A DNA stretch of 64,000 nucleotides from an uncultured Bacilli bacterium (GCA_947628565.1 CANRAH010000002.1:29525-93524), one strand, 5' to 3'. Shown: positions 1 through 64,000, counted from the first letter of the stretch. Numbers and translations: made by a program. The notes: a model not told the origin generated them from the sequence alone.

Positions 1-965
1 ATCATAATCTAAAGCTAATTCTATTATATTTTCCCCACCTAAGCATAAAACAGCATGCACTATATCTGCATCCCAGAAAGCTAGAAATGGTGGTACAAGT
101 GCTAAATTTTTTGTTCCCCTTTGAAATCCAAAATCGCCAAGTTTTTGTTGAAATGCAAGTGCATTATTAGCATCATGTGAAAGTAATACCGCTTTATTTA
201 TTCCTGTAGTGCACTTGTAAAAGATATATTACAAGGTAAATTTTCCTCATATATTTCTATAATATTTTCTCTTGATATATTCTTTCCTAGCATTAAAAAG
301 TCATTCAAAGAAATTTTGTTATTTATAACTTTTCCAGATAGAAAATCTTTAACTAACTGTAACTTAATTGCTAATCTTTCTGGATTATATTTTGGAGTAG
401 AGTTTTCTAATGGCATTGAAACTTTAATTGCTCTAGAGAATTTTTCATCATTAATTACAGAATATATTTTATCTTCAAGCATATCTAACGTAAAAATCAT
501 TTTAGGATCAACATTTTCTAATTGTCTATATAATCTATTTTTTCCATTATCATCTATTCCAATGTCAAAAACATTTAAATTACAAGTAATTAAACCAAGT
601 GATGTAGCAGAATATTTAATTACATACATTTCTGGAGTAGTTAATCCAATTGTACAAATAACATCACCTTTAGTTAATCCTAAAGCCGCAAATGCTTTTT
701 CATACTCTAAAATAATACTATCAAATTCTTCAGCGGTAAACTTTTTCATGCCACGATTATTTATTATAATACGATTTCTATCATTGTTTATACAACTAAA
801 CAAATAATCTTTCTGAATCATTTTAGGTAATTTTTTTGAAAAGATTGATTGATCATACCACTGTTCCCATATTCTATCTTCTTGTATAATTCCTGATATT
901 GATCTATTTAATTTATATCTTTTATTATCATTTACTATATTTTTCATGTTTTCCCCCCCAATCAT
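1..965 (-). pseudogene. AMP-dependent synthetase/ligase (acyl- or aryl-CoA ligase family), frameshifted inside the P-loop motif. The 3' part runs off the left edge of the window.
   Basis: ORF 198..965 ends ...NISFTSALQE* at TAA 198-200. The minus frame in phase with base 1 reads YIFYKCTTGINKAVLLSHDANNALAFQQ... out to the window edge. Adding one base near 210-215 restores FTSGTTGINKAV, which matches the AMP-binding motif (T/S)SGTTGxPK. The likely start is ATG 947, preceded by a GGGGGG Shine-Dalgarno (SD). Confidence 0.6.
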
Positions 966-1069
966 ATTAATTTTAATAATATTACTATACTATTTGTCAA
1001 TGCATTTTAAATTAATATTACATTTACATTGTAGCGTATTTTAAATATAATTTTCAAATAAATAATTAT

Positions 1070-1099
1070 AAAAAAATGATAAACAATATATTTATCATT
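1070..1099 (-). terminator. Putative intrinsic terminator downstream of the rdgB-like gene
   Basis: On the minus strand, AATGATAAA-tatattg-TTTATCATT forms a 9-bp AT-rich stem followed by a run of Ts (the A-run at 1070-1076 on plus). Confidence 0.45.
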
Positions 1100-1262
1100 C
1101 GATAAGTATAATATAATAAAAATTATATTTGCTATAATGTATCATTTACTTTATATGTATTCAAGTAAGCATGCATAAAATCATTAAATTAATGTATCAA
1201 ATAAATATTTAAAATATAATTATTTAATTTACTCTTTCAATTTACTATATTATTATATTTAA

Positions 1263-1850
1263 TTATTTTAATTCATCTTTATATTTTTCTTTAAACCATT
1301 TTGTGAATTTATCTTTGGCATCTCCCCAGTAAGAAGCTTCTTTCTCATAATCAATTTCTCTTAATTCACTTAATGTTTTTGTCTCACCATCTGGAATATA
1401 AAATTTATCATGCCATCTTCCTTTTGTACCTCTTGCTTCATAGGCAATTGTACCAGTTCCTCCTCCAGTAAAAACTATAGGATCCTTATTGGGTTCACAA
1501 TATGCAAAACAATGCTCTAATCTAGCCTTTCTATTTTTCTCATTTTTAAATAATTCTAAGAATTTTTCTACACCAATTTGTTTATCAAAATAATGATTGT
1601 ATGGTCCAGGTAGTCCTCCTAATGCATCAATATAGAGTCCGGAATCAGACTTTAAAACTGCAACTCCTAATTTATCTGCAGCATATTTTGCACTAAAAGC
1701 TGCAACTTCACCACATGTTTCTGCTTGAATTTCAACAATTTCAAAATCAGGATTTACAATTTCAATATTAAATCCATATTTTTTACTAAAAAATTCATTT
1801 GCCTCTTCAACTTTATGTGGATTTGTTGTTAAATATATCAATTTTTTCAT
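1263..1850 (-). CDS. rdgB: Non-canonical purine NTP pyrophosphatase (RdgB/HAM1 family, dITP/XTP house-cleaning)
   Basis: 195 aa. It has the N-terminal LTTNPHKVEE motif, then SDSGLYIDALGGLPGPY, typical of the Ham1/RdgB family. SD GAGAGGAAG lies upstream. Confidence 0.8.
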   Translation of the reverse strand: MKKLIYLTTNPHKVEEANEFFSKKYGFNIEIVNPDFEIVEIQAETCGEVAAFSAKYAADKLGVAVLKSDSGLYIDALGGLPGPYNHYFDKQIGVEKFLELFKNEKNRKARLEHCFAYCEPNKDPIVFTGGGTGTIAYEARGTKGRWHDKFYIPDGETKTLSELREIDYEKEASYWGDAKDKFTKWFKEKYKDELK

Positions 1851-1922
1851 ATTTTTAACTTCCTCTCTTTTAATTTAAATTTTTTATCCAAACTTTTTTA
1901 AATTTTAAACTATTATATAATA

Positions 1923-3566
1923 TTATAATTTATCGCTCGTTTTTTTACTATTTAATTTTTCATAATATTCTACTATCTGTTTATCATAATAAGATATTTT
2001 TCCACTAGGTAAACTCAATGTTTGATCTATTTTAAGATTATCAACAAACTCTGAATTATGTGATACCAAAAGAATTGTGCCTTTATATTCTTTAAAAGTA
2101 TCAGCTATAATTTTTTGTGTTTGAGGATCTAAATGATTAGTGGGTTCATCTAATATTAAAAAATTAGCACCAACTAAAGATAATTTAGCTAAAGCAACAC
2201 GACTTCTTTCACCAGGAGATAATATGGAAACTTTTTTAAATACATCATCGCCATAAAATAAAAATCTTCCAAGTATACTTCTAAGCTTATTAATACTTAT
2301 ATTAAAGTCAGAAAAATTTTCTATAATTGTTTTATTTTCATCTAATAGTTCATGTTCCTGAGCGTAATATGCTATATCTGTTTTATTTCCAATTTCTATT
2401 TTACCGGAATCTGGTTTTAAATTGCCTATTATCAATTTAAGTAAAGTTGATTTACCAATTCCATTTTCTCCTACTATTAAAAATCTTTCTCCTTTTAATA
2501 ATTCAAAGCTTAAATTATCTATTATATTTTTATCAGAATTTTTATCGTACTTAAAGTTTAAATTTGAAACTTTAAGGGGTATATTATTACTTTCTCTATT
2601 AATTTCTACACTTACTTTAACTTCCTTTAAATTAGGCTTTATATCTATTTTATTCTTTAATAATTTTTCTAATTTTTTCTCTCTATCTTGAGCCATTTTT
2701 TTTCTTTTGCCAGAAGAATTGTTATATTTTTCTATTATGGCTCTTAGCTTATCCTCTTGTCTTTTTTCTATTTTTGCTTGCTTTAAAATATTTTCCTCTT
2801 TTATTTTATGAAGTCGTAAAAAAGAATCATAATTTCCATCATAAAGTTCCATACTCTTTTCTTTTTTATCTAAAAATAATATTTTATTAGTTATTTGATT
2901 TAAAAAAGATGTATCATGTGAAATAACAAAAACGCTTCCTTTATAATTTTTTATATAATTTATGATATATTCTTTTGTCGTGCTATCAAGATGATTAGTT
3001 GGTTCATCCAAAAGTAATATTTCTGGATTAGAATATAAAAGTCTTGCAAATGCTACCTTAGATTTTTGACCTCCTGATATATTAGTTATTTTTTTATCTA
3101 AAAGAGAATCATCTATATCCATTCCACTTATAATTTTCAAAAGTGTGCTTTCTGCATTATAAGAATCAAAATATTTAAGTTTTGATTCTACTTTATCTAT
3201 TTGATTATATATTTTTTTTAACATCTTAATTTCTTTTACATTTGAAAGTTCAATATAAAGTGATTGAAGCTCAAGATTTAATTTTTCGATTGGACGTGCT
3301 TTCATTAAAAATTCTAACACTGTAATATCTTCATTTTCAATTTCATCTTTAATAGTTTGAGGAAGATATCCTAGTCTTTTATTACTTTCAATGATTACTT
3401 TACCTTGTGTAGGTTCTAAAATACCATATATTATTTTTAAAAATGTGGATTTACCTGCACCGTTAACTCCAACAATACCTACTTTTTCATTTTCACCTAT
3501 ATACAAGTTAACATCGTTAAATAATTCTTGCATCCCAAACATCATAGATAAGTTTTTTATTTGCAT
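1923..3566 (-). CDS. ABC-F family ATPase (two fused ABC domains, no transmembrane (TM) domain)
   Basis: 547 aa. Walker A motifs GVNGAGKST and GENGIGKST, signatures LSGGQKSKV and LSPGERSRV, and a lysine/glutamate-rich interdomain linker. Confidence 0.9.
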   Translation of the reverse strand: MQIKNLSMMFGMQELFNDVNLYIGENEKVGIVGVNGAGKSTFLKIIYGILEPTQGKVIIESNKRLGYLPQTIKDEIENEDITVLEFLMKARPIEKLNLELQSLYIELSNVKEIKMLKKIYNQIDKVESKLKYFDSYNAESTLLKIISGMDIDDSLLDKKITNISGGQKSKVAFARLLYSNPEILLLDEPTNHLDSTTKEYIINYIKNYKGSVFVISHDTSFLNQITNKILFLDKKEKSMELYDGNYDSFLRLHKIKEENILKQAKIEKRQEDKLRAIIEKYNNSSGKRKKMAQDREKKLEKLLKNKIDIKPNLKEVKVSVEINRESNNIPLKVSNLNFKYDKNSDKNIIDNLSFELLKGERFLIVGENGIGKSTLLKLIIGNLKPDSGKIEIGNKTDIAYYAQEHELLDENKTIIENFSDFNISINKLRSILGRFLFYGDDVFKKVSILSPGERSRVALAKLSLVGANFLILDEPTNHLDPQTQKIIADTFKEYKGTILLVSHNSEFVDNLKIDQTLSLPSGKISYYDKQIVEYYEKLNSKKTSDKL

Positions 3567-3755
3567 ATCTACTCCTCCAAACTGTATAATAAGATTTTTA
3601 AAGTAATCATTATATCGACAATAATAATTTTATAAGATGTTTATATTTATGTCAATTATTTGTTTACTTTAAACTATAAAATAATGTATAATTATTGTTA
3701 GACTACTATAATTGTTCCTTTAAAATGCGATAAATTGTAAAATGTAGGTGATTAT

Positions 3756-4343
3756 ATGAAATTAACTTTAGCAAGTACATCTAAGTTTAAAAGCGATATT
3801 ATGAATACTGTGAAATTAAATCATTTTCTTATTAAAAGTGACTTTGAAGAAATTTCTAAAAATTTTAATAATGTATACGAATATGTAAAAGATCTTGCAT
3901 TAGGAAAAGCATTAAGCGTCAAGGATAAAGTAGATACTGGTATAATACTTGGACTCGATACAGTAGTATATATAAATGGTCAAATATTGGAAAAACCTAA
4001 AGATTTAAATGAAGTAAGAAAATTTTTAAATATGTGCCAAGGAAATACTACATCCGTTATAACAGGAATTGCTCTTATAAATAAAGATACAAATGAGATT
4101 ATAAAAGATTATAAAGAAACAAAAGTAACATTAAGGAAGATGAATGACCGTGATATCGAATATTACATAAAAAATGAACCGAATAAAATGTATGCATCGG
4201 GTTTTGTAATTGAAACTGTTATTTCCAATTTTATAGAAAGCATAGAAGGAAGCTATTATAATATATTAGGCATACCAGTTGAGACTATATATAAGCATCT
4301 AGAAGATTTAAATATTCACTTAGATGATTTAGAAAGTATATAA
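3756..4343 (+). CDS. maf: Maf-like nucleoside triphosphate pyrophosphatase (septum formation protein Maf family)
   Basis: 195 aa. N-terminal LASTSKFKSDIM resembles LASxSPRRxxLL. It also has GLDTVV...GQILEKP and ASGFVIE motifs. SD GTAGGTGA lies upstream. Confidence 0.8.
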   Translation: MKLTLASTSKFKSDIMNTVKLNHFLIKSDFEEISKNFNNVYEYVKDLALGKALSVKDKVDTGIILGLDTVVYINGQILEKPKDLNEVRKFLNMCQGNTTSVITGIALINKDTNEIIKDYKETKVTLRKMNDRDIEYYIKNEPNKMYASGFVIETVISNFIESIEGSYYNILGIPVETIYKHLEDLNIHLDDLESI

Positions 4344-4442
4344 AATTTTAATTTTCGACTAAAATTTTAAAAAATTTAATCTAAAATATTAAAAATATTA
4401 AAAATTATGATATAATGTTATTGTAAAAAGGAGGTCACTAAT

Positions 4443-5081
4443 GTGGAAAACAATTTTTTTGATAGGATGAATGAAATTTCGGATAATGAAAATAAAAAAG
4501 TCATAGAAGCACAAATCGATGAAATAAAAAGAGTACAACAATTTAAGGTAGAAAAATTAAAATCTTGGGAAGAAGCAATAACTAATAAGCTTGAAAAACA
4601 GATTGAATTCTTATCTTATACTGAAAAATATGCAAAAGAAATTGAAAGAATGATAATTGATATTATTAATAATTCCTCTTCTCCAAAAGGTAAAATAAAC
4701 AATATGAGTAGTTATCGCATAGGTACATTAGATACTACAGATATGTGGAACAAATATGACGAAAGTTACGAAACTGGATATGAAGTAATTAAAGGAATTT
4801 TAGTTATAACTTTAAATTATTCTAAACGTTATGGACCTGTTGGATCTGGCGGTGGAATGGCACCAAAAATTAATTGGGAATATTTAGCATCAATCCTATG
4901 TCAAAACGGTATCCTAATTGAAAGAGTTCAAAAGGATGGCGATAGGTCTTCAGGTGAATACGATGAACATATAGATGTACTTAGAATTTATTGTGTAAGT
5001 AAAGTTTTTTACAAAACTCATAATTTAAGCAATACAAAACGTGAGCACGAAAAAAAAGTTGAACAAGAACAAGAAAATTAA
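4443..5081 (+). CDS. Hypothetical protein (coiled-coil N-terminus, Gly-rich GPVGSGGGMAPK segment)
   Basis: 212-aa ORF with a GTG start 7 nt after AAAGGAGG. An extended -10 (TGaTATAAT) lies upstream and a strong terminator downstream. I recognised no family. Confidence 0.55.
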   Translation: MENNFFDRMNEISDNENKKVIEAQIDEIKRVQQFKVEKLKSWEEAITNKLEKQIEFLSYTEKYAKEIERMIIDIINNSSSPKGKINNMSSYRIGTLDTTDMWNKYDESYETGYEVIKGILVITLNYSKRYGPVGSGGGMAPKINWEYLASILCQNGILIERVQKDGDRSSGEYDEHIDVLRIYCVSKVFYKTHNLSNTKREHEKKVEQEQEN

Positions 5082-5100
5082 AAGATAAAATTAATAACAA

Positions 5101-5131
5101 AAAATCCAAGTATTTAATTTACTTGGATTTT
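5101..5131. terminator. Bidirectional intrinsic terminator between convergent genes
   Basis: AAAATCCAAGT-atttaattt-ACTTGGATTTT forms an 11-bp stem flanked by an A-run and a T-run. Confidence 0.8.
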
Positions 5132-5158
5132 ATTATTTATAAATATAAATTAATACAA

Positions 5159-5641
5159 TTATATTTTTTTAGTTACATAATATTCAACTATCTCATATCC
5201 ATTTTTTTGATAAAAATTTAATGCCTTTTTATTTGGTCCATATACCTCAATAATTACTCTTACACAACCAATACTTTTTAAATATGATTCTATTTTATTC
5301 ATTAATTTAGTGCCTATACCATTACCTCTTATATCTTTTGATATAACAAGTTCCATAACGCTACCAGTTTTATCACAGATATTTGTTAATCTATCTTCTT
5401 CATCTTTAGTATTAACTATACCCATTACAAGTCCAACAATTTTATCGTTTTCTTTAGCAAGATATATTTTACCATCATACATTTCTATATTATCCATATC
5501 AAGTTTAAACATACCCTCTTTATATTCAGGTACCATTTTTAAAAATTTAAAATAATCTACATCAACTAAATATTCTTGAAGTTCTACAAGTAAATTTTTT
5601 ATATCTTCATCATAAATTTTATCATATTCTACTATTTCCAT
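5159..5641 (-). CDS. GNAT family N-acetyltransferase
   Basis: 160 aa. The acetyl-CoA binding motif RGNGIGTKLMNKIESYL is present, and the C-terminus has ALNFYQKNGYE. Confidence 0.85.
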   Translation of the reverse strand: MEIVEYDKIYDEDIKNLLVELQEYLVDVDYFKFLKMVPEYKEGMFKLDMDNIEMYDGKIYLAKENDKIVGLVMGIVNTKDEEDRLTNICDKTGSVMELVISKDIRGNGIGTKLMNKIESYLKSIGCVRVIIEVYGPNKKALNFYQKNGYEIVEYYVTKKI

Positions 5642-6279
5642 AAATCATCCCTTATCTCTGGCATTTTTTTATCAAATGTCACATTTTTATAAGACTTTAT
5701 ATTTTGTTCTTTACAAAGTGAAGTATATTTATCATCCCAAGATAATCTATATGCATCTTTTATATTAAGTCCTAAAACATTTACCCAATATTTAATTATA
5801 TTATTGCTATCAATATCGCTATTTCTTTTACTTTCTATTTCAAGAGCGAGTCCAAAAGGATATTCATCTAAAGATATTTCTACATCATCATTTGTAAATG
5901 TTGTTCTATATCTTTCATAACTTTCTATTAATTTCATTTTTATAACGTTTTCTAAAATATAAATCAAATTATCATAATCATTATAATCAAAATTAACTTC
6001 TTTTTCCTCTTCTTTATTAACATCCTTTTTTATTGTATCATTTAATCTTTTTTTAAAACTTATTTTGCATTTTGTTTCCTTATCGTTTTTAGTAATTCTT
6101 ATTCTAAATCTAGCATCTATTTCTTTTGAATAAAAACTATCTTTTTGATCAGGATGATCATATTGCAAAGTCTTTTCATAACATCTATCATTCATATTTA
6201 AATCTTTTATATTTTTTAATCTTGATACTATATCTTCATATCTACTTTTTTTAAAATAATATCTAACTTCATATTCCAT
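5632..6279 (-). CDS. CYTH domain protein (class IV adenylate cyclase / triphosphate tunnel metalloenzyme fold)
   Basis: 215 aa. The N-terminal EYEVRYYF strand is ExExK-like. It also has ARFRIRI, and ERYRTTFTNDDVEISLDEYPFGLALEIES. It overlaps the GNAT start by 10 nt. Confidence 0.6.
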   Translation of the reverse strand: MEYEVRYYFKKSRYEDIVSRLKNIKDLNMNDRCYEKTLQYDHPDQKDSFYSKEIDARFRIRITKNDKETKCKISFKKRLNDTIKKDVNKEEEKEVNFDYNDYDNLIYILENVIKMKLIESYERYRTTFTNDDVEISLDEYPFGLALEIESKRNSDIDSNNIIKYWVNVLGLNIKDAYRLSWDDKYTSLCKEQNIKSYKNVTFDKKMPEIRDDLWK

Positions 6280-6288
6280 AATAACTCC

Positions 6289-7059
6289 TTATATTAATTT
6301 TATTGCAAATTCTAAAGCTAATATCATTACTTCTTTTTTCTTATCTATGTTAGATAAACCAGATAGACTTCTTTCATCCCAATTTACACAATCTAAATTA
6401 TCACCTGCATAGTAAAAAGTAAAATAATCCAATTTTTTTCTTTTACAAACACTAGCTATTACAGATCCTTCCATTTCAACAGTAATTGCACCATTATTTT
6501 TAAAATAATTAATTTTTTCTTTAGTTTCTCTATAAAATGCATCTGTTGTCCAAGTATAACCCATTTTATAATCAAAATTATATTCTTTTAATATACTTAT
6601 AAATACATCTATATATTTTGGATTCATATCAATAGTATCAGATTCTTCTATATAATGATAACTTGTTCCTTCATCTCTAAAAGCTTTAGTTGGTATAACT
6701 ATAGAACAATCTTCAATACTAGCATCAAGTACTCCACAATTACCAAATATTATAAACTTTTTTACCCCACAAGCGCTTAAATCTTCTATATCACAACTTA
6801 TATTAGGTCCACCTACTCCAGCCATTGTAAATACAATTTCACTATTTTTATATTTCAATATATATACATTTTTATCAAAATTAGTATTTGATATATATCC
6901 TACTTCCTTACATTGAAATTTTTCTATTACATCTTCATATAAATGATGTGAAAATACTAAAACTGCTACTTGTGGCAATTTTATATTTTTATCTTGTCCT
7001 TCTTTAAATTTAATTCCTATTGGTTTTATAAATCCTTCTTCATTACTATATTTAATCAT
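6289..7059 (-). CDS. Nucleoside phosphorylase (PNP/UDP-1 family, uridine phosphorylase-like)
   Basis: 256 aa with motifs FTMAGVGGP, RDEGTSYHY and TVEMEGS. Confidence 0.75.
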   Translation of the reverse strand: MIKYSNEEGFIKPIGIKFKEGQDKNIKLPQVAVLVFSHHLYEDVIEKFQCKEVGYISNTNFDKNVYILKYKNSEIVFTMAGVGGPNISCDIEDLSACGVKKFIIFGNCGVLDASIEDCSIVIPTKAFRDEGTSYHYIEESDTIDMNPKYIDVFISILKEYNFDYKMGYTWTTDAFYRETKEKINYFKNNGAITVEMEGSVIASVCKRKKLDYFTFYYAGDNLDCVNWDERSLSGLSNIDKKKEVMILALEFAIKLI

Positions 7060-7075
7060 AAGATCTCCTTTAATA

Positions 7076-7582
7076 TTATATTTTTAAATATTCCTCTACT
7101 ACTTTTATAGTATCTTTAACTACATTTTCTTTAGTACAAGTTTTAAGACTTTCTTCTAATACTTTTAATACATCATTTTTATTAATATATTTTATATTAA
7201 ACATACCTTCTTTTTCATTTTCAGTTAGACTAATTTTTGATAAATTTGGTTTATCATCCGTCTTAATCATATAATAATTTGCTATATATTTTGAATTAAT
7301 TCCTATTTCAGGATAATCTTTACTATAATAAATTATTGAAACAAATGGTTCTCTTTTTTCTTTAGGTAAGATTATACCAACTTCTTCTTCTATTTCTCTA
7401 TTAAGGCATTCATCAATAGATTCATTATCCTCTAAATGTCCACCTGGAAGTTGGTAATTAGAATTACCATATCCAAGTAATATTTCACCATTTGAATTTT
7501 CTATTACAGCTTTTGCTCTATAAACCGTATTATTAATATCATTATCTTTTAGATTAAATTCATTATAAATTATTTTTTTCAT
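7076..7582 (-). CDS. NUDIX hydrolase
   Basis: Nudix box GGHLEDNESIDECLNREIEEEVGI. The start is placed at ATG 7582 after GGTGA; the ORF is open to 7594 (GTG). Confidence 0.9.
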   Translation of the reverse strand: MKKIIYNEFNLKDNDINNTVYRAKAVIENSNGEILLGYGNSNYQLPGGHLEDNESIDECLNREIEEEVGIILPKEKREPFVSIIYYSKDYPEIGINSKYIANYYMIKTDDKPNLSKISLTENEKEGMFNIKYINKNDVLKVLEESLKTCTKENVVKDTIKVVEEYLKI

Positions 7583-7628
7583 TATCATCACCACTTAAAC
7601 TATACCATAAATATAAATATTTTTCTAC

Positions 7629-7657
7629 AAAAAAAGGGAACTTAAACAAATTCCCTT
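7629..7657 (-). terminator. Intrinsic terminator after the methyltransferase gene
   Basis: On the minus strand, AAGGGAA-tttgtttaag-TTCCCTT is followed by TTTTTTT. Confidence 0.75.
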
Positions 7658-7678
7658 TTAGTAAGATTCTTTTAAATT

Positions 7679-8416
7679 TTATTTTCTTGCAGTTATACCA
7701 TAATATTGTCTTCTTAATATTATTTGTTTGTTTTTAGTATTATTTTTTACATATTCATCAATTTTATCTAAATCGAAATTTTTGATATTAGAATAATCAA
7801 GTATTGGAACTCTTTTTAAAAAATTTATTAAAGTTTCTTTATCTTTATAATATTCTCTAATATAAATTGGAACTAATTCAACATCTTTAAAATTTGCATC
7901 TAGTACTGCTTCATAATCTACTTGACTTTGTGGCTTAATATCATTATATCCTTGTCCATATCCAAAAATTCTTTTTAAATCCCAACAATCTAACTTGTCT
8001 ACCCCTCTAATTATCAAAAGTCCACCTTTTTTTAATGTTTTATAGATTTGTTTTGGATCGGTTATTGTATGTCTTGCAACTACTATATCAAAATATTCAG
8101 ACTTAGTATCCATATCAAGATTATTCATCAATCTAAATTCAATATTTTTTCTTTTAGATATTTCTAAATTTTTCTTTGCAGTTTCAATCATACCCTTTGA
8201 ATAATCAGTTGCAAGTATTTCTTTAACATTTGGAAAATGCTTTATAACATTTTCTCCACCACCTGTACCTAAATCAAGTATTTTAGATTCTTGATTAGAA
8301 TTTTTATTTAATATTTCATACATGTCCCAATTTGTTAAGAACTCTTCCGTTATTTCAAATTCATCAAAGTCCCATTTTTTCTCATTATCATAAAATTCAT
8401 ATTCTAAATCTTTCAT
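7679..8416 (-). CDS. Class I SAM-dependent methyltransferase
   Basis: Motif I ILDLGTGGGEN, and IVVARHT...GGLLII. The start is ATG 8416 (MKDLEYEF), 8 nt after AAGGAG. The longer ORF to 8461 lies inside the leader hairpin. Confidence 0.85.
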   Translation of the reverse strand: MKDLEYEFYDNEKKWDFDEFEITEEFLTNWDMYEILNKNSNQESKILDLGTGGGENVIKHFPNVKEILATDYSKGMIETAKKNLEISKRKNIEFRLMNNLDMDTKSEYFDIVVARHTITDPKQIYKTLKKGGLLIIRGVDKLDCWDLKRIFGYGQGYNDIKPQSQVDYEAVLDANFKDVELVPIYIREYYKDKETLINFLKRVPILDYSNIKNFDLDKIDEYVKNNTKNKQIILRRQYYGITARK

Positions 8417-8589
8417 ATTATCAACTCCTTTTTGTGGTACTAAAAAGAATCTTACCACCATAGCAAAATTACCACTTTTTTACCATGGTTAATTTTGTCA
8501 TTCATGATAAGATTCTTAAGGTCTATCATTATTCCTTTAAGCTAATGCTTACTGGTAGTAATACGCTAATGGACGAATTGAATTACTAC
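8417..8589 (-). promoter_or_regulatory. Structured 5' leader with a terminator-like long hairpin (candidate attenuator or riboswitch, class unknown)
   Basis: AAGAATCTTATCA (8517-8505) pairs with TGGTAAGATTCTT (8457-8445), giving 13 bp including 1 G-U. This encloses an inner stem CAAAATTA.CCA/TGG.TAATTTTG and is followed by TTTTT, which ends 25 nt before the ATG. Confidence 0.45.
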
Positions 8590-8595
8590 AATTAC

Positions 8596-8624
8596 ATATT
8601 AACACTTTGTTTTTAATTTGTCAA
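8596..8624 (-). promoter_or_regulatory. Sigma-A type promoter for the methyltransferase leader
   Basis: On the minus strand: TTGACA, a 17-nt spacer ending in TGt (extended -10), then TAATAT. Confidence 0.55.
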
Positions 8625-8775
8625 ATTATTTATGTAATATTAAATTAATGAAATCAAATAATTATTTCAAGAACAACAACATTTCTTTAAAGTTAGAAAA
8701 TAAAAAATTTATGAAATAAAAGTATTGAGAATTAATATTATAAAGATTAAAAAAAGATAATAATTTAAATTAAGC

Positions 8776-8850
8776 AAAAAAGCAGGCAACCACGATGGGA
8801 ACGCTAGTAATGATACTAGAATCTTGCCACCTTACGGTCAACCTACTTCT
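8776..8850 (-). ncRNA. Candidate small RNA A (about 75 nt; promoter plus structured GC-enriched core plus U-run)
   Basis: On the minus strand, TTGATT-N17-TACAAT (8886-8858) precedes AGAAGUAGGUUGACC...CUAGUA-ucau-UACUAG...GGUUGCCUGCUUUUUU. This is a GC-rich island in AT-rich intergenic DNA. Confidence 0.35.
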
Positions 8851-8996
8851 AATAAAAATTGTACTACAAATTTAACAAGAAATCAAATTATAATTGTATA
8901 ACTTTATTTTAAGAAGAAAATGATTTAAATAACAATTAATCAAAAATAAATATCTATATTTGTAAATAAATTGATTCATAAATAATGGATTTTTAC

Positions 8997-9062
8997 AAAA
9001 AAGCAGGAACATCGTCCGAAGGTGTTTATAACACTACTTCGAATTTAGATATTCCTGCTCCT
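8997..9062 (-). ncRNA. Candidate small RNA B (about 66 nt rod-like hairpin with U-run)
   Basis: On the minus strand, TTGAGA-N17-TATATT (9097-9069) is followed by AGCAGGAA...CGAAG.GUGUU-aua-AACAC.CUUCG...UUCCUGCU and then UUUUUU. Confidence 0.35.
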
Positions 9063-9204
9063 GTTAATAATATAACATAATTAAGTAAAAATCTCAAATT
9101 ATCATCAATAAACTAAATTTAACAAACTGTAGAAATGACTACAATTTAAAACATAATCAAAATTCCTGATATTAACGTTCGAAACGGCATATTCATGGTT
9201 TCTT

Positions 9205-9756
9205 CTAATAAGAACTACAAGTCAAACTATTTATATAAAGATTAAATTCTTTAAAACTTATACCTACTTTAACATCATAAAACTCACTTACAGGTCTAGA
9301 TTTACCATTACTAAGTTTTATGTAGTAATCATTTATAGTTTTTATTGCTTCATCTAAAGTAGAATATTCATATATACCTATTTTTTCAAAATTAGGATGT
9401 TCTATATGATATACTTTACCATTTTCAAATACGAGTAAAAAGCAATGCATATGTTCCTCTTCATCTAAATTATTAAAATTCTCTCCTTCATATATTCTTG
9501 TCGCATACATTCTTGATTCTATTAAAGCTTTATCACACAAATATTTCATTAATGCTACTTGCTCTATACAAGTGCCTAACCCATTTTTTATAGTATCTTC
9601 TATACTCATTGTTTTATAAAGCTTCCTAAAATTTTTCATTGTATTTATATGCTTTTCACCATTTATATCAATCCATCCATATTTGATATTTTTAATCATA
9701 AATTCCAATACATCTTCTTTAGTTTTAATATTATTTATACTTGTTTTTGTATTCAT
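9205..9756 (-). CDS. Hypothetical protein, possibly with a transglutaminase-like cysteine peptidase fold
   Basis: About 183 aa. GLGTCIEQVALMKYL resembles the catalytic-Cys motif of transglutaminase-like proteins, and His residues follow later (EEEHMHCF, HIEHP). The ATG follows a GGAGG SD. It overlaps the ABC-F 3' end. Confidence 0.4.
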   Translation of the reverse strand: MNTKTSINNIKTKEDVLEFMIKNIKYGWIDINGEKHINTMKNFRKLYKTMSIEDTIKNGLGTCIEQVALMKYLCDKALIESRMYATRIYEGENFNNLDEEEHMHCFLLVFENGKVYHIEHPNFEKIGIYEYSTLDEAIKTINDYYIKLSNGKSRPVSEFYDVKVGISFKEFNLYINSLTCSSY

Positions 9757-11323
9757 CATATCCTCCAATATATTTATTTAATTTTTTATCTTTTAATTCT
9801 ACTATATTAGTAGCTATTTTATTTATAAAATATCTATCATGCGATACAAAAAGTATAGTTCCATTAAAATTAATTAAAGCATTTTCAAGTATTTCACGTG
9901 TATCAATATCTATATGATTAGTTGGTTCATCTAGTATTAAAAAATTATATTTATCTTGAGTTAAACAAAATAGTTTTAATCTTACCTTTTCTCCACCAGA
10001 TAAGTACTTAATTTTTTTATGTATATTTTCACCAACAAATAAAAATTTAAATAGGGCTGATCTTAGATATTCCTCTTCTCCAATAAAATATTTTCTAGCT
10101 TCTTCAAGGATACTTATATTATCATTTTCAAATATTATTTCTTGAGGTATATATCCTAATATTATATTGCTTCCAAGCTTAATACTAGGATTACCCTTTA
10201 ATATTTCTTTTATTAACGTTGATTTTCCTGTCCCATTATCACCAACTAAACAAACTTTTTCTTTATAGTATAAATCAAGGTTAGCATCATCAAATAAAAC
10301 TTTATTACCAAAACTTAAATTTAAACTATCTATTTTTAATACATCTTTACCTGTCCTTAAATCACTATTAAAATCTATATTAATAGTTTTTTTAGTTTCT
10401 GGCATATCCAATTTTTCTAGTTTTTCTAATCTTTTTTTTATGCTAGCTGCTCTTCTAAAAAATATCTCGCCTCCAGTTTCTCCACAAAGTTTGCCAAATT
10501 CTTGTAATTTTTTAATAGCCCTTTTCATAGCTTCTATTATCTTCTGTTGATCTTTATATTTTTTAAATTCTAGCATAATTCTATTTTCATTTTCTTTTAT
10601 AAAATATGTATAATTACCAAAGTATATTTCTAATCCTCTTTTAGTAAGTAATATTACTTTATTTACAACTTTATCTATAAAATATCTATCATGGGAAACC
10701 AAAATTATTGTGCCTTTATAACTTTTTAAATAATTTTCAAGCCACTCCATTCTTTTTATATCAAGATGATTAGTTGGTTCATCTAAAATAAGTACATCTG
10801 GTTCTATTAACAGTAATCTTATTAAAGAACATATAGTTTTCTCTCCTCCAGATAGTGTATTAAAATTTCTTTGTAACATTTGATCAGTTATATCAAAAGC
10901 AGATAAAACCTTACTTATTTTTGTTTCAAATTCATATCCACCAAGTCGAATAAATTCATCTTGTATTTGTGTATATTTATTAATTACTTTAATATCACTA
11001 CTTAAATTATTTTCTAATTTCTCTAATTTTTCTTTTAATTCCAATAAATTTTTAAATGTATCATAAATATATTCTTTAACTGTTTTATTTTCATCTACTG
11101 GTATTTGGCTTAAATATCCAATAGTAATATTCTTTCTAATTGATATATCTCCACTACTTGCGTTTTCTATGCCTACAATAAGTTTTAAAATCGTACTTTT
11201 ACCACTACCGTTTGAGCCAATCAAAGCTACTTTTTCACCTTTATTTATAGTTAAATCAATATTATTTAAAACTTTGTCAAATCCATAAGATTTACTTACT
11301 TTATTTAAATTTATATCTATCAT
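9731..11323 (-). CDS. ABC-F family ATPase preceded by a leader-peptide attenuator
   Basis: Walker A motifs GSNGSGKST and GDNGTGKST; signatures LSGGEKTIC and LSGGEKVRL. The start is most likely ATG 11323 (MIDINLNK). The ORF is open to 11341 but that stretch abuts the leader T-run. Confidence 0.9.
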   Translation of the reverse strand: MIDINLNKVSKSYGFDKVLNNIDLTINKGEKVALIGSNGSGKSTILKLIVGIENASSGDISIRKNITIGYLSQIPVDENKTVKEYIYDTFKNLLELKEKLEKLENNLSSDIKVINKYTQIQDEFIRLGGYEFETKISKVLSAFDITDQMLQRNFNTLSGGEKTICSLIRLLLIEPDVLILDEPTNHLDIKRMEWLENYLKSYKGTIILVSHDRYFIDKVVNKVILLTKRGLEIYFGNYTYFIKENENRIMLEFKKYKDQQKIIEAMKRAIKKLQEFGKLCGETGGEIFFRRAASIKKRLEKLEKLDMPETKKTINIDFNSDLRTGKDVLKIDSLNLSFGNKVLFDDANLDLYYKEKVCLVGDNGTGKSTLIKEILKGNPSIKLGSNIILGYIPQEIIFENDNISILEEARKYFIGEEEYLRSALFKFLFVGENIHKKIKYLSGGEKVRLKLFCLTQDKYNFLILDEPTNHIDIDTREILENALINFNGTILFVSHDRYFINKIATNIVELKDKKLNKYIGGYDEYKNKYK

Positions 11324-11339
11324 ATTATCACATCCCATC

Positions 11340-11373
11340 AAAAAAACTATACAAGTTTACACCTGTATAGTTT
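11340..11373 (-). terminator. Leader (attenuator) terminator immediately upstream of the ABC-F start
   Basis: On the minus strand, AAACTATACA-ggtgtaaact-TGTATAGTTT is followed by a run of 7 Ts that ends at the start-codon region. Confidence 0.65.
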
Positions 11374-11382
11374 AAAATCTAT

Positions 11383-11493
11383 TACAGATGTAGGCACGAT
11401 GAAAACTCACACCTACATCTTAAATTTTTTAGGATGTAAGTGTGATACTATTTGTATACATGATCTTCTTACCTACATAATTCATAGTATCAC
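11383..11493 (-). promoter_or_regulatory. Chain of mutually exclusive leader hairpins (attenuator control region)
   Basis: GTGATACTAT/ATAGTATCAC pair over 10 bp. CACACTTACATC/GATGTAGGTGTG pair over 12 bp. GATGTAGG/CCTACATC pair over 8 bp. TACATCTGTA/TACAGGTGTA pair over 10 bp, and this last pairing invades the terminator 5' arm. Confidence 0.6.
11429..11485 (-). CDS. Leader peptide uORF, 18 codons (MNYVGKKIMYTNSITLTS)
   Basis: The ATG lies about 10 nt after GAGG. The ORF spans the first two hairpin arms, and its stop codon lies 10 nt before the next arm. Confidence 0.5.
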   Translation of the reverse strand: MNYVGKKIMYTNSITLTS

Positions 11494-11506
11494 TTCCTCT
11501 ATCGAT

Positions 11507-11535
11507 AATATATTACAAAATTTAAAAATTGTCAA
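11507..11535 (-). promoter_or_regulatory. Sigma-A type promoter of the ABC-F leader
   Basis: On the minus strand: TTGACA-N17-TATATT. Confidence 0.55.
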
Positions 11536-11581
11536 TATTTTAACTATTTATCTTTTTTATTAATCATTTAATTTATAAATT

Positions 11582-12376
11582 TTATATTCTTGCACTCATC
11601 AAGTTTCCTGATGAATATCTTTTAAGTCCTCTATAAAATATATAAAAAGCTATTAAAACTACAAGTATTGTATACCCTATTACTATTAAAAAGTTAACTA
11701 TATTAAATGATTTAATAATATGTAATGGAATATATGATGAAAATCCTATAGGTAAAATTGTATAAAATAATATCTTGATTATACCCTTAAATATTCCATC
11801 TGGGTATGTATCAAAATTAAGCATCGTACTTGTAATTGAACTTGTAATAGTATCTGCTTTAGTTATGTAAAATGCAAGAGATGAAAATATTACTGCAATT
11901 GACGCAATTACTATTCCACCTGTTATTATAAATAATGTGAATAAAATAATATTTTTTATGTTTATTCCATATATGAAGATAAGTACATATCCATAAATTA
12001 AATCACCAAGTGCGGATACTTTGGTCTTTGATGATAATATACTTATAAGTACATTTTTTGGTTGAACTAAAAATGAATCGATTTTACCATCCATTATTAG
12101 TTTTGGCAAATCTTGAATTGCTCCAAAAAATATATAACATATTGCATACGTTCCACTTGCAATTGCCCAAAGAAGAATAATATCTTTAAAATTATATCCA
12201 CCTATATTATTTTTTAAACTATAAAATATAATCCACTCTACAATAAAAGAAGCATTATTTAAAATCATAAATATTATATTTGTTAAAAATGTTATTTTGT
12301 TAGTCATTTCACGAGCTAAATTGTATTTAACATTCAACAACATAAATTTTAATTCTTTTTTAATCTCCATTAACAT
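11582..12376 (-). CDS. ABC-2 type transporter permease (operon 1, second permease)
   Basis: 264 aa with about 6 predicted TM helices. It overlaps the upstream permease by 17 nt and is a paralog of 16357..17130. Confidence 0.75.
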   Translation of the reverse strand: MLMEIKKELKFMLLNVKYNLAREMTNKITFLTNIIFMILNNASFIVEWIIFYSLKNNIGGYNFKDIILLWAIASGTYAICYIFFGAIQDLPKLIMDGKIDSFLVQPKNVLISILSSKTKVSALGDLIYGYVLIFIYGINIKNIILFTLFIITGGIVIASIAVIFSSLAFYITKADTITSSITSTMLNFDTYPDGIFKGIIKILFYTILPIGFSSYIPLHIIKSFNIVNFLIVIGYTILVVLIAFYIFYRGLKRYSSGNLMSARI

Positions 12377-13148
12377 TTAATTTTTTCACTCCTTTTCTAT
12401 AAATCAAACTTAGTAAAATTATAACAAATATTAAATATAGTATTTGAGCCATTAATATTGTAAAAAATGAATTCATACTAAAATCGATAACTAACTTACT
12501 AGGTCCATAATTTACCACATATATTGGAGTAAATTTTAGTATTGGCTGTAAAAATTTTGGAAATAATTCAATTGGAAATACCGTTCCTATAACAAGTATT
12601 ATTTTATCATATAACCAATGAAAAGGAGCTGCATCTTCAACATAAAAAGATAGCATACTTATAATTATTCTAATACAAGCATTTATTATAAATGAAAGCA
12701 AAAATACAGGAATTAACATTAGTATATTTGACATATTAAAGTCAATTGGTCCAACAAATATTAATCCTACAGCTATAGCAAGTATTAAATAAAATAAGAA
12801 TTTAATTGTAATTTCACCAAAGTTTTTAACAATTACATAAATAGCATAACTATATGGTTTATTTAATGTATAAGCTATACTTCCACTTTTAATATCATCA
12901 GTTATCTGATTAATTAGAGTTTTATTGCGAGTTCCAAACCAAATCATTTCAGTTATTATTACATACCATATCATTTGACTTTTAGAAAATCCTTCAATCA
13001 AACTAGATGGATCATCATACATATAATTCCAAAGATTTAAAAATATAAAAATCATTACTACGAAAGATAAAAAACCTAATATTATATCTGATATATACTG
13101 TAATTCATTTATTAGCGTTACTTTATAAATATTTAAATATTTTTTCAT
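12360..13148 (-). CDS. ABC-2 type transporter permease (operon 1, first permease)
   Basis: 262 aa and polytopic. It overlaps the ATPase stop by 4 nt and is a paralog of 17132..17935. Confidence 0.75.
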   Translation of the reverse strand: MKKYLNIYKVTLINELQYISDIILGFLSFVVMIFIFLNLWNYMYDDPSSLIEGFSKSQMIWYVIITEMIWFGTRNKTLINQITDDIKSGSIAYTLNKPYSYAIYVIVKNFGEITIKFLFYLILAIAVGLIFVGPIDFNMSNILMLIPVFLLSFIINACIRIIISMLSFYVEDAAPFHWLYDKIILVIGTVFPIELFPKFLQPILKFTPIYVVNYGPSKLVIDFSMNSFFTILMAQILYLIFVIILLSLIYRKGVKKLNVNGD

Positions 13149-14131
13149 TTTTCTCCCTTATAAATACTTTTTATAATGTCTTCAAGAGGAACATTAGATA
13201 TATTTATATCTATAATATTGTTTGCATCTATCAATTTTAAAGCATCGCTAATACTGGTTTTCTTAGTATCTACTTCAAGTTTTAAATTATAACCTTTATC
13301 TTTCAAAATTGTAATTCCTTTAGAATCATCTAAATTAACTTTTTCTTTCATTTTTAATTCAATTATTTTTTTATTTAGATAATGATATTTTAAATTTTCC
13401 ATAGAATCATCTAGTACAATTTCACCTTTATTTACAATTATAACTCTTTTACAAAGTTTTTCTATATCACCAACATCATGACTTGTCAAAAATATAGTAG
13501 TTTTATATTCTTTATTCATTCTTTTTATAAGAGTTCTTATATTCTCTTTAACTATTGGATCAAGTCCTATTGTAGGTTCATCTAAAAAAAGTATCTTTGG
13601 ATCATGTATAAGCGAAGCTACTATTTCACATCTAATTCTTTGCCCTAGGCTCAAATTTCTAACTGGAGTATTTATAAATTCATCAAGTTCAAATATTTCT
13701 TTAAATTCTTTTATTTTTTTCTCTATTACACTATTTTCTAAATCATAAATAGAACCAAAAAATTTAAAATTATCATATGGTGTTAGATGAGTCCAAAGTT
13801 GCTCTTTTTGTCCGAAAACGCATCCAATTTCATATGCAAGTTTTTTACGCTTTTTATTAGGATTAATACCCATAACATTAATAGTTCCTGAATCGTTATA
13901 AAGTATTCCCGTAAGCATCTTTATTGTTGTTGATTTTCCTGCACCGTTTGGTCCTATAAAAGCAATTATTTGCCCTTTTTCTACGTCAAATGAAATATCT
14001 TTAACTGCTTCTATTTTTTTATATTTAGGTTTTATTAATGATTTTATACTTCCTATAAATCCTTTTTCTTTTTCTTTTACTTTAAAAGTTTTACATAAAT
14101 TTTTAACTTCTATAACATTCATTTTTATCAC
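13145..14131 (-). CDS. ABC transporter ATP-binding protein (operon 1)
   Basis: Walker A GPNGAGKSTT, signature LSLGQRIRC, Walker B ILFLDEPT. SD AAGGAG lies 8 nt upstream. Confidence 0.9.
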   Translation of the reverse strand: MIKMNVIEVKNLCKTFKVKEKEKGFIGSIKSLIKPKYKKIEAVKDISFDVEKGQIIAFIGPNGAGKSTTIKMLTGILYNDSGTINVMGINPNKKRKKLAYEIGCVFGQKEQLWTHLTPYDNFKFFGSIYDLENSVIEKKIKEFKEIFELDEFINTPVRNLSLGQRIRCEIVASLIHDPKILFLDEPTIGLDPIVKENIRTLIKRMNKEYKTTIFLTSHDVGDIEKLCKRVIIVNKGEIVLDDSMENLKYHYLNKKIIELKMKEKVNLDDSKGITILKDKGYNLKLEVDTKKTSISDALKLIDANNIIDINISNVPLEDIIKSIYKGEK

Positions 14132-14166
14132 TCCTTATTTTAAATAAATTTTCATACCCATAAAAT

Positions 14167-14249
14167 AAAACGACGAAAATCACTAAAATGTGACTCCGTC
14201 ATCGACGTGTAGGATTAGTTTCCCTATGTAGCTTCAATACATACTCACA
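14167..14249 (-). promoter_or_regulatory. Riboswitch-like element, copy 2 (aptamer 14189-14249 plus terminator 14167-14200)
   Basis: UGUGAG-[UAUGUA..UACAUA]-GGGAAACUAAUCCUACACGUCgauGACGGAGUCACA. The GACGGAGUCAC segment can alternatively pair with GUGAUUUUCGUC, which is followed by UUUU. Confidence 0.6.
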
Positions 14250-14280
14250 ACAAACTCTATTAGTAAACTACCATATATAC

Positions 14281-14367
14281 AAAAAATACGTAGTCTACCT
14301 AACAGTGACTCCGTATTTACGTGTAAGATTTCTCCCAGGGCAGCTCGTTACCTTATGCCCTCTCACT
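14281..14367 (-). promoter_or_regulatory. Riboswitch-like element, copy 1 (aptamer 14304-14367 plus terminator 14281-14318)
   Basis: AGUGAG-[AGGGCA..UGCCCU]-GGGAGAAAUCUUACACGUaaaUACGGAGUCACU. The AAAUACGGAGUC segment can alternatively pair with GACUACGUAUUU, which is followed by a U-run. Confidence 0.6.
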
Positions 14368-14374
14368 AATCTAT

Positions 14375-14402
14375 ATTATACATAGAAATATTTTTTTGTC
14401 AA
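14375..14402 (-). promoter_or_regulatory. Consensus sigma-A promoter driving the tandem RNA elements
   Basis: On the minus strand: TTGACA-N16-TATAAT. The -35 begins 8 nt after the helD stop. The predicted transcription start site (TSS) falls at the first base of copy 1 stem P1. Confidence 0.7.
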
Positions 14403-14409
14403 GTACACT

Positions 14410-16347
14410 TTAAAATTTTATTATCAATTTATGAAGCGCTCTTGTCATTGAAACATATAAAAGTTTCATATCAAGTATATTATTTTTATCATAACTATTT
14501 ATATTTGTTATAATTACAGAATCAAATTCTAAACCTTTAGACAAATAACTAGGTAATATATTTATACAATTATCAAAATTCATATTAAAGGAGTCAATCA
14601 AATTAACATTTATTTTATTTTTTATTTCATTATATATATCTTCACTTTCTTTTTTAGTATTAGTTATAATTGCAATACTCTTATATTCAGAAGATAAAGA
14701 TTTAAGTACATTTAATATAGATTCTTTAGTATATTCAACTTTACTACCATGTCTTATAACTGGTATCGCTAAATCAAGATTAAGTAATTCGTTAATTTTA
14801 TTTGCTTCATTCATAATTTCTATTGTGGTACGATAGCTTTTATTTAATTTAAGTATTTCATAATTGTTAAATACATTTTTTAATATATCCCAAGATTCTA
14901 TACTTCTATATGGATAAATACTTTGAGCTAAATCACCATATATACTAAATGTTGCATTTTTAAATAATTTCTTTAAAATATAAAAACTAAATATTCCATA
15001 ATCCTGTGCTTCATCTATTACAATATGTTTAAAATTATCATAAGTGTTTCCTGTTATTTTATATTTAATATACATAAGAGGATATATATCTTCATAATCT
15101 ATTTTATTTTGTTTTATATTCATAATATCAATATTATTATCAGTTAAAATATTTATATATATATCTTTTATACTTGCATTCAAAACTTTAAAATATTTTT
15201 TTAAATGCAAAATTGAATTATTTTTAAATTCGTCTATTATTTTTTTTTCTGTTTTGTTTTTAATTAACTTAGAAAGTATTTTATCATTATTATCTTGTAT
15301 ATATTTATCAAGCAAAAGAATTAATCTATCTATTTTACTTTTAACACTTTTATATATTTTTTTATCTATTTCATCATATATGTTTTTAATGACACTCAAA
15401 TTTAATATTTTTACACCCTTTATATTGAAATCATCTTTAGGTAATATTTCTAAATTTTTAAAATAATCATCAATTTTATTTTTAAGTGTCAAAGATGTTT
15501 TAAATTTCGATATTTCATCAATAGACTTTAATATATCTAATTTACTGTTTACATCATAAGTATCTTTTATATAATCATTAAATAGTTCTATTGGAGTATA
15601 CTCTTTTACCCCATTTACATCAAGATCTGGTAAAACACTTGATATATAATTTACAAAAAATTTATTTGGACCTATTACCATATAATCACTAGGTTTATAT
15701 AAAGTTCTATAATTGTATACTAAATACGCTATTCTATGAAGTGCGACCGTTGTTTTTCCACTACCTGCAACTCCTTGAACAATTATGTTTTTTGTAATTG
15801 TTTCTCTTATTATTTTATTTTGTTCACTTTGAATAGTTGATACTATATTTTTAAGTCTAGAATCAGCGCTTACACTTAGATATGGTTTTAATAATTCATC
15901 ATTTGACACTGTATCTACGTCATTAAAACTTATAAGTTTACTATCTTCAATTGTATATTGCCTTTTTAATAGTAGTTTACCATTTATTATTTCATCGTCT
16001 GTTTTATAACTTGCATCTCCCACATTTGAATCATAATAAAGACTTGATATTGGAGCTCTCCAATCAACTGTTATTATATTATTATCATAATCACTAACGC
16101 CAAGTCTTCCTATATAACATACATCTTTATTAGTGCTACTTTCAAAATCAACTCTAGCAAAATATGGACTTTTTTTAGCTTTTAAAACAGAATTTACAAG
16201 TCCTTCAAGTCTTATTTTTTCCTCCATCATTTCATCATAATTGTTTTTATATATACTTTTCAAATTACTAAGTTTTAATTTTGAATCATCTATAACTTCA
16301 TCATATTTATCTAACGTATACGATAAATGTTTTATCTCTTCATCCAT
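14410..16347 (-). CDS. helD: HelD-type (helicase IV-like) UvrD/Rep superfamily 1 ATPase, RNA polymerase-associated
   Basis: 645 aa. N-terminal CYIGRLGV...VDWRAPISSLYYD, Walker A GVAGSGKTTVALHRIAYL, IDEAQDY, and C-terminal LYVSMTRALHKL. The GGAGG SD overlaps the stop of the upstream permease. Confidence 0.8.
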   Translation of the reverse strand: MDEEIKHLSYTLDKYDEVIDDSKLKLSNLKSIYKNNYDEMMEEKIRLEGLVNSVLKAKKSPYFARVDFESSTNKDVCYIGRLGVSDYDNNIITVDWRAPISSLYYDSNVGDASYKTDDEIINGKLLLKRQYTIEDSKLISFNDVDTVSNDELLKPYLSVSADSRLKNIVSTIQSEQNKIIRETITKNIIVQGVAGSGKTTVALHRIAYLVYNYRTLYKPSDYMVIGPNKFFVNYISSVLPDLDVNGVKEYTPIELFNDYIKDTYDVNSKLDILKSIDEISKFKTSLTLKNKIDDYFKNLEILPKDDFNIKGVKILNLSVIKNIYDEIDKKIYKSVKSKIDRLILLLDKYIQDNNDKILSKLIKNKTEKKIIDEFKNNSILHLKKYFKVLNASIKDIYINILTDNNIDIMNIKQNKIDYEDIYPLMYIKYKITGNTYDNFKHIVIDEAQDYGIFSFYILKKLFKNATFSIYGDLAQSIYPYRSIESWDILKNVFNNYEILKLNKSYRTTIEIMNEANKINELLNLDLAIPVIRHGSKVEYTKESILNVLKSLSSEYKSIAIITNTKKESEDIYNEIKNKINVNLIDSFNMNFDNCINILPSYLSKGLEFDSVIITNINSYDKNNILDMKLLYVSMTRALHKLIIKF

Positions 16348-16356
16348 AAATACCTC

Positions 16357-17130
16357 CTAACTTCCTGTACTTGAATATTTTTTTATTCCTTTATAAAATA
16401 TAGCTATTGATGGTATTAAATAAATAACAGTTATTAAAGGAGAAATTATTAATAACTTATTATCAGATTTGCCTAGTAAATATAATAAAGGATAATAATT
16501 TACAAATCCAAAAGGAATAATAAACGTAAAGAATGTAACAAATCCTTTTTTAAATATTCCTATTGGATATTGAGCCATATGCTTAGATCCATCTGTTAAA
16601 ATATTTCTTACTTCCAAACCTTTAACCGTAAAAAAGCAATATGAAGCAGTTAAAATGAATATGGATAAAAATATTAATACAGAGCTTATAAGCATAAAAA
16701 TTAAAGTTATTATTTTATCAATACTAAAAGTTATATCTATATTTATTAAAGTAATTATAAGAACTATTATAGATTGAAGTAATCTAGATAATTTAATCAA
16801 ACTTATTTGTTCACAAAATGCTTGCATTAAAATATTTCTAGGACGTAGTAATAATCTATCAAAATTTCCATAAACTATTAAATCATCGAATTTATCTAGC
16901 CCTCTAAAAAATGTTTCACAAAACGCAAATCCAAATTGTATTATTCCAAATGTAAGTAATACTTCATAAACAGTAAATCCTTTTATATTTGAAAATTTTG
17001 AAAAAAGACTAATGATAGTAAAATAATATCCAAAAAACACAAAAAATTGCGATATAAAAGACATAATAAATGACATTTTATATTCAAGCTCACACTTAGT
17101 GTGAATTTTAAAATATTTAAAATATAACAT
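16357..17130 (-). CDS. ABC-2 type transporter permease (operon 2, second permease)
   Basis: 257 aa and polytopic. One nt separates it from the upstream permease. Confidence 0.75.
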   Translation of the reverse strand: MLYFKYFKIHTKCELEYKMSFIMSFISQFFVFFGYYFTIISLFSKFSNIKGFTVYEVLLTFGIIQFGFAFCETFFRGLDKFDDLIVYGNFDRLLLRPRNILMQAFCEQISLIKLSRLLQSIIVLIITLINIDITFSIDKIITLIFMLISSVLIFLSIFILTASYCFFTVKGLEVRNILTDGSKHMAQYPIGIFKKGFVTFFTFIIPFGFVNYYPLLYLLGKSDNKLLIISPLITVIYLIPSIAIFYKGIKKYSSTGS

Positions 17131-17131
17131 T

Positions 17132-17935
17132 CTAACCTCCTTGCACTACTACTCTTTTTAATGCTTTATTTGTAAGAGTTTTACCTAAGATAAATAAAAT
17201 TAATATCCATATTATTTGCATACCAAGACTTATAAATATTTCATTAAAATCAATATTTCCTACATATAATCTAAATGGAAAATCACTTATGTATCTAAAT
17301 GGAAGTATATTTGATATATTTTGCATAAATTTTGGAAAAAATGGTACTGGTATAACAAGACCAGATAATATATCTGCTATTACCATAAATATATTTACTA
17401 CTCCCCTTTCATCTAAAGTAAATAAGCATATAACATGGTATAAGCATACAAGTACTGTCATAAGAATACTTGAAAATATCATTGATACAATAAATAAAAG
17501 TAGTCTAAATGCTGTAATACTTATATCTAAGTTATATGGTTTAGGTAATAATACAGCTATTATTATTACAGGTAAAAATCTTAACGTTACTCTAGATAAT
17601 CTTTCACCTAATATTTTACTACACCACATAAAATATAAATTTTGGGGTCTTAAAAGTTCATATGCAATATTTCCTGTTTTAATCATATTTATAATTTCAC
17701 TATCTTTATACCAAAGATATATAAGAGAAAATAAACTTTGAGACATCCATAAATAACCTACAATTTCATCTAATTCCATTGGTAAGCTTGAATGATTTGA
17801 TTCATAAAAAGCTACATAAACAGATATATATACAAATCCGAAGAAAAATTGAGTCATAATTCCAGCAATGGCTTGAGCCCTATAACTAAGACCAGTTATA
17901 AATTTTAATTTAAAGTATGATATATATGATTTCAT
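17132..17935 (-). CDS. ABC-2 type transporter permease (operon 2, first permease)
   Basis: 267 aa and polytopic. It overlaps the ATPase stop by 4 nt. Confidence 0.75.
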   Translation of the reverse strand: MKSYISYFKLKFITGLSYRAQAIAGIMTQFFFGFVYISVYVAFYESNHSSLPMELDEIVGYLWMSQSLFSLIYLWYKDSEIINMIKTGNIAYELLRPQNLYFMWCSKILGERLSRVTLRFLPVIIIAVLLPKPYNLDISITAFRLLLFIVSMIFSSILMTVLVCLYHVICLFTLDERGVVNIFMVIADILSGLVIPVPFFPKFMQNISNILPFRYISDFPFRLYVGNIDFNEIFISLGMQIIWILILFILGKTLTNKALKRVVVQGG

Positions 17936-18912
17936 ATTTCAAATTCCTCATATAGTTTTATAATTAGATCATCTATATTACTACTTTCTATATCTATATC
18001 TATTATTGAAATTTTTGATGACAAAAGTTTTATAAATTCGTTTATTTCTATCTGTCTTATATCTATTGTGAATTCTATTTTATTATCAAATTTTTTTTCT
18101 TTAACTATATAATTTCTTTTTATATCAATTTTATCTTTAGTCTCTATTGTAATTTTTCTTAAATAATCATATTTTTTCTTCAATTTTGATATTGAACCAT
18201 CATAAAGTATTTTTCCTTTACCAATTAAAATAATTCTTTTACAAAGAGATTCTATATCTTTCATATCGTGTGTTGTTAAAATCACAGTTACATTGTTTTG
18301 TCTATTTATTTTTTTAATAAAATCTCTTACCATTTTTTTAGATACAGCATCAAGGCCAATTGTGGGTTCATCTAAAAATAATACTTGTGGTTTGTGTATA
18401 AGTGAAGCTGCTATTTCGCATTTCATTCTATTTCCTAAACTAAGAAGTCTGACAGGTATATTTAATATATCCTTTAAATTTAATAAATCGATAAGTTCAT
18501 TTAATGTCTTTTTATATTCATTATCATCTATTTTATATATATCTTTCAAAAGATTAAATGAATCAATAGCTGGTATATCCCACCATAACTGACTTTTTTG
18601 ACCAAAAACGGCTCCAATATTTTTTACATATTTTTTCCTATCAACGTTTGGTATTAAATTATTAATTTTAACACTTCCACTATCAGGATTAAGTATGCCA
18701 GAAAGTATTTTTATTGTTGTTGACTTTCCAGCACCATTTGGCCCTATATAGCCAACTATTTCTCCTTTTTTAATAGAAAATGAAATATCATCTATTGCCT
18801 TTATATATCTGTATTTCCTATTAAAAAAGCTTTTTAAAGATCCAATTATCCCTTCTGTTTTTATTGGAACTTTAAATGTTTTTCGTATATGTTTAACCAT
18901 GATGAACGACAT
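17932..18912 (-). CDS. ABC transporter ATP-binding protein (operon 2)
   Basis: Walker A GPNGAGKSTT, signature LSLGNRMKC, Walker B VLFLDEPT. SD GGAAGGAG lies upstream. Confidence 0.9.
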   Translation of the reverse strand: MSFIMVKHIRKTFKVPIKTEGIIGSLKSFFNRKYRYIKAIDDISFSIKKGEIVGYIGPNGAGKSTTIKILSGILNPDSGSVKINNLIPNVDRKKYVKNIGAVFGQKSQLWWDIPAIDSFNLLKDIYKIDDNEYKKTLNELIDLLNLKDILNIPVRLLSLGNRMKCEIAASLIHKPQVLFLDEPTIGLDAVSKKMVRDFIKKINRQNNVTVILTTHDMKDIESLCKRIILIGKGKILYDGSISKLKKKYDYLRKITIETKDKIDIKRNYIVKEKKFDNKIEFTIDIRQIEINEFIKLLSSKISIIDIDIESSNIDDLIIKLYEEFEI

Positions 18913-18931
18913 TTTATCAACTCCTTCCTAT

Positions 18932-19027
18932 AAAGAATCGACAAAATTATAAAAGTTTTATATAACGCAAAAAACCACATATTTATATGTAGTTACCTAG
19001 TTGTTAAAAATAAATTGTCGATTCTTT
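18932..19027. repeat. 13-bp perfect inverted repeat (AAAGAATCGACAA / TTGTCGATTCTTT) flanking a terminator and the operon 2 promoter region
   Basis: The arms lie at 18932-18944 and 19015-19027. One arm ends 6 nt upstream of the operon 2 SD. Confidence 0.6.
18969..18994 (-). terminator. Intrinsic terminator after the FAD oxidoreductase gene
   Basis: On the minus strand, AACTACATAT..ATATGTGGTT is followed by TTTTTT. Confidence 0.65.
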
Positions 19028-19079
19028 GCAAAACGTCCATTCAATTATATTATATTTTTTTTATAATTGCAATACTTTT

Positions 19080-20618
19080 TTAGTTTTTTTCTTCAGAGTA
19101 TACTTTTTCTGTATTTACATTCCATATATTATCTTTAGACTTTATATTATTAACAATATTATTTACTGTTTCAAACGCTGTAATCATAGAATGATCCATA
19201 TTGTTATATCTATGTTGCCCATTTCTTCCTATACAGTATAAATTATCAAATGAGTTTAAATAGTCTTTTAATTTATCAATTTCACTATAAGTATCAAAGT
19301 ATGCTGGATAAGCTTTCTTTATTTTTTCCACATGTGAAGTTATAATGTCCTTTTTATCTATTATTTCCATTTTTAATAATTCATCTATAGCAAACTCAGC
19401 TAATTTTTTATTTGTAGATTTGAAAAATTCATCATTTTCATTACAGCAATATTCTAATCCAATCCACACATTTTTTCTATCATTTACTAAATATGGGCTC
19501 CAATTATTAAATATTTGTATTCTATTTAATTTTACATCTGGTGATTGAACATATATCCAACAATCAGGAATTATATTTCCTAATGTTTTTATTTTTGTTT
19601 CATTTTTTATTTTTAACTTTTTAACAAGTAATCCTACTGTTATGAAATCTCTATATGGTAAATTACTTGCTATATAATTAATTTCATCTGGTGTATCATC
19701 CATACTTTGAATTAAATCTTTAAGTGGCATACTTGATATAAACGTATCAGCTATAAATTCTTCGTCTCCACAAAAAACTGATAAAATTTTGCCATTTTTA
19801 TAATTAATTTTTGTAACTTTATGTTTTTTTAAAATTGTTCCACCCATTTTTTCAAATTCTTTAGCTACTTCTTCCCAAAGTTGACCAGGTCCATATTTTG
19901 GATATAAAAACTGTTCAATTAAAGATGTTTCTACATTTTTACTTTTTATATGAAATAACTTTTTAAACATGTTTTTAATTACTACAAAAATAGATACTCC
20001 CTTAACTCTTTGAGCTCCCCAATCTGCTGATATTTCTTTAGGAGGCCTACCCCAAACTTTTTCTGTATATTTCAAGAAAAACATGCTATAAAGTTTTTTA
20101 CCAAATCTGTTTATATAAAAATTTTCTAATGAATCTTCTTTCTTCTTAAAAAATACAGATTTAATATAACTAAATCCTACTGAGATTGTATTAAAAAATC
20201 CCAGATTTTTTATAGTTTTAATATTCATTTCTATTGGATAATTAAAAAATTTTTTTAGATAATAAATTCTTGATACGCGATTTCTTTTAAGCATAACTTT
20301 ATCACTTAATTCAGGATCTGGACCATTTAGTGGTAAATCTTTTTTTATCTTTAATTTTTTATCATCATATGAATCCTTACCTTGTAAAGGCATAATTTCT
20401 TGCCAAAATTCTAAAACTTTTTTATCCTTTGAAAAAAATCTATGTCCACCAATATCTATCCTATTACCTTTATAATTTATTGTTTTGGATATACCACCTA
20501 TATCATTTGATTCTTCTAATATTATTACTTCATAATCTTTTGATTGTTTTAAAAGTTCAACACCAGCAGTTAATCCAGCTGGCCCTGCACCTATTATTAT
20601 TACTTTCATTAAATTCAC
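19080..20618 (-). CDS. NAD(P)/FAD-dependent oxidoreductase (amine oxidase / UDP-galactopyranose mutase-like superfamily)
   Basis: 512 aa with the N-terminal Rossmann motif [17 protein letters not shown]...[10 protein letters not shown]. Confidence 0.7.
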
Positions 20619-20621
20619 CTG

Positions 20622-22133
20622 CTATTCTATATTTTTTTGATTAATAAATAAACTATAAATTAAAAGAGGAATACATGTAACTACCTGTGGATAAGAAAAC
20701 CTACATTCTCCACCTGTTATCATAAACATAATAACCAAAGTATTACTTAAAATTACTATAAATGGAATATAATATTTAAATTTACATAAAGTCTTTTTTA
20801 TAATTATAAATAATGAAAACATTATTATAAATAATCCTTCCCCATTAGCTTGAAATAACCACCTAAATGGATATTTTGTTATAATTTCATTATATCTAGA
20901 TAAATAATATAATGAAACATCTTTTAAATTATTGCTTTGAGGTTTTGATTCAGACGATATATAATCAAGTTCAATAAAGCTTTGTTCTATATGCCATATA
21001 CTTTCAGTTATATTTTCAAAAGAAGCAATATACATAGATGGATACTTTATAGATTTTTTAAACCAGATTTTCATCAAATCATTAAAATTTTTTTCAGCAT
21101 TTTCTTTATAATTTTCAACCGAAAGTTTTATATAGTTAAAAGTCTTAGGAGAATAATGATAATACCAGTTATCAAGTGGCACTACATTATTTAATGTATT
21201 TAATTCACTGTTACTAAAATCTGCTCCATTACATAAATAATATGAAATTTGCCCCATTACCTCTCCAATCATTTCCGATTTTCCACCTGTTTTATAATCT
21301 ATTTTAAATAATCTATAAATAGGGTTTGTTATTAAAAGCATAGATATTATTATTGTAACAAATGATATTATTAAAAACTTTCTATATTTAGCAAAGTATA
21401 TACTTAGTAAAATAAAAATTAAGCAAAATGGTACAATTCCATTATGTCTAAAATATAATATACCTAAGCCAGCTAAAATAAATATAAATTTATTTTTGTG
21501 CTTTTTTAACCATTCACCATCAGTTCTTATAATATTTATCAAAAAAAGAATTTCGAGGAAAAAAAACCAACTATAAAGAATATCCTTCCATAAAGCAACA
21601 CTGTACTTGATAAATAAAGGATTGAATATAATTATTATAAGAACAAATAAAGTATATTTAAAATCTAAAAAATTTTTTCTAAGCCAATAACAAAAATACA
21701 TAAGAATTACAGATATTATTGAAATTTGAAAAATTGTAGATAAAGCAATATTTTTAGTAAAAAGTTGTGGTATTTTATATAATAATAATGTATGAATAAC
21801 AGGATGCCAGTTTGAATATGTATTATTTAATGCTTGATTATATTGATTTAAAGTATCATATGTCGTATAGCCCGGATAATATGAAATTAAAGCAAAAATA
21901 AGAACTCCTATTATTAAAATTTCATATATAATAAATTCCGGTTTTAATATCTTCCCTTTTTTAGCTTTTAAATTTAGATTAGAAATTTTATTCCATACTA
22001 TATAGAAAAAAATCTCAGAAATTATAAAGCACATTATAAACACTACTAAAGATAAGTTCTCAAAGCAAATATTCAGTGAAAAAAACAGGGATAAAATAGT
22101 AACAAAAATAAAATCTAAGACTTTTTCTACCAT
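20622..22133 (-). CDS. Polytopic membrane protein, possible GT-C fold glycosyltransferase
   Basis: 503 aa with more than 10 hydrophobic segments and a large loop region. It lies 3 nt upstream of the oxidoreductase gene. Confidence 0.4.
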   Translation of the reverse strand: MVEKVLDFIFVTILSLFFSLNICFENLSLVVFIMCFIISEIFFYIVWNKISNLNLKAKKGKILKPEFIIYEILIIGVLIFALISYYPGYTTYDTLNQYNQALNNTYSNWHPVIHTLLLYKIPQLFTKNIALSTIFQISIISVILMYFCYWLRKNFLDFKYTLFVLIIIIFNPLFIKYSVALWKDILYSWFFFLEILFLINIIRTDGEWLKKHKNKFIFILAGLGILYFRHNGIVPFCLIFILLSIYFAKYRKFLIISFVTIIISMLLITNPIYRLFKIDYKTGGKSEMIGEVMGQISYYLCNGADFSNSELNTLNNVVPLDNWYYHYSPKTFNYIKLSVENYKENAEKNFNDLMKIWFKKSIKYPSMYIASFENITESIWHIEQSFIELDYISSESKPQSNNLKDVSLYYLSRYNEIITKYPFRWLFQANGEGLFIIMFSLFIIIKKTLCKFKYYIPFIVILSNTLVIMFMITGGECRFSYPQVVTCIPLLIYSLFINQKNIE

Positions 22134-22201
22134 ACGGCACCTCTATACTTCCTAATTCCATTATAAAGTAATTTTATAATTTTTTCAACATAATATATTT
22201 A

Positions 22202-22230
22202 AAACCTTATTTCGTTTTGAAGTAAGGTTT
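22202..22230 (-). terminator. Putative terminator after thrS
   Basis: AAACCTTACTTC-aaaac-GAAATAAGGTTT on the minus strand, followed by a short T-run. Confidence 0.5.
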
Positions 22231-22236
22231 TATCTT

Positions 22237-24000
22237 TTATATGTTTTTCTTTTTATTTTTTATGCAATCATCAACACTTTGTACAAATTTTTCTATATCT
22301 AAACTTTCTGTATCTTGTGATCCAAATTTTCTAAAGCTTACTATTCTACTTTCCTTTTCTTTATCACCAATTATTAAAGTAAGTGGTATTTTTTTTGTTT
22401 GACTTTCCCTTATTTTATATGATAATTTTTCCGCTCTATCATCTAATTTAGTTCTTATATTATTTTTATCAAGTATATCTTTGATTTCTTTTGAATAATC
22501 TAGATGATATTCATTATTTACTGGTATTATGTTTATCTGTGTAGGTGCAAGCCAAAGAGGAAAAGCACCTTTAGTCTCTTCTATAATATAAGCCATAAAA
22601 CGGTCAAGTGATCCTAATATTGCTCTATGTAATACAACTGGTGTTTTCTTTGTACCATCACTATCTACATACTTTAAATCAAACTTACTAGGTAAGCAAA
22701 AATCCAATTGACAAGTTGAAAGTGTGTATTCCCCTCCAATTGCTGGTTTGACATTAACATCTAATTTTGGCCCATAAAATGCTGCTTCACCTATTTCTTC
22801 AGTATATGGTAATCCAATTTCATTCAATACTTCTCTTAAGCTATTTTCAGCTTTATTCCACATTTCATCATCATTATGATATTTTTCTTTATTCATAGGA
22901 TCTCTTAATGATAAAACGCATCTATAATCTGTTATATTAAAATCTTTATAAACATCAAATATTAAATCGACTACATTTTTAAATTCTGATTTTATTTGTT
23001 CAGGTGTTACAAATAAATGTGCATCATTTTGACAGAAATGACGTCCTCTTTCAATTCCCTTAATTGCTCCACTAGCTTCATATCTAAAGTCATGAGCAAT
23101 TTCTCCTATTCGTATAGGTAAATCTTTATAAGAATGAAGTTTACTTGCATATATCATCATATGATGTGGACAGTTCATAGGTCTTAATACAAATGATTCT
23201 CCTTCAACCTCCATTACTGGAAACATATTTTCCTTATAGTGTTCAAAATGTCCTGATGTTTTATATAATTCTACATTACCTAAGCAAGGAGTCATAACAT
23301 GATCATAACCTAATTTTCTTTCTTTTTCTTTTATATAATTTTCTAATTCTTGCCAAACGATATAACCATTAGGTAAGAACATTGGAAGCCCTCTTCCTAC
23401 TAAATCGTCTGACATAAATAATTCTAATTCCTTACCTAATTTACGATGATCTCTTTCTTTTGCTTCCTCTAAAATTTTTAAATATTCACTTAAATCATCT
23501 TCGTTAAAGAAACAAACTCCATAAATTCTTTGTAACATTTTATTTTTAGAATCACCTTTAAAATATGCCCCACTAACTTTAAGTAATTTAAAATACTTCA
23601 TTGCCTTAGTAGATTCCATATGTGGTCCTCTACAAAGATCGATAAAATCATCTTGTTTATATGCACTTATTACTGTATTTTCCTCATCCATACGGCTAAT
23701 TAAATCTATTTTATATGGATCATCTTTAAACATTTCCAATGCTTCACTTTTTGATAATTCTATTCTTTTTATTAATTTGTCTGATTTAGCAATTTTTTTC
23801 ATTTCTCTTTCTATATTAGGTAAATCTTCCTCTTTGATTACATCCTCACCTAAATCAACATCATAATAAAAGCCTTCTTCTATAACTGGTCCAACCCAAA
23901 ATTTTGCATTTGGATATAAATGTTTTATGGCATGCGCAAGAAGATGAGCACATGAATGGTTTAACGTGTTTAATTTTGAATCTTCTTTAATATTTATCAT
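22237..24000 (-). CDS. thrS: Threonine--tRNA ligase (no N-terminal TGS domain)
   Basis: 587 aa. It begins 14 residues before the editing-domain motif HSCAHLLAHAIKHLYP. The class II core and the anticodon-binding C-terminus are present. SD AAGGAGG lies upstream. Confidence 0.9.
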   Translation of the reverse strand: MINIKEDSKLNTLNHSCAHLLAHAIKHLYPNAKFWVGPVIEEGFYYDVDLGEDVIKEEDLPNIEREMKKIAKSDKLIKRIELSKSEALEMFKDDPYKIDLISRMDEENTVISAYKQDDFIDLCRGPHMESTKAMKYFKLLKVSGAYFKGDSKNKMLQRIYGVCFFNEDDLSEYLKILEEAKERDHRKLGKELELFMSDDLVGRGLPMFLPNGYIVWQELENYIKEKERKLGYDHVMTPCLGNVELYKTSGHFEHYKENMFPVMEVEGESFVLRPMNCPHHMMIYASKLHSYKDLPIRIGEIAHDFRYEASGAIKGIERGRHFCQNDAHLFVTPEQIKSEFKNVVDLIFDVYKDFNITDYRCVLSLRDPMNKEKYHNDDEMWNKAENSLREVLNEIGLPYTEEIGEAAFYGPKLDVNVKPAIGGEYTLSTCQLDFCLPSKFDLKYVDSDGTKKTPVVLHRAILGSLDRFMAYIIEETKGAFPLWLAPTQINIIPVNNEYHLDYSKEIKDILDKNNIRTKLDDRAEKLSYKIRESQTKKIPLTLIIGDKEKESRIVSFRKFGSQDTESLDIEKFVQSVDDCIKNKKKNI

Positions 24001-24185
24001 AATTTACCTCCTTAAAATAAAAACCACACCACTGCAAGGAGCAATAGTGCGGTACCATCCTTTATTTACTTAATTAATATAACGGCTAGGCCGGGAATCT
24101 CTTTCGAGCCCTGTTCATAGGTAGTAATCATATATTTTTATAAACTATCTCTCACCAATGATAGTATCTCTTCATATAAAAGATA
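24001..24185 (-). promoter_or_regulatory. T-box leader (threonine specifier) with terminator/antiterminator
   Basis: T-box sequence AAAGGAUGGUACCGC at 24063-24049. The terminator ACCGCACUAUUGC/GCAGUGGUGUGGU plus U-run lies at 24019-24053. Candidate specifier is ACU-ACC at 24125-24120. Confidence 0.85.
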
Positions 24186-24254
24186 TATAATCTTGTCCTA
24201 ATCAAAACATTTAATTATAGTTTATCATATTTTTAAAATTTTTCAAGTATATAT

Positions 24255-26369
24255 TTAATTTTTTATAAATTTTTTAAGAACTCTTGATAGTTCAGATTTG
24301 TCTATTGGTTTTGAAATGTAATCATCAAATCCACTGTTTAAATAAGCTTCTCTTTTACCTTCCATAGCATCTGCTGTAAGAACAACAACAGGTATATTAA
24401 AATTTTCCATTGATTTTAAATTATTCAATGTTGTTATACCATCCATACCAGGCATCATCTGATCCAAAAATATTAAATCATAAGTATTACCTTCTTTAAT
24501 ATTTTCTAAGCATTCTTCTCCACTTTCAAGTAATATTACATCAAGATCGTATAATTCAAGCATTTTTTTAGTAACTTTTAAATTTAATTTATTATCATCA
24601 ACAACCAAAACTTTTTTACCTTCTAAACTAAATTCTTGAGCTATCTTATTATTTTTAATAAGTTCTCTTACTTTATTATCTTCAACTATTTTTTGTCTAA
24701 ATGTAGCTATAACTTTAGTATATTTACCAACTTCACTCTCTATTTCTAATTTGCCATCTAGAAGTTCTATAATATTTTTAACATAACCTATTCCTGATGT
24801 AGTATTTTTAGAATTAATTATTGCATTAATTTTTGCAGCTTCAATACCTACTCCAGTATCTTCAACTGTTACAGTTAAATTAACAAAATTATCGTTTTTT
24901 TCTCCTCTTACAGATACATTAACTTCTCCTTCATCAGTATATTTTACTGCATTATTTATAAGCCTTGTTAATGCACGGAATATTCTAATTTCATCTCCGT
25001 AAAGTATTACTGGTAAATTACTATCCAAAACTAAATTAAATTTTAAATCTTTATTACCTATATACTCTTTCGCATCAGATTCAAGTTTTTTAAATAATTT
25101 TAAAATACTATATTCTTTTTCTTCTCTTTTTATAACTCTTTTTTCTATATTCGATGTATCTATTAGCTCATCTATTATTTCTAAAACTTCAAGTGATGAG
25201 TCTTTTATATTTTCAATATCATCTTTAACATCTTCACTTAAATCTTTGTAAAGCAATGAATCACTGAAACCGATTATATTTGTGAGTGGAGTTCTAATAT
25301 CATGCGATATAGTTGAAATCAAATTTGTTTTTGATTTTGAAACCATCTTTGCTTCATTTAATGCATTTTGTAACATAACATTTTGTTCTCTAATACTTTC
25401 AGCCTTTTCAGTTACATTCTTTGTTAAAATAGATACTTTATTTCTTTGTTTGCTAGACAAAAAGAATATCGTACTTTCAAGCCAAGTATTATTTTTAATC
25501 TCACTACCAATTCTATATCTTATAGTAATTGAATCAAGTTCATATTTTGAAAAATGTTCCTTTAAATTTTCAAGTGAAAGGGCATCATATACAAATTTTC
25601 TATCATTTTCATTTATATATGTTAAAATCTCTTCTAATCCTTCAGTATATTTTCCTTGTCTACCTTCACCAAAATATAAATTATCAGATTTAAAATATTT
25701 AAGTTCATAAGAATTTCTTATTGTATCAATATCGATTTCTACATCATATGATGCAGCTGTTATTTGATTTAACTGACTTTCTCTTGTCTTTATATCTGAT
25801 GCTTGTGATATCAAAAGATGTTGACGATCATGATCTTTTGTTGCATCTATTATTTCGATTATATAATAGTTCTCTTTTGAATCAATAACAGGAAAAATTT
25901 TTACTTTAATCCACATTTGATATGTATATTTTGGATTATCATATTCTATCATTTGACTTACATATTTACCTGATCTATTCCAATTACTCAATTCTGTTTT
26001 TATGATTGGAATATTTAATATTTTAGATACTATTTCATCATCAGTTAAATCAGATTTCTTTATACCTAAAATTTCTTCGATATTATTTGATAAATAAATG
26101 ACTTTTTTATTTGATTCATCTATCATAATATATACAGTATCCGAATTTATCTCAAGTGAATTATATAATTTTTCTTTATATTTATATCTTATATTATTAC
26201 TATTATTTGGTAATAACAATTTAATTATATAAATTCCTAGTAAAATTATAATTATTAATAAAACATTTTTAAATACAATATTAGCAGAATTCATAATAAG
26301 CATATAATATGCATATAATGATGTAAATACAATTAAAAGCGCTAAAACTAAACCTCTTTTTATCTTCAT
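24255..26369 (-). CDS. Hybrid sensor histidine kinase / response regulator (TM, PAS-like, HisKA, HATPase, receiver)
   Basis: 704 aa. H-box STISHDIRTPLTNIIG, G-box DTGVGI, and a receiver domain with VLVVDDNKLN...FLDQMMPGMDG...K. Confidence 0.85.
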   Translation of the reverse strand: MKIKRGLVLALLIVFTSLYAYYMLIMNSANIVFKNVLLIIIILLGIYIIKLLLPNNSNNIRYKYKEKLYNSLEINSDTVYIMIDESNKKVIYLSNNIEEILGIKKSDLTDDEIVSKILNIPIIKTELSNWNRSGKYVSQMIEYDNPKYTYQMWIKVKIFPVIDSKENYYIIEIIDATKDHDRQHLLISQASDIKTRESQLNQITAASYDVEIDIDTIRNSYELKYFKSDNLYFGEGRQGKYTEGLEEILTYINENDRKFVYDALSLENLKEHFSKYELDSITIRYRIGSEIKNNTWLESTIFFLSSKQRNKVSILTKNVTEKAESIREQNVMLQNALNEAKMVSKSKTNLISTISHDIRTPLTNIIGFSDSLLYKDLSEDVKDDIENIKDSSLEVLEIIDELIDTSNIEKRVIKREEKEYSILKLFKKLESDAKEYIGNKDLKFNLVLDSNLPVILYGDEIRIFRALTRLINNAVKYTDEGEVNVSVRGEKNDNFVNLTVTVEDTGVGIEAAKINAIINSKNTTSGIGYVKNIIELLDGKLEIESEVGKYTKVIATFRQKIVEDNKVRELIKNNKIAQEFSLEGKKVLVVDDNKLNLKVTKKMLELYDLDVILLESGEECLENIKEGNTYDLIFLDQMMPGMDGITTLNNLKSMENFNIPVVVLTADAMEGKREAYLNSGFDDYISKPIDKSELSRVLKKFIKN

Positions 26370-26452
26370 AAGTCCTCCTAGCCTAAATATATTATATCAT
26401 GCATACCTAAAAATGTAAATTAACGAAATAAATTTTCAGGTTTATAAAATTA

Positions 26453-27658
26453 TTAATTTAGTCTTTTTTTTAATAACAATGATATTATATATATAACTAC
26501 TAATAATACTGCTACTCCAATTACTACAATATATATATGAGCCTTTAAGTATTTAACATAAGATATTTTTAATTCTATATCTAAAATAACATCTTCCTCT
26601 TTTATTAATTCATCTTTATAATAATATCTAACATTCCCTATCTTAGAATTTTTTTTATTTTTATAACTTAACTCGTTTAATCCCTCGTACTCATATCTAA
26701 AATCATCTGGATTATAAATATTTTCTACATATTTAGTTATACTTTCTTTTACTGTAACATTAAAATTTGTAATATTTGAATATTTTATAGGTATACTCAA
26801 AAGTACATCATCCTTTTTATATAAAATTTTAGTTGAATAATTCGATTTTAAATAATTATATACAGTAACACTATCTTCTATATTTAAAGATTTTCCATAT
26901 TTATATGGCGCATTAAGTGTTATTAAAACTAAATCCTTATCGTCAATATTTATAATTGATGACATACACATACCAGCATCGCCTGTATAACCAGTTTTGC
27001 TTCCTAATATAAAAGATAAATCATAATCATAATATCTATTATATTTATTTAAAGTGCTTTCCACTTTAAGTCCGTTAGATAATGTATATGTTTTTTCTTT
27101 ATAAATTTCATTAAATAAATTGTTTTTCAAAGAATATAACAGCAATTTTAATACATCCTGAGCCGTACTATAATGATTTAAATCATCATATCCTGTTACA
27201 TTCACAAAATGTGTATTTTCCATTCCTAAACTTATAGCTTTATCATTCATAAGTTCAACATATTCTTTTTCACTTCCACTAATTAAATACGCAAGTGCAT
27301 ATGCAGCATCAGCGCCTGATGGAAGCATAGTTGCATAAAGCAGATCTCGATATGTAACTTTATCATTTACTTTTAGGCCTGCAATAGAAGCATCATACGG
27401 TACCTCTGATAACATTTTTCTTGTAACTGTAACATATGAATCTAAAGATTCTATTTTTTCAATAGCAACAATAGTAGTCATAATTTTTGTAAGACTAGCT
27501 ATACTAGTTACATTACTAGATTCTTTTTCATATAAAATTTTATTATCCTCTAAATCATATAATAAAACTTTATCAGAATTTAAATCAGGTAAAACAAGTG
27601 CTTTAATTTCAAATGGTATTAAAATGATTATAAATATTAATAAATAAAACTTCTTCAT
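26453..27658 (-). CDS. D-alanyl-D-alanine carboxypeptidase (peptidase S11, low-MW PBP) with C-terminal TM anchor
   Basis: Signal peptide present. SxxK motif ASLTKIMT. C-terminal hydrophobic anchor IYIVVIGVAVLLVVIYII. Confidence 0.8.
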   Translation of the reverse strand: MKKFYLLIFIIILIPFEIKALVLPDLNSDKVLLYDLEDNKILYEKESSNVTSIASLTKIMTTIVAIEKIESLDSYVTVTRKMLSEVPYDASIAGLKVNDKVTYRDLLYATMLPSGADAAYALAYLISGSEKEYVELMNDKAISLGMENTHFVNVTGYDDLNHYSTAQDVLKLLLYSLKNNLFNEIYKEKTYTLSNGLKVESTLNKYNRYYDYDLSFILGSKTGYTGDAGMCMSSIINIDDKDLVLITLNAPYKYGKSLNIEDSVTVYNYLKSNYSTKILYKKDDVLLSIPIKYSNITNFNVTVKESITKYVENIYNPDDFRYEYEGLNELSYKNKKNSKIGNVRYYYKDELIKEEDVILDIELKISYVKYLKAHIYIVVIGVAVLLVVIYIISLLLKKRLN

Positions 27659-27741
27659 AATTATCACTACTTAATTATAACATTTTATAATTAAATTGTA
27701 ACTATATAAATTATTATTATTTTTTAATTTTAGACAAAATT

Positions 27742-27763
27742 AAAAAGAGGTTAGCCTCTTTTT
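27742..27763. terminator. Bidirectional intrinsic terminator
   Basis: AAAAAGAGG-ttag-CCTCTTTTT. Confidence 0.7.
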
Positions 27764-27768
27764 ATCTT

Positions 27769-27912
27769 TTAATATAAACAAGATCCTATTATAATAGCAA
27801 GTAATATATATAATACTATTATTATAACAAATGCATTACTGTATCCACCTCTATTGCCACATCCACAAGTTGTACTTGTTTGTTGTGTATTATTACAAGA
27901 ATTTGTATTCAT
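27769..27912 (-). CDS. Tiny Cys-rich membrane peptide (YjcZ-like), 47 aa, not in the ORF track
   Basis: MNTNSCNNTQQTSTTCGCGNRGGYSNAFVIIIVLYILLAIIIGSCLY. An AGGAGG SD lies 7 nt upstream and overlaps the stop of the preceding peptide gene. Confidence 0.6.
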   Translation of the reverse strand: MNTNSCNNTQQTSTTCGCGNRGGYSNAFVIIIVLYILLAIIIGSCLY

Positions 27913-27923
27913 TCATTCACCTC

Positions 27924-28010
27924 CTAAATATATGCTCCAAGTATGATTATTAAAAGAATAAATAATACTAAAACGATAGCTGCTCCGGATACACCAGAAT
28001 TACAACACAT
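27924..28010 (-). CDS. Tiny Cys-rich membrane peptide (YjcZ-like), 28 aa, not in the ORF track
   Basis: MCCNSGVSGAAIVLVLFILLIIILGAYI, with an AGGAGG SD 9 nt upstream. The FxLIVVLFILLIIxG core is typical of the Firmicutes tiny-TM / YjcZ sporulation peptide family. Confidence 0.6.
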   Translation of the reverse strand: MCCNSGVSGAAIVLVLFILLIIILGAYI

Positions 28011-28161
28011 AAAATCTTTCCTCCTTTTTTATCATTTCACAGTATTTTATGAAATTTTTGTAAATATGTGAGCAATTATATTGAATTTTAAGTTTTAATT
28101 TGTTAAAATATTAAGTGTATGATGAATATACATCGTATTTTATATGAAAGGAGAGGCTATT

Positions 28162-29427
28162 ATGCCAAAAAAAGTTACAGAAAAAAATAGCAAAGGGACT
28201 CCAAAGAAAAAAAAGACAGTTAGCGCTAAAGCAAAAACTAAATCTAATGAATCTTTGAAAAGTCCTAAAAAGGTTGAAACTAAAGTTTCACAAAAAAAGA
28301 CAAGTGAAAAAAATGTTGAAGCCGAAACAATTAAAGTAGTAGAAACTACTAAACCAATAGAAAAAAACAATAAGAAAGGAAAATTTAAACGTTTAATTAA
28401 TGAACTATCTGAAAATACGCCATTTGTAATTACTCTTTGTGCAGTTATAATCTTATTAGCAGCATTAATCTTTACATTATGTACAAAAAGAGTACCTAAA
28501 CTTTCAAATGGTGATGAAATAGTTGCTTCTATCAAAGGTAAAAAAATAACTGCTAATGATTTATATGATGAATTAAAACAAAGCAATGGTACAAACTCAT
28601 TAGTAAATTTAATTGATTCATACATTGCAAATAAGTATGTAGATAAAATTACAGATGATGATAAAGAATATGTAAAACAAGTCGTTGATTACTATAAATC
28701 TTTAGCTGAGTCTTATAATACGGATTTAGCTACATTCTTATCAAATTATGTTGGACTTACTGGAATAGAAACTGATGATGAATTTTATGATTTTGTACTT
28801 GAAGATTATAAAAAGACTTTAGCTGTTCAAAAATATATAAGTGACAATGCTAGTGAAGATGATTTAAAAGATTATTATGAAAAGAATTTCTCAGATTATC
28901 TAACAGTTAAACATATATTAATTGAAGTAGATACTGATGCTGAAGATGCTGATGCAGCAGACAAAGAAGCTTATGATAAAGCTGTTTCATTAATTGATAT
29001 AATAAAAAATACAGATAAAGATGAATTAGATAAAGAGTTTGAAAAATTAGCTGAAGAAAACTCAGATGATACTACTACATATTCAAAAGGTGGTTTAATT
29101 GAAGATTTTACAATTTCTGATGTTGTTTCTGAATTTTATGAAGCTTCAAAAGATTTAAAAGATGGTGAATATACAACTGAACCAGTAAAAACATCATATG
29201 GATATCACATCATATTAAAAGTTAGCTCAAAACCTGTTGAAAAATATAAAGATATAAAAGATAAAGTAAAATCTCAATATGCTCAAAGTTTATTACAAAA
29301 TGATTCTACATTACAAGTAAGCAAATGGGATGAACTTAGAAAATATTATAAATTATCTATTAATGATGATTTTATAAAAGAAAATTATGAAAAAATAATA
29401 AAAGAATCAAGTAAAGGAGAGAATTAG
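28162..29427 (+). CDS. prsA: Parvulin-type peptidyl-prolyl isomerase (PrsA-like foldase) with Lys-rich N-terminus and TM anchor
   Basis: VKHILIE...SYGYHIILKV parvulin core. The start is ATG 28162, after AAAGGAGAGG. Confidence 0.8.
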   Translation: MPKKVTEKNSKGTPKKKKTVSAKAKTKSNESLKSPKKVETKVSQKKTSEKNVEAETIKVVETTKPIEKNNKKGKFKRLINELSENTPFVITLCAVIILLAALIFTLCTKRVPKLSNGDEIVASIKGKKITANDLYDELKQSNGTNSLVNLIDSYIANKYVDKITDDDKEYVKQVVDYYKSLAESYNTDLATFLSNYVGLTGIETDDEFYDFVLEDYKKTLAVQKYISDNASEDDLKDYYEKNFSDYLTVKHILIEVDTDAEDADAADKEAYDKAVSLIDIIKNTDKDELDKEFEKLAEENSDDTTTYSKGGLIEDFTISDVVSEFYEASKDLKDGEYTTEPVKTSYGYHIILKVSSKPVEKYKDIKDKVKSQYAQSLLQNDSTLQVSKWDELRKYYKLSINDDFIKENYEKIIKESSKGEN

Positions 29428-29440
29428 TTCTCTCCTTTTT
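29413..29440. terminator. Perfect palindromic terminator embedded in the 3' ends of convergent prsA and recX
   Basis: AAAGGAGAGAA-ttag-TTCTCTCCTTT forms an 11-bp stem. Both stop codons lie in or beside the 4-nt loop. Confidence 0.75.
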
Positions 29441-30194
29441 CTATTAAATTATTTATATCATCTATGTTAAAACCCTTAATTAATAATTTTTGTCTTAAAA
29501 TGTTTTTCAATTGTTCTCCCTCATATTTATATTTTAATTTATTATTAATTTTATAAAATTCATTCTTTAATATATTATCATCAGATGTTATATATTTGTC
29601 AATTACCTTATTTACAATATCTTTTGGATATCCTAACATAATCATTTCATGTAAAAGTTTTTGTTTTAAAAATTGATTTGAATATTTATGATTAATTTTT
29701 GTTTTTTTAGAAACTATTTTTTCTATTTTATTTATTATAACTTCATCATCAATCTTCGATAATTCATTATCGATCATATCTATTGGAATGTTTTGATTTA
29801 GAAGTTCGACTCTTATTTTATTTATCCCATTTTTACTAAGATATATATTATCATTAATAAATGCTTTAACATATTCTAAATCATTTATTAATTTTAATTC
29901 TTCCAATTTTGATATTATTTTAGTAGTTGTTGATTTATCCAAATTATATTTACTTATAAATTCTAGAATTTCTTTTTTACTTCTCATTTTATTAGAAGCA
30001 AATTTAAATACCTTATTATAAATTTCGAAAAATGCTGTATCTTTAACCAATTTATCATATAAAACTTCGTCTATTTCTTTTTTATATAACAAATTATTTT
30101 CAACTATTACATTATCATACGTAATAAGTTCTATATTATCAAAATAAATTTTATATTTATTTTTACTAACTTTCTGTATTTTTTTTATATTCAT
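29424..30194 (-). CDS. recX: Recombination regulator RecX
   Basis: 256 aa with the Firmicutes long-form RecX repeat architecture (RSKKEILEFI..., LNDLEYVKAFI..., GINKIRVELLNQNI...). Confidence 0.7.
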   Translation of the reverse strand: MNIKKIQKVSKNKYKIYFDNIELITYDNVIVENNLLYKKEIDEVLYDKLVKDTAFFEIYNKVFKFASNKMRSKKEILEFISKYNLDKSTTTKIISKLEELKLINDLEYVKAFINDNIYLSKNGINKIRVELLNQNIPIDMIDNELSKIDDEVIINKIEKIVSKKTKINHKYSNQFLKQKLLHEMIMLGYPKDIVNKVIDKYITSDDNILKNEFYKINNKLKYKYEGEQLKNILRQKLLIKGFNIDDINNLIEKGEN

Positions 30195-30273
30195 AATATC
30201 ACCAAGATAATAATATCACGAACAAATGTTTTTGTCAATATTATTAAAATACTTTTAAAAATTAAAAAAGATA

Positions 30274-32325
30274 TTAATAGTTAATATCTTCCTTATTATT
30301 TTTCATATCAAGGGTTGCCTCATTTACTGCATCATCAATTGTTTTTATAGCATCATTTATTATACTATAACCACTAGCTGCTCCAAATCCATGTGATAAG
30401 CCTTTTAATTCTTTATTTAATTTTCTAAGATATGCGATTATTTGTTTTTCACTGTAACCAACTAAATATATTAAAAATTCATTACCGTCTGTACGTATTA
30501 TATCGCTATTTTGCAATTGATTCATAATAAGAATATTAGCTGCTTCAGTTATAACTTTATCCCCCTCTTCTCTACCATAATTATCATTTATGTATGAAAT
30601 ATTATTTAAATCTATAATAATTATAGTTTGAGGATATATCTCTGATTCATCCCAAGATTCTATTCTACTATTTAAATATGCCCTATTTTTAAGGGAAGTT
30701 AATTGATCTATATATTTAATTTTTTCTTCCTTTGATAAGTGAATTTTTTTATTTTTTCTCAATGCTTTTAGCATATATTTAAAATGGTTAGAAAAATCTA
30801 TTAATATATATAAACATAATATTATTATTATGCAAACTAATATATATGCAATATTAGTATTTTCATATGCAACATCTTCATAATTATTTACAATTAATTC
30901 CTTAACAGGAATATATGATATATAGAAATTAAATAAATCTTCGAAAACTTTATTATCATCTGTATCATTTATAATAAAATTATATTTACCATCGTCATTT
31001 ACTATATAGTTAATTTTACTATTTTTTAGTGATGATGTCTTATAGAAATTATAATTTTCTAAATCCATAACAGCTAAAGAATTATCGTTAAAATCCTTGC
31101 TTAAATCTTCCATATTATTATATAACTTTACTTTAGCGCCTAACTTGATTAAGTAATCTTCTAAGTATGAATCCTTAATTATAGAAACCTGTTTATCTTT
31201 TATAGAATTCATACCATCTATAACATCATCATTCATATTGCCTGATACTATTATTAATTTTTTATTAAAAATTCCGCTTGTTTCATATATAGAATTCAAA
31301 TAATTTTTACTATCTGAAATATTAAGTATAAAATCAACATTATTCGAATTAAAATCTTGAAGTAATTTACTTATACTATTATATTGAGTATAAGATATTG
31401 AAATTCCACTAAATTTGTTAAATTCTTTTAGTATAAGAGAACTTAATCCTGAAATTTTATCTTTGTTTAAATAATTATATATTCCATAATTAACAAAACC
31501 ATATTCATAACTTTTACTCATCAATTTTTTTTGTTCGCCATCGGCAACTTTTTTAAAATTAAAGTAATTATCTAATAAAAGAGAATTATATCTACTATCA
31601 TATTCATTATCTTTAAAATTATTATAATTTTTCTTAAGAATATTATTTAATGTGCTATTACCATTTAAAGTCAATACAAAATATTTATTTAAATCATTAA
31701 ATTGGAAAGATATAGTGTAATCATTTTCAATCATTTCTTTTGTAAATAATACCTTAGAAATTATTATTCCATCTATTTCATTAGTAGCATCAGTAACAAT
31801 GGCATTTTTCAACTGTTCATAAGTATCATAATTAGTAAATGATATATTTTTTCCATTAAAATAATTTTTAAGTAATGTACTATCCTCCGAATATATACCA
31901 AGTTTTAAATTATCAATTTTTTCTAAATTATCATATTCAATATTTTCCTTTGTTATTAAAACCATATTATCTTTTAGAAAAATTAAATCATTTTTAGATG
32001 GAGTATTTTTTATCTCCATTTTATAATCATATTCATTTTCACTATTTTGCATATAAGGTATTACATTAAATTGTAAAGATAATTCCTTACTTACATAATC
32101 TAAATAATCATAAATAATACCTTGGCCATCATAGCTTAAAATTGGTATATTATTAATTAAAACTGTATCTATTACATTCTGCTTATTTGATTCTATCCAT
32201 TGATTCTCTTCTAAGGTTAAAGAATTTTCCCTTGAATCCTTAAAGAAATAAATAACTAAAGCAGATAATATTGCAATTATTATTATAGATATTATTATTA
32301 TAAATTTTTTCTTGCTTTTTTTCAT
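30274..32325 (-). CDS. Membrane sensor protein with a large extracytoplasmic domain and a degenerate GGDEF domain (DGNEF)
   Basis: 683 aa. One TM near the N-terminus, an extracytoplasmic region of about 460 aa, a second TM, then LTSLKNRAYL...IDLNNISYINDNYGREEGD...RTDGNEFLIY. DGNEF is encoded at 30475-30489. Confidence 0.75.
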   Translation of the reverse strand: MKKSKKKFIIIISIIIIAILSALVIYFFKDSRENSLTLEENQWIESNKQNVIDTVLINNIPILSYDGQGIIYDYLDYVSKELSLQFNVIPYMQNSENEYDYKMEIKNTPSKNDLIFLKDNMVLITKENIEYDNLEKIDNLKLGIYSEDSTLLKNYFNGKNISFTNYDTYEQLKNAIVTDATNEIDGIIISKVLFTKEMIENDYTISFQFNDLNKYFVLTLNGNSTLNNILKKNYNNFKDNEYDSRYNSLLLDNYFNFKKVADGEQKKLMSKSYEYGFVNYGIYNYLNKDKISGLSSLILKEFNKFSGISISYTQYNSISKLLQDFNSNNVDFILNISDSKNYLNSIYETSGIFNKKLIIVSGNMNDDVIDGMNSIKDKQVSIIKDSYLEDYLIKLGAKVKLYNNMEDLSKDFNDNSLAVMDLENYNFYKTSSLKNSKINYIVNDDGKYNFIINDTDDNKVFEDLFNFYISYIPVKELIVNNYEDVAYENTNIAYILVCIIIILCLYILIDFSNHFKYMLKALRKNKKIHLSKEEKIKYIDQLTSLKNRAYLNSRIESWDESEIYPQTIIIIDLNNISYINDNYGREEGDKVITEAANILIMNQLQNSDIIRTDGNEFLIYLVGYSEKQIIAYLRKLNKELKGLSHGFGAASGYSIINDAIKTIDDAVNEATLDMKNNKEDINY

Positions 32326-32342
32326 ATTAAAATATCACCTAT

Positions 32343-32777
32343 CTACCATGAAAATCCTTCACTACTTTTAAATTTATAACCTATTTGTGGATATACTTCA
32401 CTATCTTCTTTTTTTGTATCGAAATATATTTCTAAATCATAAAAAGCTAAATTATCTTCTGTAAATGAAGAAATTGTATCGTTGCTAACTTGTTTTACTT
32501 TTTCAAAATCTATATCGTCTGTTATAGTAACAAATAGAACAATCTTCTTTGTTTTATCATTAGTATATATATCAATACTATCTATATTTTCTAATGTATT
32601 TAGTTTTTCTTTCGCACTACTAATTTCTTTTTTTGTTAATTTATGATTTTCAATACCGTCTAATCTATTATTCTCATTTGAATATAATAAATTTTTGCAA
32701 ACCATAACAATTGCAATTAAAATTATAACAACGATTATCATAATTGCAGCAAATTTTATAATTTTTTTCTTTTTCAT
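32343..32777 (-). CDS. Membrane-anchored hypothetical protein
   Basis: 144 aa with an N-terminal TM segment (AAIMIIVVIILIAIVMV). No motif recognised. Confidence 0.5.
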   Translation of the reverse strand: MKKKKIIKFAAIMIIVVIILIAIVMVCKNLLYSNENNRLDGIENHKLTKKEISSAKEKLNTLENIDSIDIYTNDKTKKIVLFVTITDDIDFEKVKQVSNDTISSFTEDNLAFYDLEIYFDTKKEDSEVYPQIGYKFKSSEGFSW

Positions 32778-32805
32778 AATTCACCTCATGACAAACAAGA
32801 AGAAT

Positions 32806-33213
32806 TTATTTTTCTTCTTGTTCTAATTTATTAATTATTTCCTTTGATACTAAAATAGCTTTATCTTTAACCATATTGGCTGATTTCTCTAAAACAGGTG
32901 TGCCTTTTTCTATTACATATTCAACCAAATCCTCAGCTTTGTTTTTAATAGCTTCTGCTTTTTTCTTTGCTATTTTTATAACTTTCTCTTTATCTAATTC
33001 AGATATTTCAACTAATATTTCATCTATTTTTGCTTGAATATTTTCCTTTACTTCTTCAGAATCTAAATTTTTTAATTTTGTAGCTAATTCATTTATTTTT
33101 CTTTTTAACTGCTCTCTATTTTCTTTGCCACTTTTCTTTGTTAAAAGCATACCTAGTCCAGCACCAATACCAGCTCCTAATAAAAATTTACCGAATCCCT
33201 TTTTTTTACTCAT
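32806..33213 (-). CDS. YtxH-like general stress protein
   Basis: MSKKKGFGKFLLGAGIGAGLGMLLTKKSGKENREQL followed by coiled coil. The ATG overlaps the upstream stop by 8 nt. Confidence 0.7.
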   Translation of the reverse strand: MSKKKGFGKFLLGAGIGAGLGMLLTKKSGKENREQLKRKINELATKLKNLDSEEVKENIQAKIDEILVEISELDKEKVIKIAKKKAEAIKNKAEDLVEYVIEKGTPVLEKSANMVKDKAILVSKEIINKLEQEEK

Positions 33214-33493
33214 CTTCATCATTACCTTTCTTTTTTTTAAATAAAGCATTAATAAAAGTTGAAATTCCATTTATTACTTTGTCACTTACTAGTGAAGCAA
33301 AATCCGCTGTTTTATCTATTATATCAAAAATTCCATTAAATTTATCGATTTTAACATTTACATCATTAATTACATCATCAACTTTTCTTAATGTCTTTAT
33401 TAATCTTATTCCTAATATTATCAAAATAATTACTAAAACGATTAAAGATATATATAAAATTGATATCAATAATTCATTTAAAGATATTGTCAT
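33206..33493 (-). CDS. DUF948 (YtxG-like) membrane protein
   Basis: 95 aa with an N-terminal TM segment and then a helical region. It shows ATGA overlap with the upstream gene, and it has the same order as B. subtilis ytxG-ytxH. Confidence 0.6.
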   Translation of the reverse strand: MTISLNELLISILYISLIVLVIILIILGIRLIKTLRKVDDVINDVNVKIDKFNGIFDIIDKTADFASLVSDKVINGISTFINALFKKKKGNDEDE

Positions 33494-34263
33494 TCTTCCT
33501 CATCTCCATCTTTATATAACGTTGAATCTATAAATTCTAATAAATCATCTTCAGCAGTATCCTTTTTTCTATGTTTTTCTATTTTTTTATTATTATCTTT
33601 CTTTATTAAAATTTCATCTAACTCTTTACTTATATCATCCGTTAAATCAGACATTATTTCATCTTTATCATTTTTTTCAGATAAATCTTCTTTTTTCTCG
33701 TCCTCTTTTTTGAATAAAATAGAATTTGATCCAAATAAGGTATTTTCAAGTTCATCCTCCAACGTTCCATAAGCTTTATCTCTTATAGAATCGATAGTTA
33801 TTTCTTCTTTAGACATCTCATTTTTTTTGTTTGTTTTTTTGTTATCAGTTTTTGAAACTATATCTTCCTTATGATAATTTTTATCTAAAATACCATAAAC
33901 AGGAGAAATGATTGGAGTTGGCTTAAATACTTTTTTTTCTACAATTTCCTCTATATTTCTTTTATCCTGATAAACTTCTCTTTTCTCTTCTTTTTTTATT
34001 TCTTCTTTTTCTTCTTTAAAAACTTTATCATCTTCTAATGCTAAATCATTAAAGGCAGTATCATCAAAAAACACTGTTTTATTTTCATCATCATCGGCAT
34101 CATCAAAATGAAATTTTTCTATAGCTGGAGTTTCATATTTTTCTTCTTTTGGTTCATCTATTGATACTTTAGTAACATCTTTAGTTATTTTTTCTACTTT
34201 TACATCATCATCTTCAATAACTTCTTCTGTAAACATATTCTTTATTTTTTCTAACAATCCCAT
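33490..34263 (-). CDS. Highly acidic hypothetical protein
   Basis: 257 aa, rich in Glu/Asp/Lys, with one conserved-looking motif KPTPIISPVYGIL. Confidence 0.45.
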   Translation of the reverse strand: MGLLEKIKNMFTEEVIEDDDVKVEKITKDVTKVSIDEPKEEKYETPAIEKFHFDDADDDENKTVFFDDTAFNDLALEDDKVFKEEKEEIKKEEKREVYQDKRNIEEIVEKKVFKPTPIISPVYGILDKNYHKEDIVSKTDNKKTNKKNEMSKEEITIDSIRDKAYGTLEDELENTLFGSNSILFKKEDEKKEDLSEKNDKDEIMSDLTDDISKELDEILIKKDNNKKIEKHRKKDTAEDDLLEFIDSTLYKDGDEEE

Positions 34264-34281
34264 AAATTCACCTTTTTCTTT

Positions 34282-34893
34282 CTATGATTCATCTTCTTTT
34301 TCTAGAACGAATTTTTCTGTATTATCTTTTGTTACATAATCATCATATTTCCCTGTTTTGTTTACAAAATAATCTTCTTTCAACATTAAGTTTACAATAT
34401 CTCTGTTATACTTAATAGTAGACAATATGTATGAAGCATTTAAAATCGTATCATTTAATTGAGATTTATTAACTATAGCCTCTATCTTCGCATAATTGTA
34501 TACAAATTCAATATAATATAGTCCATCGTTCAAAGTTATATTTAAATATCCAGAATATTTAAAACCATCATCCTCTTTTATTAATTTATAATAATATGAA
34601 TTATTTGCATTTATAGATTCAACATTTGTTTGATAATAATAATTTATAGCATCTATATATAAATAGTAGTACGTTCCATTACAATATAAAATATCATTTA
34701 AATCATCACTATCTATAAATGATACTCCACCTGGAAGATAATACTTATAACCTGGCCCTATTTGATTAAATAATTTATTATCTTTAGTTAATATTACATT
34801 TAATATATTATCTATACTTGTCGTATCTATTCTAACAGCTGAACACCCAGATACAACAAATATTAATAATAAAATCAATATTATCCTTTTCAC
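34282..34893 (-). CDS. Lipoprotein, function unknown
   Basis: Signal peptide with lipobox LIFVVSGC. Confidence 0.65.
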   Translation of the reverse strand: MKRIILILLLIFVVSGCSAVRIDTTSIDNILNVILTKDNKLFNQIGPGYKYYLPGGVSFIDSDDLNDILYCNGTYYYLYIDAINYYYQTNVESINANNSYYYKLIKEDDGFKYSGYLNITLNDGLYYIEFVYNYAKIEAIVNKSQLNDTILNASYILSTIKYNRDIVNLMLKEDYFVNKTGKYDDYVTKDNTEKFVLEKEDES

Positions 34894-34985
34894 ATGACAC
34901 CTTCCACCTATATTATACCAAATAATTATAATTTTTTCTACTATTTATATTTAATAATTATTTTAGATGTAAAGGGCATGCAAAT

Positions 34986-35612
34986 TTATTTTTTTACTTC
35001 TATCTTATATATAGGCATACCCAAACTTTTAAATTTCTTTTCATATTCAGTTTCTACATTATCTATAGGATTGTCTTCACCTAAATTTAAACTAATATCA
35101 TATATTTTATAATTGAAATCTTGAAATGATAAAATTGAATATTCAAATAATTTTCTATTATCAGTTTTCATTATTATAGTTTTTTCTCCCTTAAATAAAT
35201 TATCATATTTTTCTAAAAAATTTCTACTAGTTAGTCTTCTATTTTTATGTCTTTCTTTTGGCCAAGGATCAGAAAAATTTAAATATATTATTTCAATTTC
35301 CTTATAAAATACATCTTCTATAACATTTGCATCCATTCTTATTAATTTTAAGTTAGGTATATCTGTTTTTATTTTTTCTAAAGCTCTTACAATAACACTA
35401 TCGTATTTCTCTATACCTATAAAATTTATATTAGGATTTTGTATTGCCATATTAATTATAAAATCGCCTTTCCCCATACCAATTTCTATACGAATAGGAT
35501 TATCATTATTAAAGACTTTTTTATAATTACCTTTATAATCTTTATAATTTTTTATTATATAATCAGAAGATTCAAGTTTTAAAGATGCACCTTTGACATT
35601 TCTAAGTCTCAT
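34986..35612 (-). CDS. trmB: tRNA (guanine-N7)-methyltransferase
   Basis: EIGMGKGDF SAM motif and FSDPWPKERHKNRRL. The start is at MRLRNVKGA. Confidence 0.85.
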   Translation of the reverse strand: MRLRNVKGASLKLESSDYIIKNYKDYKGNYKKVFNNDNPIRIEIGMGKGDFIINMAIQNPNINFIGIEKYDSVIVRALEKIKTDIPNLKLIRMDANVIEDVFYKEIEIIYLNFSDPWPKERHKNRRLTSRNFLEKYDNLFKGEKTIIMKTDNRKLFEYSILSFQDFNYKIYDISLNLGEDNPIDNVETEYEKKFKSLGMPIYKIEVKK

Positions 35613-35738
35613 TTTATCACCAATATAAGTATAACATAAGGCGAATAACAGATGCAACCTAACTTTAATTTTTATTTATCTTTTTAAATTAATAGAATAT
35701 TTTTCTTTTAAAGCATATAATTTATTGTAGGAGGTCTT

Positions 35739-36002
35739 ATGAAAGATAAAAGAAATTGCGCAAATAATATGAGTTATCCTATATATCCAAATATGGTACC
35801 ACCAATGGGATATCCGGCATATCCTATGGGATATCAAAATATGGGAATATCAAATAATACATTTGAGCAACAATTAAATAATATTGAACAACAATTAAAT
35901 TTATTGGATGAAAGAGTTACAAGATTAGAAAAAATGAACATTGGAAATACATCAAATAATACTTATAATAAGTACAATGATTCTAATTATTACATGGTGT
36001 AA
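35739..36002 (+). CDS. Hypothetical Pro/Tyr/Met-rich protein with C-terminal coiled coil
   Basis: 87 aa with SD GTAGGAGG 5 nt upstream. Sequence includes YPIYPNMVPPMGYPAYPMGYQNMG. Confidence 0.5.
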   Translation: MKDKRNCANNMSYPIYPNMVPPMGYPAYPMGYQNMGISNNTFEQQLNNIEQQLNLLDERVTRLEKMNIGNTSNNTYNKYNDSNYYMV

Positions 36003-36069
36003 AAGAACTTTTGTTCTTTTTTGTATATTATTTTTTTTATATATCATTATAATACTGAAAGGAGAATAT

Positions 36070-36279
36070 ATGAATATAGATATTAGAGAAAGTATTATTA
36101 ATAATTTTAAAGATTGTGATATTAAAGATATTGAAGATTCTATAGAATCTTCAATAAAAGATAAGGATGAAATAACATTACCTGGACTTGGAGTATTTTT
36201 TGAAATTCTTTGGAAAAATTCAGATAAAGATTTAAAAGATAACATACTTACATTAATAAAAAAAGGACTTAACATTTAG
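36070..36279 (+). CDS. sspI: Small acid-soluble spore protein I
   Basis: 69 aa. MNIDIRESIINNF...ITLPGLGVFFEILW aligns with B. subtilis SspI (LPGLGVLFEVIW). SD AAAGGAG lies upstream. Confidence 0.7.
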   Translation: MNIDIRESIINNFKDCDIKDIEDSIESSIKDKDEITLPGLGVFFEILWKNSDKDLKDNILTLIKKGLNI

Positions 36280-36297
36280 TCCTTTTTTATATAAATT

Positions 36298-36675
36298 TTA
36301 TTTATTTTTTTTATATTTATAAACTTTTTTCTTAACAAGTTCAGATTTAGCTGATTTAGTATCTTCATTATAATAAGAAGAGTTATCAAAATATTTATTT
36401 ATTTCAACAGGAGCTATATAAGGCGCAACATTACCATATGAATCTACGACGGGAACTATTTTACCTTTATATAAATCACCTCTATGGTTTAATACGTAGT
36501 TAAACCCTACTCTTTTAATATAAGGAGAAAGAATAGCCACATCTTTATGACTCATCTTAAATTTATTACTTTCACTATAAATTCCATAATATACTAATAA
36601 ATATTTTTTCAAGCTTATTGCTAAATCATTCATTTCTTTTTCTTTTTTTCTTAAATCAACATTTTTACTACCCAT
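36298..36675 (-). CDS. Hypothetical protein with Lys-rich C-terminus
   Basis: About 125 aa. No motif recognised. The start is uncertain (TTG 36690 or ATG 36675). Confidence 0.4.
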   Translation of the reverse strand: MGSKNVDLRKKEKEMNDLAISLKKYLLVYYGIYSESNKFKMSHKDVAILSPYIKRVGFNYVLNHRGDLYKGKIVPVVDSYGNVAPYIAPVEINKYFDNSSYYNEDTKSAKSELVKKKVYKYKKNK

Positions 36676-36724
36676 AAATCCCCCATACAACTTTAATATG
36701 TAAACATAATTTTTTTATTGATAT

Positions 36725-38446
36725 TTATTTTTTATTGGAATATAAATTTATTATTTTATTATAAATACCCGGTTCAATTTTATTCAAAACATTAATTGTA
36801 AGTTCTAATGATTTTTTATATTCACCTTTATAAAATAACTGTTCAGAAAGATTTAAATTTTTATTTAACTCTTCATTTGTACTTCTATATCTATTGCCAT
36901 ATACAATAGTTTTTTCAGCGAACATAGCATTTTTCATCATATCTTTAGTTTTAGTATATAATTTTAAAACTAAATCACGCGCTGTATCAACTCTAGTATT
37001 TAAGACATCTATAGTAATTGGTTTTTTATCCAACTCTTTTACTATTTCCTTAATTGCAGTATTTGCTTCTTTTAATTCAACATAATAACTATCTGGTACT
37101 ACTGGCAATTTATAATCTCGCATCTGTAATTTTGATTCTTTCAATACTACTTTTATTTCTTCTAATTGTTGTCTTGCTCTAAGCTCATCATCACGCATAC
37201 TACCTATAACATTCAAAGTTGAATCAAGTTTTTCTTCTATATGAGATAAATTATTTATCAAGCCTTCTATTTCCTTTACTAATTTAGAATAAGCAAACGT
37301 ATTATTAAATTTAGTATGATCTTGTAAAACTTTGAAATTAGTATTTAATTCATTTACCTCACTTTGTATGTAATTCAAAGTTGATAAATCCTCATCCTTT
37401 AAATTATATATATTTTTTAATTCATCTAATTTATTAAATATTTCATCTATTATCTTGTTTATTTTTGTAAGTCTAGAACTAAAAGTTATCAACTTTTGCT
37501 CATATGAAGTTCTATCTGCTTTTTCCTTATCAAATGCTGCGTAAAGTGAGTCAAAATATTCCATAAGAACTTTTAATTCTATTAAGCTTTCATTCATATC
37601 TAATTTTTTTGTTCTTTCATCTATTTCAAGTATTTTCTTATTAACTTCATTAATATTATATTCTAAACTTAAATAATCTAACGGATAACCATCATTAATC
37701 ATACTGTTATAAATAGTTTCTATTTCTTTAACTTTCTTTGGAAGAACATTATGTATCATCAATACAATTGAAGGTATTTCATCTATAACTACAGCCATAT
37801 GATTTAAAAGATCATCTATTTCACTTAAAATTGAATTTACTACAGTAAAATCATTATTTTCCATTATCTGTTCAAATTCTTCAAATTTACTAGCAATAAC
37901 TTCAAATTGTTTATTTACAACAGTACCGTATTTTCCATATCCATCTTTACTATCTACAAATTTTTGATATAAAGTTCTATAACGAGCCTTGTAACCTGTT
38001 ATTGTAGTACGACTTTTCTCTTCACTAGTAGTTAATTCTTTTATTTCACCAAATAAAAAATCAGAACTTGTACGGACTTTGTATAATTCCATTTCTAGTT
38101 TTGCTATTTTATACATAGTACTTTTATAATCCATTTGTGATAAAGAATATTCAGCATCTAATATCATATCTGATAATTTTGGTATCTGTACCTCTTTTAT
38201 TTGTTTTAATCTATTAGACCACTCATTATATAATTCTTTTAATTTGTCATTATTTAAATAAGCTTCCACCTTAGCTAGCTCTGGTACAATTGGAGATGTC
38301 GCAAGTTCATTTTTTTCAATTTCCAATTTTTCTAATGTTCTTTTTATTCTTTTATTTTTTCTATGTTGAATGAAGTTTAAAACTCCTATAATAAGACCAG
38401 CGCATATGATAAAGAGTGTTAACATAATAAGTGTTACATTGTCCAT
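36725..38446 (-). CDS. ezrA: Septation ring formation regulator EzrA
   Basis: N-terminal TM segment followed by about 540 aa of coiled-coil repeats, with typical length and organisation. The ATG lies 4 nt after GGTGAT. Confidence 0.8.
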   Translation of the reverse strand: MDNVTLIMLTLFIICAGLIIGVLNFIQHRKNKRIKRTLEKLEIEKNELATSPIVPELAKVEAYLNNDKLKELYNEWSNRLKQIKEVQIPKLSDMILDAEYSLSQMDYKSTMYKIAKLEMELYKVRTSSDFLFGEIKELTTSEEKSRTTITGYKARYRTLYQKFVDSKDGYGKYGTVVNKQFEVIASKFEEFEQIMENNDFTVVNSILSEIDDLLNHMAVVIDEIPSIVLMIHNVLPKKVKEIETIYNSMINDGYPLDYLSLEYNINEVNKKILEIDERTKKLDMNESLIELKVLMEYFDSLYAAFDKEKADRTSYEQKLITFSSRLTKINKIIDEIFNKLDELKNIYNLKDEDLSTLNYIQSEVNELNTNFKVLQDHTKFNNTFAYSKLVKEIEGLINNLSHIEEKLDSTLNVIGSMRDDELRARQQLEEIKVVLKESKLQMRDYKLPVVPDSYYVELKEANTAIKEIVKELDKKPITIDVLNTRVDTARDLVLKLYTKTKDMMKNAMFAEKTIVYGNRYRSTNEELNKNLNLSEQLFYKGEYKKSLELTINVLNKIEPGIYNKIINLYSNKK

Positions 38447-38537
38447 ACCAATCACCTATTATAATTATAACATACTTTTTTGATTTTCGACAATATTTTT
38501 TAATAAGTAGTAAAAAAGACTATTTTTAATTATTATA

Positions 38538-39356
38538 TTAGTAATTATCTTTAAAACTTTTATAAATTCCATCTTTTTTAACGCCAAGGACACAATTTAA
38601 ATTAATGTTATCTAAAGCCTTAAATATATTGTTATCTATATTTTTATTTTTTTGCCTTAATTCATTAATTAAATTTTTCATTTCTTTTCTTTTACTTTCT
38701 TGTTCATTTTTAAAATTTGTATCCATTGTAAATTTACATGCACAATTTAAAAAATTTAATCCATTATACTTTGCCCAAGATATTATATCATTTTCTTTAA
38801 CAAGATAAAGAGGTCTAATAAGTTCTAATCCTTCAAAATTTTCACTATGAAGTTTTGGCATCATAGTTTTAATTTCAGAACCATAGAACATAGATAAAAG
38901 TGTTGTCTCAATAACATCATTAAAATGATGGCCTAATGCAATTTTATTGCAACCTAATTTTTGTGCTTCACTATACAAATAACCTCTTCTCATTCTCGCA
39001 CATAAATAGCAAGGACTTTTATCTATTTCATATACAATATCAAATATCTGACTTTCAAATATCTTTATTGGTATATTTAACTTATTTGCATTATCTATAA
39101 TTAAAGATTTATTAGTAGTTGTGTATCCAGGATCCATAACGACATAATAAGCTTCAAAATTTATTTTTCCGTGTCTTTTTAATTCTTGCATACATTTTGC
39201 TAGTAAAAAAGAATCTTTTCCTCCACTAATGCATACCATTATTTTATCATTTTCACTAATCAATTCATAATCTTTTATAGCTTTTACAAATTTACTCCAA
39301 ATTTCTTTTCTATATTTTTTTATAATACTTTTTTCTATTTCCTTATATTTTTCCAT
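38538..39356 (-). CDS. PP-loop ATPase, TtcA-like tRNA 2-thiocytidine biosynthesis protein
   Basis: PP-loop CISGGKDS and Cys motif CYLCARMRRG. Confidence 0.75.
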   Translation of the reverse strand: MEKYKEIEKSIIKKYRKEIWSKFVKAIKDYELISENDKIMVCISGGKDSFLLAKCMQELKRHGKINFEAYYVVMDPGYTTTNKSLIIDNANKLNIPIKIFESQIFDIVYEIDKSPCYLCARMRRGYLYSEAQKLGCNKIALGHHFNDVIETTLLSMFYGSEIKTMMPKLHSENFEGLELIRPLYLVKENDIISWAKYNGLNFLNCACKFTMDTNFKNEQESKRKEMKNLINELRQKNKNIDNNIFKALDNINLNCVLGVKKDGIYKSFKDNY

Positions 39357-39377
39357 AGTAATCTATTCCTTATTATA

Positions 39378-40061
39378 TTAACAATTATCTAACATTAAAG
39401 GTATTTTATAAAATGTAGTTTTACCATTAATATCTATAGCTTCTATTTCTATATGAAGTGCATTTTCAAGATACATTTTACAAGTTTTTGAATAATGTTC
39501 TATATTAAATTTAACATTTTTAAGAAAATCTTCTAGAGTAATTTCTTCTTTATAATCATAACTATCTATTTTAGTTTGAACATCTCCATTTGTTTCATAT
39601 AATGTACATTTTATAGATTTGTACTTTGTATTATTTTTATCTCCACAATAGGTTATATTAGATATATATATTGATGTTTTAGATTCACTATAAGCAATTG
39701 TTCCAAAAAGTTTAAAATCATCACAGTTTGTAAATAGTGTTTTAAAATTAAAATCATTAGAATCTTTTTTTATTATTAGAAATGCGCAAAAAATAATTAA
39801 AATAATTATTATTGTTATAAAAATAAAAATTGTTTTATTTTTTTTATTTTTTTTACTATTTAATTGTAATAACTCATTTATATCTAAATTATAATCGTCA
39901 CATATAGCCTTTAAAATATTAATATCTGGTATACTTTTTCCTCTTTCCCATTTCGATACAGCTTGATATGTAACATTGTATTTTAAAGCAAACTTTTCTT
40001 GAGTTAAGCCATTTTCTTTTCTTATTTTTTTTATTACATTACCTATATAATCTTGATTCAT
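39378..40061 (-). CDS. XRE-family helix-turn-helix (HTH) protein with TM segment and extracytoplasmic C-terminal domain
   Basis: HTH LTQEKFALKYNVTYQAVSKWERGKSIP. TM segment IFIFITIIIILIIFCAFLII. Confidence 0.75.
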   Translation of the reverse strand: MNQDYIGNVIKKIRKENGLTQEKFALKYNVTYQAVSKWERGKSIPDINILKAICDDYNLDINELLQLNSKKNKKNKTIFIFITIIIILIIFCAFLIIKKDSNDFNFKTLFTNCDDFKLFGTIAYSESKTSIYISNITYCGDKNNTKYKSIKCTLYETNGDVQTKIDSYDYKEEITLEDFLKNVKFNIEHYSKTCKMYLENALHIEIEAIDINGKTTFYKIPLMLDNC

Positions 40062-40140
40062 ATATATCAAACATCCTTTTACAATTTAATTATAAACAAA
40101 TTATTTACAAATAGATTTAATTTAATTAAAAAAGTAACAG

Positions 40141-40162
40141 AAAAAGCATTAATAACAATGCT
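40141..40162 (-). terminator. Putative terminator after the small membrane ORF
   Basis: On the minus strand, AGCATT-gttatt-AATGCT is followed by TTTTT. Confidence 0.45.
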
Positions 40163-40286
40163 ATCCAAAAAATATTCTTTGTATGCTAGGATTATTTATA
40201 AACTTCATATAGTAAAATAAAGAGACAAAAAAGGCAATAACAAGTATAAAAACATACCAAAGCATAGATCTTACTCCCCATTTCAT
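40161..40286 (-). CDS. Small membrane protein, 41 aa, not in the ORF track
   Basis: MKWGVRSMLWYVFILVIAFFVSLFYYMKFINNPSIQRIFFG. SD TAGGAGG lies 7-8 nt upstream and a terminator follows. Confidence 0.5.
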   Translation of the reverse strand: MKWGVRSMLWYVFILVIAFFVSLFYYMKFINNPSIQRIFFG

Positions 40287-40297
40287 AAAATAACCTC

Positions 40298-40867
40298 CTA
40301 AAACAAACTACTCGAATCTAGATTTTTAAATTTGTAAAGTTTAGCTGGCCTACCATTTTTACTTGTTTTTTTATCAAGGCAATCAACTAAATTAGATTTT
40401 ATTAATTTCTTTCTGAAATTTCTTCTATCAAATTTTTTATTAAATAAATTTTCATATAATTTTTGTATTTCAGGCAAGGAAAATTCATCTTTATATATCT
40501 TTTTTATTGAATCTATCTTAGATAATTCATTTTTTAAAAATTCCATAATTTTTTTCTTATATTTTTCATTAGATAAATCTGATAATTTTATCAACTTAAG
40601 TTCATTTTTAATATTAATATAAAATGAATCTATTATATCTACAAATAATGTAGAAATATAAAGTATACCTTCTTTTTTTTCGCTAAAAGTATAACATTGT
40701 TTTAAATCAACATTTGAAATTTTTAATTTATTTATATATTTTTTGTTAACTATATCTAATTCATCAAAGCAAGGTATATTTATTAATTCATCATCTTTAA
40801 TAAATATATATACATCGCTATCTATAATAGTTAACAAAGCTATTATACTACTAACTTTTATATTCAT
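40298..40867 (-). CDS. NrtR-like regulator (Nudix-fold N-domain without a Nudix box, plus C-terminal winged helix)
   Basis: C-terminal FDRRNFRKKLIKSNLV...KNGRPAKLYKF matches the NrtR-type winged-helix signature. No GX5EX7REUXEEXGU box is visible. Confidence 0.55.
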   Translation of the reverse strand: MNIKVSSIIALLTIIDSDVYIFIKDDELINIPCFDELDIVNKKYINKLKISNVDLKQCYTFSEKKEGILYISTLFVDIIDSFYINIKNELKLIKLSDLSNEKYKKKIMEFLKNELSKIDSIKKIYKDEFSLPEIQKLYENLFNKKFDRRNFRKKLIKSNLVDCLDKKTSKNGRPAKLYKFKNLDSSSLF

Positions 40868-40874
40868 AATATTC

Positions 40875-41846
40875 CTATTTTAGCATAAGATATTGTATTA
40901 ATTTTTCTTTTGCTTCCTGTTTAAAAACTATATTATATATTGTATTAATTATAGGAATTTTTATTTTTTTATTTTTTATTAGTTTATATATACTTTTTAG
41001 TGTATATAAACCTTCAACTGTAGTTTTACTATTATATTCATCTAACTGTTCTTTTGTAGCATTACTTCCAATTAATTTACCAAAAGAATAATTTCTACTC
41101 TTTTCACTCGTGCAAGTAAGTAAAATATCGCCAAATCCTGCAAAACTTAATATTGTTTTTTTAGATCCACCTAATGAATGTATTAAGGCTTTTATATCAT
41201 GCAACGATTCTGTTATAAGCATTGCTTGAGTTGATATTGGATATCCCATACCATCAATTATTCCAGATGCTATTGCAATAATGTTTTTGACGGCTCCGCA
41301 CACCTCTATACCTATTATATCACTAGTTGCATATAATTTAAAATGATTATTTGAAAAAGCTTTTTTTACTAACTCAATTGTTTTTTTATTTTTTGATGCT
41401 AAAGATAAACCCACTGGTACATCTTTTACTAAATCAGTAGCAAAACTTGGCCCAGATATTGCTCCAATATTTCTTGTTTTGATATGTTTTTTTATCATAT
41501 CGTGTATAAATAGGCAAGTCCCCTGCTCTATACCTTTACTTGCAATACATATATGTTGATTTGACTTGAAATATTTTTTCAAATTTTTACAAACATCTGT
41601 AACAAATTGCGTTGGAATAGCTATGACAATTAAGGCACTTCCTAATACAGCACTTTCCAAATCAGTTGTTATATTTATTGATTTAGGAAACTTAAAATCT
41701 TTTAGTTTTGATGTTGTACCTTTATTTAATAACTCTTCTTTTTCATCTTCAAATGCAGTCCACATAACTACATCATTTTTATTTTCTACTAATATTTTTG
41801 ATAGGGCAAGTCCATATGCACCTGTACCAAGTATAGTCACTTTCAT
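40875..41846 (-). CDS. gpsA: NAD(P)H-dependent glycerol-3-phosphate dehydrogenase
   Basis: ILGTGAYGLAL Rossmann motif, ASKGIE, and GAVKNIIAIASGI. Confidence 0.9.
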   Translation of the reverse strand: MKVTILGTGAYGLALSKILVENKNDVVMWTAFEDEKEELLNKGTTSKLKDFKFPKSINITTDLESAVLGSALIVIAIPTQFVTDVCKNLKKYFKSNQHICIASKGIEQGTCLFIHDMIKKHIKTRNIGAISGPSFATDLVKDVPVGLSLASKNKKTIELVKKAFSNNHFKLYATSDIIGIEVCGAVKNIIAIASGIIDGMGYPISTQAMLITESLHDIKALIHSLGGSKKTILSFAGFGDILLTCTSEKSRNYSFGKLIGSNATKEQLDEYNSKTTVEGLYTLKSIYKLIKNKKIKIPIINTIYNIVFKQEAKEKLIQYLMLK

Positions 41847-41935
41847 TATACCACCAATATAATTATACTATATTTTTTAAAATATTTAAAGAAAAATCAT
41901 TTATTTATGATAAATAAAAAGAAAGAATACTCTTT

Positions 41936-44350
41936 CTATTCAGTTCTAAGTGCAATAACAGGATCTTTTTTACTGGCAACTTTAGCTGGTATCAAACCTG
42001 CTATAACAGTAAGTATTATGCTTATTAAAACCAATACAAACCCAGCACTTAATGGTAAAGCAGCCTTAACAGCAACGCCTGTTATATTCTTGATTATAAC
42101 ATTTATAAATGTATTAAGTATACAAGTTATTACTATACCTATGGTTCCTGATGTTATACCAACTATAAATGTTTCTGCATTAAATACTCTTGATATATCT
42201 TTTTTAGATGCACCAATAGCTCTTAATATTCCAATTTCTTTTGTTCTTTCAAGTACAGAAATATATGTAATAATACCTATCATTATACTTGATACTATTA
42301 GCGATATGGAAACAAACGCTATCAAAACATATCCAATTACGTTTACTATAGTAGTTACGCTATTCATAAGTAATCCTACATAATCAGTATATTCAATTTT
42401 TTCATCGCTTAAATTGGCATCTTCTTTTTCTTTATTATATTTATTTATTATATTTTCAATTTTATCTTTTGATTCAAAATCTTTTGGATATATATTTATA
42501 ATATATGGATCATTTAAATCAAAAATACCTATTTTATTTAAGTTAGTTTCGTATGTATTTAATTCATTAAATGGTAAATTTGTAAATACATCTATTTCTT
42601 TATTTTGTTTTTGCTCAATAGCTATTTTACTTTCATTTATCCCATTTATTACATAATCTGTTAATTCTTTTGTATATCCTACACCATTTATTACAGATAT
42701 ATTGCTACCATCTTTAGGTTTTATTATACCAACAATATTTAAATTTAAACCATTACTAACTATTTCATTTAAATAATTTAAATCGCTACTTTTATCTATC
42801 CACTTATTATTTTCTTTTACATAGTAATCTGAATTAAGTACAAGCTTATAACTAGTATTCAAAATATCATTGTAATCATATTTTGTACTTTCAAATTCTT
42901 TTATTTCTTTACCAGCAATCATATTTTGCATAGTTTCTTGAATTTCCTTTTGATCCTTAATACCAAGTGCATACAAAACATAATCACTAATTTCATTATT
43001 TTCATCTATAATTAATACTAATTCATTATAATTAGTAGGCATTTTACCACTAACAACTTCATATTGACTATTAAGTAAATCTTTATTTGTAGTAAGTTCA
43101 TTAAAAATTACTATATTACTTGAAAAATTTTCATTATTAAATCCAAATATATTCATTAAACCACTTGGGTTTATTTTAAGCAATGAATCATTATATATCT
43201 GCAAATCTAAGTTATAAGAATATTTTATATCATTTATATATTTCTCTAATTCCTTATTACTTTCAATAAATTCCTTAAATTTTGATAAATTATTAACAGT
43301 TATGCCACTATACATAGTACTTATCATATTAGTCATAATATCGTTAGAATAAATTCCATCAAGTTCATGTTCTTCCTTATTATTATTCATAAATGATGAC
43401 ATTAAATTTGATGCATCAACAGTGTTTTTTTCTATAGAAAGTGGATAACTTGTTAATGTATCCTCTTGAACTTTATCTATATAATTATTAACTCCATTAG
43501 AAAGTGAAAGTATTAAAGCAATTCCTATTATTCCTATAGACCCTGCAAAAGCAGTAAGTAATGTTCTACCCTTTTTTGTCATTAAATTATTTAATGATAA
43601 AGAAAGAGCTGTAAAAAAATTCATACTTGTTTTTTTGGATTTTTTTCTTTTATTTTCAAAATCATCAGTTTCCAAATATGGATTAGTATCACTTGTGACT
43701 TCTCCATCTTTTAAGCTTATTATTCTATTTGAATACTCATGCGCTAAATCAGGATTATGAGTTACCATAATAACTAATTTATCTTTACTTATTTTTTTTA
43801 ACAAATTCATAATTTGTATACTAGTTTCAGAATCAAGTGCTCCTGTTGGCTCATCTGCTAATAATATATCAGGGTTATTAATTAAAGCACGTGCTATAGC
43901 AACCCTTTGCATTTGCCCACCACTTAATTGATTAGGCCTTTTATAGATATGCTTATTCAATCCAACATCTTCTAAAACTTGCTTAGCTCTTTTTCTTCTT
44001 TCCTTTTTTCCAACTCCAGAAAGAGTTAAAGCAAGTTCAACATTTGATAAAACTGTTTGATGAGGTATTAAATTATAGCTTTGGAAAACAAAACCTATTC
44101 TATGATTTCTATACGAATCCCAATTTTTATCTTTATATTTTTTTGTGGAGATTCCATTAATTATTAGATCGCCACTATCGTATTTATCTAGACCACCAAT
44201 TATATTTAATAATGTTGTTTTACCACTACCACTTGGGCCTAAAATAGATACAAACTCGCATTTTCTAAAATTTATACTAACTTTATTTAATGCCTTTTGA
44301 GTAAAATCTCCTGTTTTATAAACTTTAGTAATTTGTTTTATCTCCAACAT
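41936..44350 (-). CDS. Fused ABC transporter ATPase and FtsX/MacB-type permease
   Basis: 804 aa. GPSGSGKTT, LSGGQMQRVAIARAL, then a large extracytoplasmic loop and the C-terminal FtsX 4-TM module. Confidence 0.85.
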   Translation of the reverse strand: MLEIKQITKVYKTGDFTQKALNKVSINFRKCEFVSILGPSGSGKTTLLNIIGGLDKYDSGDLIINGISTKKYKDKNWDSYRNHRIGFVFQSYNLIPHQTVLSNVELALTLSGVGKKERRKRAKQVLEDVGLNKHIYKRPNQLSGGQMQRVAIARALINNPDILLADEPTGALDSETSIQIMNLLKKISKDKLVIMVTHNPDLAHEYSNRIISLKDGEVTSDTNPYLETDDFENKRKKSKKTSMNFFTALSLSLNNLMTKKGRTLLTAFAGSIGIIGIALILSLSNGVNNYIDKVQEDTLTSYPLSIEKNTVDASNLMSSFMNNNKEEHELDGIYSNDIMTNMISTMYSGITVNNLSKFKEFIESNKELEKYINDIKYSYNLDLQIYNDSLLKINPSGLMNIFGFNNENFSSNIVIFNELTTNKDLLNSQYEVVSGKMPTNYNELVLIIDENNEISDYVLYALGIKDQKEIQETMQNMIAGKEIKEFESTKYDYNDILNTSYKLVLNSDYYVKENNKWIDKSSDLNYLNEIVSNGLNLNIVGIIKPKDGSNISVINGVGYTKELTDYVINGINESKIAIEQKQNKEIDVFTNLPFNELNTYETNLNKIGIFDLNDPYIINIYPKDFESKDKIENIINKYNKEKEDANLSDEKIEYTDYVGLLMNSVTTIVNVIGYVLIAFVSISLIVSSIMIGIITYISVLERTKEIGILRAIGASKKDISRVFNAETFIVGITSGTIGIVITCILNTFINVIIKNITGVAVKAALPLSAGFVLVLISIILTVIAGLIPAKVASKKDPVIALRTE

Positions 44351-44369
44351 AAAATTCTCCTTTTAATAA

Positions 44370-45668
44370 TTAATTTGTTGATATTGATTTTGTAAGTTCT
44401 ATAGTCGTTTCAAGTAATTGATTATTTCTATAGTACTTAACAGTTATTTTATCTCCTACCTTATATTTATATAATAAATATTTAAAGTGTGAAACATCAT
44501 CTACCTTTTCATTATTCATTGAAACTATAACATCTCCAACTTGTAATCCCGCTTTACTAGCTGGTTCTCCATTTTCAACAAGGCTCAAAACAGCACCAAA
44601 GGAAACATCTTTTCCAATTGAAATACCATAGTAATATTGTAATGCAAAAGTATTAGTTATATCTACAACTTGCACTCCCAAATATGGTCTTGAAATATTT
44701 TCACCATTTTCAATATTACCTATTATAGAATTTACTGCATCAATTGGAATTGCAAATCCCATACCTTCTACACCACTTCCAATAAGTTTAGAAGATGTTA
44801 TTCCAACAACCTCTCCTTTTATATTGCATATCGGTCCTCCACTATTACCACTATTTATAGATGCATCAGTTTGAATTACTTCCATTAAATAATCTCCACT
44901 GGTCAATTCAACATTTACCATTCTATTTATTCCAGATATAATTCCTTTTGTAATAGTTCCCATATACTCTTTACCAAGAGGAGCACCAACTGTAAATACA
45001 GTATCTCCAAGTTCAAGAGAATTAGAATCACCTAATGTTGCTACTTTTTTTACACTATCTTTATTAATACTTAAAATAGCAATATCATAATATTCATCAC
45101 CATTTATTAGTTTAGCTTCTACTTCTTCACCATCTGTAAAAGTAACAACAAATTTAGAACCGCCTTCTATTACATGATAGTTCGTTAAAATATATCCATT
45201 TTTATCATCTGTTTTATAGACAAATCCAGAACCAGATGCAATTGCTCCTCTATTTGATGATACCTCTATGTAAACTGTTGATTCATATACATTTTTTATT
45301 CCTTCTTTTAAGTCACTCATTTCTTCTAGAGTTGTCGTCTTAACATTTTCACTATATATTTTTTTATGTAATATACCTCCATTTGATGTCAAAATAATTC
45401 CATATGTCAATAATCCACCAATTAAAATAAAACATATAGCAAAAAATATCTTAGATTTAAATTCTCCTGAATTATTATTCTTAACATTTTTTTCATCTAT
45501 AGTTTCATCATTAGAATTTATAAAACATTTTACATCTTCGATATTTTTAGATTCTTCATTTGAATTATTATTTGATTGCTCCTCATCAATAGGTTCATTT
45601 TCATTAATTATGTTTGCTTCAACTATTTTTTCTTCTTTTTTTTCTTTTTCACTTTTTATTTCTTCCAT
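44370..45668 (-). CDS. htrA: HtrA/DegP family serine protease with PDZ domain
   Basis: TNYHV, GNSGGP and a C-terminal PDZ (GLQVGDVIVSMN), with an N-terminal TM anchor. Confidence 0.85.
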   Translation of the reverse strand: MEEIKSEKEKKEEKIVEANIINENEPIDEEQSNNNSNEESKNIEDVKCFINSNDETIDEKNVKNNNSGEFKSKIFFAICFILIGGLLTYGIILTSNGGILHKKIYSENVKTTTLEEMSDLKEGIKNVYESTVYIEVSSNRGAIASGSGFVYKTDDKNGYILTNYHVIEGGSKFVVTFTDGEEVEAKLINGDEYYDIAILSINKDSVKKVATLGDSNSLELGDTVFTVGAPLGKEYMGTITKGIISGINRMVNVELTSGDYLMEVIQTDASINSGNSGGPICNIKGEVVGITSSKLIGSGVEGMGFAIPIDAVNSIIGNIENGENISRPYLGVQVVDITNTFALQYYYGISIGKDVSFGAVLSLVENGEPASKAGLQVGDVIVSMNNEKVDDVSHFKYLLYKYKVGDKITVKYYRNNQLLETTIELTKSISTN

Positions 45669-45754
45669 AATATCCTCCTAGCTATAATAATATTATACCT
45701 TTTTTATGAAAAATATATGAAAAATATTTTTTTTCACTAAAATTTCTAATTGTA

Positions 45755-46219
45755 TTATTTAACTTTATCTTTAAACATTTCAATCATTTTTAGATATTCT
45801 TGATCGTTAAATAGTTTCCTTTCAAACGTTAAATATTCTCTTGATTTTTTGAATTTTAATTTAAAATAATTTTTTCTAACTACAACTTTTTTTATAGAAT
45901 TATATTTATAATCCGTTTTACACTTATTTACAGTTACAGAAAATTTATTATTAGTTATTTCAACTGTATATTTACCATACGTTTGATAATTTAACATTTC
46001 ATTAACTTTTAAATATGCTACTATATATAACTTGTTAATTAAATATATGAAAAGTATTAATACTAATATAAATATAATTAAACTTTTCATATTGAATTTA
46101 TCAATTATAAAAAGATATATTATAATACCTATTATAAATAGTATTATATTATTAATAATTCTTGATCTTAACAAATATTTCTTATACTCTTTTTTAGTAT
46201 ATTCAAAATTTACTTTCAT
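45755..46219 (-). CDS. YcxB-like membrane protein
   Basis: 154 aa with two N-terminal TM segments and then a small soluble domain. It overlaps the uvrA stop by 4 nt. Confidence 0.45.
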   Translation of the reverse strand: MKVNFEYTKKEYKKYLLRSRIINNIILFIIGIIIYLFIIDKFNMKSLIIFILVLILFIYLINKLYIVAYLKVNEMLNYQTYGKYTVEITNNKFSVTVNKCKTDYKYNSIKKVVVRKNYFKLKFKKSREYLTFERKLFNDQEYLKMIEMFKDKVK

Positions 46220-49023
46220 TTTAACATTCCCTTCAAAAACTTACCTGTATAGCTTTTTTCATTTTTTGCGACTTCTTCAGGCGTACCAGAAGCAACAATT
46301 TCACCACCATCAGCTCCACCTTCTGGTCCTAAATCAATTATATAATCAGCAACCTTTATAACATCTAAGTTATGTTCTATTACTATTACAGTGTCTTTAT
46401 TATCTACAATTTTATTCAATATGTCAAGTAATTTTTTAATATCATGTGTATGAAGTCCTGTTGTAGGCTCATCTAGTATAAATAAACTTTTTCCTGTAGG
46501 CTTTTTTTGAAGTTCTTTAGCAAGTTTTACACGTCCTGCCTCACCACCTGATAATGTTGGGGCACTTTGACCAAGTTTTATATAAGATAATCCCACATCC
46601 ATCATAACTTGTAATTTTTCTTTTACCTTTGGAATGTTTTTAAAAAATTCTAAAGCCTCTTCAACATTCATTTCTAAAACATCATAAATGCTTTTTCCCT
46701 TATATTTAACCTGCAACGTTTCTCTATTATATCTTGTTCCATGACACACTTCACAAGGAACATATACATCAGGTAAAAAATGCATTTCTATTTTTTTTAC
46801 GCCGTCACCATAACAAGCTTCACATCTACCACCTTTGACATTAAATGAAAATCTACCTTTATCATATCCTCTCATTTTAGCTTCTTTTGTTTCGGCAAAT
46901 ACGTCTCTTATATCATCAAATACTCCTACATAAGTAGCAGGATTACTGCGTGGAGTCCTACCTATTGGTGCTTGTGAAATATCAATTACTTTATCAATGT
47001 TCTCAAGCCCTATTATACTTTTATGTTTACCAGGTTTCATTTTAGATTTATATAAATTAGAGGCTACTGCTTTATATAATATCTCATTAACTAAACTACT
47101 TTTACCACTACCTGATACACCTGTTACACATATAAATTTACCAAGTGGGAATTTAACAGTAATATTTTTTAAATTATTTTCACTAGCTCCTTTAATAGTT
47201 AAAAATTTGCCATTGCCTTTTCTTCTTTTTTCAGGCACATCTATTTTAAGTTTTCCAGATAAATATTTACCAGTTAAACTATTTTCATTATTCATAACCT
47301 CACTTGGAGTTCCTTTTGCAATTACTTCCCCACCATGTATTCCAGCAAGTGGGCCTATATCAACTAAATAATCAGCTGCAAGCATAGTATCAGTATCATG
47401 TTCAACAACTATTAAAGTATTACCTAAATCTCTCATTTCCAAAAGTGAATTTATAAGTCTAGCATTATCTCTTTGATGTAAGCCAATACTAGGTTCATCA
47501 AGCACATACAAAACGCCTGTTAATCTAGAACCAATTTGAGTTGCAAGTCGAATTCTACCTGCTTCTCCACCAGATAAAGTACCAGCCATTCTATCTAATG
47601 TAAGATAGCTAAGTCCCACGTTAATTAAAAACTTAAGTCTATCTTTAATCTCTTTCAATATTAATTCCGCTATACTTTCCTGTTCTTGTGAAAGTTTCAA
47701 ATTATCTAAAAAAGTATATAATTCACCGATTGATAATTTTGTTACTTCATATATATTCTTTTTATTTATTTTTACAGAAAGTACTGATGAATTTAGTCTT
47801 GCACCTTTACAAGTCGTACAAGGAAGTTCCATCATAAATTTATCTAACCAATCTCTAATCCAACCACTTTTAGTTTCTATATAGCGTCTTTCAAGATTAT
47901 TTATAATACCTTCAAAATAATCTGTCGTTTTCCTTGTGTTGCCGTTACTTGCAGTATAATTAAACTCAATTGGTTTATCAGAACCATATAAAATTAAATC
48001 AAGTTCTTCTCTTTTTAAATCTTTAATAGGTTTAGATAAATCAATATTATAAGCCTTAGCTAAAGTTACAATTTGTGTGTATGAAATTGAAGCATCCATA
48101 TTATAAGCAACGATTCCACCATCTAAAATACTTTTACTTTTATCTGGCATAATCAAATCTTCATCAATTTTCTGCTTAAATCCCAATCCATTACAATCAG
48201 GACAAGCCCCATATGGAGCATTAAAACTAAAAAGCCTTGGTTCTAATTCTGGAAGTGAAAAATCACAATCTGGGCATGCATATTTTTCACTCATTATAAT
48301 TTCTTTATCACCTATTACATCTATTACGCATTTTCCTTTTGATAATTTACAAGAAAGCTCTATCGCCTCACTTAATCTTGAACGTATATCTTCCTTTATT
48401 ATTAATCTATCAACTACTACATCAATATTATGTTTCTTATTTTTTTCTAATATTATATCTTCACTTAATTCTCTTTCAGATCCATCTACCCTAATTCTTG
48501 AGTATCCCTCTTTTTTTAAATCTTCTAGTAAATCTTTTTGTGTTCCTTTTTCCCCATGGACAACAGGTGATAATACTCTTATTTTAGTATTTACATCAAG
48601 TTCTAATACTTGATTTGTCATCTCTTCTATACTTTGACTCTTTATTGGCTTATTATGATTAGGACAATATGGTACGCCAATACGAGCAAATAATAACCTC
48701 AAATAATCATATATTTCAGTTACTGTTCCAACAGTACTTCTTGGATTATTATTAGTTGTTTTTTGATCTATACTAATTGATGGGCTTAATCCCTCAATAC
48801 TATCAACATCAGGTTTATCAGTACCTCCTAAAAATTGACGCGCATATGCACTTAAACTTTCAACATATCTTCTTTGACCTTCTTTATATATAGTATCAAA
48901 CGCTAAACTGCTTTTACCACTACCTGATACACCTGTCATTACTATTAATTTATTTTTAGGTAACTCTAAATCAATGTTTTTTAAATTATTTTCACGAGCA
49001 CCTTTAATGATAATTTTATCCAT
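46216..49023 (-). CDS. uvrA: Excinuclease ABC subunit A
   Basis: Two GVSGSGKSS Walker A motifs and zinc modules CPDC...CPDC and C..C...C..C. The start is at MDKIIIKGAREHNLKN-like MDKIIIKGARENNLKN. Confidence 0.95.
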   Translation of the reverse strand: MDKIIIKGARENNLKNIDLELPKNKLIVMTGVSGSGKSSLAFDTIYKEGQRRYVESLSAYARQFLGGTDKPDVDSIEGLSPSISIDQKTTNNNPRSTVGTVTEIYDYLRLLFARIGVPYCPNHNKPIKSQSIEEMTNQVLELDVNTKIRVLSPVVHGEKGTQKDLLEDLKKEGYSRIRVDGSERELSEDIILEKNKKHNIDVVVDRLIIKEDIRSRLSEAIELSCKLSKGKCVIDVIGDKEIIMSEKYACPDCDFSLPELEPRLFSFNAPYGACPDCNGLGFKQKIDEDLIMPDKSKSILDGGIVAYNMDASISYTQIVTLAKAYNIDLSKPIKDLKREELDLILYGSDKPIEFNYTASNGNTRKTTDYFEGIINNLERRYIETKSGWIRDWLDKFMMELPCTTCKGARLNSSVLSVKINKKNIYEVTKLSIGELYTFLDNLKLSQEQESIAELILKEIKDRLKFLINVGLSYLTLDRMAGTLSGGEAGRIRLATQIGSRLTGVLYVLDEPSIGLHQRDNARLINSLLEMRDLGNTLIVVEHDTDTMLAADYLVDIGPLAGIHGGEVIAKGTPSEVMNNENSLTGKYLSGKLKIDVPEKRRKGNGKFLTIKGASENNLKNITVKFPLGKFICVTGVSGSGKSSLVNEILYKAVASNLYKSKMKPGKHKSIIGLENIDKVIDISQAPIGRTPRSNPATYVGVFDDIRDVFAETKEAKMRGYDKGRFSFNVKGGRCEACYGDGVKKIEMHFLPDVYVPCEVCHGTRYNRETLQVKYKGKSIYDVLEMNVEEALEFFKNIPKVKEKLQVMMDVGLSYIKLGQSAPTLSGGEAGRVKLAKELQKKPTGKSLFILDEPTTGLHTHDIKKLLDILNKIVDNKDTVIVIEHNLDVIKVADYIIDLGPEGGADGGEIVASGTPEEVAKNEKSYTGKFLKGMLK

Positions 49024-49063
49024 AAACATCACCAAGCACTATTATAACACTAATTTACAAATT

Positions 49064-49093
49064 AAAAAAGGAAAAGTGATATTAGTCACTTTT
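49064..49093 (-). terminator. Intrinsic terminator upstream of uvrA
   Basis: On the minus strand, AAAAGTGA-ctaata-TCACTTTT is followed by CC and then TTTTTT. Confidence 0.65.
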
Positions 49094-49139
49094 ATTAATT
49101 TTATTGATTTATTAAAAGATCATAAAAAAATAATAGTAT

Positions 49140-49631
49140 TCAAATATTACTATTATATATATCAAATATTTTTTCTTGATAATACGATAAAGCATTTAAA
49201 ACATTTTTTTTGCATTTATATTTCTGTTTAAACAACTCTATTTCGTCTTTATTTAATCTATAAGTAGATACAAATCTTTCTGCTCTTATCTCATCCAAAT
49301 TAAGTCCTAAAGAAATAATTTCATCTCTAGTTAATTTTTTTAATATTTCAATAAGCTTGACACTATACATATCATAATAGCCATAATATTCATCTTTACC
49401 CTCACAAACATCAAGGCTTCCTTTAACTTCACATATATCAATATCATAATCGAATGTATTAAAATATCTAAACGTATCTTCTATATTTTTGCACATATGA
49501 AATCCATTACCATTTAATCCAAACTTTATCACACCAGGCATAAAATAAATTTTGCCTACACTAAATTTCATTCCATAATTATTTATTAAACCTTTATAAA
49601 AAGCTTTATATCCTAATACATCCATATTCAA
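49140..49631 (-). CDS. Hypothetical protein
   Basis: 163 aa. The N-terminal GYKAF...G.KF..GK.Y...G......NGFHMC pattern is seen in some phage/bacterial domains of unknown function. It lies one nt after the CPBP gene. Confidence 0.4.
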   Translation of the reverse strand: MNMDVLGYKAFYKGLINNYGMKFSVGKIYFMPGVIKFGLNGNGFHMCKNIEDTFRYFNTFDYDIDICEVKGSLDVCEGKDEYYGYYDMYSVKLIEILKKLTRDEIISLGLNLDEIRAERFVSTYRLNKDEIELFKQKYKCKKNVLNALSYYQEKIFDIYNSNI

Positions 49632-49632
49632 T

Positions 49633-50364
49633 TTATTCCAATTCTTTTTCTTCTAAAGTTTTATACCCTTTTATAATCTTAATACCTACTGTTATATAAA
49701 ACAAATTACTTATAAAAAATAATAAATAGCATAAATTTGTGGATAATATATGAGTATTTATCGAAAACGTATCAAAATATACAAAAGTATAATTGAATAA
49801 AGTACTACAAAAAATTGGTAGTAAAGCATTTTTTACCTTTCCGTATATTGAAAGTAAAAATAGGCCAAACGAAAATGATGAAATGAATCCTAAAATGATC
49901 ATAATTGCTTCCTCTTTATTAAATATCATATTAATCACATTAGAACAAGAATAAATAAAAGTTAAAAGTAAAGCGCTATTTAAATATAATTTATCCTTTT
50001 TAAATACTTCATAACCTATTACTCTATAATGCATCTCTTCAAATACTACAGTTGTAAAAACGCCTAAAAAGCCACCCATAATTACTCTTATTAAATTGCT
50101 TCTATTAATCTGTGCATAAGACAATCCAAAAGCAAATATTAATGGTATAAGTATTAATAAAAAATATCTAGAAAAAAATTTCCCTGTAAAACATTCAATG
50201 TCATTTTTTATTATTATAACAATTGATGAGGCAATTAAAATTGAATTTACTATAATTGTAAAACCATTTTCTATTTTAAAATACATATCTAAAAGAGTAC
50301 CAATTATCATAGCAATTGTATATATTGCTGTAATAAATACATATTGTAAAATTTTTTTATTCAT
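49633..50364 (-). CDS. CPBP (CAAX/Abi) family intramembrane metalloprotease
   Basis: 243 aa and polytopic, with the EEMHYR (EExxxR) motif. Confidence 0.7.
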   Translation of the reverse strand: MNKKILQYVFITAIYTIAMIIGTLLDMYFKIENGFTIIVNSILIASSIVIIIKNDIECFTGKFFSRYFLLILIPLIFAFGLSYAQINRSNLIRVIMGGFLGVFTTVVFEEMHYRVIGYEVFKKDKLYLNSALLLTFIYSCSNVINMIFNKEEAIMIILGFISSFSFGLFLLSIYGKVKNALLPIFCSTLFNYTFVYFDTFSINTHILSTNLCYLLFFISNLFYITVGIKIIKGYKTLEEKELE

Positions 50365-50408
50365 ACACTCATCCTCATAATTAATTATAGATTACCTTTT
50401 AAAAATTG

Positions 50409-51014
50409 TCAACGACTACTACATATATTTATAAAATATTTGAATAGCTTGCTTTGTTCAAAATCATAATCTATCATATTTTCTGGATGCCATTGAACCC
50501 CTATAAAAAATTTTTTATCTTTTGCTTCTATTGCCTCTATTTTATTATCATTACTGATTCCTACAATACTTAAATTAGTATTTTTAAGTACAGAATTATG
50601 TCTACTATTTACATTTATCTTTTCTTTTTTTAATATTTTAAATAGATGGGATTTTTTATCAATTTTAACACTGTGAGAATAACTCAGCTTATTTTTATGA
50701 TTACTAATATTTTCAAGAGTACCATTAAATGCCATACCCATAATTTGCATTCCAAGGCAAATTCCTAAAACTGGTTTATCTATTTTGTACAAGTAATTTA
50801 TGATATCAATATCATACTCTTCTTTTTCATCTCCACCTTGCAATATAATACCATCACACATATCAATCAAACTCTTATAATTATAACGTGGTACTATACC
50901 TATAGAGAATCCACCATTAACTAAAACAGCCTTCTCTATTGCATCATATATTATATCAATATAATGGCCTTCATCACTTTTCGATTTTCTCGTAATTATA
51001 CCAATAATAGGCAT
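50409..51014 (-). CDS. Class I glutamine amidotransferase-like, peptidase C26 (gamma-glutamyl hydrolase) family
   Basis: GICLGMQ nucleophile elbow and VQWHPE. Confidence 0.75.
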   Translation of the reverse strand: MPIIGIITRKSKSDEGHYIDIIYDAIEKAVLVNGGFSIGIVPRYNYKSLIDMCDGIILQGGDEKEEYDIDIINYLYKIDKPVLGICLGMQIMGMAFNGTLENISNHKNKLSYSHSVKIDKKSHLFKILKKEKINVNSRHNSVLKNTNLSIVGISNDNKIEAIEAKDKKFFIGVQWHPENMIDYDFEQSKLFKYFINICSSR

Positions 51015-51037
51015 ACGTTCACCCTTTATATTTTATT

Positions 51038-51424
51038 TTATTCTTTTACAAGTTTTTTATGACTTCTATCAATCACATCATCTATTTGAATGCCATTAAT
51101 TTCATTAAATATTTTTATAATATTCTTACTCATTAAAAAATTTACATATTCATCTATAGAATCAAAAGTTATACTATTAAATTCATCTTCATACATTCTT
51201 ATAAAAAAAGTTTTATTTAGTTTTACATAATTAACGCTAATATTTAAAGGTTGAATTTTAATACCAATATTACTAATAGCTGATATTAATCCCAAGTAAA
51301 GAGATAAATATTTTTTATTAATATTATTCAAATAAACATTACCAAATTTAATTTTACAATTTAAAATTTCATTATATATACAAACCCCTTCATATAATGC
51401 TTCTTTTATCAATAATTCTTCCAT
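51038..51424 (-). CDS. Hypothetical protein
   Basis: 128-aa ORF with no motif recognised. Confidence 0.4.
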   Translation of the reverse strand: MEELLIKEALYEGVCIYNEILNCKIKFGNVYLNNINKKYLSLYLGLISAISNIGIKIQPLNISVNYVKLNKTFFIRMYEDEFNSITFDSIDEYVNFLMSKNIIKIFNEINGIQIDDVIDRSHKKLVKE

Positions 51425-51504
51425 ATAATTCCTCCAATGTATTTTATATTATTACATAAAAAATGTTAGAAATTTGTCGAAAAAAATATTAAAAAAAAGA
51501 AATT

Positions 51505-52212
51505 TTAATTTCCTTTTATTATTATATATCTATCAAAGCCTTGCAAATCTTTTTTTATTTTAACTTCACAGTTTAAATATTTCAATGCAATTTCTTTAAT
51601 TTTTTCTCCTTGATTATATCCTATTTCAAATAAAATATAATATTTATCTTTAAGATATTTAGAGCAATTTTTCAAAATTTCTTTATAAAAGTATAATCCG
51701 TTATCTTTAGCATATAAAGCAATACTAGGTTCATTATTTTTAACAATATCCATAATATCCTCATCATAACTAATATAAGGTGGATTACTAATGATAACAT
51801 CATATTTACCAGTCAATGGATTAAGCATATCTCCTTCTACAAATTTTATATCAACATTATTTATTTTTGCGTTTTCGCGAGCTAAAGTAATTGCATCACT
51901 TGATATATCAACAGCAGTAACATTTATGTTAGATAATTTCTTTTTTATAGTTATTGCAATGCATCCACTTCCAGTCCCTAAATCAACTAAATCTATATTG
52001 CTATTAGGTAACATTTCAAGTGCAAGTTCAACTAATCCCTCTGTTTCAAAACGAGGTATTAAAACTCTTTTATCCACTTTAATAATATTTCCATAAAAAT
52101 CAACATCACCTACTATATACTGAACTGGTACACCTTGACCTAATTTTTTTAATGCATCATCTATATTACCTTTATAATATTTTTTTAAATAATTAATATC
52201 ATCATTGTTCAA
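51505..52212 (-). CDS. prmC: Release factor glutamine N5-methyltransferase (short N-terminus)
   Basis: PVQYIVG, DLGTGSGCIA and NPPY. It sits directly downstream of prfA. Confidence 0.85.
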   Translation of the reverse strand: MNNDDINYLKKYYKGNIDDALKKLGQGVPVQYIVGDVDFYGNIIKVDKRVLIPRFETEGLVELALEMLPNSNIDLVDLGTGSGCIAITIKKKLSNINVTAVDISSDAITLARENAKINNVDIKFVEGDMLNPLTGKYDVIISNPPYISYDEDIMDIVKNNEPSIALYAKDNGLYFYKEILKNCSKYLKDKYYILFEIGYNQGEKIKEIALKYLNCEVKIKKDLQGFDRYIIIKGN

Positions 52213-52219
52213 ATTAAAA

Positions 52220-53275
52220 CTATTCTCCTTTTAATTTTCTTGCTTGATCTTCAGTTATTAAGGCATTAATTATATCATCTAATTCCCCATCCATAACACG
52301 TGATAATTGCATAGTTGAAAATCCTATTCTATGATCTGTAACCCTATTTTGTGGATAATTATATGTACGAATTTTTTCAGCTCTATCTCCAGTACCTATT
52401 TTATTTTTTCTTTCACTGCCCAATTCTTTTTCCTGTTTTTCTAGTTCCATTTGATAAAGTCTAGATTTTAATACTTCCATAGCCTCAGCCTTATTTTGAA
52501 TTTGACTTCTTTGATTTTGACATGTTACCACAGTATTAGTTGGTATATGAGTAATTCTAACAGCAGATGGTGTTGTATTTACACCTTGTCCTCCATGACC
52601 TGATGCACAATACGTATCAATTCTTAAATCACTATCTTTTATCTCTATATCTATGTCATCTGCTTCTGGCATAACAAGAACAGTAGCTGTTGATGTTTGA
52701 ATTCTTCCTTGTGATTCAGTAGTTGGTACTCTTTGAACTCGATGCGAACCACTCTCATACTTTAATTTTGAATATACATTATCACCTTTAATTTTAAATT
52801 CTACTTGCGAATATCCACCAGATGCGCCTTCTTCAGCATTAAGTTCTTCTACTTTCCATCCATTTTTTTCTGCATAGTATACATACATCCTATATAAATC
52901 TCCAGCAAAAATATTAGCTTCATCGCCCCCTGCTGCACCTCTTATTTCTACTATAACATCTTTTCCGTCATTTGGATCTTTAGGAAGCAACATAATCTCA
53001 AAGTCAGATTCCATCTTTTTCCTTTTTTCTTCATTTATAGTATATTCTTCCTTAGCAAATTCAGCCATTTCTTTATCTTTCATAAGCTCTTTAGCATCGT
53101 TTATATTTGCTAAAACTTTTTTATACTCTTGATAAGCCTCATAATTTTCTTTTAAAGATGCTTGTTCTCTACTTAAAGCTGTTGTCTTTTTTATATCACT
53201 TAAAATTTCTTGCTTACTTAATAAATCAATTATTTCATTATAACGTTTTTCTATATTCTCAAGTCTTTCAATCAT
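52220..53275 (-). CDS. prfA: Peptide chain release factor 1
   Basis: The GGQ motif (SGHGGQGVN) and RVPTTESQGR (RF1-type PxT tripeptide region). Confidence 0.95.
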   Translation of the reverse strand: MIERLENIEKRYNEIIDLLSKQEILSDIKKTTALSREQASLKENYEAYQEYKKVLANINDAKELMKDKEMAEFAKEEYTINEEKRKKMESDFEIMLLPKDPNDGKDVIVEIRGAAGGDEANIFAGDLYRMYVYYAEKNGWKVEELNAEEGASGGYSQVEFKIKGDNVYSKLKYESGSHRVQRVPTTESQGRIQTSTATVLVMPEADDIDIEIKDSDLRIDTYCASGHGGQGVNTTPSAVRITHIPTNTVVTCQNQRSQIQNKAEAMEVLKSRLYQMELEKQEKELGSERKNKIGTGDRAEKIRTYNYPQNRVTDHRIGFSTMQLSRVMDGELDDIINALITEDQARKLKGE

Positions 53276-53356
53276 TGCAATCTCCCTTTCAAAACATATA
53301 AATTATACTATAATTATATTAGATTTTCAAGTTATTAAAACAAATAAAAAAGAAGA

Positions 53357-53821
53357 TTATAATTCTTCATCCATATCTTCTTCATCGACAATTGATAAAT
53401 CATCCATATCATCGTCATCATCTAAATCAACTTCATCATCTGTTATCTCAATGCTGTCCATAGTGTCATTATCATTATTTTCTTCATCATATGATGACTC
53501 ATCATCATCGTCATCATCCTCTATAACATCTTCTTCATCCATATCTTCTTCATCATCTAAAATAATTTCTACTTTATGTTTATCTTTCAAATCCCATTCA
53601 GCATTATCTAGTAAAATAAATCTTTTATCTGTTGTAAGTGATGTATAATAATCACCTATTTTATTTGCATAATCATCACTAGTTAAATCAAGCAAATCAC
53701 ATATAGTTTTAAATATACTAGCAGTATTCATAGATTTCTTATTTTCTTTTATAATTAATTCAGTTAAGTCGGTATAAGAAAGCACCTCTAACTCTTCTTT
53801 TTTCATATCTTTTAATTTCAT
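53357..53821 (-). CDS. rpoE: DNA-directed RNA polymerase delta subunit
   Basis: An N-terminal HARE-HTH-like domain (LSYTDLTELIIKE...DKRFILL...WDLK) plus a long Asp/Glu tail. SD GAGGGAGG lies upstream. Confidence 0.8.
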   Translation of the reverse strand: MKLKDMKKEELEVLSYTDLTELIIKENKKSMNTASIFKTICDLLDLTSDDYANKIGDYYTSLTTDKRFILLDNAEWDLKDKHKVEIILDDEEDMDEEDVIEDDDDDDESSYDEENNDNDTMDSIEITDDEVDLDDDDDMDDLSIVDEEDMDEEL

Positions 53822-53837
53822 AAAATCCTCCCTCAAA

Positions 53838-55535
53838 TTACATTTTTTTTGGTATATCTATTATAAGTAAATTTAACATTTCTTTAATAATTTTATTTGA
53901 AAGGTTTAAAATACTTAACAAGTCATTTAATTTTATTTCATCATCTATATTAGCAATATGATTATTTTGATAGAATGAATTTAAAATTACGCATAAATTA
54001 TAAACATATTCGGCAATATAACTTGGTTTATACTCTTTAAATGCAAGATCTATGCTACTATGTAAATCAAGTATAGCTATTCTTAAATCCCTATCATAAT
54101 TATTATATATGTTATCACTAATTTTATTTATATCAGACGAATATTTTTCTATAATTTTATTAATTCTAAGATACGTATATAAAATATATGGTCCTGTTTT
54201 TCCCTGTGTATCACTAAATTTATTTATATCGAATATATAATCTTTATCTCTACTATTTTGTAAATCTGCAAATTTCAAAATAGAATTTACTATTTTATCT
54301 ATATCAGATAAAGGCATAGTTTTGTTTTCTTCTTTTTTAGATATGAATATATCTCTTACTTCTTTAAACAAATCATCTAATTTTGGTGTATCACCACTTC
54401 TTGTTTTATATGGCTTACCATCTATACCATTTATTGTTCCATTTGGAAGATGTAAAAGTTTAGTGTCTTTAGTTAAATTACTTAACTGACAAACTCTAAA
54501 TACTTGATTGAAATGCATAGACTGTCTTCCATCTGTTATATATAATATGTAATCAGGATTAAAATCTTCCATTCTTTGATAAATTGTTCCTAATTCAGAA
54601 CTATCGTAAAGATATGCACCGTTACTTTTTTCGAATATTAAAGGTGGATAATTAATTTTATCATCTTCATTATTTACAAACACAACTTTAGCACCTTGAC
54701 TATCTTCAAGTAATCCTTTTTTTATTAATAACTCTTTTACTTTAGGTATATAATTATATGCATCACTTTCACCCAACCATAAGTCAAATGAAACATCTAA
54801 ATATTTATAAATTCTTTTAATATCGTTAACTGATATATCGCATATTACCTTCCAATAATCCAAATAATTTTTTTTCTCCTGCACATCCTTAATAATAGCA
54901 GCACATTTATTTTTTAAATCTTCATCTGTTTTTACTTTAGCGCTCATTAAAGGATATACTTTATTTAAATAATCAAGAGTTAAATCTTCTGGATTTACTT
55001 TATCTTCTAAAGCTTTATATATTACTTCTCCAATTGGAAGTCCTATATCTCCTAAATGTACATCAGCTATAGTCTTATGTCCAACATAATTAATTATTCT
55101 TTTTATTGATTCGCCTATTATCGCTGGACGCATATGACCAACGTGAAGAGGCTTTGCAACATTAGGACCACCGTAATCAATTACAAATGTTTTCACTTGT
55201 TCATTTTTTCGAATATTAAATTTATCATTCAATGCCATTTCCTTAAGCATTTTATTTATAAACTTATTACTTAAAGTCATATTAATAAATCCAGGTTTAC
55301 AAAATTCAACTTTTTCAAAGTAATCATTAAAATTTTCAATATTATTTAATGCATCTATTATACTTGTACCTATCTCTATAGGGCTTTTATGATATATTTT
55401 AGATAAACGAAAAACTTCATCACATTGATAATCACATAAATCTAGTCTATTTGATTTAATTACTTTTAAATTTTCATCATAGCCTATTTTTTTAGATACA
55501 TCTGTTATTAAATTACTTAATACATCTAATACCAT
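53838..55535 (-). CDS. argS: Arginine--tRNA ligase
   Basis: 565 aa. It has the class I HVGH motif (KPLHVGHMRP) and the C-terminal DALR-type anticodon-binding domain. Confidence 0.9.
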   Translation of the reverse strand: MVLDVLSNLITDVSKKIGYDENLKVIKSNRLDLCDYQCDEVFRLSKIYHKSPIEIGTSIIDALNNIENFNDYFEKVEFCKPGFINMTLSNKFINKMLKEMALNDKFNIRKNEQVKTFVIDYGGPNVAKPLHVGHMRPAIIGESIKRIINYVGHKTIADVHLGDIGLPIGEVIYKALEDKVNPEDLTLDYLNKVYPLMSAKVKTDEDLKNKCAAIIKDVQEKKNYLDYWKVICDISVNDIKRIYKYLDVSFDLWLGESDAYNYIPKVKELLIKKGLLEDSQGAKVVFVNNEDDKINYPPLIFEKSNGAYLYDSSELGTIYQRMEDFNPDYILYITDGRQSMHFNQVFRVCQLSNLTKDTKLLHLPNGTINGIDGKPYKTRSGDTPKLDDLFKEVRDIFISKKEENKTMPLSDIDKIVNSILKFADLQNSRDKDYIFDINKFSDTQGKTGPYILYTYLRINKIIEKYSSDINKISDNIYNNYDRDLRIAILDLHSSIDLAFKEYKPSYIAEYVYNLCVILNSFYQNNHIANIDDEIKLNDLLSILNLSNKIIKEMLNLLIIDIPKKM

Positions 55536-55536
55536 T

Positions 55537-55887
55537 TTAACCTCCCATATTTAAACTATAGGAAAATTTATTTCCTTCTAATTCATAGTCGATTTTTATT
55601 AAATTATCTTTAATTATTAGCTTTTTGGTTAAAGTTTGTAGATCTAAAATTTTAGATGAATCAAACTGATAAGTTGATTTAGTTAATTTATCTTTTTCAA
55701 ATATTAAATTTATTTCGTAAAATTTGCATACTCTTTTCATTTCTATTCTATTATTTTGAATTACAATGGTTACATTTATATCATTTTCTTTGTAAATTAT
55801 TTTATTATTTTGTTTGATTCCTACTGTTTTTATTGTAATATCATCAATATCCGATAAAATATGCGCTTTTAAACTAATTTTAGACAT
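55537..55887 (-). CDS. DUF1934 (YwiB-like) beta-barrel protein
   Basis: About 116 aa, immediately upstream of argS, as is typical in Firmicutes. Confidence 0.6.
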   Translation of the reverse strand: MSKISLKAHILSDIDDITIKTVGIKQNNKIIYKENDINVTIVIQNNRIEMKRVCKFYEINLIFEKDKLTKSTYQFDSSKILDLQTLTKKLIIKDNLIKIDYELEGNKFSYSLNMGG

Positions 55888-55984
55888 AATATCAACTCCC
55901 AAACATTATAGCATACTTTTTTTACTTTTGCACTCATATTTTTATATTTTTTTCTAATACTAAAGATAGAAAGTGTGTGAGAGT

Positions 55985-57946
55985 ATGAAAATCAAGGGAA
56001 AACGCGTAAAAAAATTATTGATTTTTTTAGGATTTTTTTTAAGTTTTACTACATTTATATACTTTGGAATATATTTTATAGCTTCCATTTCCAACAAACT
56101 TGATATAACTAGACCAAATGGATATTATTTATATGATACTAATAATGAACTTTTAAATGGTGCGAGTGGCGAATGGATTAATTTGGATAAAATATCTAAT
56201 TATCTAATAGATGCAACTATTTCTATTGAAGATAAAAATTTTTATAAACATCAAGGATTTGATTATTTAAGAATAGTTAAATCATTATATGTTAATTTTA
56301 TTAATAAAAAAACACTTCAAGGTGCTTCAACAATAACGCAACAATACGCTAAAAATTTGTTTTTAACGTTTGATAAAACATGGGAAAGAAAAATAAAAGA
56401 AGCTTGGCTTACAATTAAACTTGAAAGTCAATATAGTAAAGATGATATTTTAGAAGGATACTTAAATACTATAAATTATGGTGGCATTTATGGAATAGAA
56501 AATGCAAGCTATTATTATTTTAATAAAAGTTCTAGTGATCTTACATTAGCAGAAGCATCAATCCTTGCTGGTATTCCTAAATCACCATCCAATTATTCTC
56601 CTATTTTAAATTATGATAAAGCAAAACAAAGACAATATACAGTTTTAAAATCTATGGTTACTAATGGATATATAACTCAAAATCAAATGGATGAAGCCTA
56701 TAATACTAACCTTGAATTTTATGGATATATATATAATAATAAGCTTAATACTTTAAGATACTTCCAGGATGCTGTTATGGATGAGTTAGACACTTTAGAA
56801 CTCCCAAGTTCATTTTTAGAAACTGGTGGGCTTAATATATACACAACCTTAAATTTAGACGTACAAACTTTAGTTGAAAATGCAATTAATGATAACTTTA
56901 CTAACGATGAACTCCAAGTTGCAAGCATTGTAATGAATCCTAACGATGGAGAAATTTTAGCATTAGCTGGTGGTAGAGATTATAGTAAATCACAATTTAA
57001 TCGTGCATTATATGCAAAAAGACAAGTTGGATCTACTTTAAAACCTTTTCTATATTATGCAGCTTTAGAAAATGGCTTTACAGAATCTACTACTTTCACT
57101 AGTGAAGAAACTACATTTGTATTTTCTGATGATAAAACATACAGTCCAGCTAATTACAATAAAAAATATGGTAACAAAGATATTTCAATGGCTGCTGCTA
57201 TATCATACTCTGAAAATATATATGCAGTTAAGACACATTTATTTTTAGGGGAAGAAACTTTAGTTGAAATGCTAAAAAGAGTTGGAATTTCTTCAACACT
57301 TGAAGCTATTCCTTCTCTTGCTTTAGGGAGTGAAGAAATCACACTTATAGATATGGTAAAAGCATATAGTACTCTAGCTAATAATGGCTATAAAATAAAA
57401 CCACATTTTATAAAAAAAATTGAAGATTCAAAAGGAAATATTTTATACGAAAGTGAAGAATATAAAGAACAAGTATTAAACTCTTCTTTGACATATATTA
57501 TGAATGAAATTTTAACAAGTACATATAACTATAACTTTATAGATTATAATTATCCTACTTGTTATGATATTGCAAACAAGATTACAAAAAAATATGCAGT
57601 TAAAACTGGAACTACAGATACAGATCATTTAATTTTTGGATATAACTCTAATTTAGTTGTAGGTATTTGGAGTGGATATGATGATAATAAAGAAACTGCA
57701 ATTAAAGATGGTAAACAAATAAGATTTATGTGGGCTGATATAGTTGAAAATTATTTTAAAGATAAAGAAGAACAGTGGTATTCAATACCTAGTAATGTTG
57801 TTGGAGTCTTAGTTGATCCAATAAGTGGTAAAATTGCAGATCAAAGTACTAAAAATCCCACAATGTTTTATTATATAAAAGGTACTGAACCATCGTATAA
57901 AAACGAGTCATTAGAATCTTTAATTCCTACTATTAAATTAGAATAA
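55985..57946 (+). CDS. Class A penicillin-binding protein (glycosyltransferase plus transpeptidase)
   Basis: EDKNFYKHQGFD, GASTITQQ, STLKP and KTGT, with an N-terminal TM anchor. Confidence 0.9.
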   Translation: MKIKGKRVKKLLIFLGFFLSFTTFIYFGIYFIASISNKLDITRPNGYYLYDTNNELLNGASGEWINLDKISNYLIDATISIEDKNFYKHQGFDYLRIVKSLYVNFINKKTLQGASTITQQYAKNLFLTFDKTWERKIKEAWLTIKLESQYSKDDILEGYLNTINYGGIYGIENASYYYFNKSSSDLTLAEASILAGIPKSPSNYSPILNYDKAKQRQYTVLKSMVTNGYITQNQMDEAYNTNLEFYGYIYNNKLNTLRYFQDAVMDELDTLELPSSFLETGGLNIYTTLNLDVQTLVENAINDNFTNDELQVASIVMNPNDGEILALAGGRDYSKSQFNRALYAKRQVGSTLKPFLYYAALENGFTESTTFTSEETTFVFSDDKTYSPANYNKKYGNKDISMAAAISYSENIYAVKTHLFLGEETLVEMLKRVGISSTLEAIPSLALGSEEITLIDMVKAYSTLANNGYKIKPHFIKKIEDSKGNILYESEEYKEQVLNSSLTYIMNEILTSTYNYNFIDYNYPTCYDIANKITKKYAVKTGTTDTDHLIFGYNSNLVVGIWSGYDDNKETAIKDGKQIRFMWADIVENYFKDKEEQWYSIPSNVVGVLVDPISGKIADQSTKNPTMFYYIKGTEPSYKNESLESLIPTIKLE

Positions 57947-57955
57947 AGAAGCAAG

Positions 57956-58561
57956 TTAATTAATTTGCTTCTTTATTATTGTTGTAAAAATTATTAAATA
58001 TGCTAATGAAAATAAAAATCCACCTATCACATCTGTAAAATAATGTACTCCAAGATAAATTCTACTTAAACCTACAAATAAAATTACAAATGAAAGTAAT
58101 GTTATAAATATAATTTTACTTTTTTTATTTATACCTGAAATATAAATTAAATATATTATAAATCCATAAAAAGCAAAACAAGTAAGACTATGTCCTGATG
58201 GAAAACTATATCCGTTTTCATCTATTAAATTTATATCTATAGGTCTATTTCTTGCAAAAATATTTTTAAGTATTAATTGAAATATAGTTATAAGTAATAA
58301 ATCGATTGACATATATAAAGCATACTTCTTATTTTTTATAAATATTAAGGCAAATAATGTTATTGAAATTACTACAATACCACTTCCTAAATATGTAAGA
58401 ACTTTAATAAAATTAGTATTATTATCAGATATATATTTTGAAACATATTTATAAACTACACTATCAATATATATATCAGATTTAGTAAAAACTAATAAAG
58501 ATACTATTATAAATAATATTATTGATACTGCGCATATTATCCATTTCAAATATTTTTTCAT
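57956..58561 (-). CDS. PAP2 family phosphatase (BcrC/undecaprenyl-diphosphatase-like)
   Basis: KNIFARNRP, PSGHS and SRIYLGVHYFTD. Confidence 0.8.
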   Translation of the reverse strand: MKKYLKWIICAVSIILFIIVSLLVFTKSDIYIDSVVYKYVSKYISDNNTNFIKVLTYLGSGIVVISITLFALIFIKNKKYALYMSIDLLLITIFQLILKNIFARNRPIDINLIDENGYSFPSGHSLTCFAFYGFIIYLIYISGINKKSKIIFITLLSFVILFVGLSRIYLGVHYFTDVIGGFLFSLAYLIIFTTIIKKQIN

Positions 58562-58568
58562 ATTTCAC

Positions 58569-59264
58569 CTACTCAAATAAAAATATTTTATGTATACCTT
58601 TCTTTATACATCTTATATTTAGTAAAAAATAAACTATACTAGCTCCAAATACATTAAGTAAAACATCATCTATATCGCAACTACCTGAAATTGTTATAAA
58701 TTGTAAAAGTTCTATTACTATCACTATAAATATTAAAGTTATTAAAAATCTTATATATTTATTCATAGATTTAAAGATAAGTGGTAAAAAAAGTGAAAAA
58801 GGCATAAATAAGCATAAATTACCTATTATATTTATGCAAAAGCTTTTAAAACTTACTATTCCATTTATATATCCAGATATAAATAAATTTATTGTTCTAA
58901 ATGGAATTATATTAAAAGAATATCTCATATATAAATCTAAAAGTTGTTTATTCCAATTAACTATTACAAGTCCTTGACGTCCAAAAATTTCATCAAAAAG
59001 AGTAAGCGTACAAATTGTTACAACGTAAACTATAAAATATATTATTAAATTAATTTTAAGTATTCTTTTTGAACAATTAAAATATTTAATTAATAAATAA
59101 CCATTTATATATATAAATATACAAGCCAAAAATAGTAATATTAATCTATAATCCAAATGAATATATACGTTAGGTGTTAATCTAACTTTTATAAAAAAAG
59201 AGAAAATGAAAAAAGCTAGTAGATACAAAATTACAATAATAGCTTTATATAATTTTTTATTCAT
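58569..59264 (-). CDS. VanZ family membrane protein
   Basis: 231 aa and polytopic. The C-terminal region LLQF...S...DIDDVLLNVFGA is typical of VanZ. Confidence 0.6.
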   Translation of the reverse strand: MNKKLYKAIIVILYLLAFFIFSFFIKVRLTPNVYIHLDYRLILLFLACIFIYINGYLLIKYFNCSKRILKINLIIYFIVYVVTICTLTLFDEIFGRQGLVIVNWNKQLLDLYMRYSFNIIPFRTINLFISGYINGIVSFKSFCINIIGNLCLFMPFSLFLPLIFKSMNKYIRFLITLIFIVIVIELLQFITISGSCDIDDVLLNVFGASIVYFLLNIRCIKKGIHKIFLFE

Positions 59265-59305
59265 TAAATCACCTATTTAATTATATCATTAATTCATATA
59301 ATTTA

Positions 59306-59893
59306 CTATTTTAAATTTTCCATCATTAGCTCTTTTACATTTTCAAATAATTTTTGATTTGCTTCTTCTAAATTTTCAGTTACTTTAAAAGGAATTCCAA
59401 ATTTTATTTTTAAATTTTTACTTCTAAATTTGTAATCACCTGTAATTCCAAAAGGTACTATATACGCATCAGTTTTTAAAGCCATAGAAACAGCTCCATA
59501 TTTAAATGGTAGTAAAAATTGATCAGTTTTATTCCTTGTTCCTTCTGGAAATATTCCTATAGCTCCATTATCATTTAAAACATCAATAGCTAAAGAAACT
59601 GCTTTATCATCTTTAGTTTTTCTATTAACTGATATACATCCTGTATATTTAAAAAACCAAGCAGTTAATTTAGAATCAAAATACTCTTTTTTTGCCATAT
59701 AATGTATTCCTCTTTTAGTGGCTAGTATGCTTAAACACTGATCATAAAGATGTTTATGATTTCCTGCAATTATAATTGCACCATCTTTAGGAATATTTTC
59801 TCGACCTATTATTTTAGGATTATAATATAGTTTAAATATAGGTCCTAAAATAGCTCTACCAACATAATATAATGGAGGTAATTTTTTATTCAT
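59306..59893 (-). CDS. Lysophospholipid acyltransferase (PlsC/LPLAT family), copy 1
   Basis: HX4D motif NHKHLYD and FPEGTR. The ATG lies 8 nt after GGTGA and overlaps the ligase stop by 8 nt. Confidence 0.8.
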   Translation of the reverse strand: MNKKLPPLYYVGRAILGPIFKLYYNPKIIGRENIPKDGAIIIAGNHKHLYDQCLSILATKRGIHYMAKKEYFDSKLTAWFFKYTGCISVNRKTKDDKAVSLAIDVLNDNGAIGIFPEGTRNKTDQFLLPFKYGAVSMALKTDAYIVPFGITGDYKFRSKNLKIKFGIPFKVTENLEEANQKLFENVKELMMENLK

Positions 59894-61616
59894 CGTCATC
59901 TTCACCTATATCACTTTCGAGTTTTTTGAAATCTACTTTACCTAATTTAGTTTTTGGTAATTGTTTTCTAAACACTATTTCTTTTGGAATCATGTATTTA
60001 GCTAAATTTTTTCTTATATAATCTCTTATTTGAGCCTTTATGAACACTCCTTTATATCCATCTTTAAGAACAATGAAAGCTTTAGGAACTTCCTTTTTAT
60101 ATGGATGTGGGACTCCTATAACTGTACACTGTAAAACTGCCTCATGAGCCTCTATAACAGATTCTATATGAGATGGATAAACATTATAACCACTTGTAAT
60201 GATCATACGCTTTAATCTACCTTTTACAAATACAAAGCCATCTTCATCCATATATCCTAAATCACCTGTATGAAGCCAAATATGGCCATCATTATGAATT
60301 TGCAATGCTTCATTTGTTTCGGCATCATCATTCAAATATCCCATCATAAGTGCTTTAGAATTAATACATATTTCTCCAACTACATTAGCTGGATTTTCAT
60401 TTCTTGTCGAAGTATTAATTATTTTTATATAATTTCCTGGAAGAGGTATTCCAACTGACCCCGATTTATTTATATCATCAAAAGCTAGTGTTACAGCAGC
60501 AAGTGCTTCTGAAAGTCCATATCCTTGAACTATCTTAGCAGTACAATTATGATCCTTTAAATAATCATTTATCCTATCTTCCAAATTTTTATTTAGAACA
60601 TCTCCACCACTTACAACATATTTTAAAAATGATAAATCTAAGTTTTTTTCATTTTTATAACTTATTAACGCCTCAAATATAGTTGGAACTCCAAGTACAC
60701 AAGTAGGTCTAGTTTTTTTAAACAAAGTATCAAATTTTTTACCATTAAATTGTGGTATTAAAATTGTATAGCAACCTAGTGCAAGAGGAGTATGTATTGT
60801 AACACTAAGTCCAAAGCCATGAAAATTTGGCATTATTGCTAAACAACAATCACCTGGTTTCAATCTTTTTAAAACAATTTCCTCCTGCCTTGCACCAAGT
60901 ATAAATGCTCTATTTTGAAGGACAACATTTTTAGGTGTACCGCTTGTTCCACCACTATGTAATATAACACAAGGTGTGTCTTTACCATATTTTTTAAATG
61001 TTATATTACTTTTATACGTATGTTTATATAATTTGTTAAATTTCATGAAAAATTTATTTCTAGGATATTTTTCATACTTACCTATTTGCATTAATGTATA
61101 ACCTATTTTCATAAATATATTCATAGAATCTTTTGGACTTGTAAATATTACTTTTTTTACATTAGTAGATTTTATTGTATCCTTTATTTTAGAATAATGC
61201 ATATCAAGCATTATTAAATATTTACTATTAGTTTTAATTAAACTTTCCTTTATTTCTTCTATAGCAGATAAAGGATGCACCATGTTTGCAATAACTCCTA
61301 TTTTATTTAAAGCATAAAAAGAAATTAGTGCTTCCGGTATATTAGGTAAACATATAGTAACAATATCTCCTTTTTTCAAATTTAACTTTTTAAACGATAT
61401 AGCTACTTTATCTATTTGCTTTACAAACTTTTTATATTTAACTTTTTTATTAAAATATTGATATGCTATATTATCTGGATATTTATTTTTACTATTTAAG
61501 ACTTGATCGTATAAACTTATATTAGGTATTTTTATATTAATTTCATCCTTAGTATAATATTTACTCCATCTAGCCTTTAATTTTTTCTTTTTTCTAAAAA
61601 TATCAAAAATAGACAT
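59886..61616 (-). CDS. Long-chain acyl-CoA/acyl-ACP synthetase (AMP-binding family)
   Basis: HSGGTSGTPK, QGYGLSE and TGDLGYMDEDGF, plus a C-terminal lysine (PKTKLGKV). Confidence 0.85.
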   Translation of the reverse strand: MSIFDIFRKKKKLKARWSKYYTKDEINIKIPNISLYDQVLNSKNKYPDNIAYQYFNKKVKYKKFVKQIDKVAISFKKLNLKKGDIVTICLPNIPEALISFYALNKIGVIANMVHPLSAIEEIKESLIKTNSKYLIMLDMHYSKIKDTIKSTNVKKVIFTSPKDSMNIFMKIGYTLMQIGKYEKYPRNKFFMKFNKLYKHTYKSNITFKKYGKDTPCVILHSGGTSGTPKNVVLQNRAFILGARQEEIVLKRLKPGDCCLAIMPNFHGFGLSVTIHTPLALGCYTILIPQFNGKKFDTLFKKTRPTCVLGVPTIFEALISYKNEKNLDLSFLKYVVSGGDVLNKNLEDRINDYLKDHNCTAKIVQGYGLSEALAAVTLAFDDINKSGSVGIPLPGNYIKIINTSTRNENPANVVGEICINSKALMMGYLNDDAETNEALQIHNDGHIWLHTGDLGYMDEDGFVFVKGRLKRMIITSGYNVYPSHIESVIEAHEAVLQCTVIGVPHPYKKEVPKAFIVLKDGYKGVFIKAQIRDYIRKNLAKYMIPKEIVFRKQLPKTKLGKVDFKKLESDIGEDDDE

Positions 61617-62215
61617 TATTTATCACCCACCATTTTAATAATAATATTTCTTAACTTTTCATTTTCCTGCTCTAAATTTGAAGTTAAAATAGATATTGGT
61701 TTACCAAACACAATTTTTAAATTTTTACTTCTAAATTTATAATTTCCAGTAATTGCAAAAGGAACTATACTTGCATTAGTATCATATGCCATTTTTACTG
61801 CTCCTATTTTAAACGGTAATAACTTTTTATCCTTTGGTATTGTTCCTTCTGGAAATATACCAATAATTTTATCATTATCTAAATACGATTTTGCAATATT
61901 TAATGCTTCTTTATTTTTCTTGGATCTATCAACAGGTATTAATCCCATATTAGAAAATATTATTTTCTTAAAGCCCCTAAATAACTCAATCTTTGCAAGA
62001 AAATGTATGCATCTTTTAGTAGATGACATAAGCATTAGACAATCAAAATTATTTGTATGATTACCAGCTAAAATCACTTTCCCTTCTTTAGGAATGTTAC
62101 CATCACCTATTATTTTGGGATTATAAAAGAATTTAAATAATATTTTTATTATTGGTCTTACTATAATATATAGTTTTGATTCTTTTTTAGTATTTTTCAT
62201 ATAATCACTTACCAT
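61616..62215 (-). CDS. Lysophospholipid acyltransferase (PlsC/LPLAT family), copy 2
   Basis: NHTNNFD and FPEGTI. It shares the C-terminal block ITG.YKFRSKNLKI.FG with copy 1. A TAATG overlap joins it to the ligase start. Confidence 0.8.
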   Translation of the reverse strand: MVSDYMKNTKKESKLYIIVRPIIKILFKFFYNPKIIGDGNIPKEGKVILAGNHTNNFDCLMLMSSTKRCIHFLAKIELFRGFKKIIFSNMGLIPVDRSKKNKEALNIAKSYLDNDKIIGIFPEGTIPKDKKLLPFKIGAVKMAYDTNASIVPFAITGNYKFRSKNLKIVFGKPISILTSNLEQENEKLRNIIIKMVGDK

Positions 62216-62278
62216 ATCTTTTACATAATTATATCAAAATCAAATATTAATATCAATAAAATTCAATTATTAGTAATT

Positions 62279-62307
62279 AAAAAAATCTTAAACAATGGTT
62301 TAAGATT
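62279..62307 (-). terminator. Intrinsic terminator overlapping the 3' end of the DUF308 gene
   Basis: On the minus strand, AATCTTAAAC-catt-GTTTAAGATT is followed by TTTTTTT. Confidence 0.7.
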
Positions 62308-62914
62308 CTTCATCTACAACAGCGTCAACTACTTTTTTATTTTTTAATTTAGATATTTTTTTTTGCTTTTTTAAATTTTCATTATCGTCAAAATTTTTAT
62401 ATTTTACTTTATAATAAATGTAATCTACTATTTCAGATATTGAGTATATTATTATAAATACTCCAATTATAGTATCGAACACTCCTGAAATTAATAGCAC
62501 ACCTACCGTAATCATTATAATAGATGTAATTAAAAACATTTTAAATCCTGATTTATCTATAGATCTAATATTAATTGATAATATTATTCTATTTATTCCA
62601 GATAGTATAATCCAAAGCCCTACAATTATTCTGATTGCAAAACTTAAAGCATTTGAATATAAAACGAATAATACACCACAAAATATAACTAACAATCCTA
62701 CTAGAAGTTCAGATAATTTATAATCACCTAATTTACCTTTCATATAAATGTATACGATAGATTTTACTATTCCTGCTACTATTAATAAAATTCCTATTAC
62801 TTTTGATGATATAGTAATTAAATCTTCTTTACTTGTAAGCAAAATTATTCCAAATACTAAAAATAGTAAAGCATAAATAAGATTATTTAAAGTTATTTTA
62901 TTTTCTTTGTTCAT
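62300..62914 (-). CDS. HdeD-like (DUF308) membrane protein
   Basis: 204 aa with six hydrophobic helices in a repeated pattern and a Lys-rich tail. Confidence 0.5.
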   Translation of the reverse strand: MNKENKITLNNLIYALLFLVFGIILLTSKEDLITISSKVIGILLIVAGIVKSIVYIYMKGKLGDYKLSELLVGLLVIFCGVLFVLYSNALSFAIRIIVGLWIILSGINRIILSINIRSIDKSGFKMFLITSIIMITVGVLLISGVFDTIIGVFIIIYSISEIVDYIYYKVKYKNFDDNENLKKQKKISKLKNKKVVDAVVDEES

Positions 62915-62965
62915 AATACCTCCAAACTAATTATATAACATATTTTATAAAAGGTCAAAAATATT

Positions 62966-62998
62966 AAATAACAATGATTATTTAATCATTGTTTATTT
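62966..62998 (-). terminator. Putative AT-rich terminator at the 3' end of the 62986..63939 gene
   Basis: AAATAACAATGATTA / TAATCATTGTTTATTT long inverted repeat with one bulge. Confidence 0.45.
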
Positions 62999-63939
62999 AT
63001 TGGTTGACCAAATATATCCACTTGACCTTGATTTGGTACACTATTTGCCATAGGGATATTAGATACATTAGGTGTTGATTGTATATTATTAACTGTATTA
63101 TTAGATTGCATCAAATTTCCACTTGGTTGCATTAAATCATTAACTACAGGGTTTGGTTTATTAGCAACTTGTTGATTATTATTTATATTATTTACAATTT
63201 GACTATTGCTTGGCAAACCTTGATTTAAATTTAATATAGGTTGATCAAAACTTTGAACAACTGGATTAACTTGTTCTATTGGAGCACTATTTTGTGGACC
63301 TATCGCAACATCTTGAGAATTTTGAATAGGTTGAACTGGAATTGGTGCAACTTGAGAATCATTTGAAATAGGCATTACTGGTATAGATGATGGTATAGGA
63401 TTTTGTGTAATTGGCGCAACTGGTTCAATTGCTGGAGTTGGGCTTACAGGTTCTATGGTTTTTATTTGATTATTTAAATCCATATTACTATCATATAATT
63501 TATCAATCTGATTTAACATATTGGAACTATTATTTATAGCTTCACCATTAGAATTATCAACTTTTTTTGGTTTTTCCTTCATATTAAGTAAAAACGCCAT
63601 AACCCCAGTCAATATAGCTCCTAAAAAGATTAAATAATAACCCATTCCTAATGTTTTAAATAATCCATCACTAATAGTCTGAGCAGGCCCTGTTATTGCA
63701 AAAAATAGCACAGCACCACTAGTCATATAAGCGAATTCAGTCTTAATATTAAGTGCAAAAAATACTACACCTATTACTCCAAAAATTATCAATAATATTG
63801 GAAAATATATACTATTATCATAAAGATCCCAAAGTGATCTTGTATATCCAACAACGCTTATATAAGGTAAAAACACTGATACTATTATTAATGCGGATGA
63901 AATTGCCCCTAAAATTCTAAATATTAATTTTTTATTCAT
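62986..63939 (-). CDS. Membrane protein with a Pro/Gln/Asn-rich low-complexity C-terminal half
   Basis: 317 aa with four N-terminal TM helices, followed by about 190 aa of P/Q/N/V/I-rich sequence. Confidence 0.5.
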   Translation of the reverse strand: MNKKLIFRILGAISSALIIVSVFLPYISVVGYTRSLWDLYDNSIYFPILLIIFGVIGVVFFALNIKTEFAYMTSGAVLFFAITGPAQTISDGLFKTLGMGYYLIFLGAILTGVMAFLLNMKEKPKKVDNSNGEAINNSSNMLNQIDKLYDSNMDLNNQIKTIEPVSPTPAIEPVAPITQNPIPSSIPVMPISNDSQVAPIPVQPIQNSQDVAIGPQNSAPIEQVNPVVQSFDQPILNLNQGLPSNSQIVNNINNNQQVANKPNPVVNDLMQPSGNLMQSNNTVNNIQSTPNVSNIPMANSVPNQGQVDIFGQPINKQ

Positions 63940-64000
63940 CGTATCCCCTCTACTTTCTTACTATTCAATTATATCATTTATAAAAAAAAATACAATACTT

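What the first reader, a model, noticed from the sequence alone, without database searches (positions are those of the whole stretch)
14167..14402. Two tandem copies of an unrecognised riboswitch-like RNA, each with its own terminator, controlling an ABC-2 exporter operon
This intergenic region is GC-enriched and lies between the helD stop and the ABC ATPase start. On the minus strand it starts with a perfect TTGACA-N16-TATAAT promoter, and the predicted TSS is the first base of a structured element.

Two elements of about 62 nt follow, with the same architecture.
- P1 is AGUGA...UCACU in copy 1 and UGUGA...UCACA in copy 2, so the outer pair covaries.
- The P2 hairpin has completely different sequence in the two copies (AGGGCA/UGCCCU versus UAUGUA/UACAUA).
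- Both share a conserved GGGARA and a conserved UCYUACA.
- The short P3 hairpin is CGU(A)..(U)ACG in copy 1 and CGUC..GACG in copy 2.
- Both end in an invariant ACGGAGUCAC.

In both copies the invariant 3' segment can instead form the 5' arm of a terminator: AAAUACGGAGUC/GACUACGUAUUU plus Us in copy 1, and GACGGAGUCAC/GUGAUUUUCGUC plus Us in copy 2. Aptamer folding would therefore prevent termination, which is ON-switch logic and fits an exporter induced by a toxic ligand.

I cannot match the conserved core to the riboswitch consensus sequences I know (glycine, ykkC/guanidine-I, ydaO, TPP, FMN, SAM, purine, fluoride, ZTP, THF, Mn, NiCo). I cannot recall the consensus sequences of the small Na+/Li+ classes, so I cannot exclude those.
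Basis: partly seen in the sequence, partly recalled or inferred. Interest (0 to 1): 0.85.

Follow-up and report, generated by a model that had tools for sequence, protein, structure and literature searches.

The report
Tandem new-class riboswitch-like RNA leader
Two back-to-back copies of a previously uncatalogued, strongly conserved folded RNA sit in front of an export-pump operon and most likely switch it on by blocking their own transcription terminators when an unidentified, probably toxic, compound is present.

Summary
On the minus strand, 14402-14162 contains a perfect sigma-70 promoter, then two ~62-nt elements. Each is followed by an intrinsic terminator whose 5' arm is the 3' part of the element.

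The element belongs to a real RNA family. I found about 240 instances in 178 loci, all from uncultured gut and rumen Bacilli MAGs and metagenomes. A covariance model built only from metagenome copies recovers both window copies (68 and 55 bits) and nothing else in the 64 kb.

Its 'GGGARA' and 'UCYU' segments are the two strands of an extra stem. All stems show compensatory changes, and the junction nucleotides are invariant. 234 of 239 evaluable copies have an overlapping terminator, which gives ON-switch logic.

No Rfam 15 family matches, and I found no paper describing the motif.

Downstream genes are ABC-2 exporters, several GNAT N-acetyltransferase families (closest to AAC(6') and SpeG), and nucleotidyl- and methyl-transferases, Nudix, PNP_UDP and phosphodiesterase genes. 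This looks like a detoxification and efflux regulon.

The ligand is unknown. Leads are a polycationic amine or xenobiotic, or an alarmone, because ppGpp riboswitches control the same transporter type elsewhere. Direct ligand binding is untested.

The parts
14375..14402 (-). Sigma-70-type promoter: TTGACA (14402-14397), 16-nt spacer, TATAAT (14380-14375). The predicted start is about 14369-14367, at or just before P1 of aptamer 1.
   Evidence: 12/12 consensus match, the only one in 11000-19500; sequence read. The transcription start is inferred, not measured.
14304..14367 (-). Aptamer copy 1, long-P2 subtype. P1 is AGUGA (14367-14363) with UCACU (14308-14304). P2 is AGGGCA/UGCCCU, with a UAA/GAGC internal loop and a G-GUAA-C cap. 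P3 is GGGA-GAAA-UCUU (14336-14325). J3/4 is ACA. P4 is CGU-AAAU-ACG (14321-14312). J4/1 is GAG.
   Evidence: R1 75.1 bits. Independent model R2 68.3 bits, E 7e-16. The MFE fold gives the four stems.
14281..14318 (-). Terminator 1. The 5' arm AAAUACGGAGUC (14318-14307) overlaps the P4 3' strand, J4/1 and the P1 3' strand. The 3' arm is GACUACGUAUUU (14295-14284), and the U run extends to 14281.
   Evidence: Fold of 14275-14366: -25.1 kcal/mol, z = -2.4. Fold of 14275-14330: z = -2.7. Script result.
14189..14249 (-). Aptamer copy 2, short-P2 subtype. P1 is UGUGA (14249-14245) with UCACA (14193-14189). P2 is UAUGUA/UACAUA with loop UUGAAGC. P3 is GGGA-AACUAA-UCCU. J3/4 is ACA. P4 is CGUC-GAU-GACG. 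J4/1 is GAG.
   Evidence: R1 61.7 bits. R2 54.5 bits, E 3e-12. Fold.
14162..14203 (-). Terminator 2. The 5' arm GAUGACGGAGUCAC (14203-14190) overlaps the P4 3' strand, J4/1 and the P1 3' strand. The 3' arm is GUGAUUUUCGUCG (14183-14171), followed by UUUUAUUUU.
   Evidence: Fold of 14160-14210: -15.0 kcal/mol, z = -3.6, 0 of 200 shuffles as stable.
14120..14136 (-). Ribosome-binding site AAGGAG (14136-14131) and the ATG (14122-14120) of the first regulated gene.
   Evidence: Sequence. The 325-aa product starting at this ATG is identical to database protein P0001 and to called genes on 11 contigs.
11582..14122 (-). Regulated operon: ABC ATPase (14122-13145), then two ABC2_membrane_6 permeases (13148-12360 and 12376-11582).
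   Evidence: Pfam PF00005 (3e-30) and PF06182 (4e-16, 3e-28). NCBIfam drrA subfamily, 241 bits, below its cut-off. The same gene trio follows the motif in 75 of 76 genome loci.

Best explanation
The region is the 5' leader of the ABC-2 exporter operon. It holds two tandem members of an uncatalogued riboswitch-like RNA class that acts by transcription attenuation.

Each unit is a ~62-nt four-stem junction: P1 GUGA/UCAC, a variable P2, P3 GGG../..CYU and a short P4. The junction nucleotides are invariant: G after P1, ACA(C) between P3 and P4, and GAG between P4 and P1. The P2 apex carries a conserved U(AA)...AGC.

The last ~12-14 nt of each aptamer (P4 3' strand, GAG, P1 3' strand) are also the 5' arm of an intrinsic terminator. 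By default the more stable terminator forms, and transcription stops near 14281 or 14165.

When a ligand stabilises the junction, P1 and P4 hold that segment, the terminator cannot form, and RNA polymerase reads on. This is an ON switch. Because the two units are in series, both must be ligand-bound for read-through. That should lower the basal level and sharpen the response.

The ligand is most likely a harmful small molecule that the regulon removes by efflux and group-transfer modification, mainly N-acetylation. A polycationic amine (polyamine or aminoglycoside-like) or another xenobiotic is the first guess. A nucleotide alarmone such as (p)ppGpp is the second.

What is shown: the sequence family, the fold with covariation, its position and strand relative to genes, and the overlap with the terminator. 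What is inferred: ligand binding, ligand identity, the transcription start, and the kinetic benefit of the tandem arrangement.
For: Family and fold:
- Model R1 finds 110 copies in 76 of 80 loci that carry an orthologous ATPase, all on the gene strand.
The model matched in 102 of them, with 129 copies in all.
- Structure counts on the MAFFT alignment A1: 96.4% of cells paired, against 25-43% when partners are slid. P2 is 100% paired with 6 of 6 pairs covarying, and P3 is 100% paired.
- Counts on the metagenome set A3: 95.3% paired, 15 of 19 pairs with double changes, covariation score 0.446 against 0.18 in shuffles.
- RNAalifold independently recovers P1, P2 and P3.
- P1 changes are compensated in L013 (AACGA/UCGUU) and in L067/L072 (UAAGA/UCUUA). 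P4 alternates between CG..CG and CAA..UUG.

Expression platform:
- 234 of 239 evaluable copies are followed by a hairpin plus U tract. In 227 of them the 5' arm starts inside the aptamer.
- In the window, the terminator folds are more stable than the aptamer folds.

Regulon:
- In the 102 metagenome loci, ABC-2 genes follow the motif in 39, GNAT in 36, phosphodiesterase in 10, PNP_UDP in 6, nucleotidyltransferase in 4, methyltransferase in 2 and Nudix in 1.
- The nearest solved relatives of one GNAT are AAC(6') and SpeG.

Tandem pairs occur in 45 of 178 loci. ppGpp riboswitches control natA-like + COG3694 + COG4587 ABC operons in other Firmicutes (PMC6003355).
Against: - No binding or transcription experiment exists, and the ligand is unknown.
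- P1 is only 4-5 bp and nearly invariant. Its pairing rests on a few compensatory events, and its sequence could instead be read by a protein.
- All members come from a fairly narrow group of uncultured gut Bacilli, so some sequence invariance may reflect shared ancestry.
- The regulated genes are heterogeneous and include several families of unknown function, so no single metabolite is clearly indicated.
- The columns AGCU, GRG, YUACAC and GGAGUCAC are invariant in the metagenome set by construction of the search pattern.
Confidence: 0.7

Rival explanations
1. The same cis-acting antiterminator RNA is read by a trans-acting macromolecule rather than a small molecule. An RNA-binding protein, or another RNA, would bind the junction and stabilise P1 and P4.
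For: - P1 (GUGA/UCAC) and the junction residues are almost sequence-invariant, as expected for a protein recognition site.
- The regulon contains small, lineage-specific proteins with no Pfam, NCBIfam or PHROG match that could be regulators. Examples are the 'LGYPMDELGTYLYK' family and a ~150-aa family.
- No ligand can be named.
Against: - No candidate protein gene accompanies the motif consistently. Most loci have only the three ABC genes downstream.
- A compact multi-stem junction with invariant junction nucleotides and freely varying stems is the usual signature of metabolite aptamers (established knowledge).
- Known protein-dependent antiterminator targets such as RAT, the PyrR site and the TRAP site are simpler.
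Confidence: 0.2
2. The two units are primarily genes for small terminated RNAs (~85 nt) that act in trans, and control of the downstream operon is incidental.
For: Each unit ends in a strong terminator, so short stable RNAs should accumulate in the OFF state. Terminated riboswitch RNAs acting in trans are known (established knowledge, e.g. SreA in Listeria).
Against: - All ~240 copies lie immediately upstream of, and on the same strand as, a limited set of genes.
- Only copy 1 has its own promoter in the window.
- The terminator always overlaps the conserved 3' segment. That overlap is what a switch needs, and a stand-alone sRNA does not.
Confidence: 0.05
3. The leader is a ribosome-stalling (leader-peptide) attenuator that senses translation-inhibiting antibiotics, as is usual for resistance genes in Firmicutes.
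For: The neighbourhood is rich in resistance-type genes: HelD, and a ribosomal-protection ABC-F that does carry such a leader at 11342-11535. Copy 1 happens to have one stop-free frame.
Against: - 148 of 213 distinct aptamers have stops in all three frames.
- Element lengths are spread evenly over the three residues mod 3 (76/74/63), so the conserved 5' and 3' blocks share no reading frame.
- There is no Shine-Dalgarno sequence or start context, because the transcript starts at P1.
- Variation is compensatory between helix strands, not synonymous.
Confidence: 0.02

Closest known systems
ppGpp riboswitch (ykkC subtype 2a; Sherlock et al. 2018, PMC6003355)
   Same: It is an ON switch acting on an intrinsic terminator in Firmicutes. 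A subset controls the same three-gene transporter type, a natA-like ATPase plus COG3694 and COG4587 permeases. That is the family of the window's PF06182 permeases; the Pfam-to-COG equivalence is from my own knowledge.
   Different: There is no match to the ykkC model, or to any Rfam model, at E<=10. The ykkC fold is two coaxial helical stacks of ~100 nt, whereas this is a ~62-90-nt four-stem junction closed by P1. GNAT and other transferase genes are not part of the ppGpp riboswitch regulon.
Guanidine-IV (mepA) riboswitch and its orphan variant Gd4v (Lenkeit et al. 2022, PMC9788692)
   Same: Both are terminator-based ON switches. They are associated with GNAT N-acetyltransferases and efflux proteins. 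Gd4v is enriched in mammalian gut metagenomes and its ligand is unknown.
   Different: Guanidine-IV and Gd4v are two hairpins joined by a loop-loop pseudoknot, and the second hairpin is the terminator itself. Their main genes are sugE/MATE and a transaminase. Here the aptamer is a closed four-way junction, the exporter is an ABC-2 type, and the conserved sequences differ.
Tandem complete riboswitches in one leader (e.g. tandem TPP riboswitches of Bacillus anthracis; Welz and Breaker 2007, cited from my own knowledge and listed as ref. 11 of PMC10853860)
   Same: Two full aptamer-plus-terminator units of the same class sit in series in one 5' UTR. Each acts independently, which gives a steeper response.
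   Different: The known examples are OFF switches for a cofactor. Here both units are ON switches of an uncharacterised class. The second unit is a short-P2 subtype.
SAM-I riboswitch and its spermidine-sensing variant (Salvail et al. 2023, PMC10853860)
   Same: The aptamer is a four-stem junction with an internal-loop motif in P2. The variant shows that a polyamine can be a genuine riboswitch ligand.
   Different: It has a different sequence family with no SAM-I hit. It is larger, has a pseudoknot, and is an OFF switch on polyamine biosynthesis genes rather than an ON switch on acetyltransferase and efflux genes.

Membership tests
Any Rfam 15 family (4227 models, including all curated riboswitch classes and orphan motifs) | Covariance-model score at or above the family's gathering threshold | tested here: not met
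   There were 0 hits in the whole window at gathering score. At E<=10 on 14100-14450 the only hit was noise (tpke11, 12.6 bits against 43). No overlapping hits appeared in 11 other loci that carry the motif or orthologous operons, nor at E<=10 on a high-GC member.
ykkC family (guanidine-I, ppGpp, PRPP, ADP/CDP) | Match to the ykkC model, and a P1-P1a-P1b / P2-P3 two-stack architecture | tested here: not met
   No ykkC hit at E<=10. The covariation-supported fold is a four-stem junction.
Guanidine-IV / Gd4v | Two hairpins joined by a kissing-loop pseudoknot, the 3' hairpin being the terminator | tested here: not met
   The architecture described in PMC9788692 differs from the P1-closed junction found here. 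No Rfam hit.
Transcriptional ON riboswitch (generic kind) | Conserved structured domain with covariation in the 5' UTR, on the same strand as the regulated genes | tested here: met
   About 240 copies, all upstream of and co-oriented with a recurring gene set.
Transcriptional ON riboswitch (generic kind) | Expression platform: an intrinsic terminator whose 5' arm is mutually exclusive with an aptamer helix | tested here: met
   234 of 239 copies have a hairpin plus U tract, and in 227 the 5' arm starts inside the aptamer.
Transcriptional ON riboswitch (generic kind) | Direct, selective binding of a small molecule or ion, and ligand-dependent gene control | not testable with these tools
   This needs in-line probing, ITC, transcription termination assays or reporters.
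Tandem riboswitch arrangement | Two complete aptamer-plus-expression-platform units in one leader | tested here: met
   The window has two model hits 50 nt apart, each with its own terminator. Tandem pairs occur in 25 of 76 genome loci and 20 of 102 metagenome loci.
Leader-peptide (ribosome-stalling) attenuator | Conserved short ORF with a start context, and reading-frame conservation | tested here: not met
   148 of 213 aptamers have stops in all frames, and length mod 3 is uniform.

The most novel reading that the evidence does not exclude
This is the founding example of a new riboswitch class, absent from Rfam 15 and from the searchable literature. It would directly sense a toxic compound relevant to the gut: a polyamine or aminoglycoside-like polycation, another xenobiotic, or a stress alarmone. 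In uncultured, reduced-genome gut and rumen Bacilli it would switch on a whole detoxification regulon of ABC-2 efflux pumps, several N-acetyltransferase families, nucleotidyl- and methyl-transferases and nucleotide hydrolases. Tandem ON units would give a digital response. Identifying the ligand would also assign a substrate to the uncharacterised COG4586/4587/3694 exporter family.
Probability: 0.6. Interest if true: 0.85.

Novelty: new variant of a known kind. Interest (0 to 1): 0.78.

Why it matters
If this is a true riboswitch, it adds a new aptamer fold and probably a new ligand to the list of RNA sensors. Well-supported orphan classes with hundreds of members have often led to unexpected biology, as with fluoride, guanidine, ppGpp, and Li+/Na+.

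The family appears only in uncultivated gut and rumen Bacilli, which explains why genome-based screens missed it.

Its regulon links an uncharacterised ABC-2 exporter family with several GNAT and other modifying enzymes. The ligand would therefore say what these abundant gut organisms need to detoxify, and what the same transporter does under ppGpp control in other Firmicutes.

The compact aptamer (~62 nt) and its clean ON terminator platform would also be useful as an engineering part.

Tried and rejected
- Known families. Rfam was scanned at gathering and permissive thresholds on the window and 12 other loci, with only noise.
- Literature. Searches by gene family (COG and Pfam names), by sequence strings, and by riboswitch plus GNAT/ABC/gut terms found no description. 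Gd4v looked promising because it is gut-enriched and GNAT-associated, but its architecture is different. The known spermidine riboswitch is a SAM-I variant OFF switch.
- Viral contigs. The DNA pattern gave two hits and neither matched the model, so there is no phage link.
- Leader peptide. Rejected by the frame analysis.
- Functions of the unknown regulated proteins. Pfam, NCBIfam, PHROGs and PDB sequence searches gave nothing for the 'LGYPMD', ~150-aa, 268-aa, 288-aa and transglutaminase-like proteins. My impressions that the LGYPMD family resembles the Spo0A C-terminal domain, and that the 357-359-aa proteins have a transglutaminase-like Cys-His-Asp core, rest on reading the sequences only.
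- Resemblance of GUGA/UCAC to the 16S rRNA decoding site. Considered and dropped as too short to mean anything.
- A UAA/GAN-type internal loop in P2. This is a resemblance from memory and was not tested.
- Leader of the paralogous ABC-2 operon A (18913-19075). It does not match the model.

Full report
**1. Observation**

On the minus strand, the 288-nt gap between a HelD-type helicase gene (16347-14410) and an ABC ATPase gene (ATG 14122) reads as the finder described.

- TTGACA-N16-TATAAT lies at 14402-14375. It is the only 12/12 promoter match in the 8.5 kb scanned.
- Eight nucleotides after the -10 hexamer the first element begins (14367-14304). The second element lies at 14249-14189.
- Folded alone, each element forms a closing helix P1 (AGUGA/UCACU or UGUGA/UCACA) around three hairpins.
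- Folded with downstream sequence, each forms a hairpin plus U run that uses the element's last 12-14 nt as its 5' arm (z = -2.4 to -3.6).
- The leader is GC-enriched at 0.31-0.38, against 0.15-0.30 in the flanks.
- One correction is needed. The fold is therefore a four-stem junction.

**2. It is a real RNA family**

- The ATPase has thousands of close relatives. Fetching 80 loci from species-representative genomes (ATPase 74-88% identical) gave only uncultured gut and rumen MAGs. They are labelled Bacilli, Erysipelotrichaceae, Tenericutes or 'Mycoplasma sp. CAG:877'.
- A simple anchor search already showed the motif upstream of most of them.
- A covariance model from 44 copies (R1) found 110 copies in 76 of the 80 loci, all on the gene strand. 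It found only the two copies in the window.
- A gene-independent DNA pattern scan of metagenome contigs reached its 120-locus limit. The model matched in 102 of those loci, with 129 copies in all.
- A second model built only from those metagenome copies (R2) recovers the window copies at 68.3 and 54.5 bits with filters off. Nothing else in the window exceeds 10.6 bits.

**3. Structure**

The consensus from 100 distinct gene-anchored copies is:

n-A-GUGA-G-[P2 6 bp]-U-A-A-g-[P2b]-c-g-AGC-[P2']-GgG-[loop]-CcU-ACA-C-g-[loop]-c-G-GAG-UCAC-u

Evidence for each stem:

- On the MAFFT alignment, 96.4% of cells are paired, against 25-43% when partners are slid. P2 and P3 are 100% paired, and all six P2 pairs covary.
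- On the metagenome set, 15 of 19 pairs show double changes.
- RNAalifold independently predicts P1, P2 and P3.
- P1 is nearly invariant, but its changes are compensated in L013 (AACGA/UCGUU) and in the divergent L067/L072 copies (UAAGA/UCUUA). In those copies the alternative partner CYUAC is unchanged, which favours P1.
- P4 alternates between CG..CG and CAA..UUG. It lengthens to CGUGG/CCACG or CGCGG/CCGCG in higher-GC members.

There are two subtypes. One has a long P2 with a UAA/GAG(C) internal loop and a capped P2b, as in window copy 1. The other has a short P2 with a 7-10-nt loop ending in AGC, as in window copy 2.

**4. Expression platform and mechanism**

- Of 239 evaluable copies, 234 are followed by a hairpin plus U tract. 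In 227 of these the 5' arm starts within the aptamer's 3' segment: P4 3' strand, GAG, P1 3' strand.
- The aptamer and the terminator are therefore mutually exclusive.
- The terminator is the more stable fold in the window. The default state is termination, and stabilising the junction gives read-through. This is an ON switch.
- Tandem pairs occur in 45 of 178 loci.
- In the window the two units are in series, each with its own terminator, so full-length mRNA needs both to be in the ON state.

**5. What it controls**

Counts below are loci with each gene class downstream of the motif. Gene classes were assigned.

| Downstream gene class | Genome loci (n = 76, biased to ABC) | Metagenome loci (n = 102, gene-unbiased) |
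|---|---|---|
| ABC-2 exporter genes | 75 | 39 |
| GNAT acetyltransferases | 22 | 36 |
| 'LGYPMD'-type small protein | 15 | 6 |
| Type I phosphodiesterase-like | 3 | 10 |
| ~150-aa unknown protein | 1 | 8 |
| PNP_UDP nucleosidase-like | 0 | 6 |
| Pol-beta nucleotidyltransferase | 0 | 4 |
| Transglutaminase-like | 1 | 3 |
| Methyltransferase | 2 | 2 |
| Nudix | 0 | 1 |

- In one metagenome locus (L198) the first ORF after the motif looks like a HelD N-terminus. I judged this from the sequence only.
- The nearest solved relatives of one GNAT are aminoglycoside 6'-N-acetyltransferases and spermidine N-acetyltransferases. NCBIfam hits are sub-threshold to PseH, SpeG, PaiA, AAC(6'), streptothricin and Rim-type enzymes.
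- The window neighbourhood is also resistance-like. It holds a paralogous ABC-2 operon plus HelD upstream, and a ribosomal-protection ABC-F downstream. Each has its own, different, structured leader.
- Together this reads as an inducible efflux and modification regulon.

**6. Ligand**

The ligand cannot be decided by computation. There are two leads.

- Lead (i): a polycationic amine or xenobiotic. This rests on the dominance of AAC/SpeG-like GNATs and exporters, and on the gut and rumen habitat.
- Lead (ii): a nucleotide alarmone. ppGpp riboswitches control the same natA-like + COG3694 + COG4587 transporter operons in other Firmicutes (PMC6003355). HD, Nudix, nucleotidyltransferase, PNP_UDP and phosphodiesterase genes also occur in the regulon.

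**7. Comparison with known systems, and novelty**

- No Rfam 15 family matches at any threshold tried.
- Full-text searches found no description of the motif.
- The closest by function are ppGpp (ykkC-2a) riboswitches, guanidine-IV/Gd4v, and tandem TPP riboswitches. All differ in architecture and sequence.
- It works like a terminator-based ON riboswitch, but it is not a member of any catalogued family. I rate it a new variant (a new class) of a known kind.

**8. Rivals**

- A protein- or RNA-dependent antiterminator is not excluded. The sequence of P1 is invariant, and small unknown proteins occur in the regulon. However, no candidate gene co-occurs consistently.
- A leader-peptide mechanism is rejected. 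148 of 213 aptamers have stops in all frames, and lengths are not constrained to multiples of three.
- A purely trans-acting sRNA role does not explain the constant position and the terminator overlap.

**9. Verdict**

Confidence is about 0.9 that this is a cis-acting termination and antitermination element of a new RNA family. Confidence is about 0.7 that it is a direct ligand-sensing riboswitch. Interest is 0.78.

Noticed in passing
window 11342-11535 (minus strand): The ribosomal-protection-type ABC-F gene (11341-9731) has its own promoter, TTGACA-17-TATATT. Its leader has a 17-codon uORF (MNYVGKKIMYTNSITLTS*) behind a GAGGAAG Shine-Dalgarno sequence, repeated UGUAGGU-type pairing segments, and a 13-bp hairpin plus U run at 11373-11344. 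This looks like a classic ribosome-stalling attenuator (fold z = -7.2).
   Followed up: partly
window 18913-19075 (minus strand): The leader of the paralogous ABC-2 operon A (which continues into HelD) has a TTGCAA-17-TATAAT promoter. An 11-bp long-range helix, AGAAUCGACAA/UUGUCGAUUCU, brackets a hairpin plus U6 terminator. A possible 15-codon uORF is present (fold z = -4.5). It does not match the new motif, and its mechanism is unexplained.
   Followed up: partly
e.g. L048:3693-3810, L036, L044, L051, L052, L056, L059, L035, L039: In a subfamily, (A)GUCGAG immediately 5' of P1 is complementary to CUCGAC(U) just after the terminator's U tract. This helix can form only in read-through RNA and encloses the aptamer plus terminator. 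Complements of 7 nt or more occur in 46 copies, against 14 in shuffled controls. The feature is absent from the window, and its role (insulation, stability or processing) is unknown.
   Followed up: partly
L077:3720-3960 and L078:3760-3960: Two Lachnospiraceae-like MAGs lack the motif. They share a different conserved, Rfam-negative leader with a terminator upstream of the orthologous ABC operon (AUGCAUAGCUGCAA..GGAUAUGU..UAUGCAAAAACGGAU.AGG). It may be a second unassigned regulatory RNA for the same transporter. Only two sequences were seen.
   Followed up: no
e.g. L016:3385-3939, L069:3186-3779, L150:312-803, L028:401-1207, L029:2986-3852: Several motif-controlled genes encode lineage-specific proteins with no Pfam, NCBIfam, PHROG or PDB sequence match. 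One is a 160-205-aa family with the signature LGYPMDELGTYLYK. Another is a 143-163-aa family ending in KKGPVLVKQKSGHFN. There are also 268-, 288- and 306-aa proteins.
   Followed up: partly
L055:1-4000; L029, L019, L135: Some loci carry arrays of four to five different GNAT paralogues, including HD-domain-GNAT fusions, next to the ABC-2 operon. This suggests a diversified acetylation 'detox island'.
   Followed up: no
window 14189-14249 versus 14304-14367; L058, L061, L114, L138, L176: The second copy in several tandem or serial arrangements is the short-P2 subtype, which lacks the UAA/GAG internal loop and P2b. The two units may differ in affinity or kinetics.
   Followed up: no
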